Source of the DNA: Chloroflexaceae bacterium
GTDB taxonomy: Bacteria; Chloroflexota; Chloroflexia; Chloroflexales; Chloroflexaceae
Length of the DNA: 36,473 nucleotides
Direction of reading: 5' to 3'
Assembly: GCA_034432515.1 (NCBI GenBank)
Contig: DAOUBZ010000413.1
Coordinates: forward strand, 1-36,473
Below are positions 1 to 36,473 of this stretch, in pieces. The notes beneath the pieces are model-generated. The model searched no databases and had not been told where the DNA came from. It saw only the letters and a list, made by a program, of their open reading frames with translations. Within the stretch, counting starts at the first letter, position 1, and each line of letters begins with the position of its first letter. Made by a program: the position numbers and the translations under genes.

Positions 1-70
1 GTTCTGGCGTCTACGCCGCCAGAACCAGCGAGCAAAGCTGGGGTTCGGGGCTTGCCCCGTGAACGACACG
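1..70 (+). repeat. Truncated copy (A1) of dispersed family-A element: hairpin 3' half plus GGGGCTTGCCCC module
   Basis: gttctggcg..cgccagaac stem, then ctggggttcggggcttgcccc. This matches the architecture of the copies at 4157-4246, 17206-17321 and 27830-27946. The window starts inside the 5' arm. Confidence 0.6.
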
Positions 71-71
71 G

Positions 72-1190
72 TCAGGACGGTGCGGCCCAGGCGCGCAGTA
101 GTGCCCGGGCGATGAAGCGCGGTGGGGCGGTGCCACCGAAGGCCCAGGCGACGGCATAGAGGGTGCGCAGCGAGGTGCGGCGCTCGCGACTGAGCAGGTA
201 GACCGGCTCCCAGTCAGTGGGCTGCAGCCTGGCGCGGAAGGCCTCCAGTCCGGCGAAGTGGTAAAAGCGGCGCCCGTGGTCCCGCGCCCAGGCCCGCAGC
301 AGGCGGACCAGCGCACCCTGGCTGGTCTCGGCGCCAGCGGCGGCGCGCGAGAGCGGGGCGAGCCCCAGGGTGATCCAGGCCGCCCCGTCGGCGGCGAGGT
401 CGCGCATGGCACTGTCGATCAAGAGCTCCGTCGTGCCATTGGGGGTACCAGTACCGCGCACGATCTGCTCGAAGAGCCAGCCGGCGCGCCGGGGGACGGG
501 CGTGGCCACCAGGTAGGCCACAGGTGTCCCGTGGCGCCGGGCAACGAAGACACGCCGCCCCTCGGGCGCCAACAGGGTGGCAGGCTCGACGAGGAAGTGC
601 ATGGGTGGAAGCCCGCGGCTGGCGAGCCACTCGTTCAGGCAGCGCTGCAACTCCGGCTGGCGGGCGGCTTGCTCGGCGGGCCAGGCGTCGATCGCAACGT
701 CCTTGTTGCGCGCGCGGGCGATCTGGCTGCGCAGCGTGGCCTTGCGCGCGACGATCGCCGGCCAGCCCCGCGGGTCCCACACGGGCTGCGCGCCGATCAG
801 CAGGCGGGCCAGGGGGCCAGTGGCGGCCAGGTCGTCGGCCTCCGGCTCATGGGCGCCGAAGTAGCACACCCGTCGCCCCTGGCGCGCCGCCGCCGCCTCG
901 AAGGCCTGGGCCACGGCCGCGCGGCGCTCGGGCGCGCAGACCGGAGCGCCAGCCGCCATCCAGACGCCACCGGCGGCGACATAGCCGACCACCGCGTCCT
1001 GGGCGGGGCTGAACCAGTGGGCGATCCCGGGGTTGACGATCTGGCAGGAGACGGTATTCCAGCCGTGGCGGGCCACCAGCGCGCGCGCCAGTTCACGTTG
1101 CGCCGCCGCGTCAACGGGCAGCGGCGCCGTGCTGGGAGCAACGCGCTCGATCCGGAGGGACGTCACGGCCCATGCTGATCGCCGGGTCAT
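72..1190 (-). CDS. DUF2156 / lysyl-phosphatidylglycerol-synthase C-terminal-domain family protein
   Basis: C-terminal region (LIDSAMRDL..ITLGLAPLS..FYHFAGLEAFRARLQPTDWEPVYLL) resembles the MprF C-terminal (DUF2156) family. The track ORF begins at a GTG at 1385 inside a terminator-like hairpin. I trimmed to the ATG at 1190 (MTRRSAW), which has no clear SD, so the start is uncertain. Confidence 0.6.
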   Translation of the reverse strand: MTRRSAWAVTSLRIERVAPSTAPLPVDAAAQRELARALVARHGWNTVSCQIVNPGIAHWFSPAQDAVVGYVAAGGVWMAAGAPVCAPERRAAVAQAFEAAAARQGRRVCYFGAHEPEADDLAATGPLARLLIGAQPVWDPRGWPAIVARKATLRSQIARARNKDVAIDAWPAEQAARQPELQRCLNEWLASRGLPPMHFLVEPATLLAPEGRRVFVARRHGTPVAYLVATPVPRRAGWLFEQIVRGTGTPNGTTELLIDSAMRDLAADGAAWITLGLAPLSRAAAGAETSQGALVRLLRAWARDHGRRFYHFAGLEAFRARLQPTDWEPVYLLSRERRTSLRTLYAVAWAFGGTAPPRFIARALLRAWAAPS

Positions 1191-1372
1191 CGGAAGCGCC
1201 GCCGCTGCTGCTGACAGAGCGCGAGAGACGGGGCTCGCGCGGGGCAGGCTTCGCCGCCCGGTCGGGCCTGCGTAACCCTGACGGCGCTGGTCGCAGCCCG
1301 GGTATGCGCGCGGATGGATGCTGGCATAGCTGGCATATTTCCCCGTTATACCAGATGAAAACTGGCCCCCGT

Positions 1373-1396
1373 ACGGACGCAGCACGCTGCGTCCGT
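1373..1396 (-). terminator. Hairpin downstream of the amidase gene (candidate intrinsic terminator)
   Basis: acggacgcagc-ac-gctgcgtccgt, an 11-bp perfect stem about 30 nt after the amidase stop. On the minus strand it is followed within about 10 nt by GTTTTCAT. A third copy of gctgcgtcc lies nearby and allows alternative pairing. Confidence 0.35.
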
Positions 1397-1427
1397 GCTA
1401 TGCTGCGTCCCGCTCCCTATTTTCACC

Positions 1428-3005
1428 TCAGAGCGCAAGCGACGCCAGGTAGCCCGGTGGGCGGCGGGCCTGCGTGCCCTGTTCGAAGGCATAGGCAAGC
1501 CGGATTAGCGTGGGCTCGCTGTAGGCCCCGGCCATAAAGCTGATCCCGACCGGCAGGCCGAAGGCCGTCCCGGCGGGGACGGTGAGCAGGGGGTAACCGG
1601 CCCGCGCAGCGAAGGAGGAACTGCCGCCACCGTAGCGATCGCCGGCGAGCAGATCGCTGAGCCAGGCGGGCTGCATGGTCAGCGCGACGATCGCGTCGAG
1701 GCGCTGCTCGGCCATGACCCCGTCGATCAGGGCGCGCGTCTCGTCGCGGCTGCGAGCCAGGGCCGCGCGGTACTCCTCGCTGTCCAGCCCGCCTTTGGCC
1801 GCGGCCAGCACAAAGATCTCCTGGCCGAAGTAGCGCAACTCGACTGCGCGCTGCGCCTCGTTGAAGGCGATCAACTCCTCCAGGCTGCGCGGGATGGCTG
1901 CGTCCGGGTAATCGGGATGCGCGACCCGGGTGGCGAGGTAGTCGGCGATGGCCTGCTTGAACTCGTAGAGCAGCACCGTGAACTCGGCGCCCTGCAGGTA
2001 GCCCTCGCTCGTCGCGAGGTGCAGTGGGTCAACCAGTTCGGCGCCGAGGCCGGCGATGGCCTGCAGCGCCGACGCGAAGACCGCGTCGGCGTGCTGGTTG
2101 TAGCCCACCGTGCCCGGGTCGCGCAGCACGCCGATGCGCGCGCCGTGCAGCCCGTCGCGGTCGAGGAAGGCACGGTAGTCGATGTGGGCGTGGACGGCCG
2201 CAACGGCCGTGGCCGGGTCGCGCGGGTCGGGCCCGGCGATCGCGCCGAGGATGGTGGCGGCATCGGCCACCGAGCGGGCATGTGGCCCGACAGTATCCTG
2301 GCTTGGCGAGATGGGCACCACCCCGGCGCGGCTGGTGAGACCGACGGTGGGCTTGAGGCCGACGACGCCACAGAGGGCCGAGGGGCAGACGATCGAGCCA
2401 TCGGTCTCGGTGCCGATGGCAGCCGCGCAGAAACTGGCGGCAACGGCCACCGCTGAGCCGGAGCTCGAGCCGCACGGGTTGCGGTCGAGCACATAGGGGT
2501 TCTTCGTCTGGCCGCCACGGGCGCTCCAGCCGCTTGTGGAACGGGTGGAGCGGAAGTTGGCCCACTCGCTCAGGTTGGTCTTGCCGAGGATGAGCGCACC
2601 GGCGGCACGCAGCCGGGCAACCACGGTAGCGTCCTGGGAGGGTCGCGAGCCGACGAGCGCCAGCGAGCCGGCGGTGGTGGCCATGCGATCGGCGGTGTCG
2701 AGGTTATCCTTGAGCAGGATCGGGATGCCGTGGAGCGGGCCACGGGTCGTTCCAGCGGCCCGCTCGGCGTCGAGCGCACGGGCGAGCGCCAGGGCCTCGG
2801 GGTTGAGCTCGATCACCGCGCGCAGGGTAGGGCCGCTGCGATCCAGCGCCGCGATGCGAGCCAGACAGGCCTCGGCCAGGGCCAGGGCCGTCAGGCGCCC
2901 CGTGGTCATGGCGGCCTGCAGGTCAGCGATGCTGGCCTCGTAGATTGCCGGGCCGATGTTGGCGGTATCGTGGGCGAGGTCGCCCGCGGGCGTTGGCGTC
3001 GGCAT
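1428..3005 (-). CDS. Amidase-signature family amidase
   Basis: Amidase signature [12 protein letters not shown] and catalytic-Lys context LLKDNLDT. Start trimmed to the ATG at 3005 (MPTPTPAG), preceded by AGGAG 7 nt upstream. The longer track ORF (to 3206) lacks an SD. Confidence 0.85.
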
Positions 3006-3175
3006 CGCGGTGCTCCTGGTAGGCACGGCATCCATTCGCGGGCACAGCACTGCGTCGAGGTACGTGGTCAGCGTTGGGGTACCCACGCAAGCCCGGGAGA
3101 CATGTGAACACGTACGTGTCGAGGTCTCCGAAGCTTTCTGCTGAGTGCGAGCGGCGCCGATCGCTGCGCCGAGGT

Positions 3176-3976
3176 TCAGCTCTGACCGATCGACGGATCG
3201 TGGCACAGCCTGGCCCCGAGCCCCTGCGAGATCTGCGCAGCAGTGGTCCGGACCAGCGTGGCAAGGGCGAGAAGCTGATCTGCTTGCAGGCGGTCGTTCG
3301 GGCCGGCCACGCTCACGGCGGCAACGACGCGGCCCTGGTGATCGCGGATCGGCGCAGCGACGGACGTGGCCCCCATATCGAGGTCATTGATCGCAACGCC
3401 GAAGCCCTGGGCCCGGATCTGCGCCAGTTCCTCAGCGAGGCGGGCACGATCCGTCTGGGTGGCGCTGGTCATCGGGGTGAGCGGCAGTTTGTCGAGGAGT
3501 TGCGGCTGATCGAGGACCTGGTAGGCCAGGAGCACGCGTGGCACCCCACCGGCGTGGAGCGGGGCACGGCGGCCAATCTCGGCGTAGAGCCGCACCGGGT
3601 GCTTGCTCTCGCGCTTCGCGATACATACGGCCTCGGTGCCGTCGATCACACCGAGAAAGACCGTCTCGCCGGTAGCCTCAGCCAGCTGGTCGAGCAGCGG
3701 CGCGGCTACCTCGGGGAGGTGCAGGTTCTGGCGCACGGCCTCGCCAAACTGGAGCAGTTTCAGGCCCAGGCGGTAGTTCTTTGTCTCCGCATGCTGGATG
3801 ACGAACCCCTGCTGCTCAAGCGTGGCCAGGATGCGGAATGCGCGGCTCTTGTTCAGGCCGAGCCGCGCAGCGATCGCGCTCAGCCCCAGCCCCTGTCCAT
3901 TAGCGACGAGCAGTTCCTCCAGGGCGCGCAGGGCGCAATCGAGCACAGAAATACGGTAGTCACGCCCTTCGGCCAT
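3176..3976 (-). CDS. IclR-family transcriptional regulator
   Basis: N-terminal winged HTH (LSAIAARLGLNKSRAFRILATLEQQGFV) plus an IclR-type effector domain of typical length. ATG at 3976 (MAEGRDY) with GGGAG upstream. Confidence 0.85.
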   Translation of the reverse strand: MAEGRDYRISVLDCALRALEELLVANGQGLGLSAIAARLGLNKSRAFRILATLEQQGFVIQHAETKNYRLGLKLLQFGEAVRQNLHLPEVAAPLLDQLAEATGETVFLGVIDGTEAVCIAKRESKHPVRLYAEIGRRAPLHAGGVPRVLLAYQVLDQPQLLDKLPLTPMTSATQTDRARLAEELAQIRAQGFGVAINDLDMGATSVAAPIRDHQGRVVAAVSVAGPNDRLQADQLLALATLVRTTAAQISQGLGARLCHDPSIGQS

Positions 3977-4087
3977 AACTCTCCCTGGGCGAGACCTCAA
4001 GAGTTCGCCTGGTAAAACCTTAGTTCATTCTTCACCCATACGATCACTATACCTAGAGCTTTTTGATCTGTCAAGGAACGCCGAGCG

Positions 4088-4292
4088 GCAGCCAGGGCTA
4101 CGTCACAGTCCGCATCCCGCGGTGGGGTATTGGGCAGCTACGCCGCCCCACGAAGTGATTGTTCGCTGGTGTTGGCGGCTGCGCCGCCAACACCAGCGAA
4201 CAATCAGGGGTCTGGGGCTTGCCCCAAAGACTTTGCGCAAGCCCTGAGGCAGCAGCCAGGACCACGTCACAGTCCGCATCCCGCGGTGGGGT
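4088..4292 (+). repeat. Family-A element copy A2 flanked by a 41-bp direct repeat
   Basis: Perfect 23-bp hairpin 4157-4179 / 4183-4205 (gattgttcgctggtgttggcggc-tgc-gccgccaacaccagcgaacaatc). Module aggggtctggggcttgccccaaagactttgcgcaagccc follows at 4206-4246. The block is bracketed by gcagccagg(g/a)c(t/c)acgtcacagtccgcatcccgcggtggggt at 4088-4128 and 4252-4292 (164-bp period, 2 mismatches). Confidence 0.8.
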
Positions 4293-4306
4293 GTGGGATC
4301 GCCCCC

Positions 4307-5734
4307 CTACGACCCCATCAGGTAGCGATGGATGCCCTCGGCGGCGGCGCGCCCCTCGGCGATCGCCCAGACCACCAGCGATTGACCGCGGCGCATGTCG
4401 CCAGCGGCAAACACGCCAGGGAGCGAGGTCATCTTGCGATCGTCGGTAACCGGCGTGCCCTGGGGGGTGAGGGCCAGGCCGGACTGGGCGAGCGGGCCAT
4501 CGCGCCGCGGCCCCACGAAGCCCATCGCCAGCAGCACCAGCTCGCAGGGCAGCGTGAACTCGGAGCCGGGGACGTCCTCCATCTGCAGCTGCCCGCTGGC
4601 ATCGGGCGTCCAGCGCACCTCAACGGCTTCGACCGCCGCCACCCGGCCCAGCGCGTCGCCGATCAGGCGCCGCGTGCGGACGCTGTAGCGGCGCTCGCCG
4701 CCCTCCTCGTGCGAGGACGAGGTGCGGAGAACGCGCGGCCATTCGGGCCAGGGATTGTCGGGCGCCCGGCGCTGCGGGGGACGTGGCAACAGCTCGAAGG
4801 AGGTGACCGAGGCCGCACCCTCGCGCAGCGCGGTGCCGACACAGTCGGCGCCGGTGTCACCGCCGCCGATCACCAGCACCCGCTTGCCGTGCACGCTGAT
4901 CGCCTGCTGCGGGTCGATTGCCTCGCCCGCACAGCGGCGGTTCTGCTGGCGGAGCAGTTCCATCGCGAAGTGGACGCCCTGCAGCTCCCGCCCCTCGACG
5001 GCCAGGTCACGCGGCTGCTGGGCGCCACCCGCCAGCAGGACGGCGTCGAAGCCGTCGCGCAACTCAGCGAGCGGCACGTCAACGCCGACATTGATCCCGG
5101 TCAGGAACCGCACACCCTCGGCCTCCAGCTGGGCCAGGCGCCGGTCGAGTATTGCCTTCTCCAGCTTGAAGTCGGGGATGCCATAGCGCAACAGGCCACC
5201 GACGCGGTCGTCGCGCTCGAAGACCGAGACTTCGTGGCCCAGGCGGCGCAACTGCTGCGCCGCGGCCAGGCCAGCCGGCCCGGAGCCAACGATGGCGATG
5301 CGCTTGCCAGTGAGCTGGCGGGGTGGCTCAGGCCGCACCAGGCCGTGCTCGAAGCCCCACTCGATGATCCGCAGCTCGACCATGCGGATCGCCACGGGCT
5401 CAAAATTGAGGCTGAGCGAGCACGAGCCCTCGCAGAGCGCCGGGCAGAGGTGGCCGGTAAACTCGGGGAAGTTGTTGTCGCGGTGCAACTGGGCCAGCGC
5501 CGCCTCCCAGTCGCCCTCAGCGACCCGGTCGTTCCACCAGGGGATGAAGTTGCCCAGCGGGCAGGCAACGTGGCAGTAGGGGATGCCACAGTCCATGCAG
5601 CGGGCAGCCTGCGTGACAACCTCCATGTCCAGCGGCAATTCGTAGACGTCGTGGTAGTCCTGCAGCCGCAGCGCCACGGGTCGGCTGCGGAACTCCTGAC
5701 GCTGATACTTGAGAAAGCCTTCGATCTCGCCCAT
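4307..5734 (-). CDS. gltD: Glutamate synthase small-subunit-like NAD(P)H oxidoreductase (GltD family)
   Basis: N-terminus MGEIEGFLKYQRQEF..RLQDYHDVY. Fe-S Cys motifs CMDCGIPYC and CPLGN. Two dinucleotide folds, IAIVGSGPAGLAAA and VLVIGGGDTGADC. ATG at 5734 (the track start at 5740 is TTG). No gltB is adjacent. Confidence 0.85.
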   Translation of the reverse strand: MGEIEGFLKYQRQEFRSRPVALRLQDYHDVYELPLDMEVVTQAARCMDCGIPYCHVACPLGNFIPWWNDRVAEGDWEAALAQLHRDNNFPEFTGHLCPALCEGSCSLSLNFEPVAIRMVELRIIEWGFEHGLVRPEPPRQLTGKRIAIVGSGPAGLAAAQQLRRLGHEVSVFERDDRVGGLLRYGIPDFKLEKAILDRRLAQLEAEGVRFLTGINVGVDVPLAELRDGFDAVLLAGGAQQPRDLAVEGRELQGVHFAMELLRQQNRRCAGEAIDPQQAISVHGKRVLVIGGGDTGADCVGTALREGAASVTSFELLPRPPQRRAPDNPWPEWPRVLRTSSSHEEGGERRYSVRTRRLIGDALGRVAAVEAVEVRWTPDASGQLQMEDVPGSEFTLPCELVLLAMGFVGPRRDGPLAQSGLALTPQGTPVTDDRKMTSLPGVFAAGDMRRGQSLVVWAIAEGRAAAEGIHRYLMGS

Positions 5735-5954
5735 GAGCAACCTGCCTCTCGTTGAGAACCATGACGCGACCGCGTAGTGGCCCGACGCTGGCTGACATTG
5801 CCGAGAAGCGACGCTGCTACTGGGGGGCCGCTCGCGGGGGCGCGGCGCTGCGCCCCGAATGCGGGTGGCGTGTGCCGGGATGGGAAGAATCTACGCTGTC
5901 TGCGACGGCCCTGGGGTGACAGGCTCGCAACCGGGGCTGGCGCTCTGACAACCA

Positions 5955-6007
5955 GGGGGCAAGGTTGAAGCGCCGCACGGGCGGTGCGGCGCTCCAACCT
6001 TGCCCCC
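5955..6007 (-). terminator. Long GC-rich hairpin just downstream of the cNMP-binding gene
   Basis: 24-bp stem with 1 mismatch (gggggcaaggttgaagcgccgcac / gtgcggcgctccaaccttgccccc), 14 nt after the stop at 6021. No clear U-tract, so terminator function is inferred. Confidence 0.45.
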
Positions 6008-6020
6008 CCGGCGGTCGTAG

Positions 6021-6527
6021 CTACGGTTCAACTGAGGCGCCGGCGGCACTGGCCAGCGCCTCAACGTGCAGATCCTGGATGCGGTCGCGGGCGACCTGGG
6101 CGACCCGGAGCAGCAGTTGGTAGCCAAAGGCCGGGTCGCGCTCGATCTGCGCGCGGAGTGCGCCACAATCGATGGCGACGACCCGGCAGGCTTCCTCTGC
6201 GCGGGCGTTGGAGGTGGCCTTGCTGGGCGGCACCAGGGCCGACCAGGCGAAGATGTCGGTGGCCCGGACCACGCTGACGACGATCTCGCGGGCCTGGCCC
6301 GCCTGCGGTGGCAGCACCGAGCGGCTACCCTTCTCGGGCATACTCAGGCTGATCGCCACACTGCCCTCAAGCACCAGGTAGAGCGTGGTCAGATCGTCGC
6401 CCTCGTTGAAGAAGCGGTGCCCGGCCTCAACGGCAAGCTCCTCGGAGGCCATGGCGATGGTCGTGAGCTGATCAGGGCTGAACCCGGCGAAGAACGGATA
6501 GCGGCGCAGTAACTCTGGGGATACCAT
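6021..6527 (-). CDS. Cyclic-nucleotide-binding-domain protein (single domain, no HTH)
   Basis: LLRRYPFFAGFSPDQL...AGHRFFNEGDDLTTLYLVLEGSV...IFAWSAL is a typical cNMP/Crp-type beta-barrel domain. At 168 aa it has no DNA-binding domain. AGGAG lies 5 nt before the ATG at 6527. Confidence 0.75.
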   Translation of the reverse strand: MVSPELLRRYPFFAGFSPDQLTTIAMASEELAVEAGHRFFNEGDDLTTLYLVLEGSVAISLSMPEKGSRSVLPPQAGQAREIVVSVVRATDIFAWSALVPPSKATSNARAEEACRVVAIDCGALRAQIERDPAFGYQLLLRVAQVARDRIQDLHVEALASAAGASVEP

Positions 6528-6562
6528 GGGTGCTCCTGTTGTTGTTCCCTGCCCCCTGGTAG

Positions 6563-6673
6563 GGTGGAGCGGTGGAGCTGGAAAAACACCTCGACACCTT
6601 CACACCTCGACACCTCCACACCTCCACACCTCCACACCTCCACACCCCTACAGCTCACACCTCCACACCCCCA
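6563..6673. repeat. 8-nt tandem array E1 (CACCTCCA on + strand, TGGAGGTG on the transcribed minus strand)
   Basis: 11 consecutive 8-nt units at 6587-6673. Five are perfect CACCTCCA; variants include CACCTCGA and CACCTTCA. Two inverted units, GGTGGAGC GGTGGAGC (6563-6578), and an A5 run precede them. The array overlaps the last codons and stop of the protease gene. Confidence 0.9.
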
Positions 6674-7146
6674 GGGGGCAGCACCTCGGCCAGCACGGCG
6701 GCGACCGCAGCGGGGATCGCGGCCGCGACGGGAGGTGTGGGCTCTTCACTGAAGTCGAGCACGTCGGTCACGGTGATCGCATAGATCACCAACTCCTCGG
6801 GCAGCGGCAGGCCCATCTGCCGGCCGAGGGCCATGGCGATAGCGAGGCTGGTATCGTGGGGCGAGACGCTCCGCTCGGTCGGCTGCAGCGCCTGGATGTC
6901 GCCCAGGCTCAGGCGGAGCAGGCTGCCCGGAGCCTGATCCGAGCGGCAGAGCGCATCGATCAGGATGGCGCGCTCGTAGCCGATCAGGAGCTCCATCAGC
7001 GCCAGGCCACCGACTGCGGCCGTTGCGACCTCCGCCGGCGGACGGGGCAGCGGCGCCAGCGCGGCGCCCACTGCCTCGGCCACACGCACGCCGACCGCGT
7101 CGTCGGTAAGGATGGAATTGCCAAGCCCGAGTACGAGCGTTCGCAT
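6655..7146 (-). CDS. [NiFe] hydrogenase maturation endopeptidase (HyaD/HybD/FrhD family)
   Basis: MRTLVLGLGNSILTDDAVGVRV carries the GxGNxxxxDDxxG motif. Size is about 160 aa and it lies immediately downstream of the large subunit. ATG at 7146, preceded by AGGTGA. Confidence 0.8.
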   Translation of the reverse strand: MRTLVLGLGNSILTDDAVGVRVAEAVGAALAPLPRPPAEVATAAVGGLALMELLIGYERAILIDALCRSDQAPGSLLRLSLGDIQALQPTERSVSPHDTSLAIAMALGRQMGLPLPEELVIYAITVTDVLDFSEEPTPPVAAAIPAAVAAVLAEVLPPGGVEV

Positions 7147-7155
7147 GATGGTCAC

Positions 7156-8646
7156 CTAGTCTACGTACTGGCTCAACCGCTGCAGTTCGGCCCCGGCGGC
7201 GTCGCGGATCACGACCTCGAGCGGCATCTGGCCGGGCAGGGCGTGGGTTGCGCAGCCGAAGCAGGGGTCGTAGGCGCGGAAGCCCATCTCAATGCGGTTG
7301 AGCAGTCCCTCGGTGATCACCGTGCCTTTCTGGATCAGGCCCATGGCGGCCTTCTTGACCGACATGGCGATTGGAGCGTAGTTGTTGGTGGTGCCGACGA
7401 TCAGGTTGACCCGGGTGAGGATGCCGCGCTCGTCGGTCCAGTAGTGGTGAGTGAGCGTGCCACGCGGCGCCTCGACCGAGCCGACGCCCTCGGTGGGGGT
7501 GGTGGTGATCGGCGCGCGGACGCGCGGGTCGGTGATCTCGGGGTCGGTGGCCAGTTCGAGCATGCGCTCGGCGGCATAGAGCAGTTCGACCAGCCGCGCC
7601 CAGTGGGTGGCCAGGCGGAAGTGGACCGGCTGGTAGCGCCCGTTGACCCGCTTGCTGCCCAGCGTCTCGTAGAACTTCTCGTAGGCCTCCTGCGCGCGTG
7701 GCGTGGCCATGCCGTCGGCGGCGTTGAGCCGCGAGAGCGGCGTGGCGGTGTACACACCGCTCGCCTTGCCGTCCTCGAAGCCCTTCCAGCCGATGTCCTT
7801 GAGGTACGGGAACTTCAGGTAGGTCCAGGTCTCGCTGTGCTCGGCGATGTGTTTGGCGTAGTCGCGGGGATGATACTTCACATACTCGGCGCCATCCGGA
7901 TCGACCACACGGATCATGCCGTCGTAGAAATTGGCGTGGTTGTTGGCGTCAACCGTGCCCATCGAGTAGGTGCGGTGGGTGAAGGTATCGGAGAGGATGA
8001 GCTCGACGTACTGTGGATTGCCCAGCACCAGGTCCTCGAACAGCTTGAGGCTGAAGAGGGCGAAGTCCACATTCTGGCGCGCAACCTCCTCGACGGCCTG
8101 GCGCTCATCAGCTGAGATGGCCTTGCTCCAGCCGCCGGGCAGCCCGGCGACCGGGTGGACGCCGCGGCCGCCGAGCATCCTGATCACGCGGTGATTGCGC
8201 ACGCGGGCGTCGATCACCTGCTTGCCGATCTCGAGGCCCACCTTGTGCACCACGCCAAGGATGTTGCGCTCGGCGGGGGGCGCATCGGGACCCATCACGA
8301 AGTCGGGCCCGGCCAGGGCGTAGAAGTGCGTGGTATGGTCGGCCACATAGAAGGCCGAGTAGAACATCTCACGCAGCTTCTTCGCCACCGGCGGGGGATC
8401 AACGTGAAACAGGGCGTCGAGTGTCTTGGTCGAGGCGATGTGGTGGGCCTCCGGGCAAACGCCGCAGATCCGGTCGGTGATGCGCGGCATCTCCTCGGCG
8501 GGCCGGCCCACGCAGAACTGCTCGAAGCCGCGCAACTCGGGCACAATGAAGTAGGCGTTGGCCACGTCACCCTCATCGTTGAGGAAAATATCGATCCGGC
8601 CGTGGCCCTCCAGCCGGGTGACGGGATCGATCGTGATTCGTTTCAT
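7156..8646 (-). CDS. mvhA: [NiFe] hydrogenase large subunit, Mvh/group-3c-like
   Basis: N-terminal RLEGHG and RICGVCPEAHH motifs. C-terminal DPCFGCATH nickel-binding motif, followed by a 28-aa tail (substrate for the adjacent protease). GAAGGAG SD 7 nt before the ATG. Lies in an hdrABC-mvhD context. Confidence 0.9.
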   Translation of the reverse strand: MKRITIDPVTRLEGHGRIDIFLNDEGDVANAYFIVPELRGFEQFCVGRPAEEMPRITDRICGVCPEAHHIASTKTLDALFHVDPPPVAKKLREMFYSAFYVADHTTHFYALAGPDFVMGPDAPPAERNILGVVHKVGLEIGKQVIDARVRNHRVIRMLGGRGVHPVAGLPGGWSKAISADERQAVEEVARQNVDFALFSLKLFEDLVLGNPQYVELILSDTFTHRTYSMGTVDANNHANFYDGMIRVVDPDGAEYVKYHPRDYAKHIAEHSETWTYLKFPYLKDIGWKGFEDGKASGVYTATPLSRLNAADGMATPRAQEAYEKFYETLGSKRVNGRYQPVHFRLATHWARLVELLYAAERMLELATDPEITDPRVRAPITTTPTEGVGSVEAPRGTLTHHYWTDERGILTRVNLIVGTTNNYAPIAMSVKKAAMGLIQKGTVITEGLLNRIEMGFRAYDPCFGCATHALPGQMPLEVVIRDAAGAELQRLSQYVD

Positions 8647-8657
8647 ACGCGTCTCCT

Positions 8658-9656
8658 TCAGGTGCCGCTTTCGGCGACGCGCACGCGCCGCAGCAACGAG
8701 TGGGCCAGGCTGAAACGGTAGAAGGTGCCGGCCGGGTCGGCCAGCGTATCCATCACCGCGGCGATCGCGTGCTCCTGCTCGGCCTCATCCAGGTCGGGAC
8801 CGCCGGCGGCCACCACCGAGGCGATCGCCGAGAGCATACGCGCGCCCTGGTCCTGGCCATCGAGCGGGCCGTAGCAGCCCTCGCAGCGCATGCCCACCTG
8901 GGGGCAGAGAGCGCCACAGCCGCTGCGTGTGGCCGGGCCCATACAGACCAGACCCTGCTCAAGCAGGCAGATGCCCGGCTCCGGAACCAGTTCGTAGGGC
9001 CGGTAGAAACGGGTAATCTGCTTGACATTCTTGGCCAGCGGGCACTCCTCGCAGACCGCGACGGTGCCCGCGCCAATTACCTTGCCGCCCGGGGCCGGCA
9101 GCGGCACGCCGCTGATCACCGCCTGGATGACCGCAGCGATCTGGTGCGCCTCCGGCGGACAGCCAGGGATGATGTAGTCTACCGGGACGACCTGGTCGAG
9201 GGCGCGCACCGTCTCGTAGAGCACCGGGATGCGGATCTCACCTTCCGGGACCACACTCACCGGCTGGGGCAGCCGGTCACGGGTCTCATCGGCGGTTAGG
9301 CAGTCGGTATAGATCGTGCGCATGGTGGCGGCGTTGGTCGTCAGGTTGGCCAGCCCGGGGGCGCAGCCCTCGTAGGCGCACGAGCCGAATGCGACCAGGG
9401 TCTTCGATTTGCGGCGCAGCAGGTGCGCAAGCTCCTCGTTCTCCGAGTTGCGGATGGCGCCGTTGAACAGACACAGGTCGATGTAGCCGTCGGGGTAGCC
9501 TTCGACGTCGCTGTACTTGAAGTCGGCCACGCAGGGCCAGAAGACCACCTGAAAGGCGGCATCGACGTCCAGGATCTTCTCGCCGATATTGAGCAGCGAG
9601 ATCTCGCAGCCGCCGCACGAGGCGGCCCAATACATCGCGAAGGTAGGCTTCGCCAT
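8658..9656 (-). CDS. mvhG: [NiFe] hydrogenase small subunit, Mvh/group-3-like, cytoplasmic
   Basis: MAKPTFAMYWAASCGGCEISLLN has the proximal-cluster Cys motif at the N-terminus and no twin-arginine signal. Multiple further Cys clusters. GAGGAG 7 nt before the ATG at 9656 (the track start at 9671 has no SD). Confidence 0.85.
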   Translation of the reverse strand: MAKPTFAMYWAASCGGCEISLLNIGEKILDVDAAFQVVFWPCVADFKYSDVEGYPDGYIDLCLFNGAIRNSENEELAHLLRRKSKTLVAFGSCAYEGCAPGLANLTTNAATMRTIYTDCLTADETRDRLPQPVSVVPEGEIRIPVLYETVRALDQVVPVDYIIPGCPPEAHQIAAVIQAVISGVPLPAPGGKVIGAGTVAVCEECPLAKNVKQITRFYRPYELVPEPGICLLEQGLVCMGPATRSGCGALCPQVGMRCEGCYGPLDGQDQGARMLSAIASVVAAGGPDLDEAEQEHAIAAVMDTLADPAGTFYRFSLAHSLLRRVRVAESGT

Positions 9657-9685
9657 AGCGACTCTCCTCACTTCGGCGGGGAGAG

Positions 9686-9728
9686 GGTGTCGAGCTGTGG
9701 AGGTGTGGAGCTGTGGAGGTATGGAGCG
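9686..9728. repeat. 8-nt tandem array E2, reverse complement of E1
   Basis: GGTGTCGA GCTGTGGA GGTGTGGA GCTGTGGA GGTATGGA on the + strand. Its reverse complement matches an E1 stretch at about 32 of 35 positions. It lies in the 142-nt mvhD-mvhG spacer. Confidence 0.85.
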
Positions 9729-9798
9729 ACGGCGCTATCCGTCGGGGCGCCCGGATTCTCTCCACACTGCTACCGTTCTCCGCCTCCACCCGTCTCCC

Positions 9799-10269
9799 TC
9801 ATCCTCCAACCTCCGCCTCAGCCACGCGGTGCGTCACCGCTCGCTCGCCGAGGACCGTCTCGCGCCAGCGCAACGGCCCGAGGGCGCGCAGTTCTTCGGT
9901 CATACGATCCACAGCCTCGGCCAACTGCTTGCCCTCGGAGGCAGCGGCCCAGACCAGTTGCACACGGGCCTCTTCGATGCCGAACTGGCGCAGCAGCGCC
10001 TTGAGCAGGGTAAAGCGGCGCAGGGCCTTGATATTGCCCTCGACATAGTGGCACTCGCCGGGATGGCAACCGGCGATCAGCACGCCGTCGGCGCCCTCGC
10101 GCAGCGCCTTGAGCACGAACTCGGGCTCAACGCGGGCGGTACACATCACGCGGATGGGGCGCATAGTCGGCGCGTAGTGGATGCGCGCCGTGCCGGCGAG
10201 GTCGGCCGCCCGGTAGGAGCACCAGTTGCAGAGGAAGCCGACGATGATCGGTTGGAAATCGTTCTCCAC
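9799..10269 (-). CDS. mvhD: Methyl-viologen-reducing hydrogenase delta subunit (MvhD) family protein
   Basis: GFLCNWCSY and CHPGECHY motifs, about 150 aa, directly after hdrA. GTG start with GGAGG 6 nt upstream. Confidence 0.9.
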   Translation of the reverse strand: MENDFQPIIVGFLCNWCSYRAADLAGTARIHYAPTMRPIRVMCTARVEPEFVLKALREGADGVLIAGCHPGECHYVEGNIKALRRFTLLKALLRQFGIEEARVQLVWAAASEGKQLAEAVDRMTEELRALGPLRWRETVLGERAVTHRVAEAEVGG

Positions 10270-10281
10270 GGTGTACCTCCT

Positions 10282-12348
10282 CTACGCCGGCTCCAGCCAG
10301 AGCACGTCGGGCTGGCGCGCATCCCACAGAATGCCTTCGATCTGGGCCATCACCTGGTCGCGGGTGAAGTGTGCGCCGCTGATCGCCGCACTGGGGCAAG
10401 CGGCCACGCAGGCGCCGCAGCCCTGGCAGAGCGCGGTGAGCACCTCGGAGACCCGGCGATCCTCGTGGTAGACGATCGCGTGATAGGGGCAGAGGTTGTT
10501 GCAGATGCGGCACCCGGAGCAGGCGTCGGCGTCGATGCTGGCCCGCACCGGCTCCATCTTCATCGTACGCTGGCCGATCATGCCGGCCACCCGCGCCGCC
10601 GCTGCCGAGCCCTGGGCCACCGACTCGGGGATGGCCTTGGGACCCTGGCAGGCCCCGGCGATCAGGATGCCCTCGGTCATGGTCACCACCGGGTCGAGCT
10701 TGGCGTGCCGCTCGGTGAACCAGCCCTCAAAGTCGCAGCCGAGCCCGAAGAGGTTGGCCACCTGCCGCGCGTCCTTGCGTGCCTCCATGCCGGCCATGAG
10801 GATGACCATATCGACGGGGATGCGGCGCTGCTTGCCGATCAGCGTATCCTCGACCTGGATGATCAGCTGGCCCTCCTCGCCCGGGCCACGGGCGGCGTCG
10901 GTTACCTCGGCCACCCGCCCACGGATGAGGTGGGCGCCCTCGTTGAGCACGCGGTGGTAGAACTCCTCGTAGTGCTTGCCGGCCGCGCGGATATCGATAT
11001 AGAAGTTGAACACCTCGGCCTCGGGCACCCGCTCGTGCACCAGGTGGGCGAACTTGAGCGCGGCCATGCAGCAGGCCCGCGAGCAGTACTCGTGGTACTT
11101 CTTGTCGCGCGAACCGACACAGTGGATGATCCCGACCCGCTTGGGCGCGGTGACGCCATCGCGCAGCACGACGCGGCCCGCGGTGGGTCCGGCCGCATTG
11201 ACCATGCGCTCGAACTCCATGCTGGTGAACACATTGGCGAGGCGCCCGTAGCCGTACTGCGGGATCGTGCGGGCATCGAACTGCTCGTAGCCGGTGGCGA
11301 GGATGATGTTGCCGACCTCAAGATCGACGATCTCGTCCTTCTGGTTGAAATCGATCGCATCGGTCGGGCAGACGATCTCACAGGCCCGGCACTTGCCGCG
11401 CTGGAAGAAGGTGCAGTTGTCGGGATCGATCACCGGATACTTAGGAATGGCCTGCGGGAAGTTGCGGTAGACCGCCTTGCGGTAGCCGAGGCCCACCTCG
11501 AAGTTCTGGTCGATGATGCGTACTGGACACTTCTCAACACAGGTCCCGCAGCCGGTGCAGAGATCCTCGTTGATGAAGCGGGCCCGCTTGCGCACACGCA
11601 CACTGAAGTTGCCGACATAGCCGTGGACCGAAAGGACCTCGCTCCAGGTCATCAGGGTCACGTTGGGATGGTTCTCCACGTCCACCATCTTGGGCGTCAG
11701 GATGCAGGCAGCGCAGTCGAGCGTCGGGAAGGTCTTATCGAGCTTGGCCATATGGCCGCCGATCGACGAGTCGCGTTCGACGAGGTAGACGTGGTAGCCG
11801 GCGTTGGCCAGTTCGAGCGCCGCGGTGAGCCCGGCGATCCCGCCGCCGACCACCAGCGTATTGGGGTTGATATCGACATAGAGCGGATCGAGCGGGCGCT
11901 GGAGCGCCGCCCGCTCGATCGCACCCTTGACCTGGGCCTTGGCCTTCTGGGTAGCCGCCTCGCGATCATCGGTGGCCCACGAGCCAAGCTCGCGGATGTT
12001 GGCCATCTCGAAGAGGAAGGGATTCAGGCCGGCCCGCTGGCAGGTATTGCGGAAGGTCTTCTCGTGCATGTGGGGCGAGCAGGCCGCGACCACGACCCGG
12101 TTGAGGCCACGCTCCTTGATATCCTGCTCGATCAACTCCTGGCCGAGGCTGGAGCACATGAACTTATAGTCGCGGGCGACGGTGACATGGTCCTGCCCGC
12201 CGGCCCACTCGGCCACTTCATCAACCGCCACCGTATTGGCGATGTTGTGGCCACAGTGGCACACATACACGCCAACGCGCGGCTCCTGCTCGGCGCCCGG
12301 CGCCCCGTGGGGGCTGCCCCGGGTGCGATCGGCATGCTCGGGGCTCAT
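10282..12348 (-). CDS. hdrA: Heterodisulfide reductase subunit A-like flavo-iron-sulfur protein
   Basis: FAD Rossmann motif VVGGGIAGLTAALELANAGYHVYLVE. Four ferredoxin-type motifs: CTGCGTCVEKCP, CRACEIVCP, CSGCRICNNLCP and CQGCGACVAACP. The start lies 2 nt after the hdrB stop, and the hdrB C-terminal codons GAGGAGGAA provide the SD. Confidence 0.9.
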   Translation of the reverse strand: MSPEHADRTRGSPHGAPGAEQEPRVGVYVCHCGHNIANTVAVDEVAEWAGGQDHVTVARDYKFMCSSLGQELIEQDIKERGLNRVVVAACSPHMHEKTFRNTCQRAGLNPFLFEMANIRELGSWATDDREAATQKAKAQVKGAIERAALQRPLDPLYVDINPNTLVVGGGIAGLTAALELANAGYHVYLVERDSSIGGHMAKLDKTFPTLDCAACILTPKMVDVENHPNVTLMTWSEVLSVHGYVGNFSVRVRKRARFINEDLCTGCGTCVEKCPVRIIDQNFEVGLGYRKAVYRNFPQAIPKYPVIDPDNCTFFQRGKCRACEIVCPTDAIDFNQKDEIVDLEVGNIILATGYEQFDARTIPQYGYGRLANVFTSMEFERMVNAAGPTAGRVVLRDGVTAPKRVGIIHCVGSRDKKYHEYCSRACCMAALKFAHLVHERVPEAEVFNFYIDIRAAGKHYEEFYHRVLNEGAHLIRGRVAEVTDAARGPGEEGQLIIQVEDTLIGKQRRIPVDMVILMAGMEARKDARQVANLFGLGCDFEGWFTERHAKLDPVVTMTEGILIAGACQGPKAIPESVAQGSAAAARVAGMIGQRTMKMEPVRASIDADACSGCRICNNLCPYHAIVYHEDRRVSEVLTALCQGCGACVAACPSAAISGAHFTRDQVMAQIEGILWDARQPDVLWLEPA

Positions 12349-12350
12349 AG

Positions 12351-13340
12351 CTATTCCTCCTCCGGCATCTGGGGTAGTGGCAGACCCTGGTCGCTGCGGC
12401 GTGGCTTGCGCTTCGGGGCTGGAGCGGCCGGCTCAGCGGCGGCCCCGATCTTCGCCAGGGCGGGCCGCGCGTCGATGAACTCCTTGCCGATCCCGACCGC
12501 GGCGGGCGACAGGCCGAAGGCCAGACCCATCAACTGGGTGAAGAAGAGGATCGGGATGCGGTAGTTGGTGCCGAACTGCTCGTTGACGCTCTCCTGGAAC
12601 GCATCAAGGTTGAGCTGACACATCGGGCAGAGCGTGACGATCATATCGGCCTGGTAGTCGGCGGCGTTCTTCAGCAGGCGCCGGATCAACTCCAGGGCGA
12701 CATCGCGGCTGATCTGGGTCATGTGGCCGCCGCAGCAGTGGGTCTTGAGCGGAAAATCGACCACCTGGGCGCCCAGCACGCGCATCAGCTTGTCGAGCGA
12801 GGTGGGGTACTCCGGGTCATCGAAGCGCTCGCGGAAACCGGGGCGTACGATCAGGCAGCCGTAGTAGGGGGCGATGCGCATGCCACGCAGCGGGCTGTTG
12901 ACCCGGGCCGCGATCTGCTCATAGCCGACGTCATTGACGATCACATCGAGCAGGTGGCGGATGCGCAGGCTGCCGGCCTCATAGTGCAGCCCACCGGCGG
13001 CGAGCGCCGTGTTCACATCAGCGGCGAGGGCCGGCGAATCTTCCAGGTAACGGTCGACTTTGCTCAGGTTCAGGAAGCAGGCGCTGCAGGGTGCCACCAG
13101 CTGGGCCTGGTCGGCCCCATTGGCGCTGCGCGCCTGATCGGCGGCGAGCGCCAGGTTGCGGCCGGCAAGCGCATAGGCGCGCAGCCGGTTGACCGCGATA
13201 AACTCGGTTGCCCCGCAGCAATTCCAGTCATCCACTTCGGCGAACTCAACCCCCAACCGCTCAGCCACTGCCATGAGCGATGTGTGATACGCGCTGGCAT
13301 TGCGCTCCAGCGAGCATCCCGGATAATAGCCGTAGCGCAT
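12351..13340 (-). CDS. hdrB: Heterodisulfide reductase subunit B-like (two CCG domains)
   Basis: MRYGYYPGCSL..DDWNCCGA and LKTHCCGGH are CCG motifs. ATG at 13340 with GGAGG upstream. It has a Pro/Ala/Lys-rich C-terminal tail of about 40 aa. Confidence 0.85.
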   Translation of the reverse strand: MRYGYYPGCSLERNASAYHTSLMAVAERLGVEFAEVDDWNCCGATEFIAVNRLRAYALAGRNLALAADQARSANGADQAQLVAPCSACFLNLSKVDRYLEDSPALAADVNTALAAGGLHYEAGSLRIRHLLDVIVNDVGYEQIAARVNSPLRGMRIAPYYGCLIVRPGFRERFDDPEYPTSLDKLMRVLGAQVVDFPLKTHCCGGHMTQISRDVALELIRRLLKNAADYQADMIVTLCPMCQLNLDAFQESVNEQFGTNYRIPILFFTQLMGLAFGLSPAAVGIGKEFIDARPALAKIGAAAEPAAPAPKRKPRRSDQGLPLPQMPEEE

Positions 13341-13432
13341 AGGCCCTCCCCTTCTATGGGTCGCCGGCAATAGCTATCCAGCCCGTCCATCCCATTGGCT
13401 GGCGGTATCACTGCAGGACCAGATATGAAACA

Positions 13433-13452
13433 CCGTCCGCAACGGCGGACGG
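13433..13452 (-). terminator. Short hairpin immediately after the hdrC stop (possible intra-operon attenuator or processing site)
   Basis: ccgtccgc-aacg-gcggacgg, an 8-bp GC stem that starts 1 nt after the hdrC stop. It is followed on the minus strand by TGTTTCAT and lies in a 113-nt hdrC-hdrB spacer. Confidence 0.3.
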
Positions 13453-13453
13453 C

Positions 13454-14041
13454 TCAGGCAGATTTGGCGTTATCGATCTCGCGGGCCCGCTCAAGAATCG
13501 CCTTGAGCTGGTCAAGCTGACGGATCGGGCGGGGGCTCAGGTCAAGCCGGCGCCGTTTCAGCAGACCCATCCCGATCGGCGCGACCTTGAGCGCATCAAG
13601 GGGGCGGTGGCGCAGGTAGTAGCGGGTGATCAGCCCGAGCTCGAAGCTGCGGCCATAGTTCTCGACATGGTCAATGAAGGTCTGAGAGAAGCCCGGCGCC
13701 CGTGCCGCACTGGACTGGCTGGCATAGCCGGCCTTGATCGCCAGGCGCTTGAGGGTGTACATCACATCGGTGATGTGAATATCCTGCGGGCAGCGCTCCA
13801 TGCACGAGTAGCAGGAGACGCAGTACCAGGGCGTATTGCTGCGCAGCACCGGCTCGCGCATGCCGGCGGCGATCATGGCGAAGAGCGTCCGCGGCGTATG
13901 GTCCATGTCGGGGCCAGAGGGACAGGAGCCACCGCAGGTGCCACACTGCAGACACGCCTCGAGGTGGGGGTCGGTCGGGGTATCCGCGACCACTTCGCGG
14001 AAGAACGCGCTGGTACGGGACAGCGTTGCAGACGTCGCCAT
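13454..14041 (-). CDS. hdrC: Heterodisulfide reductase subunit C-like (2x[4Fe-4S])
   Basis: CLQCGTCGGSCP and CVSCYSCMERCP motifs. ATG at 14041 (MATSATL) is preceded by AAGGAGGAGG. The track start at 14086 lacks an SD. Confidence 0.85.
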   Translation of the reverse strand: MATSATLSRTSAFFREVVADTPTDPHLEACLQCGTCGGSCPSGPDMDHTPRTLFAMIAAGMREPVLRSNTPWYCVSCYSCMERCPQDIHITDVMYTLKRLAIKAGYASQSSAARAPGFSQTFIDHVENYGRSFELGLITRYYLRHRPLDALKVAPIGMGLLKRRRLDLSPRPIRQLDQLKAILERAREIDNAKSA

Positions 14042-14159
14042 CGATGCCTCCTCCTTGAGTACGCGTGGGGTCGCCGATGCGTTCAAGGCAACCTGGTGTC
14101 ACGAGGCCAGCTGCGGCAGTGCAGCGCGACGATGTGAGTGTCCCGATCCGCTGGCGGTG

Positions 14160-14290
14160 AACCGCCGGCGGATTTTAACTATATGTCAATCGGGGGTGTA
14201 AATTGTAAGGACTATAACACGGCTGCTTGCAGTCCACAGGGGTAGCATTGATAACTTAAAGCGACGTTCTGTTAACTCAACTTCTGTTCG
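14160..14290. promoter_or_regulatory. AT-rich island in the divergent hdrC / SDR intergenic region (probable promoter/operator zone)
   Basis: Local AT-rich stretch in a high-GC background (ttttaactatatgtcaat, taaattgtaaggactataac, attgataacttaaag, ttctgttaactcaacttctgtt). On the minus strand TTAACA-16-TATCAA is a possible hdr promoter. No element is assigned confidently. Confidence 0.3.
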
Positions 14291-14321
14291 GTGGTGCTGG
14301 CGGTGCAGCCGCCAACACCAC
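14291..14321 (+). repeat. Degenerate family-A hairpin copy (A5)
   Basis: gtggtgctggcgg-tgcag-ccgccaacaccac (1 mismatch) shares the TGGCGG...CCGCCA core with A1-A4. The downstream GGGGCTTGCC module is only weakly recognisable. Confidence 0.5.
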
Positions 14322-14429
14322 AAGCACCTCATGGGCAGTGCAACCAGACGCACCACGCCGTGCAATGTGCTACCATGCGTGCTGGCAGGTTGGGCCAGCG
14401 AAGCTGGAATCTTCAGGAGGTTTTCCTCA

Positions 14430-15296
14430 ATGAACGGGCGCGTTGTACTGCTGACCGGCGCCACCAGCGGGATCGGGCGCGAGACCGCACGCGGCCTGGC
14501 CCGCACCGGGGCCACCCTGGTGCTCGCCTGTCGCAACCTCACGAAGGCGCAGGCCCTCTGCGCAGAGCTCCAGCAGGCGAGCGGCAACCCGCGGATCAGC
14601 GTCATGGCCCTCGACCTTGCCTCGCTGCGCGCGGTCCGCCAGTTTGTCGACGAGTTCCTGACCAGCCACCCACAGCTGCACGTGCTGATCAACAACGCGG
14701 GCACCTTCTGCCTGCAGCGCCAGGAGACCGAAGACGGCCTCGAACGCACCATGGCGACAAACTACTTTGGCCCCTTCCTGCTCACCGCGGGCCTGGTCCC
14801 GGTGCTCGTCCAGAGCCCCGGCGCGCGGATCGTCAACGTCAGCTCGGATGCCTACCGCTACGGCCGGCTCGACCTGAACGACCTCCAGCTGAAACGGCGC
14901 TACAGCGGCTTTCCGGCCTACGCCAGCTCCAAGCTCGCCATCCAGCTCTGGACCCAGGAACTGGCCGAGCGCCTGCGGGCAAGCGGCGTAACGGCGAACT
15001 CACTGCACCCCGGGCACGTCGCCACCAACATCTGGCAGCTCTGGCCGCAGCCGCGCTGGTACCAGGCGCTGCTGATCCGCCTGCTCAAGGTGCCCATGAT
15101 CAGCCCCGCCGCCGGCGCCGAGACCACGCTGTACCTGGCCACCGCGCCCAAACTGGCCGGGGTGACGGGCGCCTACTTCGTCAAGCGGCGCCCACGGGCC
15201 ATCGCGAAGCCGGCGCAGGACCTGGCCTTGCAGCGCGAGCTATGGCAGGTCAGCGAACAGCTTACCGGCGCACACTGGCCGGTTCCAGTGGCCTGA
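14430..15296 (+). CDS. Classical short-chain dehydrogenase/reductase (retinol-dehydrogenase/WWOX-like)
   Basis: TGATSGIGRE (TGxxxGxG), NNAG and the catalytic YASSK motif. ATG at 14430 (MNGRVVLLTG), with CAGGAGG 9 nt upstream. Confidence 0.85.
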   Translation: MNGRVVLLTGATSGIGRETARGLARTGATLVLACRNLTKAQALCAELQQASGNPRISVMALDLASLRAVRQFVDEFLTSHPQLHVLINNAGTFCLQRQETEDGLERTMATNYFGPFLLTAGLVPVLVQSPGARIVNVSSDAYRYGRLDLNDLQLKRRYSGFPAYASSKLAIQLWTQELAERLRASGVTANSLHPGHVATNIWQLWPQPRWYQALLIRLLKVPMISPAAGAETTLYLATAPKLAGVTGAYFVKRRPRAIAKPAQDLALQRELWQVSEQLTGAHWPVPVA

Positions 15297-15308
15297 ACGC
15301 ACACCGGG

Positions 15309-17087
15309 TTACGACGCCGTGGTTGCCGCGGGCTGCGCGCCGCTGCTCTGCGCCTCCCGCGCCAGACGCTCGCGCGCCATCTGGAGCACCGCGCAGCTCC
15401 CCCCATGCAGGTCGCAACGGGGGCAACCGGCAACCATGCGCTGCTCGTGCAGGTCGACAATCGCATTGGCCGAGCTCCAGTAAATGTGCTTCGCGCCCAC
15501 CAGGTCGAGCAGCTCCGTGCGCTGGAACATCTCCATTACCGCCGGCTGAAGCGCCGTAAACAGCACCTCGCCGCCACGGGCATGATGCTCCTCGACGATC
15601 TGCCGCAGGGCCTGGGCCCCCATCGCGTCGATGAGCGGCACCCCACGCATGCTGATCACCAGGCTGTGGTAGTCACTCGCTGTCTCAAAGGCCTCAAGCA
15701 CGGTCGTGACGCTGCCGAAGAAAACCGGCCCGGTCAGGTAGTAGACGTGGATGCTCGGGCAGGTGGCGGTGATCGGCATGCCCTGAGCCTGGAGTTGCTG
15801 CAGGTTGATCGGCGCCGTGGTCACCATTGTGCTGGTCGCCGACTGGCGCAGATAGATCACTGCAGAAATCGCGATTCCGATCAGGATGGCCTGGGTCAGA
15901 TCGAGGGCCGCCGTGGCGAGCATGGTGATCGCGAAGCCGGCTATGGCATGCTTCAGCCGCGCATTGACGAAGAAGTGGATGCTCTCCCACTCGTTCATGC
16001 GCCAGGCGGTCACGAGCAGCACGCCACCCAGCGCCGCCAGCGGCACATAGCGGATAGCCGGGGCCAGCACCAGGGCGCTGAGCAAGAGCAGCGCCGAATG
16101 GGCCAGGCTGGTCACCCGAGTGGCGGCCCCGCTCTTGATTGCCACGCTGGTGCGGGCGATGGCGGCGGTGGCCGGCACGCCGCCAAAGAAGGGGATGATC
16201 AAGTTGCCGATACCCTGGCCGATCAACTCCTGGTTGCTGTCGAAGGGCTTGCCGCTCATCGTCGCGCCCACCGAGCCGCAGAGCAGGCTCTCGATCGCGC
16301 CCAGGGCGGCGATCGAGACCGCCGGGGCAAGCAGATCGCTCAGGTGCTCCCAGGGAATGCTCGCCCAGCTCAGCCGGTGCTCGAGCAGGATCGTTCGCGG
16401 GATGTCGCCGATGATCGGCACCTGCCAGCCCAGGAACAGGCTCAGCAGGGTGGCCAGGATGATGCCCACCAGCGAGCCGGGGATCGTCTTGGTAAAGCGC
16501 GGCAGCACGATCATGGTCGCCATCACCACCACGGCCAGCGTGAGCGTGTGCCAATCGGGCGCCACCGGATGCGTGACGTAGTGGATGAGCTTCTCGAGCG
16601 CGTTCTCGGCCTTCGGCGTGGTCACGCCGAGGACGTTGTCGAGCTGGCCGATGGCGATGATCAGCGCGATGCCACTGGTGAAGCCGGCGATCACCGGTGA
16701 GGGGATGAAAGCGATATAGCGCCCCAGGCGGAAGAGCCCGAGCAGGATCAGCATCACCCCGGCGAGCAGCGTGGCGATCCAGACCCCTTCGAGCCCGTAG
16801 CGCCCGGCAAGCCCGATCAGCACCGCCGACATGGCCCCGGTGGGCCCGCTGATCTGGTAGGCCGCGCCACCCAGCCCACCAATCAGGATGCCGGCCAGAA
16901 TGGCAGTGACTAGCCCGGCCGGCGCGTCGGCGCCCGAGGCGACCCCAAAGGCCAGGGCCAGCGGCAGGCTGACCGCGCCGACGGTGATGCCGGCCAGCAG
17001 GTCGCGCTGGAAACGGGCCCCGGAGTAGCCGGCAAACTCACGGCGCAGCAGAGCGAACAGTGGCAGACGGGCGAGCAGTGATGCCAT
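15309..17087 (-). CDS. SulP-family anion transporter with C-terminal STAS domain
   Basis: N-terminus LLRREFAGYSGARFQRDLLAGITVGAVSLPLALAFGVASGA. Many TM segments. STAS-like region VYYLTGPVFFGS...MRGVPLIDAMGAQAL. Extra C-terminal tail with CPRCDLHGGSC. ATG at 17087. Confidence 0.85.
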   Translation of the reverse strand: MASLLARLPLFALLRREFAGYSGARFQRDLLAGITVGAVSLPLALAFGVASGADAPAGLVTAILAGILIGGLGGAAYQISGPTGAMSAVLIGLAGRYGLEGVWIATLLAGVMLILLGLFRLGRYIAFIPSPVIAGFTSGIALIIAIGQLDNVLGVTTPKAENALEKLIHYVTHPVAPDWHTLTLAVVVMATMIVLPRFTKTIPGSLVGIILATLLSLFLGWQVPIIGDIPRTILLEHRLSWASIPWEHLSDLLAPAVSIAALGAIESLLCGSVGATMSGKPFDSNQELIGQGIGNLIIPFFGGVPATAAIARTSVAIKSGAATRVTSLAHSALLLLSALVLAPAIRYVPLAALGGVLLVTAWRMNEWESIHFFVNARLKHAIAGFAITMLATAALDLTQAILIGIAISAVIYLRQSATSTMVTTAPINLQQLQAQGMPITATCPSIHVYYLTGPVFFGSVTTVLEAFETASDYHSLVISMRGVPLIDAMGAQALRQIVEEHHARGGEVLFTALQPAVMEMFQRTELLDLVGAKHIYWSSANAIVDLHEQRMVAGCPRCDLHGGSCAVLQMARERLAREAQSSGAQPAATTAS

Positions 17088-17166
17088 GGCGGGCAATTCC
17101 TTGTGTAATATGCAAATACCTTGATATTTGTATATTTGTGGAATAGAGCATAGCACGACGCCTGCC

Positions 17167-17330
17167 GGCTGTCAACCAGCGTTGAGCCACATCCCTGGGG
17201 CAAGTCCCCTGCCGGTGGCGGGGCAGCCGCCTCCGGCAGGGGTGTGTGGGGCGGCTAAGCTGGCCCACTGGTTGTTTATTGGTGGGTTGGGGCTTGCCCC
17301 AGACGTTGCACAAGCCCCGGGCTGTCAACC
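17167..17330 (+). repeat. Family-A element copy A3 flanked by an 11-bp direct repeat
   Basis: Hairpin cccctgccggtggcgg-ggcag-ccgcctccggcagggg (17206-17242, 1 mismatch), then ttggggcttgccccagacgttgcacaagcccc (17287-17318). An inverted ggggcaagtcccc lies at 17197. GGCTGTCAACC occurs at 17167-17177 and again at 17320-17330. Confidence 0.7.
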
Positions 17331-17337
17331 GCGACCC

Positions 17338-17366
17338 TTGACAGGAGCCGGGGTGCCTGATAGCAT
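17338..17366 (+). promoter_or_regulatory. Candidate sigma-70-type promoter for arsR-family gene, with downstream ATCACA direct repeats
   Basis: TTGACA, 17 nt, TAGCAT. This is followed by ATCACA-N12-ATCACA in an AT-rich stretch (possible operator), about 60 nt upstream of the ATG at 17428. Confidence 0.4.
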
Positions 17367-17427
17367 CACAATATATAAATATCACACTATTTTTTGTCAA
17401 AGGCTGTCCTGGCCAGATGGAGGAGCA

Positions 17428-17778
17428 ATGCAACAGCCCATTCACCGCTTCAAGGCCGAGTTTTTCAAGGCCCTCGGCCATCCGGCGCGCCTGGTGATCC
17501 TCGGGCAGTTGCGCGGCGGCGAGCGTAGCGTGCAGGAGTTGCAGGTTGCGCTGGATATGGACCAGTCGAGTGTCTCCCAGCAACTGGCCGTGCTGCGCAA
17601 TAAGAACATCGTCGAATCACGCAAAGAGGGCACCACGGTCTACTACCGGGTTCGCGACCCGATGATCTTTCAGCTGCTCGATGTTGCCCGCGCGATCTTC
17701 AACAGTCACCTGATCGACACCCAGGCCATCCTCGCGCAGCTCGGCGAGGAGCCAGTCGAGCCAACGCCACGCCCGTAG
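17428..17778 (+). CDS. ArsR/SmtB-family transcriptional regulator (cysteine-free)
   Basis: FKALGHPARLVILGQL...SVQELQVALDMDQSSVSQQLAVLRNKNIVESRKEGTTVYYRV is a canonical ArsR wHTH. GGAGGAG lies just upstream of the ATG. There are no Cys residues. Confidence 0.85.
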   Translation: MQQPIHRFKAEFFKALGHPARLVILGQLRGGERSVQELQVALDMDQSSVSQQLAVLRNKNIVESRKEGTTVYYRVRDPMIFQLLDVARAIFNSHLIDTQAILAQLGEEPVEPTPRP

Positions 17779-17856
17779 GCGGTATGCACGTACCACGCGG
17801 ACTGCCGATGAGCAGGCAACCCCGTAACCCTCTCCGTGCCCAAAGGATCTGCTGCT

Positions 17857-19566
17857 ATGTCGTCACCCACTACCCCTCCCGAACCGCCCCCACTCGCAGT
17901 GAGTATCACCGGACAGCTGCTGCTCGACACGCCGCTGCTCAACAAGGGCAGCGCCTTCAGCGAGAGCGAGCGCCTTGAGCTCGACCTGCTCGGCCTGCTT
18001 CCGCCCCACGTCGCAACCCTGGAGGAGCAACTCACCCGCACCTACGAGAGCTATCTGCAGAAGCCGACCGACCTGGAAAAACACATCTACCTGGCCGCGC
18101 TACACGACCGCAACGAGACGCTCTTCTACGCCCTGGTGCAGGCCCATATCAGCGAGATGCTGCCGATCATCTATACGCCGACGGTGGGCCTGGCCTGCCA
18201 GCAGTACAGCCACATCTACCGGCGGCCGCGCGGGCTCTACCTCGCCTACCCGCACCGCCAGTACCTGGATCGCATCCTGGCCAGCGCACCCACCCAGGGC
18301 GTGCGCGTGATTGTCGTCACCGACGGTGAGCGCATCCTCGGCCTTGGCGACCTGGGGATCGGCGGGATGGGCATCCCGATCGGCAAGCTGGCCCTCTATA
18401 CGCTCTGCGCCGGCATCCATCCCGCCACGACCCTGCCGATCGTCCTCGATGTCGGCACCAACAACCAGGAGTTGCTCGAAGACCCGCTCTACCTGGGCTG
18501 GCGCCACGAGCGCGTTCGCGGCGCCGAGTATGACGCGTTCATCGAGCGCTTTGTCCGCGCGGTCCAGGCGCATGTTCCCACTGCCATCCTGCAGTGGGAG
18601 GACTTCGCCAAGCACAATGCGGCCCGGCTGCTCGAACACTACCGCGACCAGCTCTGTAGCTTCAACGACGATATCCAGGGCACTGGCGCCGTCACGCTGG
18701 CTGGCCTGTTGGCCGCCGCCGACCTGACCGGAGTGCCCCTGAGCGAGCAGCGCATCGTTATCCTCGGGGCCGGCTCGGCGGCAACGGGCATCGCCGACCA
18801 GATCGTCGCCGCCATGGTGCAGGCGGGCAGCTCGCTCGCCGCGGCCCGCGCGACGATCTGGCTGGTCGATAGCCGTGGCCTGGTCCACAGTGGGCGCAGT
18901 GATCTGGAGCCCGCCAAGCAGGTCTATGCCCAGCCGCAGGAGCGCGTGGCAGCCTGGGGCTATCCCGAACTGGCCCGCATCCCCCTGCGCGAGGTGGTGC
19001 AGCAGGTGCACCCGACGGCGCTGATCGGCACGGCCGCCCAGCCAGGCGCCTTCGACGAGGCGACGGTGCGCGCCATGGCCGCCCATACGCCGCGCCCGGT
19101 CATCTTTCCGCTCTCCAATCCGACCAGCAAGAGCGAGGCCCGCCCGGCCGATCTGCTGGCCTGGACCGAAGGTCGCGCCCTGGTGGCGACCGGCAGCCCG
19201 TTCGCCCCGGTCACGATCAACGGCCAGACGGTGCGCATCGGCCAGTGCAACAATGCCTTCATCTTCCCCGGGGTCGGGCTGGGCATCATCGCCAGCGGCG
19301 CCCAGCGGGTGACCGACGAGATGTTCGTGGCCGCAGCGCGTGCCCTGAGCTCCTTTGCGCCTATGCGCCGCGACCCGCGCCTGCCACTCTACCCGGCGCT
19401 GGAAGATGTGCGCGTCGTCTCACGCCAGGTGGCGACCGCCGTCGCCCAGGCAGCGATGAACGTCGGCGTGGCCGCGCCACTCACCCCTGAGGAACTGGCC
19501 CGCCGCATCAGCGCGGCAATGTGGCAGCCAGTCTATCGCCTCTACCGGCGCGCGCAATCGGGGTAG
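17857..19566 (+). CDS. NAD(P)-dependent malic enzyme (large SfcA/MaeA type)
   Basis: [30 protein letters not shown] and [10 protein letters not shown] motifs. ATG at 17857 (the track start at 17836 is GTG). Confidence 0.9.
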
Positions 19567-19647
19567 GCCCCTCAGGCCCGCCGGGCGACCCAGCTCTAAA
19601 GCCACTGCTTCGGCCTAACCAGGGCTTGAGCAACGTCGGAACGCGAA

Positions 19648-19767
19648 CGCACCCTGAGCCTTTGTCCCGGCGGCTCAGCTGAACGGCCGTATCGAAGGAG
19701 CGCTTGCACCCTTTGATACGCGCTGCGCACTACCCTGGCCTGAGCCGGGACGAAGGCTCAGGGTGCG
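19648..19767. repeat. Family-C nested palindromic element (C1) between convergent genes
   Basis: 24-bp outer stem cgcaccctgagcctttgtcccggc / gccgggacgaaggctcagggtgcg (1 mismatch, G-U compatible) encloses an inner hairpin gtatcgaagg..cctttgatac. It shares ..ttgatacg..ctacc/ctcagggtg motifs with 29474-29530 and the B elements. Confidence 0.75.
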
Positions 19768-19812
19768 AAAACCGGGACTTTAGATCCGCCCCGGGGGCCC
19801 ACCGGGCCCAGG

Positions 19813-20823
19813 CTACATCGCCGCCTCGGCCTCCGCCGGCTCGGTGGCAACCGGGCGCAACTCGCGGATCAGGATGGTGATGATCGTCACGACGGGTACG
19901 GTGAGCAGCGCAGCGAAAAAGCCGCCGACCAGCCCGCCGATGTAGAGCCCCAGCAGGATCGCAGCCGGCGATACCTTGATCGCCCGCGCGAAAAAGAACG
20001 GGACCACGACATACACCGCCAGCATGCCGATCAGCCCTTCGGCAACCACCAGCCAGAGGACGGCGTTCGAACTGACGGTTGTCGCGGCGATCACCGATAA
20101 GCCAAGCCCGACGATGCCGCCCAGGTAGGGGATGAACTCGAGCAGGCCCGAGATGACCGCGATCGGGATGGCGAAGGGAATGCCCAGCGCCAGACCGACC
20201 ACGCTGTAACCGATGATATAGTAGCCCGAGATCGCCAGCTGCGCGAGGAACCAGCGTGACAGACCCTCGCTCACCGCAGCTGTCAGCTGCACCACCCGCG
20301 GCTGATAGGCGCGCGGCACAAAGAACTGGAGCAGCCAGCGCCGTGTACTCTCACTGGTCACCAGCGCGAAGACCAGCACAATGAGCACGAAGAAGGCCCA
20401 GAACGCGGCGCCCAGCTGTCCCGCCGTCCCGGCGAGCGCGCCGGCCACGTCGGACAGCAGCCCGCTGGCCACGCCAAGCACCTGGCTAGCCGGCAGTCCC
20501 TGCACCGCGGCCTCGATCCGTGGCCCAACGGCGGTGACCAGGCCCGCGAGGCCATTGATCGCCAGGGCGAAGAGCGGTAGGACCTGCACGCCCAGGAACA
20601 GGAAGATGGCCGCCAGAATAACCAGCACCCCGGCGATGGTGACCCCGCTGGGGATCCCGCGCCGCGCGAGGCGCTCAGCCAGCGGGTAGAGCAGCATGCT
20701 CAGCAGCGCAGCCAGAAAGAGCAACAGCGCCACCGAGCGGATCAGCGGCAGCAAGGGCCCCACCACGATGAGCGCAAGCCCCAGACCGAAGAGCGCGATC
20801 CATGTCTGTCGGGTGATCTGCAC
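19813..20823 (-). CDS. AI-2E (PerM/UPF0118) family transporter
   Basis: 336-aa polytopic membrane protein with typical AI-2E architecture and C-terminal region (GLLEFIPYLGGIVG...). GTG start at 20823 with GAAAGG upstream. Confidence 0.75.
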   Translation of the reverse strand: MQITRQTWIALFGLGLALIVVGPLLPLIRSVALLLFLAALLSMLLYPLAERLARRGIPSGVTIAGVLVILAAIFLFLGVQVLPLFALAINGLAGLVTAVGPRIEAAVQGLPASQVLGVASGLLSDVAGALAGTAGQLGAAFWAFFVLIVLVFALVTSESTRRWLLQFFVPRAYQPRVVQLTAAVSEGLSRWFLAQLAISGYYIIGYSVVGLALGIPFAIPIAVISGLLEFIPYLGGIVGLGLSVIAATTVSSNAVLWLVVAEGLIGMLAVYVVVPFFFARAIKVSPAAILLGLYIGGLVGGFFAALLTVPVVTIITILIRELRPVATEPAEAEAAM

Positions 20824-20913
20824 AGTTCACGACCTTTCAGCACGCCGCTGCCTGGCGCAGCAGTCGCTCACAAAACCGACGATCGTAACGATAGCACAGA
20901 AAGGCCAACCTTA

Positions 20914-21972
20914 ATGCACGAGGCGCAGCATGATCCACAGCTGGTTGCCCAGGTCGAGGAACGGCGCCCGCTGACCTATGCCGCCGGCGCCGACCCGGCG
21001 CTCGACCGCCCGGCCCACGTGCGCGCGGCCTCGAGCCTGGTGCGGCTGGGCCAGCACATGGTTGCCATCCAGGACGATGCCCACTTCCTGGCCCTGATCG
21101 ACCCGGCAACGTGGGCCGTCGCAGCGCTGACCCTGCCCGCAGGCCCCGATGGCCAGCGACAGTTCGATGATCTGCGTGGCACCAAGGCTTTGAAGCTGGA
21201 CCTGGAGGCCAGTGTGGTCATCCCGACTCCCGGTGGTGAACTGCTGCTCGCCTTCGGCTCAGGCTCAACGCCGGAGCGCGAGCGCATCCTGATGGTAGAG
21301 CAGGTCAACACGGCCAAGCCGGCGATCCGGCTGGTGGCGGCCAGCGCGCTCTACGCCCGGCTGCGCGCCCCGGCATTTGCCGGCAGCGAACTCAACCTGG
21401 AGGGCGCAGTCCTGCTGGGTTCCACCCTGCGGCTCTTCCAGCGCGGCAACGGCGCGCCACGCGGCGCGCTGCAGCCGATCGATGCCACCTGCGACCTGAA
21501 CTGGCCGGCGCTGGCTGCCTATCTCGCCAACCCGTCCGTCGTCCCACCCCCCGAGCTGACGGCGATCACCCGCTATGATCTTGGCCACCTCGCAGGCGCG
21601 CGGCTGACCTTCACCGACGCCACCCTCGCGCCCGGGGGCCTCCTCTACTGCGCGACAGCGGAGGATTCGCCGGATGTCACGCGCGACGGCCCGGTGGTTG
21701 GCTCGGCGCTCGGGCTGCTCCCGTTTGCCGGGTGCCCACGCTACGCGCCGCTCACCGGGCCCGATGGCCAGGTGCTGCCCATCAAGGTCGAAGGCGCGTT
21801 GCTCGATGCCAGCGACCCGACCCGCGTCTACCTGGTGGCCGATGCCGACGACCCGCTGACGCCGAGCGAGTTGCTGGTGACGCGCCTGCGGGGACCCTGG
21901 TTCCCCGCTGCAGCAACCCACCCTCCAGGGGCTACAGGAAGTGGTATACTGCCGACGGTCAACGACGGCTAG
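20914..21972 (+). CDS. Conserved-looking hypothetical protein (no family recognised; possibly beta-propeller-like)
   Basis: 352-aa ORF with GC-rich third codon positions and a weak SD (GAAAGG). Recurrent strand-like segments (IQDDAHFLALID, LKLDLEASVVI, LLLAFGSGS, LNLEGAVLLG, LLYCATAEDS, VYLVADADD). No catalytic motif recognised. Confidence 0.55.
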   Translation: MHEAQHDPQLVAQVEERRPLTYAAGADPALDRPAHVRAASSLVRLGQHMVAIQDDAHFLALIDPATWAVAALTLPAGPDGQRQFDDLRGTKALKLDLEASVVIPTPGGELLLAFGSGSTPERERILMVEQVNTAKPAIRLVAASALYARLRAPAFAGSELNLEGAVLLGSTLRLFQRGNGAPRGALQPIDATCDLNWPALAAYLANPSVVPPPELTAITRYDLGHLAGARLTFTDATLAPGGLLYCATAEDSPDVTRDGPVVGSALGLLPFAGCPRYAPLTGPDGQVLPIKVEGALLDASDPTRVYLVADADDPLTPSELLVTRLRGPWFPAAATHPPGATGSGILPTVNDG

Positions 21973-22391
21973 CCACCCACCACTAGCAACCGGGACTTCG
22001 TCCGAGCAGCTGTGATCGGTCCGCCCCCGCCCCGTAAGGCCGAAGGATTGGCTGCGCCAATGCTTCGGCCCAACGCTCGGACGCCGTGCCCGTGGCGCCC
22101 GCCATGGCTAACGAGGAGGAGCAGGGATGGCCAGGAAGAAGAAGACGTCGGCTGCCGGGCCAGACGCTGAACAGCAGCGCCCGCGTGATCCAGCTCTTCG
22201 GCTGGCTGCAACCCGAGCACGTCCTGGCCGATAGCACGTCCATCCTTGCCCGGCGCATCACCTAGAGCGACGCCTGACATCCACGTTCCAGCCCGTCGCT
22301 GGCTGCCCGCGACAGCAGCGACCCCAGCACGTTCGCACGACGGAGTGACCCGGCGGTTTCACAGTGGACCGTTAGTACCAAGGAGCAACCG

Positions 22392-23315
22392 ATGTCCAGC
22401 GAGTCTCCGATCCAGCTGATCGTCGCGGCCTTTCAGAAGGAGGATGCCGCCGATGCCGCACTGAACGCGATCATCCAGGCGAAGAAGGAGCGCCTGGTGA
22501 AGATCCACGAGGCGGCCGTTGTGCGCCGTGACCCGGGCGGCAAGCTGCACATCATCGAGCGTGGCGACCTTGGCCCCGGTGCCGGCGCGGCCAGCGGCGC
22601 GGCCCTGGGCGCGGTTGTCGGCCTCTTCGGCGGCCCGATCGGCGCGCTGCTCGGTGGCGCGGCAGGCGCGGCAATCGGCGGCATTGCTGCCAAGCTGATC
22701 GACACGGGCATCCCCGACGACCGCCTGCGGCAGATCGGCTCGGCGCTACAGCCCGGCACCTCGGCGATCGTGGCGATGATCGAGCACGCCTGGGTCAGCG
22801 AGATCCAGGACGAGCTGCAGCGCGCCGGTGGCAACCTGCTCGCCGCAGCGATCACCGAAGATGTCAAGAACCAGCTGGCCGCCGGCAAGGACGTGGCCTA
22901 CAGCGCGGTTACCGCTGCCGGTGGCACGATCGCCGGGCGGGTCAGCGCCGGGGAGGAGGGCGTCACACTGCAGGGGCTGGCCACCGACGGCCAGAACCTC
23001 GTCGCCGGCGCGTTCACGGCGGTGAAAGAGGCGGCCGGCGAGGCAGCCGAAACTGCGAAGGACGTCGCCAGCGAGGCGACCGAGGCGGTCAAGGAGGCGG
23101 CCGGCGAGGCAGCCGAATCCGCGAAGGACGTCGCCAGCGAGGCGACCGAGGCGGTGAAGAAAGCGGCCGGCGAGGCAGCCGAAACCGCGAAGGACGTCGC
23201 CAGAGAGGCGACCGAGGCGGTGAAGAAAGCGGCTGGCGAGGCAGCCGAAACCGGGAAGGACGTCGCCAGCGAGGCGACCGAGGCGGTGAAGAAAGCGGCC
23301 GACGAGAAGAAGTAG
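22392..23315 (+). CDS. DUF1269-like glycine-zipper membrane protein with C-terminal 22-aa tandem repeats
   Basis: N-terminal IQLIVAAFQKEDAADAAL..., Gly-zipper GAGAASGAALGAVVGLFGGPIGALLGGAAGAAIGGIAA and second half GIPDDRLRQIGSALQPGTSAIVAMIEH (DUF1269 pattern). C-terminus has 4.4 copies of VK(E/K)AAGEAAETAKDVASEATEA. AAGGAG lies 6 nt before the ATG. Confidence 0.75.
   Translation: MSSESPIQLIVAAFQKEDAADAALNAIIQAKKERLVKIHEAAVVRRDPGGKLHIIERGDLGPGAGAASGAALGAVVGLFGGPIGALLGGAAGAAIGGIAAKLIDTGIPDDRLRQIGSALQPGTSAIVAMIEHAWVSEIQDELQRAGGNLLAAAITEDVKNQLAAGKDVAYSAVTAAGGTIAGRVSAGEEGVTLQGLATDGQNLVAGAFTAVKEAAGEAAETAKDVASEATEAVKEAAGEAAESAKDVASEATEAVKKAAGEAAETAKDVAREATEAVKKAAGEAAETGKDVASEATEAVKKAADEKK
23022..23312 (+). 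repeat. In-frame 66-nt tandem repeat (4.4 copies) inside the DUF1269-like CDS
   Basis: Four near-identical 66-nt units (a few substitutions each) plus a partial fifth. They encode an Ala/Glu/Lys-rich amphipathic 22-mer. Confidence 0.9.
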
Positions 23316-23366
23316 GGGCGAGTCGTGTCGTGCCCCTGTCACGACCGGGTGGACCGCCGGGGCCTG

Positions 23367-23394
23367 GCGAGGCGGCCCACCATGGCCGCCTCGC
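23367..23394. terminator. Hairpin between convergent DUF1269-like and flavodoxin-like genes
   Basis: gcgaggcggcc-caccat-ggccgcctcgc, an 11-bp perfect stem. There is no U-tract on either side. Confidence 0.35.
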
Positions 23395-23404
23395 TGGGGC
23401 GGCG

Positions 23405-23914
23405 CTATCCGCGCAGGCGCAGTGCCGTCTCCGCGACGCGCCGCCCCAGGGCCTGGGCCTGCGCCCGGTCCTCGTCGGTGAGCGTGCCAATTGCGGTGGC
23501 GCCGTAGTACGAGCCGGAGCGCTCCATCGTCGGCGTCCACGGCAGCCCGAGGATGAGCATGCCGCTGCCGAGCTGCCAATGCAGGACGTTCAGCAGCGTG
23601 AACTCGGTGCCGGAGTGGCGCCCGGCGCTGGTGGTGAAGGCCGCGCCGACCTTGCCGGCGAGCAGCCCCTCCTCCCACAGATCGCCGGTCGTATCGAGCC
23701 AGCGCTTCAGCGTCCCCTTGATCCCCGTCCAGTTCGGCGTGCCGATGATGATCGCCTCGGCAGCCAGCAGATCCTCCCGTCGGGCCCGCGGTGGCTTGCG
23801 CAACACCACGTCGACGCCAGGCACGCCACGCGCGCCGGCAGCGATCTCCTGGGCGAGCGCCTCCAGCAAGTCGCCCTGATCGTAGAGCACCAGCACCCGG
23901 CACGATCCGGCCAT
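23405..23914 (-). CDS. Flavodoxin-like fold protein (WrbA / NAD(P)H:quinone oxidoreductase-like)
   Basis: RVLVLYDQGD..LAQEIAAGA...AEAIIIGTPNW...GKVGAAFTTSAG is a flavodoxin-like pattern. ATG at 23914 with AAGGAGG 5 nt upstream. The track ORF extends a further 79 codons across repeat DNA. Confidence 0.7.
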   Translation of the reverse strand: MAGSCRVLVLYDQGDLLEALAQEIAAGARGVPGVDVVLRKPPRARREDLLAAEAIIIGTPNWTGIKGTLKRWLDTTGDLWEEGLLAGKVGAAFTTSAGRHSGTEFTLLNVLHWQLGSGMLILGLPWTPTMERSGSYYGATAIGTLTDEDRAQAQALGRRVAETALRLRG

Positions 23915-23926
23915 GGGCACCTCCTT

Positions 23927-24188
23927 ATACTTCAGAAGCGGCCATTCCTGCTTGACAGTCGTAGACGAGGATGCGTGATGCGATGAAGCGGTACGATCAC
24001 GTCCTCGCTTCATCACATCCTCGCAAATCCGCTTGCGGCTTAGGAGCGTAGCGAGGCATCCCGGCGGTGATGCCATCCCGAGACCCTTCGCTCCGGCTAC
24101 GCCTCCGCTCAGGGTGACAGGCGTACGGCGTACTGATGCGGCACAAGGCAAAACGTCGTTGTAGTATCAGGCATACTTCAGAAGCGGC
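23927..24188. repeat. Composite repeat block (family D copy plus family B copy B1) bracketed by a perfect 16-bp direct repeat
   Basis: ATACTTCAGAAGCGGC at 23927-23942 and again at 24173-24188. Between them lie imperfect hairpin cgaggatgcgtgatgcgatgaagcg / cgcttcatcacatcctcg (23966-24023) and B1 (24071-24142). B1 is the reverse complement of 36404-36473; the 51-nt core has 1 mismatch. Confidence 0.8.
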
Positions 24189-24199
24189 GATGCAGCGTA

Positions 24200-26824
24200 C
24201 TACTGGCGCGCGCCGATGCGGCGGAGCGGCGCAATACTCGCCAGGAGCTTGATCAGGCCGCGGCGCGGGAACCTGACCGTCAGTTGCCAGTCGGCCTCGC
24301 GCCCGGCGCGTTCTTCCTCGATCGCAACGATCTTCCCCCGGCCGAAGTGCGGATGCTGCACCCGCTCGCCGACACGATAGGGCGTTGCAGATTGATCCTC
24401 GCCTGCCTGAGCGCCGTGACGGCCCGCCGACCGGACAGCCTGCGGCGCGCACAACGCGTCGAACCCGGGAAAAGGCGTGGCGGCGAGCGCCGGGCCGGCA
24501 GCGAGGCTGCGCCAGAACTGTACGTCGGCCTCATGGGCGCGCGGCGCACCGGGCTGAGCGGCCAGCGCCTCGGCGAGCGTGAGCAGCCGCCCGGCGATGC
24601 GGCCGCACTGCTCGGCGGGGACACGCCACCAGGTGGTGAAGAAGCGCTCCTGGCCGTACTGGCGCGGAAAGGACAGCAGGGTGAAGGCCTCCTGCGCCGT
24701 CCAGGCCAGTGGGTCGGTCGCCAGGCTCCGCTGCACCTGCTCACTCTGGGCAAGCGTCGTCGTGACATTGGCGGCGAGCAGGAATGGTGAGAGTTGCCCG
24801 TCGCCACCGACGGTCGTGTACAGATACAGGTGCTGCCTGGCACGGGTGATCGCCACATAGAGCAGCCGCCGCTCCTCCTCGACATCGCTGGCATTGCCCA
24901 CCGGGAAAATGCCGGCGTTGCAGTTAGGCACCAGCACCACCGGCCATTCGAGCCCTTTGGCCTTGTGGATGGTGCGGATGTCGATCGCGTGAGGGTCATC
25001 CGCGGCCAGGATCTTGCGCTCGGCCTCCAGTCCGTTGAGATGGGCCTGCAGCGCATCCAGGCTCCCCTTGCCGTGGGCATACTGGATGAAGGCCGCGACA
25101 TTGGCGGCATAGCCCGCTCCGGTCTCGGCAAAGCCACTGTTGCGGATCAGGAACTCCTGGTAGCCCAGGCGCTGGTCGAGCTCGCTGAGCAAAGCGTCGG
25201 CGGGCAGGCGAGCGCGGGCCTCGGCGAGCCAGACCAGCAGGGTGGCGAGGTCGTGCAGCGCGTCGGCGACCCGCCCCGTGGCCGTATCGCTCAGCCTGCG
25301 CAGGGTTGCGCTCAGGGGCTGGCCCTCGCGCAGCACTGCGTGCACCGTCTCCTGATAGAACTGGCGGCTCAGGTAGCGGCGTGGCCGGTTGTAGAGGCTG
25401 CGCCAGCAGGCCGCGAACTGCTCGCCCCGCACCCCGTCGAGCGGCTGGCCGGCACGGAGCGCCGCATCGTAGGCGGACAACTCCACGTACTTGAGCAGAT
25501 CGACGATCTCGCGCCGGCGGAAGAAGGGCTCCTCACCGGCGACGCGGTAGGGGATGCCGGCCTCGATCAGCGCCTGCTCGATCGGCGGGGTCTGGGCGGT
25601 GAGCCGTACCAGGACGGCGATCTGCGCACCCGGGAAGCCAGCGGCCTGAGCCGCGGCGATGTCCTCGACCAGCTGGCGGCCCAGGGCCGGCGCGTCGGCT
25701 ACCCGCCGCAGGCTGGTGCTGCCGCCAAAGCCCTGCGTGGCAACGAGCGCCTTGGGGTGGCGCGCCTGGTTCTGCGCGATCACCCGGTTCGCCAGCACCA
25801 CCTGGGAGGCCTGGCAGCGGAAGTTGTCGGTCATCTCATAGATGGTCGCATGGTAGCGCCGCCCAAAGTCACGGAAGAAGGCCATGCTGGCGCCACGGAA
25901 GCCGTAGATAGTCTGGTCGTCGTCGCCGATCGCCATGTAGTTGGCGTGGGGCCGCACGAGCATGTCGAGGAGCTCCGACTGAGCCAGGTTGACGTCCTGG
26001 AACTCGTCGACGATAACAGCATCGTAGCTGCGCTGCCAGGCGCCGAGCACTTCCGGGTGGCGAACGAGCGCCTCCCAGGCCAGCAGGAGCATATCATCGA
26101 AGGTAATCCAGCCGCGCTCGCGGCGCACCTCCTCGTGGAGCGCGTAGAGGTCAAGGTACCAGGGCAGGTTGGGCGGCGCCTCGGCCTGCCGGGCCACCTC
26201 CAGGGCCGCAGACGGCAGGTCAGCGGCCACGAGATCGGGGTAGCAGAGGTTGCCCTTGCAGGCGCCGATGAAGTTGCTCAGATCCTGCTCATCGAGCGCG
26301 TCGAGATCCCCCGGGGCGACGCGCCCACGCTGGCGGGCGAGCTCGCGGGCGGCCCAGAGCAACTGGCGCTCCTCGCCGTTGACCTTGAGTGCGTCGGCGG
26401 CGAGCCGCGGCAGGCGGCCACGGTCGGCGGCATAGCGCACGATCTTGTAGCCCAGGGCGTGCAGGGTGTGGCGGGCCACCTGCCGGCAGTGGGGCCAGGC
26501 GGCCAGGGCGCGCCCGAGGTCGTCGACCGCCGCCTTGTTGAAGGAGCTGAGCAAGATCCGCTGGGGCGCAAAGACGCGCTCACGCACCAGGCGCTCGACG
26601 CGGTGGACCATCGCGGTCGTCTTGCCGGCGCCGGCCACCGCATAGACCAGCGCCGGCCCGTGGTTATGGGCAACGATACGCTGCTGCTGGTCGGTGAGCG
26701 CCAGCTGCTGGCGCCGGTCAGGATGCAGGTGCTGTGCCATACGGGGATGCCAGGGTTGTTGCAGGAAGCGGGAACCAGGCTGACCAGATGCCACATGCCG
26801 CGCAGTGAGCCGCCGCACGTGCAT
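24200..26824 (-). CDS. UvrD/Rep/PcrA-family superfamily-1 DNA helicase
   Basis: Motifs AGAGKTT (I), VIVDEFQDVN (II), GDDDQTIYGFRGA (III), DNFRC (IV), TIHKAKGLEW (V) and LLYVAITRARQHLYL (VI). C-terminal Tudor-like tail YRVGERVQHPHFGRGKIV. Start uncertain: ATG at 26824, or ATG at 26740 (MAQHLHP). Neither has an SD. Confidence 0.85.
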   Translation of the reverse strand: MHVRRLTARHVASGQPGSRFLQQPWHPRMAQHLHPDRRQQLALTDQQQRIVAHNHGPALVYAVAGAGKTTAMVHRVERLVRERVFAPQRILLSSFNKAAVDDLGRALAAWPHCRQVARHTLHALGYKIVRYAADRGRLPRLAADALKVNGEERQLLWAARELARQRGRVAPGDLDALDEQDLSNFIGACKGNLCYPDLVAADLPSAALEVARQAEAPPNLPWYLDLYALHEEVRRERGWITFDDMLLLAWEALVRHPEVLGAWQRSYDAVIVDEFQDVNLAQSELLDMLVRPHANYMAIGDDDQTIYGFRGASMAFFRDFGRRYHATIYEMTDNFRCQASQVVLANRVIAQNQARHPKALVATQGFGGSTSLRRVADAPALGRQLVEDIAAAQAAGFPGAQIAVLVRLTAQTPPIEQALIEAGIPYRVAGEEPFFRRREIVDLLKYVELSAYDAALRAGQPLDGVRGEQFAACWRSLYNRPRRYLSRQFYQETVHAVLREGQPLSATLRRLSDTATGRVADALHDLATLLVWLAEARARLPADALLSELDQRLGYQEFLIRNSGFAETGAGYAANVAAFIQYAHGKGSLDALQAHLNGLEAERKILAADDPHAIDIRTIHKAKGLEWPVVLVPNCNAGIFPVGNASDVEEERRLLYVAITRARQHLYLYTTVGGDGQLSPFLLAANVTTTLAQSEQVQRSLATDPLAWTAQEAFTLLSFPRQYGQERFFTTWWRVPAEQCGRIAGRLLTLAEALAAQPGAPRAHEADVQFWRSLAAGPALAATPFPGFDALCAPQAVRSAGRHGAQAGEDQSATPYRVGERVQHPHFGRGKIVAIEEERAGREADWQLTVRFPRRGLIKLLASIAPLRRIGARQ

Positions 26825-26886
26825 CACGCGCTATGATACCACGGCGCCCGGTTGCAATTGGGTACGTGAGGGTTGCAGGATGCGTT

Positions 26887-27012
26887 GAGGCGATGACCCG
26901 AGGACGCGACGACGCGAGGAGGCGATGACCCGAGGACGCGACGACGCAACGCGGCCCGATGCCGTCGTCGCGTCCTCGCATCCTCGCCGCACCGCCTCCT
27001 CGCCTCATCACC
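26887..27012. repeat. Family-D repeat: 29-nt unit duplicated at 32-nt period, plus an inverted copy
   Basis: gaggcgatgacccgaggacgcgacgacgc at 26887-26915 and 26919-26947. cgaggacgcgacgacg (26931-26946) pairs with cgtcgtcgcgtcctcg (26963-26978). Shares aggatgcg.. and cgtcctcgc(a/t)tc.. motifs with 23966-24023. Confidence 0.8.
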
Positions 27013-27016
27013 GGCC

Positions 27017-27754
27017 TCAAAGCGGCCGGGCGGTGGGGATGGCTTCGAGCGAACTGAAGATCGGCACGGCCTGGCCGAGGCTGAGGCCGTCCAGGGTGAG
27101 TGGGCAGAGGTAGGCGTACGCCTCGACCCCGGCGGTGATCGCGGTGCGCAGGGCGCGGCCAAACTCGGGGTCAACGTCGTCGGGCACGAGGGCCCGCGCG
27201 CTGTGGCGCTGGATGACGAAGATCACCGCGGCGCGCTGGCCGCTGCGGGCCATCTGGGTGAGAGCCATGAGGTGGCGGCGGCCACGCTCGGTGGGCGCGT
27301 CGGGGAAGCGGGCCAGCCCGTCCTCGACTTTGCTGACCGACTTGACCTCGACGACGCAGGTGTTGATCCCCTCGCTCAGGCGGAAGTCGAACCGATGCTC
27401 GCCGATCTGCACCTCACGCTGCACGCGGGTGTAGCGGGCAAACTGCGGTAGCGCTCCGGCCGACAGCGCGGCGACGACCAGCCGGTTCGGCAGGTGGGTA
27501 TCGAGTGAAACCAGTTCGCCGTGGTGGTAGACCCCCACCACCTGAAAGCCCGTCTTGCGCCCGAGCTCTTCGCGGGGAGCGAGCAACAGCCGCACGCCGG
27601 GACTCAGCAGATCGAGCAGGCGCCCGCGGTCAGCCAGATGCGCGCGCACCATTCGCCGGCCCAGCCGCGCCTCAACCACCAGCTGATTGGGGCGTGCCAC
27701 AAAGTCTGCCTCTACCAGCGGGCCGCTGGAGGTGAGGGGAACTCGTACGAGCAT
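27017..27754 (-). CDS. sfsA: SfsA-family protein (sugar fermentation stimulation protein; OB fold plus PD-(D/E)xK-like domain)
   Basis: [33 protein letters not shown]...[15 protein letters not shown]...[15 protein letters not shown] matches the SfsA pattern. ATG at 27754 (MLVRVPL). The upstream part of the track ORF crosses repeat A4. Confidence 0.85.
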
Positions 27755-27829
27755 ACGCGATCCTGGCGCTGACGAGGAGGGTTGCGTGGTTCTTTTGTGT
27801 AGTATACCACGAGCAATCATTCGCCAGGA

Positions 27830-27946
27830 TCGGGCGGCGACGCCGCCCGACAAGGTGTTATCTCGTTGGTTCTGGCGGCGAAGCCGCCAGAACCAACGAG
27901 ATAACCTGGGGTTTGGGGCTTGCCACAAAGACGTTGCGCACGCCCC
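27830..27946 (+). repeat. Family-A element, best-preserved copy (A4)
   Basis: Hairpin 0: tcgggcggcg-a-cgccgcccga (27830-27850). Hairpin 1: perfect 23-bp stem gttatctcgttggttctggcggc-gaa-gccgccagaaccaacgagataac (27857-27905). Module: ctggggtttggggcttgccacaaagacgttgcgcacgcccc (27906-27946). Confidence 0.85.
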
Positions 27947-27947
27947 T

Positions 27948-27978
27948 TTGACGCATAGCGTGCGGGAGGCAGTATAAT
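27948..27978 (+). promoter_or_regulatory. Candidate sigma-70-type promoter for the MFS transporter gene
   Basis: TTGACG, 19 nt, TATAAT. It directly abuts the 3' edge of element A4 and lies 30 nt upstream of the ATG at 28009. GGAGA SD in between. Confidence 0.5.
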
Positions 27979-28008
27979 GGGGGCCGTCAGCAATTGTGGA
28001 GACAGGGT

Positions 28009-29415
28009 ATGACGACCACCAGTGCTTCCGGTACGCTTGATGCCCGCCTGCAGCGGCGCATCCTGACGGTTCTGTTCATTGGCGTCTTTATGTCCGCGCT
28101 GGATGCCGCAATTATTGCGCCGGCCGTCCCTGCGCTGCGCGCCGCCTTTGGCGTCGATAACAGCCAGATCGGCATGCTCACCATCGTCTTCAGCCTGTTC
28201 ACACTGAGCAGCACCACGCTGATGGCCAGCCTGGGCGACCGCTACGGGCGGCGGCGCGTCTACCTGCTCTGTGTGGCCGGCTTTGCCCTCGGCTCGCTGC
28301 TGATCGCGCTCGCCCCGAGTTTCTGGCTGGTGCTGGTCGGGCGGGCCATCCAGGGCTTCAGCGCCGGCGGCGTATCGCCCACCGCGAGCGCGGTGGTGGG
28401 TGACACCTTCCCGCCCCGGGAGCGGGGCAAAGCCCTCGGCCTGATCGGCGCGACGGTGGGCATGGCCTTCCTGCTCGGCCCGCTGGTGGCCTCCTTGATC
28501 CTCGTCGTACTCAGCTGGCACTGGATCTTCCTGATCAACCTGCCCGTGGCGGCACTGGTGATCTGGCTCGGCCTGCGCAACCTGCCGGTGACCCGCGTCG
28601 ATCGCACCCCGGCGCCGCTCGACTGGACCGGCATCCTGATCGTGGCCGTGATGCTGAGTTGCCTGACCCTGGGGATCAACCGGGTGCTGGACACGGCCCT
28701 TGGCCTGACCCTGTGGCCCTACCTGCTCGGCATTGCGGCGCTCTGTGTGCCACTGCTGATCGCGGTCGAGCGGCGCGCCGCGCGACCGGTGGTGCCGCTC
28801 GATCTGTTCAGCACGCGGCAGATCGCCCTGACCTATACGCTGTGCGTGGGCGCCGGCTTCGGCATGGGCAGCGTGATCTTCATTGCCTCGGTGGCGGTGG
28901 CTGCGCTGGGCGTAGCGGCCGAACAGGCCGGCCTGCTGCTCATCCCCATGGTGCTCGCCTCAACCGCCGGGTCAGTGGTCTTCGGGCGCCTGCTCAACCG
29001 GCTTGGCTCGCGCCTGGTGATGATCATTGGCTTCAGCACGCTCGCCATCGGCTCGGCCCTGCTGGCGCTCTCGGCACTTGGGCTGTGGATGTTCCTCATC
29101 GCCAGCATGCTGGTCGGCCTCGGGGTGGGCATCGTGGTGGGCGGCACACTGCGCACGATCGTGCTCAACGAGGTGGCGCCCGAGCAGCGCGGCGCGGCCC
29201 AGGGTCTGGTCAACGTCGGCATCGCGGTCGGCAACCTGCTGGTGGTGGCGGCACTCGGCATCCTGGCCGACACACGGGGCGGCGGTATGGCCGGGCTGAG
29301 AGTCGCCTACCTCGCCTCGGCTGCGGTGATGGTGGCAATGCTGCTGCTGAGCTTCGGCCTCAAGCCCCACGGCGAAGAGCAGCTGGCGATCGCCACCGAA
29401 CCGGCCTCGTCGTAG
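28009..29415 (+). CDS. MFS transporter (drug:H+ antiporter-like)
   Basis: MFS motif A-like [12 protein letters not shown]. About 12-14 predicted hydrophobic segments. ATG at 28009 after GGAGA (the track start at 27994 is TTG). Confidence 0.85.
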
Positions 29416-29473
29416 CGGTGCCCGACGCAGAGCCACGCGGCCTGGGGCGCCGGAGGCGCATGACAAATGTTCG

Positions 29474-29530
29474 CCGCCGTACAGCACCATTCGATACGGC
29501 CTACGGCCTACTCAGGGTGCTGTACGGCGG
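29474..29530. repeat. Family-C-related palindrome (C2) between convergent MFS and PPK2 genes; possible bidirectional terminator
   Basis: 15-bp perfect stem ccgccgtacagcacc / ggtgctgtacggcgg with a 27-nt loop, attcgatacggcctacggcctactcag. The loop resembles C1 and B sequences. Confidence 0.7.
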
Positions 29531-29599
29531 GCCGCGAGCATACCCTACCGGCGCGCTAGGGGCCGAACCGTCAGGTCTGCCTGGACCGGCCTTCGCGAA

Positions 29600-31168
29600 C
29601 TACCGTAGCGTCACCTTGCCAAGCTCACTCTCGAGCCGCTGGACCAGGGTGCGCAGCACCTTGACCCGGGCAAACCGCTTGTCCTCGGCCTCAACGATCG
29701 TCCAGGGGGCGGCGGGAGTGGAGGTGCGCAAGAGCATCTCGTCGGCGGCCTCCTCGTAGAGCGGCCACTTCTCGCGGTTGCGCCAGTCCTCGGTGGTGAG
29801 CTTCCAGGCCTTGTAGGGCACGTTCTTGCGCGCCTCGAAGCGCCGCAGCTGCTCCTCCGGGCCGATATGCATCCAGAACTTGCAGATGATCGTGCCAAAA
29901 TCGATCAACTGGCGCTCAAACTCGTTAATCTCGGCATAGGCGCGCCGCCACTCATCGGGGCTGGCAAAGCCCTCCACCCGCTCGACCAGCACCCGGCCAT
30001 ACCAGGAGCGGTCGAAGATCGCGAACTGGCCGCGGGGCGGCAAGCGCCGCCAGAAGCGGTAGAGGTAGTGGCGGACCTTATCCTCGCCAGCGGGTGCGGC
30101 GATGGCGTGCACGATATAGCTGCGCGGATCGAGCTCGGCGGTGAGACGCTGGATGGTCCCGCCCTTGCCGGCGGCATCCCAGCCTTCGAAGACCAGCACG
30201 GCGGGCCGCTGCTGCTGATAGAGCTGCAGGCCGAGCAGGTGCAGGCGCGCCTGCAGCTGCTTGATCGTGCGGCCATAGCTCTTCTCATCGCTGCGCTGGT
30301 TGAGGTCCACCCGCTTGAGGATGCTCGGCGTCGCCGGCTGGGTCGTGGTGAGCGTCACCGTGACGGGCAGATTGCGCTGCCCTGCACCGTTGCGCCCGCG
30401 GAAGGCCGCGCCGGCGTCATCGAGGCCCTCGGCTCGCGCCGCCTCGTCGAGCGGCACGGTGCGCCGGCCCAGCCGCTCTTCGAGGGTGACCAGCACCGCC
30501 TTGAGCATGGCGACCCGGGCGTAGTGCTTGTCGGTGGCGGGTATGACGTGCCAGGGCGCCTGCGCGGTATTGGTGCGCGCCAGCATATCCTCGACCGCAT
30601 CAGCGTAGGCCGCGTAGTGACGGTGCTGCCAGCGGTCCTCCTCGGTGACCTGATACGCGGTGAGCGGGTTGGCAGTCAACCGCTTGAAGCGCTGGCGCTG
30701 CTCCTTTTTCGAGATATGGAACCAGAGCTTGATGATCTCGGCGCCATCGTCCTCCAGCTGCCGCTCCATGGTGACCACGTCCTCGCAGCGCTGGCGCCAG
30801 CGGGCCGAGTCGCCGCCGCGGACCCGCTCGGCGAGCATCTCGCGGTACCAGGAGCGGTCGAACACGGCAATCTCGCCATAGGCGGGGAGCTTGAGCCAGA
30901 AGCGGTAGAGCCAGGGGTACTGCTGCTCGTAGGTGCGCGGCGGGGTGATCGGGTAGACGCGCAGGCCGCGTGGGTCAAGCCGACTTGAGAGGACACTGAT
31001 CGTGCGCACCTTGGCCGTACCGGCCCAGCCCTCAAAGACGATCAGCACCGGCACGCGCGCCTCGAGCACTGCCTGCTCCATGTCGTAGAGCCGGGCCTGC
31101 AACTCGGGGAGCAGTTGACGGTACTCCCGTTTGCTCAACGCAAGGTCGAGATCGATCTGATCGAGCAT
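29600..31168 (-). CDS. ppk2: Two-domain polyphosphate kinase 2 (PPK2; polyphosphate:nucleotide phosphotransferase)
   Basis: Two PPK2 modules, each with FDRSWY. The C-terminal module has the canonical Walker A FEGWDAAGKGGTI. The N-terminal module has a degenerate one, FEGWAGTAKVRTI. ATG at 31168 (MLDQIDL), 11 nt after the upstream gene stop. Confidence 0.85.
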   Translation of the reverse strand: MLDQIDLDLALSKREYRQLLPELQARLYDMEQAVLEARVPVLIVFEGWAGTAKVRTISVLSSRLDPRGLRVYPITPPRTYEQQYPWLYRFWLKLPAYGEIAVFDRSWYREMLAERVRGGDSARWRQRCEDVVTMERQLEDDGAEIIKLWFHISKKEQRQRFKRLTANPLTAYQVTEEDRWQHRHYAAYADAVEDMLARTNTAQAPWHVIPATDKHYARVAMLKAVLVTLEERLGRRTVPLDEAARAEGLDDAGAAFRGRNGAGQRNLPVTVTLTTTQPATPSILKRVDLNQRSDEKSYGRTIKQLQARLHLLGLQLYQQQRPAVLVFEGWDAAGKGGTIQRLTAELDPRSYIVHAIAAPAGEDKVRHYLYRFWRRLPPRGQFAIFDRSWYGRVLVERVEGFASPDEWRRAYAEINEFERQLIDFGTIICKFWMHIGPEEQLRRFEARKNVPYKAWKLTTEDWRNREKWPLYEEAADEMLLRTSTPAAPWTIVEAEDKRFARVKVLRTLVQRLESELGKVTLR

Positions 31169-31179
31169 AGGCACCTGGT

Positions 31180-31677
31180 TTAACGGAACAGTGGTGACGC
31201 GGGAAAACGCCGGTGCAAGGGGCCATCCAGGCCGAGCCACTGGCCCGACGGGGTGACCAGCAGCAGCAGCGAGACGATGAAGAACGGCGGCATCGAGGCA
31301 TTATAGAAGGATCCGGCGCTGATATTGCTGACCAGAAAGAGCGCCAGGGCCGCATTTGGCCGCACGGCAAAGCCAAGGAGCATGCCGAGTGCCACGCTCA
31401 CCTGGCCCAGGGTCAGCACCCAGGCCACGGGGCGATACCAGGGGATGGCAAAGTACTTGAGGTAGGCTGCCGAGAACGACTCGGGGTCGATCTCGCTGAG
31501 CCGCTGCACGAAGTGCTCACGCATGACCGGGCTGGTCAGCCAGCCGCGGGTGATCTTGTGGTAGGCCCCGTAGAGGAAGAAGGCACCGAATCCATACCGC
31601 AGGGCAAGCACCGTCCCCCGTACGACACGCCGCAGTCGCGGGTCCATAGCACGCTCCATTGTCCAGGCAAGCGACAT
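31180..31677 (-). CDS. DoxX/DoxD-like small integral membrane protein (tentative)
   Basis: About 155-165 aa with 4 hydrophobic segments (LALRYGFGAFFLYGAYHKI.., VAWVLTLGQVSVALGMLLGF.., ALALFLVSNISAG.., FFIVSLLLLV). The family call is by resemblance only. The ATG at 31647 has a better SD (GGAG, 6 nt) than the one at 31677. Confidence 0.45.
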   Translation of the reverse strand: MSLAWTMERAMDPRLRRVVRGTVLALRYGFGAFFLYGAYHKITRGWLTSPVMREHFVQRLSEIDPESFSAAYLKYFAIPWYRPVAWVLTLGQVSVALGMLLGFAVRPNAALALFLVSNISAGSFYNASMPPFFIVSLLLLVTPSGQWLGLDGPLHRRFPASPLFR

Positions 31678-31784
31678 CCGCGCCTATGGTAGCGCGGCCC
31701 CGCGCCACCGCAAGATAAGGAACGATCACGCTACGATGAGGTTCGGCAAGGAGCGCCAGCACGACGGTCGGTGCGTCACGGGAC

Positions 31785-32504
31785 TCAGGGTTCACTGAAA
31801 TTCGCGGCGACGAGCCGGGAGAGCGCCTCCACCGCCGCGTGGGCATCGGCGCCTTCGGCTCGCACCTGCACGCGCTGGCCGGCAGACACACCCAGCTTCA
31901 GCACGTCGATCATGCTCTTGGCATTGCCATCGGGCCGCTCGGGCCGGTCCAGGTTTCGGATGCGAACATTGCTGCTGAAGCGGGTGGCCGTCTGCACAAA
32001 GTCTTTGGCGGGACGCATATGCAGGCCGATCGGGTTGGCGATTGTCAGCAGCACCTCGGCGACCCTCCCGGGCGGGGGCGCCACGGGCGGCGCGGGCGCG
32101 GCGACGGCCACCGCCGGATCGAGCAGCCCTTTGCTCTCGAGCGCGCGGGCGGCAGCCGCGGCCACCTCAGCCAGGGTTGCCCCGGGGCGGCTCGCCTCCA
32201 CCGCGGCGACCACCGCGCCCTCGACCAGTGGCGCCCCACTGAGCAGGAAGGGCATGCCGACCGCCTCCAGCGCCAGTTCGGCGCTCATTACCGCGCTGCC
32301 CATATCGACCAGCACCAGCACCCCATCCACGCCGCGCAGCTGTTCTAGCGCCGCGCAAATCAGGTCGAACGACGTGCCCAGGGCGCCGTCGTGCGTGCCG
32401 CCCGCGGCCTCGATCGGCACCTGGCCCTTCGCCATCTGCTCGGCCAGCGCCTTAACGCCGCGGGCAAGCTCGGCGCTGTGTGAGACGACCAGGATTCCGA
32501 TCAT
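31785..32504 (-). CDS. dhaM: DhaM-like PTS phosphotransfer protein (EIIA-Man-like domain fused to HPr domain)
   Basis: N-terminus MIGILVVSHSAELARGV (EIIA-Man/DhaM His motif). Ala/Pro linker. C-terminal HPr domain with GLHMRPA active-site motif. No dhaK or dhaL in the window. Confidence 0.8.
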   Translation of the reverse strand: MIGILVVSHSAELARGVKALAEQMAKGQVPIEAAGGTHDGALGTSFDLICAALEQLRGVDGVLVLVDMGSAVMSAELALEAVGMPFLLSGAPLVEGAVVAAVEASRPGATLAEVAAAAARALESKGLLDPAVAVAAPAPPVAPPPGRVAEVLLTIANPIGLHMRPAKDFVQTATRFSSNVRIRNLDRPERPDGNAKSMIDVLKLGVSAGQRVQVRAEGADAHAAVEALSRLVAANFSEP

Positions 32505-32534
32505 AGATCCTCTGTGCAGGTTGCGTCACATCCC

Positions 32535-33179
32535 TCACACCAGCCCGAGTTTCCCGGCGACGTAGACTGCCTCGGCCCGATGGTGGACGTTCAGCTTGCG
32601 CATGATGTTCCGCAGATGGAATTTTACCGTACTTTCGCTGATAGCGATCTGTTCGCCAATCTCACGGTTGGAGAGACCAGCGATCAGCAGTCGCATAACC
32701 TGATGTTCACGTTCGGTCAGCAAGGTCGCCTGAGTCTCGCCAGGATTGGAGAGGCTTTTCATCACCAGCGAGGCGGTACGTGTATCAAGGGCCGACTCGC
32801 CACGATGAACGGCACGCACGCTCTTGATCAGGTCGAAAGCGTCTACATCTTTGAGCACATAGCCCCGCGCGCCGCTGCGGATGGCCTGCAGGACCAGCTG
32901 GTCATCAAGGAAGGTGGTGAGCACAATAACGTTCGTCTGCGGATAGGTGGCGCAGATCGCCTGGCACAACTCAAGGCCACCGTCGACCCCCTGCGCGCCA
33001 AGGCTGAGGTCAAGGAGCACCACATCGGGATGCTCCTGGGCGATCAGGGCGAGTGCCGTCACCGCATCGCCGGCCTCGCCGGCCACCATAATGCCCGACT
33101 CCAACTCCAGGATCGAGCGCAGACCGTGGCGTACGATAGCGTGGTCATCCACGATCACCAGCCGAATGGGCTTGCTCAT
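32535..33179 (-). CDS. NarL/LuxR-family response regulator
   Basis: Receiver domain (IRLVIVDDH..., VVLLDLSL) plus LuxR HTH (LTEREHQVMRLLIAGLSNREIGEQIAISESTVKFHLRNIMRKL). ATG at 33179 (MSKPIRL) with GGGAGG upstream. Confidence 0.9.
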   Translation of the reverse strand: MSKPIRLVIVDDHAIVRHGLRSILELESGIMVAGEAGDAVTALALIAQEHPDVVLLDLSLGAQGVDGGLELCQAICATYPQTNVIVLTTFLDDQLVLQAIRSGARGYVLKDVDAFDLIKSVRAVHRGESALDTRTASLVMKSLSNPGETQATLLTEREHQVMRLLIAGLSNREIGEQIAISESTVKFHLRNIMRKLNVHHRAEAVYVAGKLGLV

Positions 33180-33310
33180 AGGTACCGTACCTCCCGGCCC
33201 GGGCCTGTTGCGCGTGCTGTGCGGGGCTTGCATTGGTGGCGCTGTGAACACAGGGGAAAGCGGGCTTGCCCACAGCTCCAAGTGGCGCCAGGGCGCCCGT
33301 TGGGGGCTAG

Positions 33311-34630
33311 CTACCCCGCCAGATCCTGAAGCGGAACGATCACGCGCACCTCAGTTCCACCGCCAGGGGAGCGCAGGATGGCCAGCGTGCCGCCCAATTC
33401 CTGGACACGCTCGCGCATATTGCGCAGGCCAAAGTGGGCATCAGCGCCCTCGGTTGTGGTGGTGCTGAGGGCCTGTTCAGCGATACCGACCCCATCATCA
33501 GCGATGACCAGGCGCGCGGTGCCACAATCAAAGAGGAGCGTGACCGTGATCTGCCGGGCATGCGCGTGCTTATAGGCGTTGAACAGCGCCTCCTGGGCAA
33601 TGTAGTACAGGCCGCTGGCAAGCTGGACGCTCACCGACGGCGGCACATCCGCCGTATGCAACTGTACATTCAGGTTGGTGGTCTTCTCAAGATCGATCGC
33701 CAGTTCGCGCAGGGCCGCCACGAGGCTTGATCGTGCCCCGGTGATAGGTGTGAGTTGGAAAATCGTCGCGCGCATACGCGTGACCGCGCTGCGGGCCATC
33801 TCCTTGGCATTGCAGATCCGCTCATGGACGGGCGACTGCGGATCGAGCTGCACACGGCACCACTCCAGGTTCATCCCGATGCTGATCAGGTGCTGGGCGA
33901 CACTATCGTGCAGGTCGCGCGCGATACGGGCGCGTTCACTGTTCAGGAGCTCGTTCTGGCGCGCGGCGGCCAGGCGGTGGCGGGCTTTCGCGAGCTGGCG
34001 ATTCTTCTCCTCCAGTTCGGTCTTCTGGCGCAGGGCGTCCTCGTAGAGCGCCACGGCCTGCGCGTGCAGGCGTTCGCTCTCTTCGTACAGGCGGGCATTC
34101 TCCACGGCCACTGCGGCCTGATTGGCCAGGGTGCGCAACACCGACAGTTCGCGCTCGTCCATCGCGAACTCGGCACTCAACACCACCACCAGCGCGCCGA
34201 CCACCTGGTCGCTCAACAACATCGGAGCGCCGAGCACGCTCATGCCGGCATCGGTTGCGTGCATCACCATGCCATGCCGGGCAAGCACCTGGGTGATCGC
34301 GCCCTCGATTTCACCCAGGTTCGCGCCGGAGTCAAGCGGTTCGACGCCGCGTGCCGTGCGGCGCATCCCCCAGCGCAACGTTTCAGGGACGTTGAGCACC
34401 AGCACGGCCAGTGCGGCATCGAAGTGCTGCACGGCCACCTCGACCACGGCGCGGGCCAGGCAGGCGATGCCGCTGGTGGTATTGCAGAGCGCACCCGAGA
34501 TCATCGCCACCGAGGCAATGGCCCGGTCGAGCCGGCGCTCATTCTCGCGGTACTCGCTGTAGTAGGTGCGACGTGAGGCGCTGACGCCGATCAGGCTCTC
34601 CAGCAGATGCTCTCGATCGTTACTGTCCAT
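33311..34630 (-). CDS. Cytoplasmic GAF-domain sensor histidine kinase (HisKA_3 / NarL-partner type)
   Basis: No TM segments and a GAF-like N-terminal half. H-box ERARIARDLHDSVAQHL. ATPase region GLRNMRERVQELGGTLAI. The start lies 10 nt after the Fe-ADH stop. Confidence 0.85.
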   Translation of the reverse strand: MDSNDREHLLESLIGVSASRRTYYSEYRENERRLDRAIASVAMISGALCNTTSGIACLARAVVEVAVQHFDAALAVLVLNVPETLRWGMRRTARGVEPLDSGANLGEIEGAITQVLARHGMVMHATDAGMSVLGAPMLLSDQVVGALVVVLSAEFAMDERELSVLRTLANQAAVAVENARLYEESERLHAQAVALYEDALRQKTELEEKNRQLAKARHRLAAARQNELLNSERARIARDLHDSVAQHLISIGMNLEWCRVQLDPQSPVHERICNAKEMARSAVTRMRATIFQLTPITGARSSLVAALRELAIDLEKTTNLNVQLHTADVPPSVSVQLASGLYYIAQEALFNAYKHAHARQITVTLLFDCGTARLVIADDGVGIAEQALSTTTTEGADAHFGLRNMRERVQELGGTLAILRSPGGGTEVRVIVPLQDLAG

Positions 34631-34640
34631 CCGGCGTACC

Positions 34641-35798
34641 TCACATTGCCCTGGCGAACAACTCCATCACCGTCTCGACGCTCGCCTCGCGCGGATTGGT
34701 GGCCATACAGGCATCGTGCATGGCATTGGTGCTCAGGATTGGCAGGTCGTGATCTTTGACCCCGAGGTCGGCCAGGCGTTTGGTCAGCCCCACATCGGCG
34801 ATCAGGGTACGCACAGCCTCAATCGCCAGTGTGCCGGCTTCGACAGGTGTCAGGCCAGCGATGGGCAGACCCATCGCCTCGGCAATGGTCGCATAGCGCT
34901 CGGGGCAGGCCGGGAGGTTGTACTCCATGACGGTGGGCAACAGGATGGCATTCAGTTCGCCGTGGGGCTGGTCGAGCAACCCGCCAACCTGGTGGGCCAT
35001 GGCGTGGGTCGCGCCAAGAATGGCGTTGGAGAAGGCCATGCCGGCGTGGAGACTACTGCGGGCCATCAACTCCTTCGCCTCCAGATCGGACTGGCTGGCG
35101 ACGGAGCGGCGCAGCCCGGCGACGGCCAGGGAGATGGCGCGCAGCGAGTGAACCTCGGTGAGAAAGGTGGCGGCGAGGGAGACATAGGACTCGATGCCAT
35201 GGGTCAGGGCATCCATCCCGGTGCTGGCGGTGAGCCAGGCATCTTTGGTGGTGAGCAGCAGCGGGTCGGTGAGCGAGATATCGGGGATGAGCGACTTGCT
35301 GATCAGGGTCATCTTGAGGCGCCGGCGCGAATCAGTGATCACCGCAAACTGGGAAACATCGGCGCCGGTGCCGGCAGTGGTGGGAATGGCGACGAGCGGC
35401 GGGAGGGGCCGGGTGATGCGATCGATCCCCTCGTAGTCGTGGATGCGGCCACCATTCGTGCTCAGCACCGCGATGCCCTTGGCAGCATCAATGCAACTGC
35501 CGCCGCCGAGGACCACCAGCGCATCGCAGTGCTGCGCCCGGTAGAAAGCGGCTCCCGCTTCGACCTCGTAATCCTTGGGGTTCGGCGTGACACCGGTCCA
35601 GATGGCATAATCGAGGCCCTCTTGCTCGATAGCCGGGAGCATCTGCTCAAGCCAGCCCGCGGCGATAACGCCGGGGTCGCTTACCACCAGCACCCTGGTG
35701 GCGCCGAGCCGCCGCGCGGCCTTGCCTGCCTGCTCAAGCACGCCACAGCCGACGATGATCTCTGGCAGCGTGAACTTGCTAACCTGCATACAAGCCAT
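34641..35798 (-). CDS. Family-III iron-containing alcohol dehydrogenase
   Basis: GGGSCIDAAKG nucleotide-binding motif and metal-ligand His region LGATHAMAHQVGG. 385 aa. Start is the ATG at 35798 or 35789. Confidence 0.85.
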   Translation of the reverse strand: MACMQVSKFTLPEIIVGCGVLEQAGKAARRLGATRVLVVSDPGVIAAGWLEQMLPAIEQEGLDYAIWTGVTPNPKDYEVEAGAAFYRAQHCDALVVLGGGSCIDAAKGIAVLSTNGGRIHDYEGIDRITRPLPPLVAIPTTAGTGADVSQFAVITDSRRRLKMTLISKSLIPDISLTDPLLLTTKDAWLTASTGMDALTHGIESYVSLAATFLTEVHSLRAISLAVAGLRRSVASQSDLEAKELMARSSLHAGMAFSNAILGATHAMAHQVGGLLDQPHGELNAILLPTVMEYNLPACPERYATIAEAMGLPIAGLTPVEAGTLAIEAVRTLIADVGLTKRLADLGVKDHDLPILSTNAMHDACMATNPREASVETVMELFARAM

Positions 35799-35984
35799 CC
35801 TGGCCAGGTATTCTGACGGGTATGGTCAGGTGCGCGCTTGCCCGGTCCGCTGCCAGGAGGCTGCACTCCAGCAGCATTCCCACGATGGAATTACCTACAC
35901 GATCGCGAGTGCACAGCGCCGCGCACGCTGGCGGTGTTGCCGCAGATAACCGGGTATAGCCTGGATTATAGGTTCTTTCTATGC

Positions 35985-36004
35985 CCCTGTCTAGTTGGAC
36001 AGGG
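35985..36004. promoter_or_regulatory. 7-6-7 palindrome in the Fe-ADH / mftA divergent region (candidate operator)
   Basis: CCCTGTC-tagttg-GACAGGG. The half-site GACAGG recurs at the candidate -35 of the mftA promoter (36052-36057). Confidence 0.3.
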
Positions 36005-36049
36005 TACCATTCTCACCAGTCGTTCAGGCAGGCTTTGCACGGTTAGAGG

Positions 36050-36079
36050 GTGACAGGTGGCCTTCTTTTTTGCTATAGT
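36050..36079 (+). promoter_or_regulatory. Candidate extended -10 promoter for mftA
   Basis: GTGACA, 18-nt spacer ending in TGc, then TATAGT. It lies in a locally AT-richer stretch, about 90 nt upstream of the mftA ATG. Confidence 0.4.
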
Positions 36080-36172
36080 GCAAACTACCCCCGATCTACC
36101 ACAATTGCAGCGTCACGCGATGGGGCACCAGCGGGAACATGGTACCGTGTGCGCGAGCGAAGGAGGTTCCGT

Positions 36173-36346
36173 ATGGAAGATAACTCCGTCGTCCTGGAGG
36201 AGCTCGAAGTAGGCGCCGCGATCGAGGAGGAGAGCGGTCGGGTTGACGTTGCGGAGGCGTCCCTGGTGGACGAGGACACGCCGGAGATCCTGGCGGAACT
36301 GGTGGTCGAAGAAGTGAGCATTGACGGGATGTGTGGCGTGTATTGA
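36173..36346 (+). CDS. mftA: Mycofactocin precursor peptide MftA (57 aa)
   Basis: Sequence MEDNSVVLEELEVGAAIEEESGRVDVAEASLVDEDTPEILAELVVEEVSIDGMCGVY. The C-terminal EEVSIDGMCGVY matches the MftA signature, ending in Gly-Val-Tyr. GAAGGAGG lies 6 nt before the ATG. The track ORF (from 36050) over-extends upstream. Confidence 0.85.
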   Translation: MEDNSVVLEELEVGAAIEEESGRVDVAEASLVDEDTPEILAELVVEEVSIDGMCGVY

Positions 36347-36403
36347 ACACGCCCGGTAGGGGCGCAAGCGCTTCTAGTACTACAACGAAGGTTGGCCTTC
36401 TGT

Positions 36404-36473
36404 CGCATCAGGACGCCCTACACCTGTCACCCTGAGCGGAGGCGTAGCCGAAGCGAAGGGTCTCGGGATGGCA
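36404..36473 (+). repeat. Family-B repeat copy B2, truncated by the window end
   Basis: 36423-36473 is the reverse complement of 24071-24121 with 1 mismatch. Upstream similarity (cgcatcag.acgcc.tac) extends the match to about 70 nt. Confidence 0.85.

Follow-up and report, generated by a model that had tools for sequence, protein, structure and literature searches.

A tract of Shine-Dalgarno-like octamers between hydrogenase protease and cNMP-binding genes belongs to a dispersed, palindromic repeat family of Chloroflexaceae

A run of Shine-Dalgarno (SD)-like octamers lies between the genes for a hydrogenase maturation protease and a cNMP-binding protein in a 36,473-nt stretch of Chloroflexaceae DNA, referred to here as the window. 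We report that this run is a copy, dominated by its G-rich arm, of a lineage-specific family of dispersed intergenic octamer repeats. The comparisons below establish its membership in the family, the dispersal of the copies, their palindromic architecture and polarity, the derived nature of the insertion and the turnover of units and copy number. We consider it likely, with a probability of roughly 0.7, that the tract is a microsatellite-like or STRR-like repeat and not a ribosome-capture device; effects on expression would then be by-products, and ribocapture would not be what the repeat was selected for.

Layout of the protease/cNMP junction

The minus strand is the sense strand for both flanking genes, and on it the array reads (GGAGGUGU)n. 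The features of the junction are listed below; positions are those of the window.

6655-7155, minus strand: upstream gene, HycI-family hydrogenase maturation protease (Pfam PF01750, alignment)
6021-6527, minus strand: downstream gene, cNMP-binding-domain protein of 168 aa (Pfam PF00027, E = 5e-11; no other domain found with Pfam)
6586-6673, minus strand: G-arm of 11 octamers (GGAGGUGU)n, with variants CGAGGTGT, GAAGGTGT and GGGGGTGT and one 15-nt interruption, gagctgtaggggtgt (Tandem Repeats Finder [TRF], pattern matches, sequence)
6655-6673, minus strand: segment common to the array and the end of the protease ORF, whose final GGVEV and TGA stop come from the array (open reading frame [ORF] list, sequence, protease alignment)
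6579-6585, minus strand: short loop between the arms, with a U5 run at 6581-6585 (sequence)
6563-6578, minus strand: degenerate C-arm of two inverted units, GGTGGAGC twice on the plus strand and GCUCCACC twice in the mRNA (TRF, sequence)
6549-6574: left arm of a bracketing inverted repeat, CTGCCCCCTGGTAGGGTGGAGCGGTG, pairing with 6656-6681 and enclosing the array (26 nt, 81% complementary; inverted-repeat search)
6656-6681: right arm of the same repeat, CACACCTCCACACCCCCAGGGGGCAG (inverted-repeat search, fold)
6533-6537, minus strand: SD of the cNMP gene itself, AGGAG, lying 5 nt upstream of the ATG (sequence)
5955-6007, minus strand: 24-bp hairpin (96%) immediately 3' of the cNMP stop codon (inverted-repeat search)

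TRF reports the array at 6586-6673 with a period of 8, 11.1 copies, 82% matches, a score of 120 and the plus-strand unit ACACCTCC. Five of the 11 tandem units are perfect copies of CACCTCCA, starting at 6611, 6619, 6627, 6635 and 6658, and units with one mismatch start at 6587, 6595, 6603 and 6666. Matches with at most one mismatch number 71 across the window against 32.7 +/- 5.4 in shuffles, with the surplus centred on this array. These counts agree with a preliminary description of the locus, which had reported 11 SD-like units, five of them perfect, in a noncoding repeat of period 8 on the mRNA strand, together with a U5 run and two inverted units; it had placed the start at 6563, where the inverted units lie, whereas the array proper begins at 6586. 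It had also described the array as beginning in the last protease codons and ending about 60 nt before the cNMP gene. The protease ORF indeed ends in ...PPGGVEV* with TGA at 6655-6657, so that about 2.5 of the first array units are coding, and 58 nt separate the array end (6586) from the cNMP ATG (6527-6525). The start codon of the protease is likely the ATG at 7146. Searches for identical proteins gave no record for either the protease or MvhD of the window. Homologues of the cNMP-binding protein are widespread in Chloroflexota, and the hairpin downstream of its gene, which shows a compensatory A-T to C-G change relative to the related sequence L117, probably marks the 3' end of the transcript. 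The SD of the cNMP gene, which had not figured in the preliminary description, is kept as (A)GGAGG in the relatives L088, L120, L123 and L125, the last of which lacks an array.

The two inverted units at 6563-6578 read, from their sequence, as the decayed partner of the G-arm. A strong local hairpin was considered for this copy and rejected, as the spacer folds no better than shuffled sequences (z = +0.24), which we attribute to the decay of the C-arm; the outer 11-bp stem of the bracketing repeat is present in both the MFE and the centroid folds. Since the C-arm is degenerate, most of the SD-like units at this junction are predicted to be unpaired. The U5 run sits in the loop and not 3' of a stem, unlike the arrangement of an intrinsic terminator with its GC-rich stem-loop and U-tract. 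A terminator scan of 5800-10400 found no U-tract terminator-like site at either this array or a second one described below, a sigma-70 scan found no promoter hexamers at either, and Rfam 15 at the gathering score gave zero matches anywhere in the window.

Orthologous junctions and the dispersed family

In five related lineages the orthologous protease/cNMP junction contains an array of 7 to 18 units, and the variant units differ. The window has about 11 to 12 units, L120/L122 have 13 to 14, L088 has 10 plus 6, L002 has at least 7 and L123 has 18 plus 4; the relatives are short-read metagenome-assembled genomes (MAGs) or metagenome contigs, in which repeats are prone to collapse and chimeric joins, so that exact copy numbers are uncertain. 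L120 and L122 are two assemblies of one species, with equal unit numbers. All of these arrays sit at the same protease codon (L120/L122 show 93% nucleotide identity), and the stop is at the same codon in the window (TGA) and L120 (TAG). Variant units are lineage specific: CGAGGTGT in the window, AGAGGTGT in L120, CGAGGTGT/TGAGGGGT in L088 and GGGGGTGT in L123. At the position of the C-arm, L117 and L120 have GCTCCACC GCGCCACA, and L088 and L123 have four to six clear ACACCTCC-type units. The syntenic but more distant L125, L126 and L128 have zero array units, their genes being separated by 53 nt, separated by 17 nt and overlapping by 14 nt, respectively. The array-free relatives as a whole comprise L125 to L130. 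Arrays in close relatives and none in these three indicate that the array is a derived, slippage-prone insertion. The comparison of orthologous spacers that had been proposed thus returned an array of varying copy number in close relatives, with sequence and copy number unconstrained and the array absent farther away. The array nevertheless persists at this junction though the flanking genes are only 75 to 93% identical between lineages, which may signal more than neutrality. The GGAGGTG at the junction of L128 raised the idea that the array grew out of the cNMP SD; this was set aside, as array-bearing genomes keep the SD of array-free L125 downstream of the array.

Alignment with array-free relatives shows that protease homology extends as far as ...AAVLAEV/L, a few codons short of the GGVEV that the array encodes, and that the proteases of these relatives carry unrelated tails of 13 to 22 aa. 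In the history that we propose, a copy of the repeat would have entered the protease/cNMP junction in an ancestor of a GC-rich Chloroflexaceae subclade, overwriting the nonconserved C-terminal tail of the protease and supplying a new stop codon. Units would later have been gained and lost by slipped-strand events and homogenised within the array, and in the lineage of the window the C-arm would have decayed to two degenerate units. Two formerly abutting cistrons would now lie about 130 nt apart, with a strong intercistronic stem-loop between them in relatives and a mostly unpaired purine-rich tract in the window copy.

Two further elements occur in the window.

9672-9798: second copy of the family, which occupies the spacer between mvhD and the small-subunit gene; plus-strand G-arm at 9683-9727 with unit GGTGTGGA/GCTGTGGA and degenerate C-arm at about 9760-9798 (TRF 9686-9727, sequence)
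26845-27032: related intergenic palindrome with period-8/32 units GAGGCGAT GACCCGAG GACGCGAC GACGCGAG, purine-rich arm first (TRF rows 26887-27006, inverted repeats)

The second copy, also absent from the preliminary description, is opposite in orientation to the first, so that the mRNA contains an anti-SD-like arm just upstream of the small-subunit SD. It folds with z = -2.4 and is conserved in L120/L122 and absent from L088, L002, L123 and L125; among the lineages compared, only the window and L120/L122 have an element at this junction. The large-subunit/protease junction shows a different distribution, with an element in L088, L002 and L123 and none in the window, L120 or L125. The palindrome at 26845-27032 folds at -125.8 kcal/mol (z = -7.05).

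When 185,579 species genomes were scanned for three perfect units, at least 116 loci matched, and 87 of the matches listed fall in eight Chloroflexales MAGs. Among the matches listed, these MAGs hold 31, 22, 10, 7, 7, 6, 3 and 1 loci, many at contig ends, and the hosts are Chloroflexaceae/Oscillochloridaceae MAGs; similar arrays also occur in Bacteroidota (Roseivirgaceae, Bizionia). The same three units matched viral contigs once, in a giant-virus MAG, and there is no evidence of phage carriage. Within 560 kb of family loci, 113 of 268 tandem repeats have a period of 8, and 95 of these 113 are built from an octamer unit of the family. Most often the elements are imperfect palindromes of the form (GGAGGTGT)n-loop-(ACACCTCC)m, in which the G-rich arm comes 5' whichever strand is read; the G-arm precedes the C-arm in 38 cases and follows it in 5 (binomial p = 2.5e-7). 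The predicted folds of orthologous copies are much more stable than those of shuffled sequences (z = -4.4 and -11). The loops between the arms range from 0 to 106 nt across family members and have no common motif, and a comparison of loops and outer flanks found no shared motif, the octamer alone being conserved. Variant units differ between the two arms, which are not mirror images of one another. The most variable unit positions are 1, 3 and 5 of GGAGG (15%, 12% and 15%), and hence the SD core is not preferentially conserved.

Genes around the elements were called with a crude GC3-based caller. By this measure, 59 of the 74 elements that could be assessed fall in the gaps between genes, and the apparently intragenic ones proved, where checked, to be gene junctions or caller artefacts. 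Neighbouring genes are co-directional for 40 elements, convergent for 14 and divergent for 5, and elements occur in either orientation relative to genes. In co-directional contexts, the sense strand is richer in G-units for 27 elements and in C-units for 12 (p = 0.024, with the crude gene calls). Elements often begin at or inside the upstream stop codon; in co-directional spacers, nearness to the stop rather than the start (24 versus 15) is not significant (p = 0.27).

A MITE- or REP-type mobile unit was rejected for want of conserved flanks, loops or target-site duplications; neither such duplications nor conserved ends were found in the family loci, and no enzyme was associated with the octamer in the contig fragments examined. 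With no transposition signature and no associated enzyme, the spread to new sites is left without a mechanism. Pure slippage explains neither the G-arm-first polarity (38:5) nor the G-unit bias of the sense strand (27:12), and both could reflect selection at the RNA level. An alternative origin for the polarity is also conceivable: if templated synthesis added repeats to both 3' ends at a double-strand break and the ends were then rejoined, the product would have a G-rich strand running 5' to 3' toward the centre on both strands.

Alternative functions of the repeat

The preliminary description had proposed a ribosome standby, sponge or coupling device specific to this locus, and this finds no support in the wider data. 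In a few Chloroflexales MAGs the array recurs at tens of further junctions in each genome, in both orientations to transcription (the second copy in the window being anti-SD-like in the mRNA), and family members usually have an inverted partner arm by which the SD-like units would be sequestered; moreover, the syntenic L125, L126 and L128 lack it, and the cNMP gene retains its own SD 58 nt downstream.

Of the functional readings, a selected intercistronic RNA stem-loop survives best, and even this we regard as unlikely. Such a stem-loop could stabilise the mRNA, serve as an RNase III site, act as a pause site or terminator, or shield the C-rich, G-free arm from Rho. The very stable hairpins of the family (z = -11, -4.4 and -7), the frequent start of elements at or within the upstream stop codon and the rarity of divergent contexts (5 versus 14 convergent) are all in keeping with it, as is the arm order, by which a transcript, whichever side it enters from, reaches the G-arm before the C-arm, and the latter pairs upon synthesis. 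STRR hairpins in hup operons, for which roles in transcript stability and translational coupling have been proposed, offer a precedent (PMC2670836). For REP/BIME-type elements such a role has been demonstrated. However, the protease/cNMP copy itself has a fold z of +0.24, the variant units of one arm are not mirrored in the other, no U-tract terminator was detected, the proximity to stops over starts is not significant, and syntenic relatives lack the element.

Binding of an exposed (GGAGGUGU)n to the 16S anti-SD, whether as a 30S standby site, as a ribosome sponge, as a tether for ribosomes at termination or by protecting the cNMP message in the manner of STAB-SD, is in our view improbable. 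Several points are in its favour: a two-unit stretch is predicted to pair with the canonical anti-SD tail at -13.4 kcal/mol, compared with -6.6 for the gene's own SD, most units at this junction are predicted to be unpaired, and the array starts at a stop codon, where terminating ribosomes are released. The anti-SD of the organism, which the preliminary description had allowed might lack CCUCC, is very probably canonical, as GGAG/GAGG precedes 9 of 26 predicted starts against a background of 11%, which makes SD use evident in the window, and the anti-SD of the class Chloroflexia is CCUCCUUU (PMC10783764). A noninitiating SD in a 5' untranslated region (UTR), the STAB-SD, provides a precedent as it is summarised in a later paper (Agaisse and Lereclus 1996, cited in PMC7509114), and the sense-strand bias of 27:12 leans in the same direction. 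The same ratio nevertheless means that about one-third of co-directional copies, including the second copy in the window, place the anti-SD-like strand in the mRNA. In most copies the partner arm sequesters the SD-like units, the SD-core positions are the most variable, syntenic relatives manage without an array, and similar arrays occur in Roseivirgaceae and Bizionia, members of the Bacteroidota, whose ribosomes do without SD use (PMC10783764). STAB-SD and standby sites do resemble the repeat in being SD-like sequences that lie in untranslated RNA at a distance from the start codon and can bind 30S subunits, as the citing paper presents them (Agaisse and Lereclus 1996, cited in PMC7509114). 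They are single, position constrained and orientation dependent, whereas the octamer family consists of arrays in both orientations, usually sequestered and variable in copy number and position; the sense-strand, mostly unpaired protease/cNMP copy may still have a local effect on 30S binding.

About as doubtful is a broader proposal, that the family represents an undescribed class of intercistronic or 3'-end elements whose architecture is under selection at the level of RNA, R-loops or G-quadruplexes. An SD-mimicking (GGAGGUGU)n arm directly after the stop would be followed by a pairing, anti-SD-mimicking, C-rich and G-free arm, the two acting as a ribosome tether or as a mask over a Rho-loading site, with the ratio of the arms tuning the outcome.

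Much less probable is a long-range RNA clamp, in which the C-arm of the second element (9680-9727, in the same transcript) would form a duplex with the G-arm at 6586-6673 and loop out 3 kb containing the small-subunit, large-subunit and protease genes. Stems that form over a distance are familiar from rRNA processing. RNAduplex gives -82.7 kcal/mol for this pairing, whereas the two arms reach -38.0 and -45.3 with their degenerate local partners, and the closest relative, L120/L122, has retained both elements; pairing of an anti-SD-like 3' UTR with the 5' UTR in icaR is a precedent (PMC3868564). Yet a similar energy is expected from any two oppositely oriented family copies, L088, L002 and L123 have no second element and their arrays pair locally, and translation of the intervening 3 kb of coding RNA, on a transcript whose unity is itself putative, would disrupt the clamp.

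The slippage-prone contingency tract of the preliminary description, toggling protease or cNMP expression within a population, can be set aside as highly improbable: orthologous arrays do differ in length between lineages (about 11 to 12, 13 to 14, 10, at least 7 and 18 units) and an 8-nt unit that is not a multiple of 3 overlaps the protease ORF end, but the array lies 3' of the conserved part of the protease, where a stop follows shortly in every register, and 5' of the cNMP SD, neither between promoter hexamers nor inside the ORF, while L120 and L122, one species, have the same number of units and the family occupies tens of unrelated junctions.

Relation to known repeats and significance

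The reading that we favour, a microsatellite-like or STRR-like repeat, has its nearest counterpart in cyanobacteria. STRR sequences include heptamer hairpins between hupS and hupL in filamentous cyanobacteria, where transcript stability or translational coupling has been proposed as their role (PMC2670836). The octamer family shares with them short-unit tandem arrays in many dispersed copies (three MAGs have at least 31, 22 and 10 loci with three or more perfect units) that are mostly intergenic and lineage specific, hosts that are filamentous phototrophs, hairpins where arrays are inverted and a presence in hydrogenase operon spacers. Unlike STRR1-3, which are defined by a heptamer, it has a unit of 8 nt that amounts to a full SD (GGAGGUG) and whose complement is the 16S 3' end; it is strictly G-arm-first, and it intrudes into coding 3' ends and supplies stop codons. 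As its hosts are Chloroflexaceae/Oscillochloridaceae and not the heterocystous or filamentous cyanobacteria that harbour STRR, the family is analogous to STRR and not a member of it.

Species-specific dispersed satellites, such as (GATAGRA)n in Chloroflexus aurantiacus and (AGGGGAGT)2 in Mesorhizobium ciceri, are likewise short-unit families of one or a few related genomes in which the unit is conserved and a transposition-like spread is suspected (Subirana and Messeguer 2019, PMC6749651). The octamer differs from these in its unit, in inverted arms and polarity that are not described for satellites, and in spanning several related species with site-specific gain and loss. REP/BIME elements, which include the enterobacterial REP and have REP-like counterparts in other palindromic repeat families, are also extragenic, high-copy and palindromic, often sit directly after stops between convergent or co-directional genes and form mRNA stem-loops. 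The octamer family resembles them in being extragenic, high-copy, palindromic and often located right after stops, but it has neither a unique palindromic unit of 20 to 40 nt nor conserved ends, and its arms are tandem 8-mer arrays with many possible pairing registers. A full-text literature search with the unit sequence returned primers and other noise only, and on these limited searches the family appears to be undescribed.

Taken together, a genome-scale repeat story replaces that of a single-locus ribosome sponge ahead of a cNMP regulator. Short-read assemblies break at members of the family, which may also give rise to deletions or chimeric joins; an apparent protease deletion in L124 and an apparent hisS-array-cNMP join in L121 are candidates, and users of MAGs should be cautious about contig ends and joins at octamer arrays. 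Within a small GC-rich clade of Chloroflexaceae, it colonises gene junctions, rewrites protein C termini and stop codons and separates formerly coupled cistrons. The role of STRR-like repeats has been a question since the 1990s, and the strict G-arm-first polarity of the octamer family, together with the identity of its arms with SD and anti-SD sequences, could make it a tractable model for their function.

Repeat copies in the hydrogenase operon

The minus-strand genes of the window, in the order hdrB-like, hdrA-like, mvhD, small subunit, large subunit, protease, cNMP and gltD-like, constitute an Hdr/Mvh-type [NiFe]-hydrogenase cluster. The features relevant here are the following:

6655-7155, minus strand: HycI-family hydrogenase maturation protease
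6021-6527, minus strand: cNMP-binding protein
6586-6673: tandem octamer array at the protease/cNMP junction
9672-9798: second array, filling the 127-nt mvhD/small-subunit spacer
26845-27032: third intergenic element, a large palindrome with related period-8/32 units

Tandem Repeats Finder reports the junction array with period 8, 11.1 copies, 82% matches, a score of 120 and the + strand unit ACACCTCC. Five units are perfect CACCTCCA copies (starts 6611, 6619, 6627, 6635 and 6658), with one-mismatch units on either side, confirming the octamer tract with five perfect units claimed in the preliminary description. Since both flanking genes lie on the minus strand, the mRNA reads (GGAGGUGU)n. At its C-terminus the protease ORF reads ...PPGGVEV*, the TGA lying at 6655-6657; approximately the first 2.5 units are therefore coding, and 58 nt separate the array end from the cNMP ATG, which is preceded at 5 nt by an AGGAG of its own. 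An origin within the last protease codons, an end about 60 nt before the cNMP gene, and a U5 run with two inverted units farther along the mRNA had likewise been described, and all are present, the degenerate units (GCUCCACC x2) at + strand 6563-6578.

The second array, absent from that description, spans 9683-9727, where its + strand unit is GGTGTGGA/GCTGTGGA, and is accompanied by a degenerate inverted arm. Its orientation is opposite to that of the junction array, and in the mRNA it places a strand resembling the 16S 3' end (CUCCACACCUCCACAG...) directly upstream of the small-subunit Shine-Dalgarno (SD) sequence. The palindrome at 26845-27032 consists of the units GAGGCGAT GACCCGAG GACGCGAC GACGCGAG x2 followed by their complement, with the purine-rich arm first, as in the octamer family described below; its fold is -125.8 kcal/mol (z = -7).

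Other repeats were observed in the window. Right after the cNMP stop, a near-perfect 24-bp hairpin (5955-6007; 96% complementary arms), with a compensatory A-T to C-G change relative to the related contig L117, probably marks the transcript 3' end. Hairpins at 4156-4206 and 27857-27905, with 100% complementary arms of 23-24 bp and similar arms ending GGCGGC/GCCGCC, could be terminators or could form another small repeat family. A 66-nt tandem repeat at 23018-23306 (4.4 copies, 93% matches), within ORF 22392-23315 (+), is presumably a 22-residue coding repeat.

A dispersed octamer family in Chloroflexales

Direct evidence gives us high confidence that the window tract belongs to an octamer family that is dispersed, palindromic and prone to slippage, and that its insertion at the protease/cNMP junction was secondary. 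A scan of 185,579 species-representative genomes with three perfect units, (GGAGGTGT)3, returned at least 116 loci. Eight Chloroflexales MAGs account for 87 of those listed, with copy numbers that are lower bounds: SKW209 (at least 31), H89_884 (at least 22), H28_384 (at least 10), L1_Bin_127_1 and the Kiruna Oscillochloris (at least 7 each), L.E.CH.39_1 (at least 6), umkhey_bin13 (at least 3) and one Roseiflexaceae MAG (at least 1). Contig ends coincide with many of these loci, which would be expected of repeats that disrupt assembly. In 560 kb from the Chloroflexales MAGs, period 8 accounts for 113 of 268 tandem repeats; 95 of the 113 are the family unit and the others near variants, e.g., ACAGCTCC and ACATCTCC.

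From the Chloroflexales loci and the window, 116 elements were delimited. Two-arm elements run from a G-arm (SD-like units as read) to a C-arm (inverted, anti-SD-like units), (GGAGGTGT)n-loop-(ACACCTCC)m, in 38 cases and in the reverse order in 5 (binomial p = 2.5e-7). This layout is its own reverse complement, and the G-rich arm is therefore 5' on both strands. The 63 single-arm elements are often cut by contig ends. Opposing arms often consist of different variant units, e.g., GGAGGTGT versus ACAGCTCT, making their pairing imperfect. Among the delimited elements, the loops (0 to 106 nt) share no common sequence and the outer flanks nothing except the unit, and a MITE- or REP-type element with conserved ends was rejected on these grounds.

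Genes were called with a crude GC3-based method that reproduces the window gene map. By these calls, 40 elements are co-directional with their neighbors, 14 lie in convergent and 5 in divergent contexts, and 15 appear intragenic, the inspected members of this last class being caller artefacts or gene junctions. The perfect unit has a stop codon in none of six frames, and the stops that end upstream ORFs come from the variant units TGAGGTGT, GGAGGTGA and TAGAGGTG. One of the inspected intragenic cases, L007 (7710-7768), has six in-frame units, together 48 nt or 16 codons (…TSTPPHLHTSTPPHLHTP…), at a cbiG/cbiH-like junction, where they may fuse two ORFs.

The other 29 listed loci are one or few copies in unrelated bacteria, including Roseivirgaceae, Bizionia, Planctomycetota, Zymobacter, Shinella and Streptomyces. 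In low-GC Bacteroidota (L010, L040 and L044, Roseivirgaceae MAG; L078, Bizionia myxarmorum), intergenic GGAGGTGT arrays also contain GGAGTTGT, GGATGGA and further short units rich in G; this may be another lineage that acquired such a repeat habit independently. Two "Bacteroidota bacterium" contigs (L057 and L094; 69% GC, typical family arrays) look like Chloroflexaceae sequence binned into the wrong MAG. In a Dehalococcoidia MAG (L102, OY730226.1, ~1014-1210), a CRISPR array with repeat GTTTCCCCCGCACACGCGGGGATAGACC has a 33-nt spacer, GTATC(GGAGGTGT)3GGAG, and some of the DNA it targets must thus contain this octamer array. Among viral contigs, a scan gave one match only, a giant-virus MAG.

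Three known kinds of repeat are closest. Cyanobacterial STRR are heptamers, still without proven function, that form hairpins in hydrogenase operon spacers (PMC2670836), as the octamer family also does, although it differs from them in taxon and unit length. It resembles REP/BIME palindromes functionally but departs from REP in the conserved unit, and it is hence an analogue, not a member, of STRR or REP. The third kind, catalogued by Subirana and Messeguer, comprises dispersed satellites that are species-specific, among them a heptamer family of Chloroflexus aurantiacus (PMC6749651). Limited searching of the literature found no prior description of the octamer family.

Insertion and turnover at orthologous junctions

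Over the operon, the window shares 75-88% nucleotide identity with H89_884 (L088) and SKW209 (L002), and 92.9% over 5.2 kb with metagenome contig Ga0272446_1001547 (L117/L120), of which DAOTXT010000416 (L122) is a further representation. Further relatives were gathered via cNMP-protein homologs.

Protease/cNMP junctions of the window and relatives. Percentages give the identity of each cNMP protein to that of the window; every relative is a short-read MAG or a metagenome contig, in which array lengths may be collapsed.
Window: ~11-12 G-units and 2 degenerate C-units
L120/L122 (94%): 13-14 G-units, AGAGGTGT variants; TAG replaces TGA at the same codon
L088: 10 G-units (CGAGGTGT/TGAGGGGT) and 6 C-units; hairpin z = -4.4
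L002: at least 7 units; the contig end falls in the array
L123 (74%): 18 G-units and 4 C-units
L125 (71%): no array; 53-nt spacer
L126 (65%): no array; 17-nt spacer
L128 (61%): no array; 14-nt gene overlap

Related spacers, whose comparison had been proposed in the preliminary description, vary from at least 7 to 18 units where an array is present, and three have no array. The protease alignment holds as far as ...AAVLAEV/L; array-bearing proteases stop a few residues later, in array-encoded GGVEV, whereas array-free ones continue into unrelated tails of 13-22 residues. Together, these patterns indicate that the junction was once tight and that the array is a derived insertion into it, kept in a single subclade and turning over in copy number and unit type. 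Neighboring junctions behave likewise: the large-subunit and protease genes are ~9 nt apart in the window and L120 and are separated by a hairpin array in L088 (z = -11), L002 and L123 (21 G-units), and among the compared loci the mvhD/small-subunit element occurs only in the window and L120/L122.

Two contigs, whose joins may be chimeric, show apparent rearrangements at arrays. L124 (5870-6010), apparently from the same population as L123 (5070-6010), lacks the whole protease gene, with the junction inside GGGGGTGT runs of the two arrays that bracket this gene in L123; this is either array-mediated deletion or assembly collapse. In L121 (JACAEO010000157.1, 9860-10010), a cNMP protein 100% identical to that of L120 is preceded by hisS and an array, not the hydrogenase operon, through either recombination at arrays or a chimeric join through the repeat.

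Possible functions of the array

A functional reading draws on the strong G-first polarity of the family, on co-directional elements, whose sense strand is richer in G-units in 27 cases and poorer in 12 (p = 0.024, with the crude gene calls; a bias, not a rule), and on the persistence of the junction array across lineages only 75-93% identical. The better of two such proposals, a selected intercistronic stem-loop, nevertheless appears improbable. The window spacer folds at -69.3 kcal/mol, not better than shuffles (z = +0.24), and the only helices that persist in it are an outer 11-bp stem (CUGCCCCCUGG/CCAGGGGGCAG) and short GUGGAG:CUCCAC helices.

Consequently, most SD-like units are predicted to be unpaired, unlike those of L088 or L123, and a two-unit stretch is predicted to pair with a canonical anti-SD tail at -13.4 kcal/mol, versus -6.6 for the cNMP gene's own SD, which makes a local effect on 30S binding physically plausible. 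That the array acts as an SD mimic, in line with the ribosome standby or sponge site first proposed, is less probable still. Unit variability is highest at GGAGG positions 1, 3 and 5 (15%, 12% and 15%), with G2, G4 and G7 most constant, which is not what selection for anti-SD pairing would give, and similar arrays are present in Bacteroidota, a phylum in which ribosomes make no use of SD (PMC10783764). SD usage is evident in the window lineage, where 9 of 26 predicted starts follow GGAG/GAGG/AGGA versus 11% background; with the canonical anti-SD of class Chloroflexia (PMC10783764), this makes the noncanonical 16S 3' end that had been allowed for very improbable.

Two further ideas are unlikely. 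The array G-arm and the second element's C-arm, which lies 3 kb farther upstream on that strand, are predicted to pair at -82.7 kcal/mol, more strongly than either does with its local partner (-38 and -45 kcal/mol for the two arms); however, L088, L002 and L123 lack the second element, and we regard this long-range clamp as very improbable and the pairing as a by-product of two oppositely oriented family copies. A contingency locus is the least credible suggestion.

Taken together, we assign a probability of roughly 0.7 to the combined statement that the array belongs to the octamer family and that its role is largely neutral or selfish. The repeat would then be carried by these bacteria largely without benefit, and any effects on expression would be by-products.

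Follow-up and report, generated by a model that had tools for sequence, protein, structure and literature searches.

A gene for the precursor of mycofactocin stands at the very end of the window, by which we mean the whole 36,473-nt stretch analysed here (a complete NCBI MAG contig), and no further mft gene occurs within those 36,473 nt. Is this a precursor that has lost its partners, or the first gene of a cluster whose remainder lies elsewhere in the assembly? An initial annotation had favoured either a second or orphan precursor copy or a variant organisation of the mycofactocin system. From family models, homologues and the gene order of related loci we come to a different answer, to which we assign a probability of roughly 0.85: the open reading frame (ORF) would be a functional mftA heading a Chloroflexaceae-type cluster for mycofactocin and alcohol oxidation, cut off where the assembly broke within a repeat. 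The features on which this reading draws are collected in Table 1.

Table 1. Features of the mftA region and their positions in the window
Feature	Coordinates	Strand	Basis
mftA, 57-aa mycofactocin precursor	36173..36346 (including stop)	+	Family models, homologues, core dN/dS
Shine-Dalgarno sequence GAAGGAGG	36159..36166	+	Read directly, 6 nt 5' of the mftA ATG
Promoter-like site for mftA, GTGACA-18-nt spacer-TG-TATAGT	36050..36079	+	Consensus scan, 10/12 matches
Candidate operator, palindrome CCCTGTC-N6-GACAGGG	35985..36004	.	Lies between the two promoter-like sites
Promoter-like site for Fe-ADH/kinase/regulator operon, TAGACA-17-nt spacer-TATAAT	35965..35993	-	11/12 matches
Iron-type alcohol dehydrogenase (Fe-ADH), ErcA-like	34641..35798	-	PF00465, PF25137
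Sensor histidine kinase, GAF + HisKA_3 + HATPase, MadS-like	33311..34630	-	Pfam domains
NarL/LuxR-type response regulator, MadR-like	32535..33281 (longest ORF)	-	Response_reg + GerE
5' arm GGTAGGGGCGCAA of post-mftA hairpin	36355..36367	+	3' arm beyond the contig end
First 96 nt of ~240-nt dispersed repeat	36378..36473	+	91% identical to inverted copy 24071-24166
Second repeat copy, full length	23926..24170	-	Comparison within the contig

A standard mftA with a long acidic leader

The ORF opens with an ATG at 36173, closes with a TGA at 36344-36346 and encodes the 57-residue peptide MEDNSVVLEELEVGAAIEEESGRVDVAEASLVDEDTPEILAELVVEEVSIDGMCGVY. Its last residues, ...LVVEEVSIDGMCGVY, run directly into the stop, which places CGVY at the extreme C-terminus, inside a conserved core of 23 residues. 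The peptide passes the cut-offs of both curated models, with 48.8 bits against the NCBIfam equivalog TIGR03969 (MftA; cut-off 25, E = 4.5e-13) and 39 bits against Pfam PF23709 (cut-off 27, E = 9e-10), and its membership of the MftA family is far beyond chance. The variant-type model NF040489 was rejected (28.7 bits against a cut-off of 30), so the precursor is of the standard type. What had been read before from the letters, namely a 57-aa ORF with a near-ideal Shine-Dalgarno sequence, an IDGMCGVY terminus, 18 Asp/Glu against 1 Arg, and an MftA-type identity, is borne out.

Eleven homologues of 56-57 aa, 63-100% identical to the window peptide, all terminate in PEILAELV(V/I)EEVSIDGMCGVY; ten have 57 residues and one (P0011) has 56. 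A database protein from NCBI (P0001), encoded on a contig whose length of 36,473 nt is exactly that of the window, is 100% identical to the window peptide, that of the related locus L007 differs at 2 residues, and P0002-P0010 are 63-74% identical. The MftAs of the relatives share the last 23 residues with the window except for a single V/I exchange and diverge over the N-terminal 34 residues (about 50% identity). Standard annotation pipelines would name the gene, as NCBI has already done for close relatives: P0004-P0008, each of 57 aa and 67-74% identical to the window peptide, are labelled 'mycofactocin precursor MftA'.

The pattern of substitutions divides the gene in two. Codons 35-57, which make up the core, are under strong purifying selection (dN/dS ~0.07), with 18, 12 and 101 differences at codon positions 1, 2 and 3 (101 of the 131 at third positions); leader codons 2-34 are weakly constrained (dN/dS ~0.55; 143, 232 and 228 differences, no third-position bias). 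The acidic composition of the leader and its LEELE-like and VD motifs are nevertheless kept among the homologues. The alignment of seven relatives is free of indels over the 57 codons, in contrast to the 5' and 3' flanks, where they abound. All seven keep GAAGGAGGT and the ATG, with a spacer of 5-6 nt, unchanged in a 5' region that otherwise varies, and the invariant start block can be written GAGCGAAGGAGGT-N5/6-ATGGAA. Taken as a whole, the sequence evidence indicates that this ORF is a true mftA, the gene of a mycofactocin precursor.

The leader had been singled out as unusually long and acidic, a view that does not survive comparison with the family. A search of a representative library of 1.84 billion proteins with the last 30 residues of the peptide yielded 49 MftA representatives (E<=1e-3) whose median length is 54 aa (range 31-66; 30 of the 49 have at least 50 aa), although this set is bounded by E-value and the PEILAEL segment of the query may favour long forms. 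Their Asp/Glu content averages 25%, against 32% in the window peptide, and lengths of 34-78 aa were given for the family in Haft 2011 (PMC3023750). The length and charge distribution of the 49 representatives led us to reject the notion of an unusually long leader; a 57-aa acidic precursor appears typical outside mycobacteria, where long acidic MftAs are common.

The contig ends within a repeat

Only 127 nt remain after the mftA stop. At 36378, 31 nt past the stop, a dispersed repeat begins, and the contig terminates inside it. The 'family-B repeat' that had been placed at the window end is indeed there: the last 96 nt correspond at 91% identity to the inverted copy. A 39-nt probe from the repeat had 2 matches against 0 expected, and the full-length copy is bordered by CCGCTTCTGAAGTAT on each side. 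Contig ends within multi-copy repeats are a normal result of short-read assembly.

The closest relative, Logan contig L007, provides an uninterrupted counterpart. The segments that it shares with the window, 36046-36378 among them, are 97% identical, and homology stops exactly at the repeat boundary (36378). Neither repeat copy is present in L007, where the site corresponding to 23926-24170 is empty. What follows mftA in L007 is a stem-loop, with a 13-bp outer stem formed by the arms GGGAGGGGCGCAA and TTGCGCCCCTCCC; the larger stem-loop folds at -40.4 kcal/mol (z = -5.95). The window retains only the 5' arm, and the repeat occupies the would-be loop. The 3' arm expected past the repeat would read TTGCGCCCCT(A/C)CC. 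A GC-rich stem-loop 3' of the mftA stop is also present in L001, L011, L003 and L008, and in the first three of these it contains a GGGAGGG/CCCTCCC stem, the folds not being clearly better than those of shuffled sequences (z -1.3 to -2.7). Stem-loops directly behind the gene for the precursor are probably a common feature of precursor-peptide operons, and one follows pqqA.

No Rfam family matched 35700-36473 at E<=1; the 5' UTR and the repeat thus do not correspond to any known RNA. An exact 45-nt mftA pattern had no match in GTDB species genomes, and exact patterns of the mftA 3' end and of the repeat junction had none in JGI metagenomes.

That no mftB or mftC follows mftA in the window, as had been remarked, is correct for the 127 nt available; that this is unusual finds no support, the relatives carrying a short-chain dehydrogenase (SDR) gene and then mftB. 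The seeming absence of maturation genes most probably arises because the contig stops inside the repeat, and a break of the assembly at this point is the best explanation for the 'missing' genes. We also note a general caution, that when partners seem to be missing at the edge of a window, contig boundaries and syntenic relatives should be checked first.

The relatives continue into a mycofactocin cluster

Besides L007, at least 7 Chloroflexaceae/Oscillochloridaceae loci continue past mftA with a mycofactocin cluster. Its full order, seen in L001-L006 and L008-L012, begins with mftA, a mycofactocin-coupled SDR, mftB, a NarL-type response regulator and an Mno-type (NDMA-dependent) methanol dehydrogenase, proceeds through a MadB-like AAA ATPase, a MadC-like VWA protein, an MftM-like methyltransferase and mftC, and ends with two OYE/FadH genes, etfA, fixC, fixX, etfB, mftE and mftF. 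In M. smegmatis, too, mno has MoxR-like AAA and VWA genes beside it. In one lineage an aldehyde:ferredoxin oxidoreductase gene lies after mftF.

Individual loci cover different parts of this order. L007 passes from mftA through the 3' arm of the hairpin to the SDR, mftB, the response regulator and an Fe-ADH/mno gene, and the JGI contig L076, 99.9% identical to L007, likewise has mftA, SDR and mftB in succession. L008 (88% identical), L001 and L003-L006 combine the upstream genes of the window with the cluster as far as mftC, and in L009-L011 and L070-L073 the cluster extends through mftE and mftF. In all of at least 12 related loci mftA adjoins the SDR and mftB, and all relatives whose flank was long enough (L001-L012, L070-L073) have mftB, mftC and mftF in its neighbourhood. 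The distance from mftA to mftC is ~7.7 kb, with five genes between mftB and mftC. All loci examined have a single mftA, on which ground we rejected the earlier suggestion of a second or orphan precursor copy.

Most of these assignments rest on curated models. Above their cut-offs are the SDR (TIGR03971, 360 against 300), MftB (87 against 33), Mno (TIGR04266, 652 against 625), MftC (617 against 265), the second OYE/FadH protein (973 against 793) and MftE (180 against 172); the MftM-like methyltransferase, at 161, is under its cut-off of 200. MftF was recognised by tblastn, at 51-56% identity to a Rubrobacteraceae MftF (the reference itself scoring 463 against 280), and in the relatives it is a 747-aa methyltransferase-glycosyltransferase fusion. 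A search with a Rubrobacteraceae MftD (708 bits, TIGR03966; tblastn) had no match in any Chloroflexales locus. The 10 kb that follow mftE contain no FMN_dh gene, and neither MftD nor MftG turned up over about 33 kb in the clusters of the relatives. No TetR gene is among the called genes of their loci, which cover up to 10 kb on the upstream side of mftA and, on the other side, the cluster.

The block comprising Mno, MadB, MadC, the methyltransferase, MftC, OYE, OYE, Etf, FixC, EtfB, MftE and MftF is found as well in MAGs with the labels Competibacteraceae, Rhodospirillales and others, and NCBIfam has dedicated 'mycofactocin system' or 'mycofactocin-associated' models for several of its components; the stretch from Mno to MftF is a widespread cassette. 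The suggestion of a variant organisation was right in that the layout of the clade is non-canonical (an SDR between mftA and mftB, a distant mftC, no mftD), but the layout is common to many lineages rather than peculiar to this locus. The case that the initial annotation had named as its own refutation, in which mftB would lie directly past the repeat, comes close to what the evidence indicates, differing in that the SDR gene precedes mftB in the relatives.

A 6,803-nt NCBI MAG contig encodes an MftB (P0186) and is a plausible candidate for the continuation of the window, because the 936-nt Logan contig L075 encodes a protein identical to P0186 and is itself 94.6% identical to L007.

A divergent, probably alcohol-sensing module upstream of mftA

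Upstream, three genes read away from mftA. The Fe-ADH is divergent from mftA, as the initial annotation had it, and its syntenic counterparts in the relatives are 93-94% identical to it; its best NCBIfam match is ErcA (NF041833), at 489.6 bits short of the cut-off of 550. The best-scoring families of the kinase and the regulator, MadS (NF047786, 286 bits against 500) and MadR (NF047785, 280 bits against 300), are likewise not reached. The match of the regulator begins at residue 39 and its orthologues in the relatives have 214 aa; its true start probably lies ~34 codons inside the longest ORF. A literature search found no source for the NCBIfam names MadS, MadR, MadB and MadC.

The same three genes stand in the same order in 7 of the 8 relatives with upstream flank (L001-L006, L008), the exception being L007, which lacks 9.2 kb present in the window, including this regulator module. 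An Fe-ADH in place of a TetR-type mftR can hardly be called unusual, as had been claimed: Haft 2011 states that MftR (TetR), MftD and MftE are 'not universal' (PMC3023750), and because of this the absent TetR gene is no anomaly.

The region has two sigma-70-like sites, where shuffled sequences would lead one to expect 0.1. Both hexamers of the site facing mftA are conserved in the relatives, and it may well serve as the mftA promoter. The palindrome between the two sites overlaps the -35 hexamer of the minus-strand site; 6 relatives have it almost unchanged, and L007, in which the regulator genes are missing, lacks it too. The palindrome may be the operator of the neighbouring LuxR-type regulator. 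We rejected its identity with the published MnoR site, the EMSA probe of which contains CCCACCGG-N7-CCGGTGGG, a different sequence; the architecture alone is analogous.

The proposed cluster and the alternatives to it

Putting these elements together, we propose that mftA is the first gene of a cluster that joins mycofactocin synthesis with alcohol oxidation. The ~240-nt repeat would have inserted in the loop of the post-mftA hairpin, the assembly would have broken there, and in this genome the block from SDR to mftF would lie just beyond it, as in the relatives. According to the literature on the family, the precursor is bound by MftB, and its C-terminal Val-Tyr is decarboxylated and cross-linked by MftC; MftE frees the modified dipeptide, oxidation turns this into premycofactocin, and MftF glycosylates it; nicotinoprotein SDR and Mno dehydrogenases use the cofactor, which re-oxidises their non-exchangeable NAD (PMC3023750, PMC7491314, PMC6529628, PMC11778925). 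The same steps would be expected here. The ErcA-like ADH, the GAF histidine kinase and the LuxR-type regulator most likely sense alcohol, and this module probably drives both back-to-back promoters through the conserved palindrome.

The weakest competitor denies that there is a gene at all and sees an open frame that arose by chance in GC-rich DNA. A window of 67% GC does have many long spurious ORFs (an antisense ORF of 84 aa, for example, covers 36113-36367 with GC3 0.74), but this reading is already effectively refuted by the two curated models that the peptide passes, by the strong purifying selection on the core and by the synteny of the gene in many genomes. A shorter MftA had to be weighed because the leader codons are weakly constrained and without third-position bias. 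Translation would then begin at an in-frame GTG, codon 32 (36266), preceded by GGAGG 8 nt upstream, leaving the leader untranslated and giving a product of 26 aa; this is the mycobacterial size, and long N-terminal extensions were ascribed largely to wrong start predictions in Haft 2011 (PMC3023750). We nevertheless consider a 26-aa product very improbable. The start at 36173 is preferred because the Shine-Dalgarno sequence and ATG are invariant in 7/7 relatives, 10/11 homologues have 57 aa, and the GTG at codon 32 is confined to the window and L007, the other aligned relatives having GCA, GCG or GCT. Furthermore, the leader is free of the frame-shifting indels seen in the flanks, it retains its motifs and acidic composition, and most environmental MftA representatives have 50-66 aa; on present sequence evidence the 57-aa form is very probably the one made.

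More directly opposed to the proposed cluster is the notion of a true orphan or relic, the maturation genes having been lost or split off by a repeat-mediated rearrangement. The window shows nothing past the repeat, and the locus is plastic, L007 being without the 9.2 kb upstream and without both repeat copies. Against this, the gene is intact, with a conserved Shine-Dalgarno sequence and promoter-like site and an invariant core, and it is only 2 residues removed from that of L007; at least 12 related loci hold mftA beside the SDR and mftB; a closely related NCBI MAG contig bears mftB; and an end inside a multi-copy repeat is what short-read assembly ordinarily yields. We regard an orphan mftA as improbable.

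A few observations do count against a cut but functional cluster. Rearrangements occur at the locus, as can be seen from the structural difference of L007 upstream; the leader is weakly constrained, its dN/dS being about 0.55; and because no MftD was found in the clusters of the relatives, a pathway of the mycobacterial type may be incomplete there.

What makes the locus worth pursuing concerns the relatives rather than the window. Shared widely and not yet studied by experiment, their arrangement combines the synthesis of mycofactocin with Mno, OYE and ETF/FixCX, and in it two OYE enzymes and EtfAB-FixCX stand in place of MftD and MftG; the layout departs from the mycobacterial mftR-mftABCDEF(G), yet it is recurrent and covered by curated models. 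Such an arrangement could reveal how mycofactocin is completed and re-oxidised outside Actinobacteria. One speculative and rather unlikely extension is that the Chloroflexaceae-type cluster represents a distinct mycofactocin subtype without MftD, MftG and MftR, in which one of the two clustered OYE/FadH flavoenzymes would make the redox-active keto-amide (or the final cofactor would be a different one), EtfAB-FixCX instead of MftG would pass electrons to quinone, and the conserved acidic leader of ~34 residues would serve the MftB of the clade as its own specific recognition element.

Comparison with known systems

The closest likeness is to the relatives themselves. L001 (P0008) and L003-L006 and L008 (P0003, P0002) have the Shine-Dalgarno sequence of the window, its divergent Fe-ADH/kinase/regulator genes and the SDR downstream; the window differs in the repeat inserted 31 nt past the mftA stop, inside which its sequence ends.

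With the mycobacterial systems (the Rv0691A-Rv0696 cluster; M. smegmatis), the window precursor shares the C-terminal core EEVSIDGMCGVY with its Val-Tyr, and the relatives share orthologues of MftB, MftC, MftE and MftF. The mycobacterial system is linked to alcohol dehydrogenases, as here (PMC6529628, PMC11778925). However, the window precursor is about twice as long as the mycobacterial MftA, and an Fe-ADH, a histidine kinase and a LuxR-type regulator lie upstream where mftR-mftABCDEF(G) has a TetR MftR. Instead of the order mftA-mftB-mftC, the relatives have the SDR between mftA and mftB and mftC far removed, and in their cluster no MftD or MftG was found; it contains two OYE/FadH proteins, EtfAB-FixCX and a fusion MftF.

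The probable alcohol-sensing side resembles the mno operon of M. smegmatis (msmeg_6242 to msmeg_6236; PMC11303327), which also brings together Mno, an Fe-ADH, a histidine kinase and a LuxR-type regulator. There, msmeg_6239 is an Fe-ADH ('1,3-propanediol dehydrogenase'), MnoS/MnoR control the operon, and the LuxR-type regulator binds a palindrome upstream of mno (PMC11303327); the window order of Fe-ADH, kinase and regulator matches msmeg_6239-6238-6236. Unlike MnoSR, the window kinase and regulator are under the MadS/MadR cut-offs, the palindrome differs from the MnoR site, and the module is divergent from mftA rather than downstream of mno. By its family scores and gene order, the module would be related to MnoSR/MadS-MadR without being a certified member.

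A similar association, of an Fe-ADH beside a sensor kinase and near genes for a peptide-derived cofactor and alcohol oxidation, is seen with ErcA/ErcS of P. aeruginosa (PA1991/PA1992), which are described in PMC12997753, citing Hempel 2013, as regulators of PQQ-dependent ethanol oxidation, ErcA being a regulatory Fe-type ADH. The window differs in its ErcA score, which is under the cut-off, in its kinase, which is GAF-HisKA_3 and not hybrid, and in its cofactor, which would be mycofactocin and not PQQ. In its overall plan, a precursor-headed cluster with a radical-SAM/SPASM enzyme and a small peptide-binding chaperone, the system resembles PqqA/PqqD/PqqE (PMC3023750), although the sequences of the peptides and their chemistry are unrelated.

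The region upstream of mftA in a near relative

The closest relative of the window is a Logan contig from a strain that is 97% identical over the shared segments (L007), and the two differ in structure upstream of mftA. In L007, the sequence corresponding to window position 26875 (a short way upstream of where the uvrD-like gene starts) is fused directly to that corresponding to position 36046 (window 26876-36045 versus L007 3003-3010), and because of this direct joining the strain lacks 9.2 kb, comprising the sfsA, MFS, PPK2, mauE-like and PTS EIIA-HPr genes together with the entire module of LuxR-type regulator, histidine kinase and iron-type alcohol dehydrogenase genes. The junction is located right at the -35 hexamer of mftA and shows imperfect microhomology (GAGGGTTG / GAGGGTG). 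The difference may be a real deletion or insertion, or else stem from a chimeric contig.

Repeats in the window

Several types of repeats are found along the window (see the table below). In L007 the ~240-nt repeat is missing from the two sites equivalent to those in the window, nor was it found in the loci of the other relatives. It matches no Rfam family and could represent a small, non-autonomous mobile element. A second, short dispersed family has a hairpin core of the form GTTCTGGCGGC...GCCGCCAGAAC, and one of its copies opens the contig, which therefore begins as well as ends within a repeat. Of the remaining two, the tandem repeat with a 33-nt period sits within an ORF (22392-23315), and the GC-rich repeats make up a 70-nt imperfect inverted repeat.

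Coordinates of repeats in the window and in L007
Feature	Coordinates	Strand	Remarks
~240-nt repeat, full copy	window 23926-24170	-	both sides flanked by CCGCTTCTGAAGTAT
~240-nt repeat, partial copy	window 36378-36473	+	
~240-nt repeat, 3' third	L007 4720-4786		between mftB and regulator gene
Second short dispersed family, copies	window 1-56, 4169-4224, 27869-27924, 14285-14320		
Tandem repeat	window 22993-23322		33-nt period, equal to 11 codons; seven 132-nt copies that overlap and stay in register
GC-rich repeats	window 26845-27032		8-nt period, GA(C/G)GCGA-like; intergenic, upstream of uvrD-like gene

The mftA leader and the clusters of relatives

Within the leader, CTGGAGGAG (window 36194-36202) encodes Leu-Glu-Glu at codons 8-10 of mftA. 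It is nucleotide-invariant, third positions included, in all seven aligned relatives (7/7), and the rest of the leader evolves fast.

Within ~33 kb around mftA to mftF, neither MftD (FMN_dh, TIGR03966) nor MftG was found in the Chloroflexaceae and proteobacterial-type clusters (L009, L070-L073 and other loci). In their place are two tandem FadH/OYE genes and EtfA-FixC-FixX-EtfB, joined in one lineage by an aldehyde:ferredoxin oxidoreductase. MftF of the relatives is a 747-aa fusion of methyltransferase and glycosyltransferase. One Chloroflexaceae lineage carries, directly 3' of mftF, a second radical-SAM/SPASM gene (419 aa; L073 13295-14554), which is preceded by a 93-aa SCO4226-like gene and has a uvrD-like helicase nearby; in L007, it is mftA that a uvrD-like gene adjoins.

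In Competibacteraceae-type loci, the cluster has mftA at its far end, beyond mftF (~12631 in L045 and ~17462 in L047). Outside Actinobacteria it is therefore common for mftA to stand apart from mftB and mftC.
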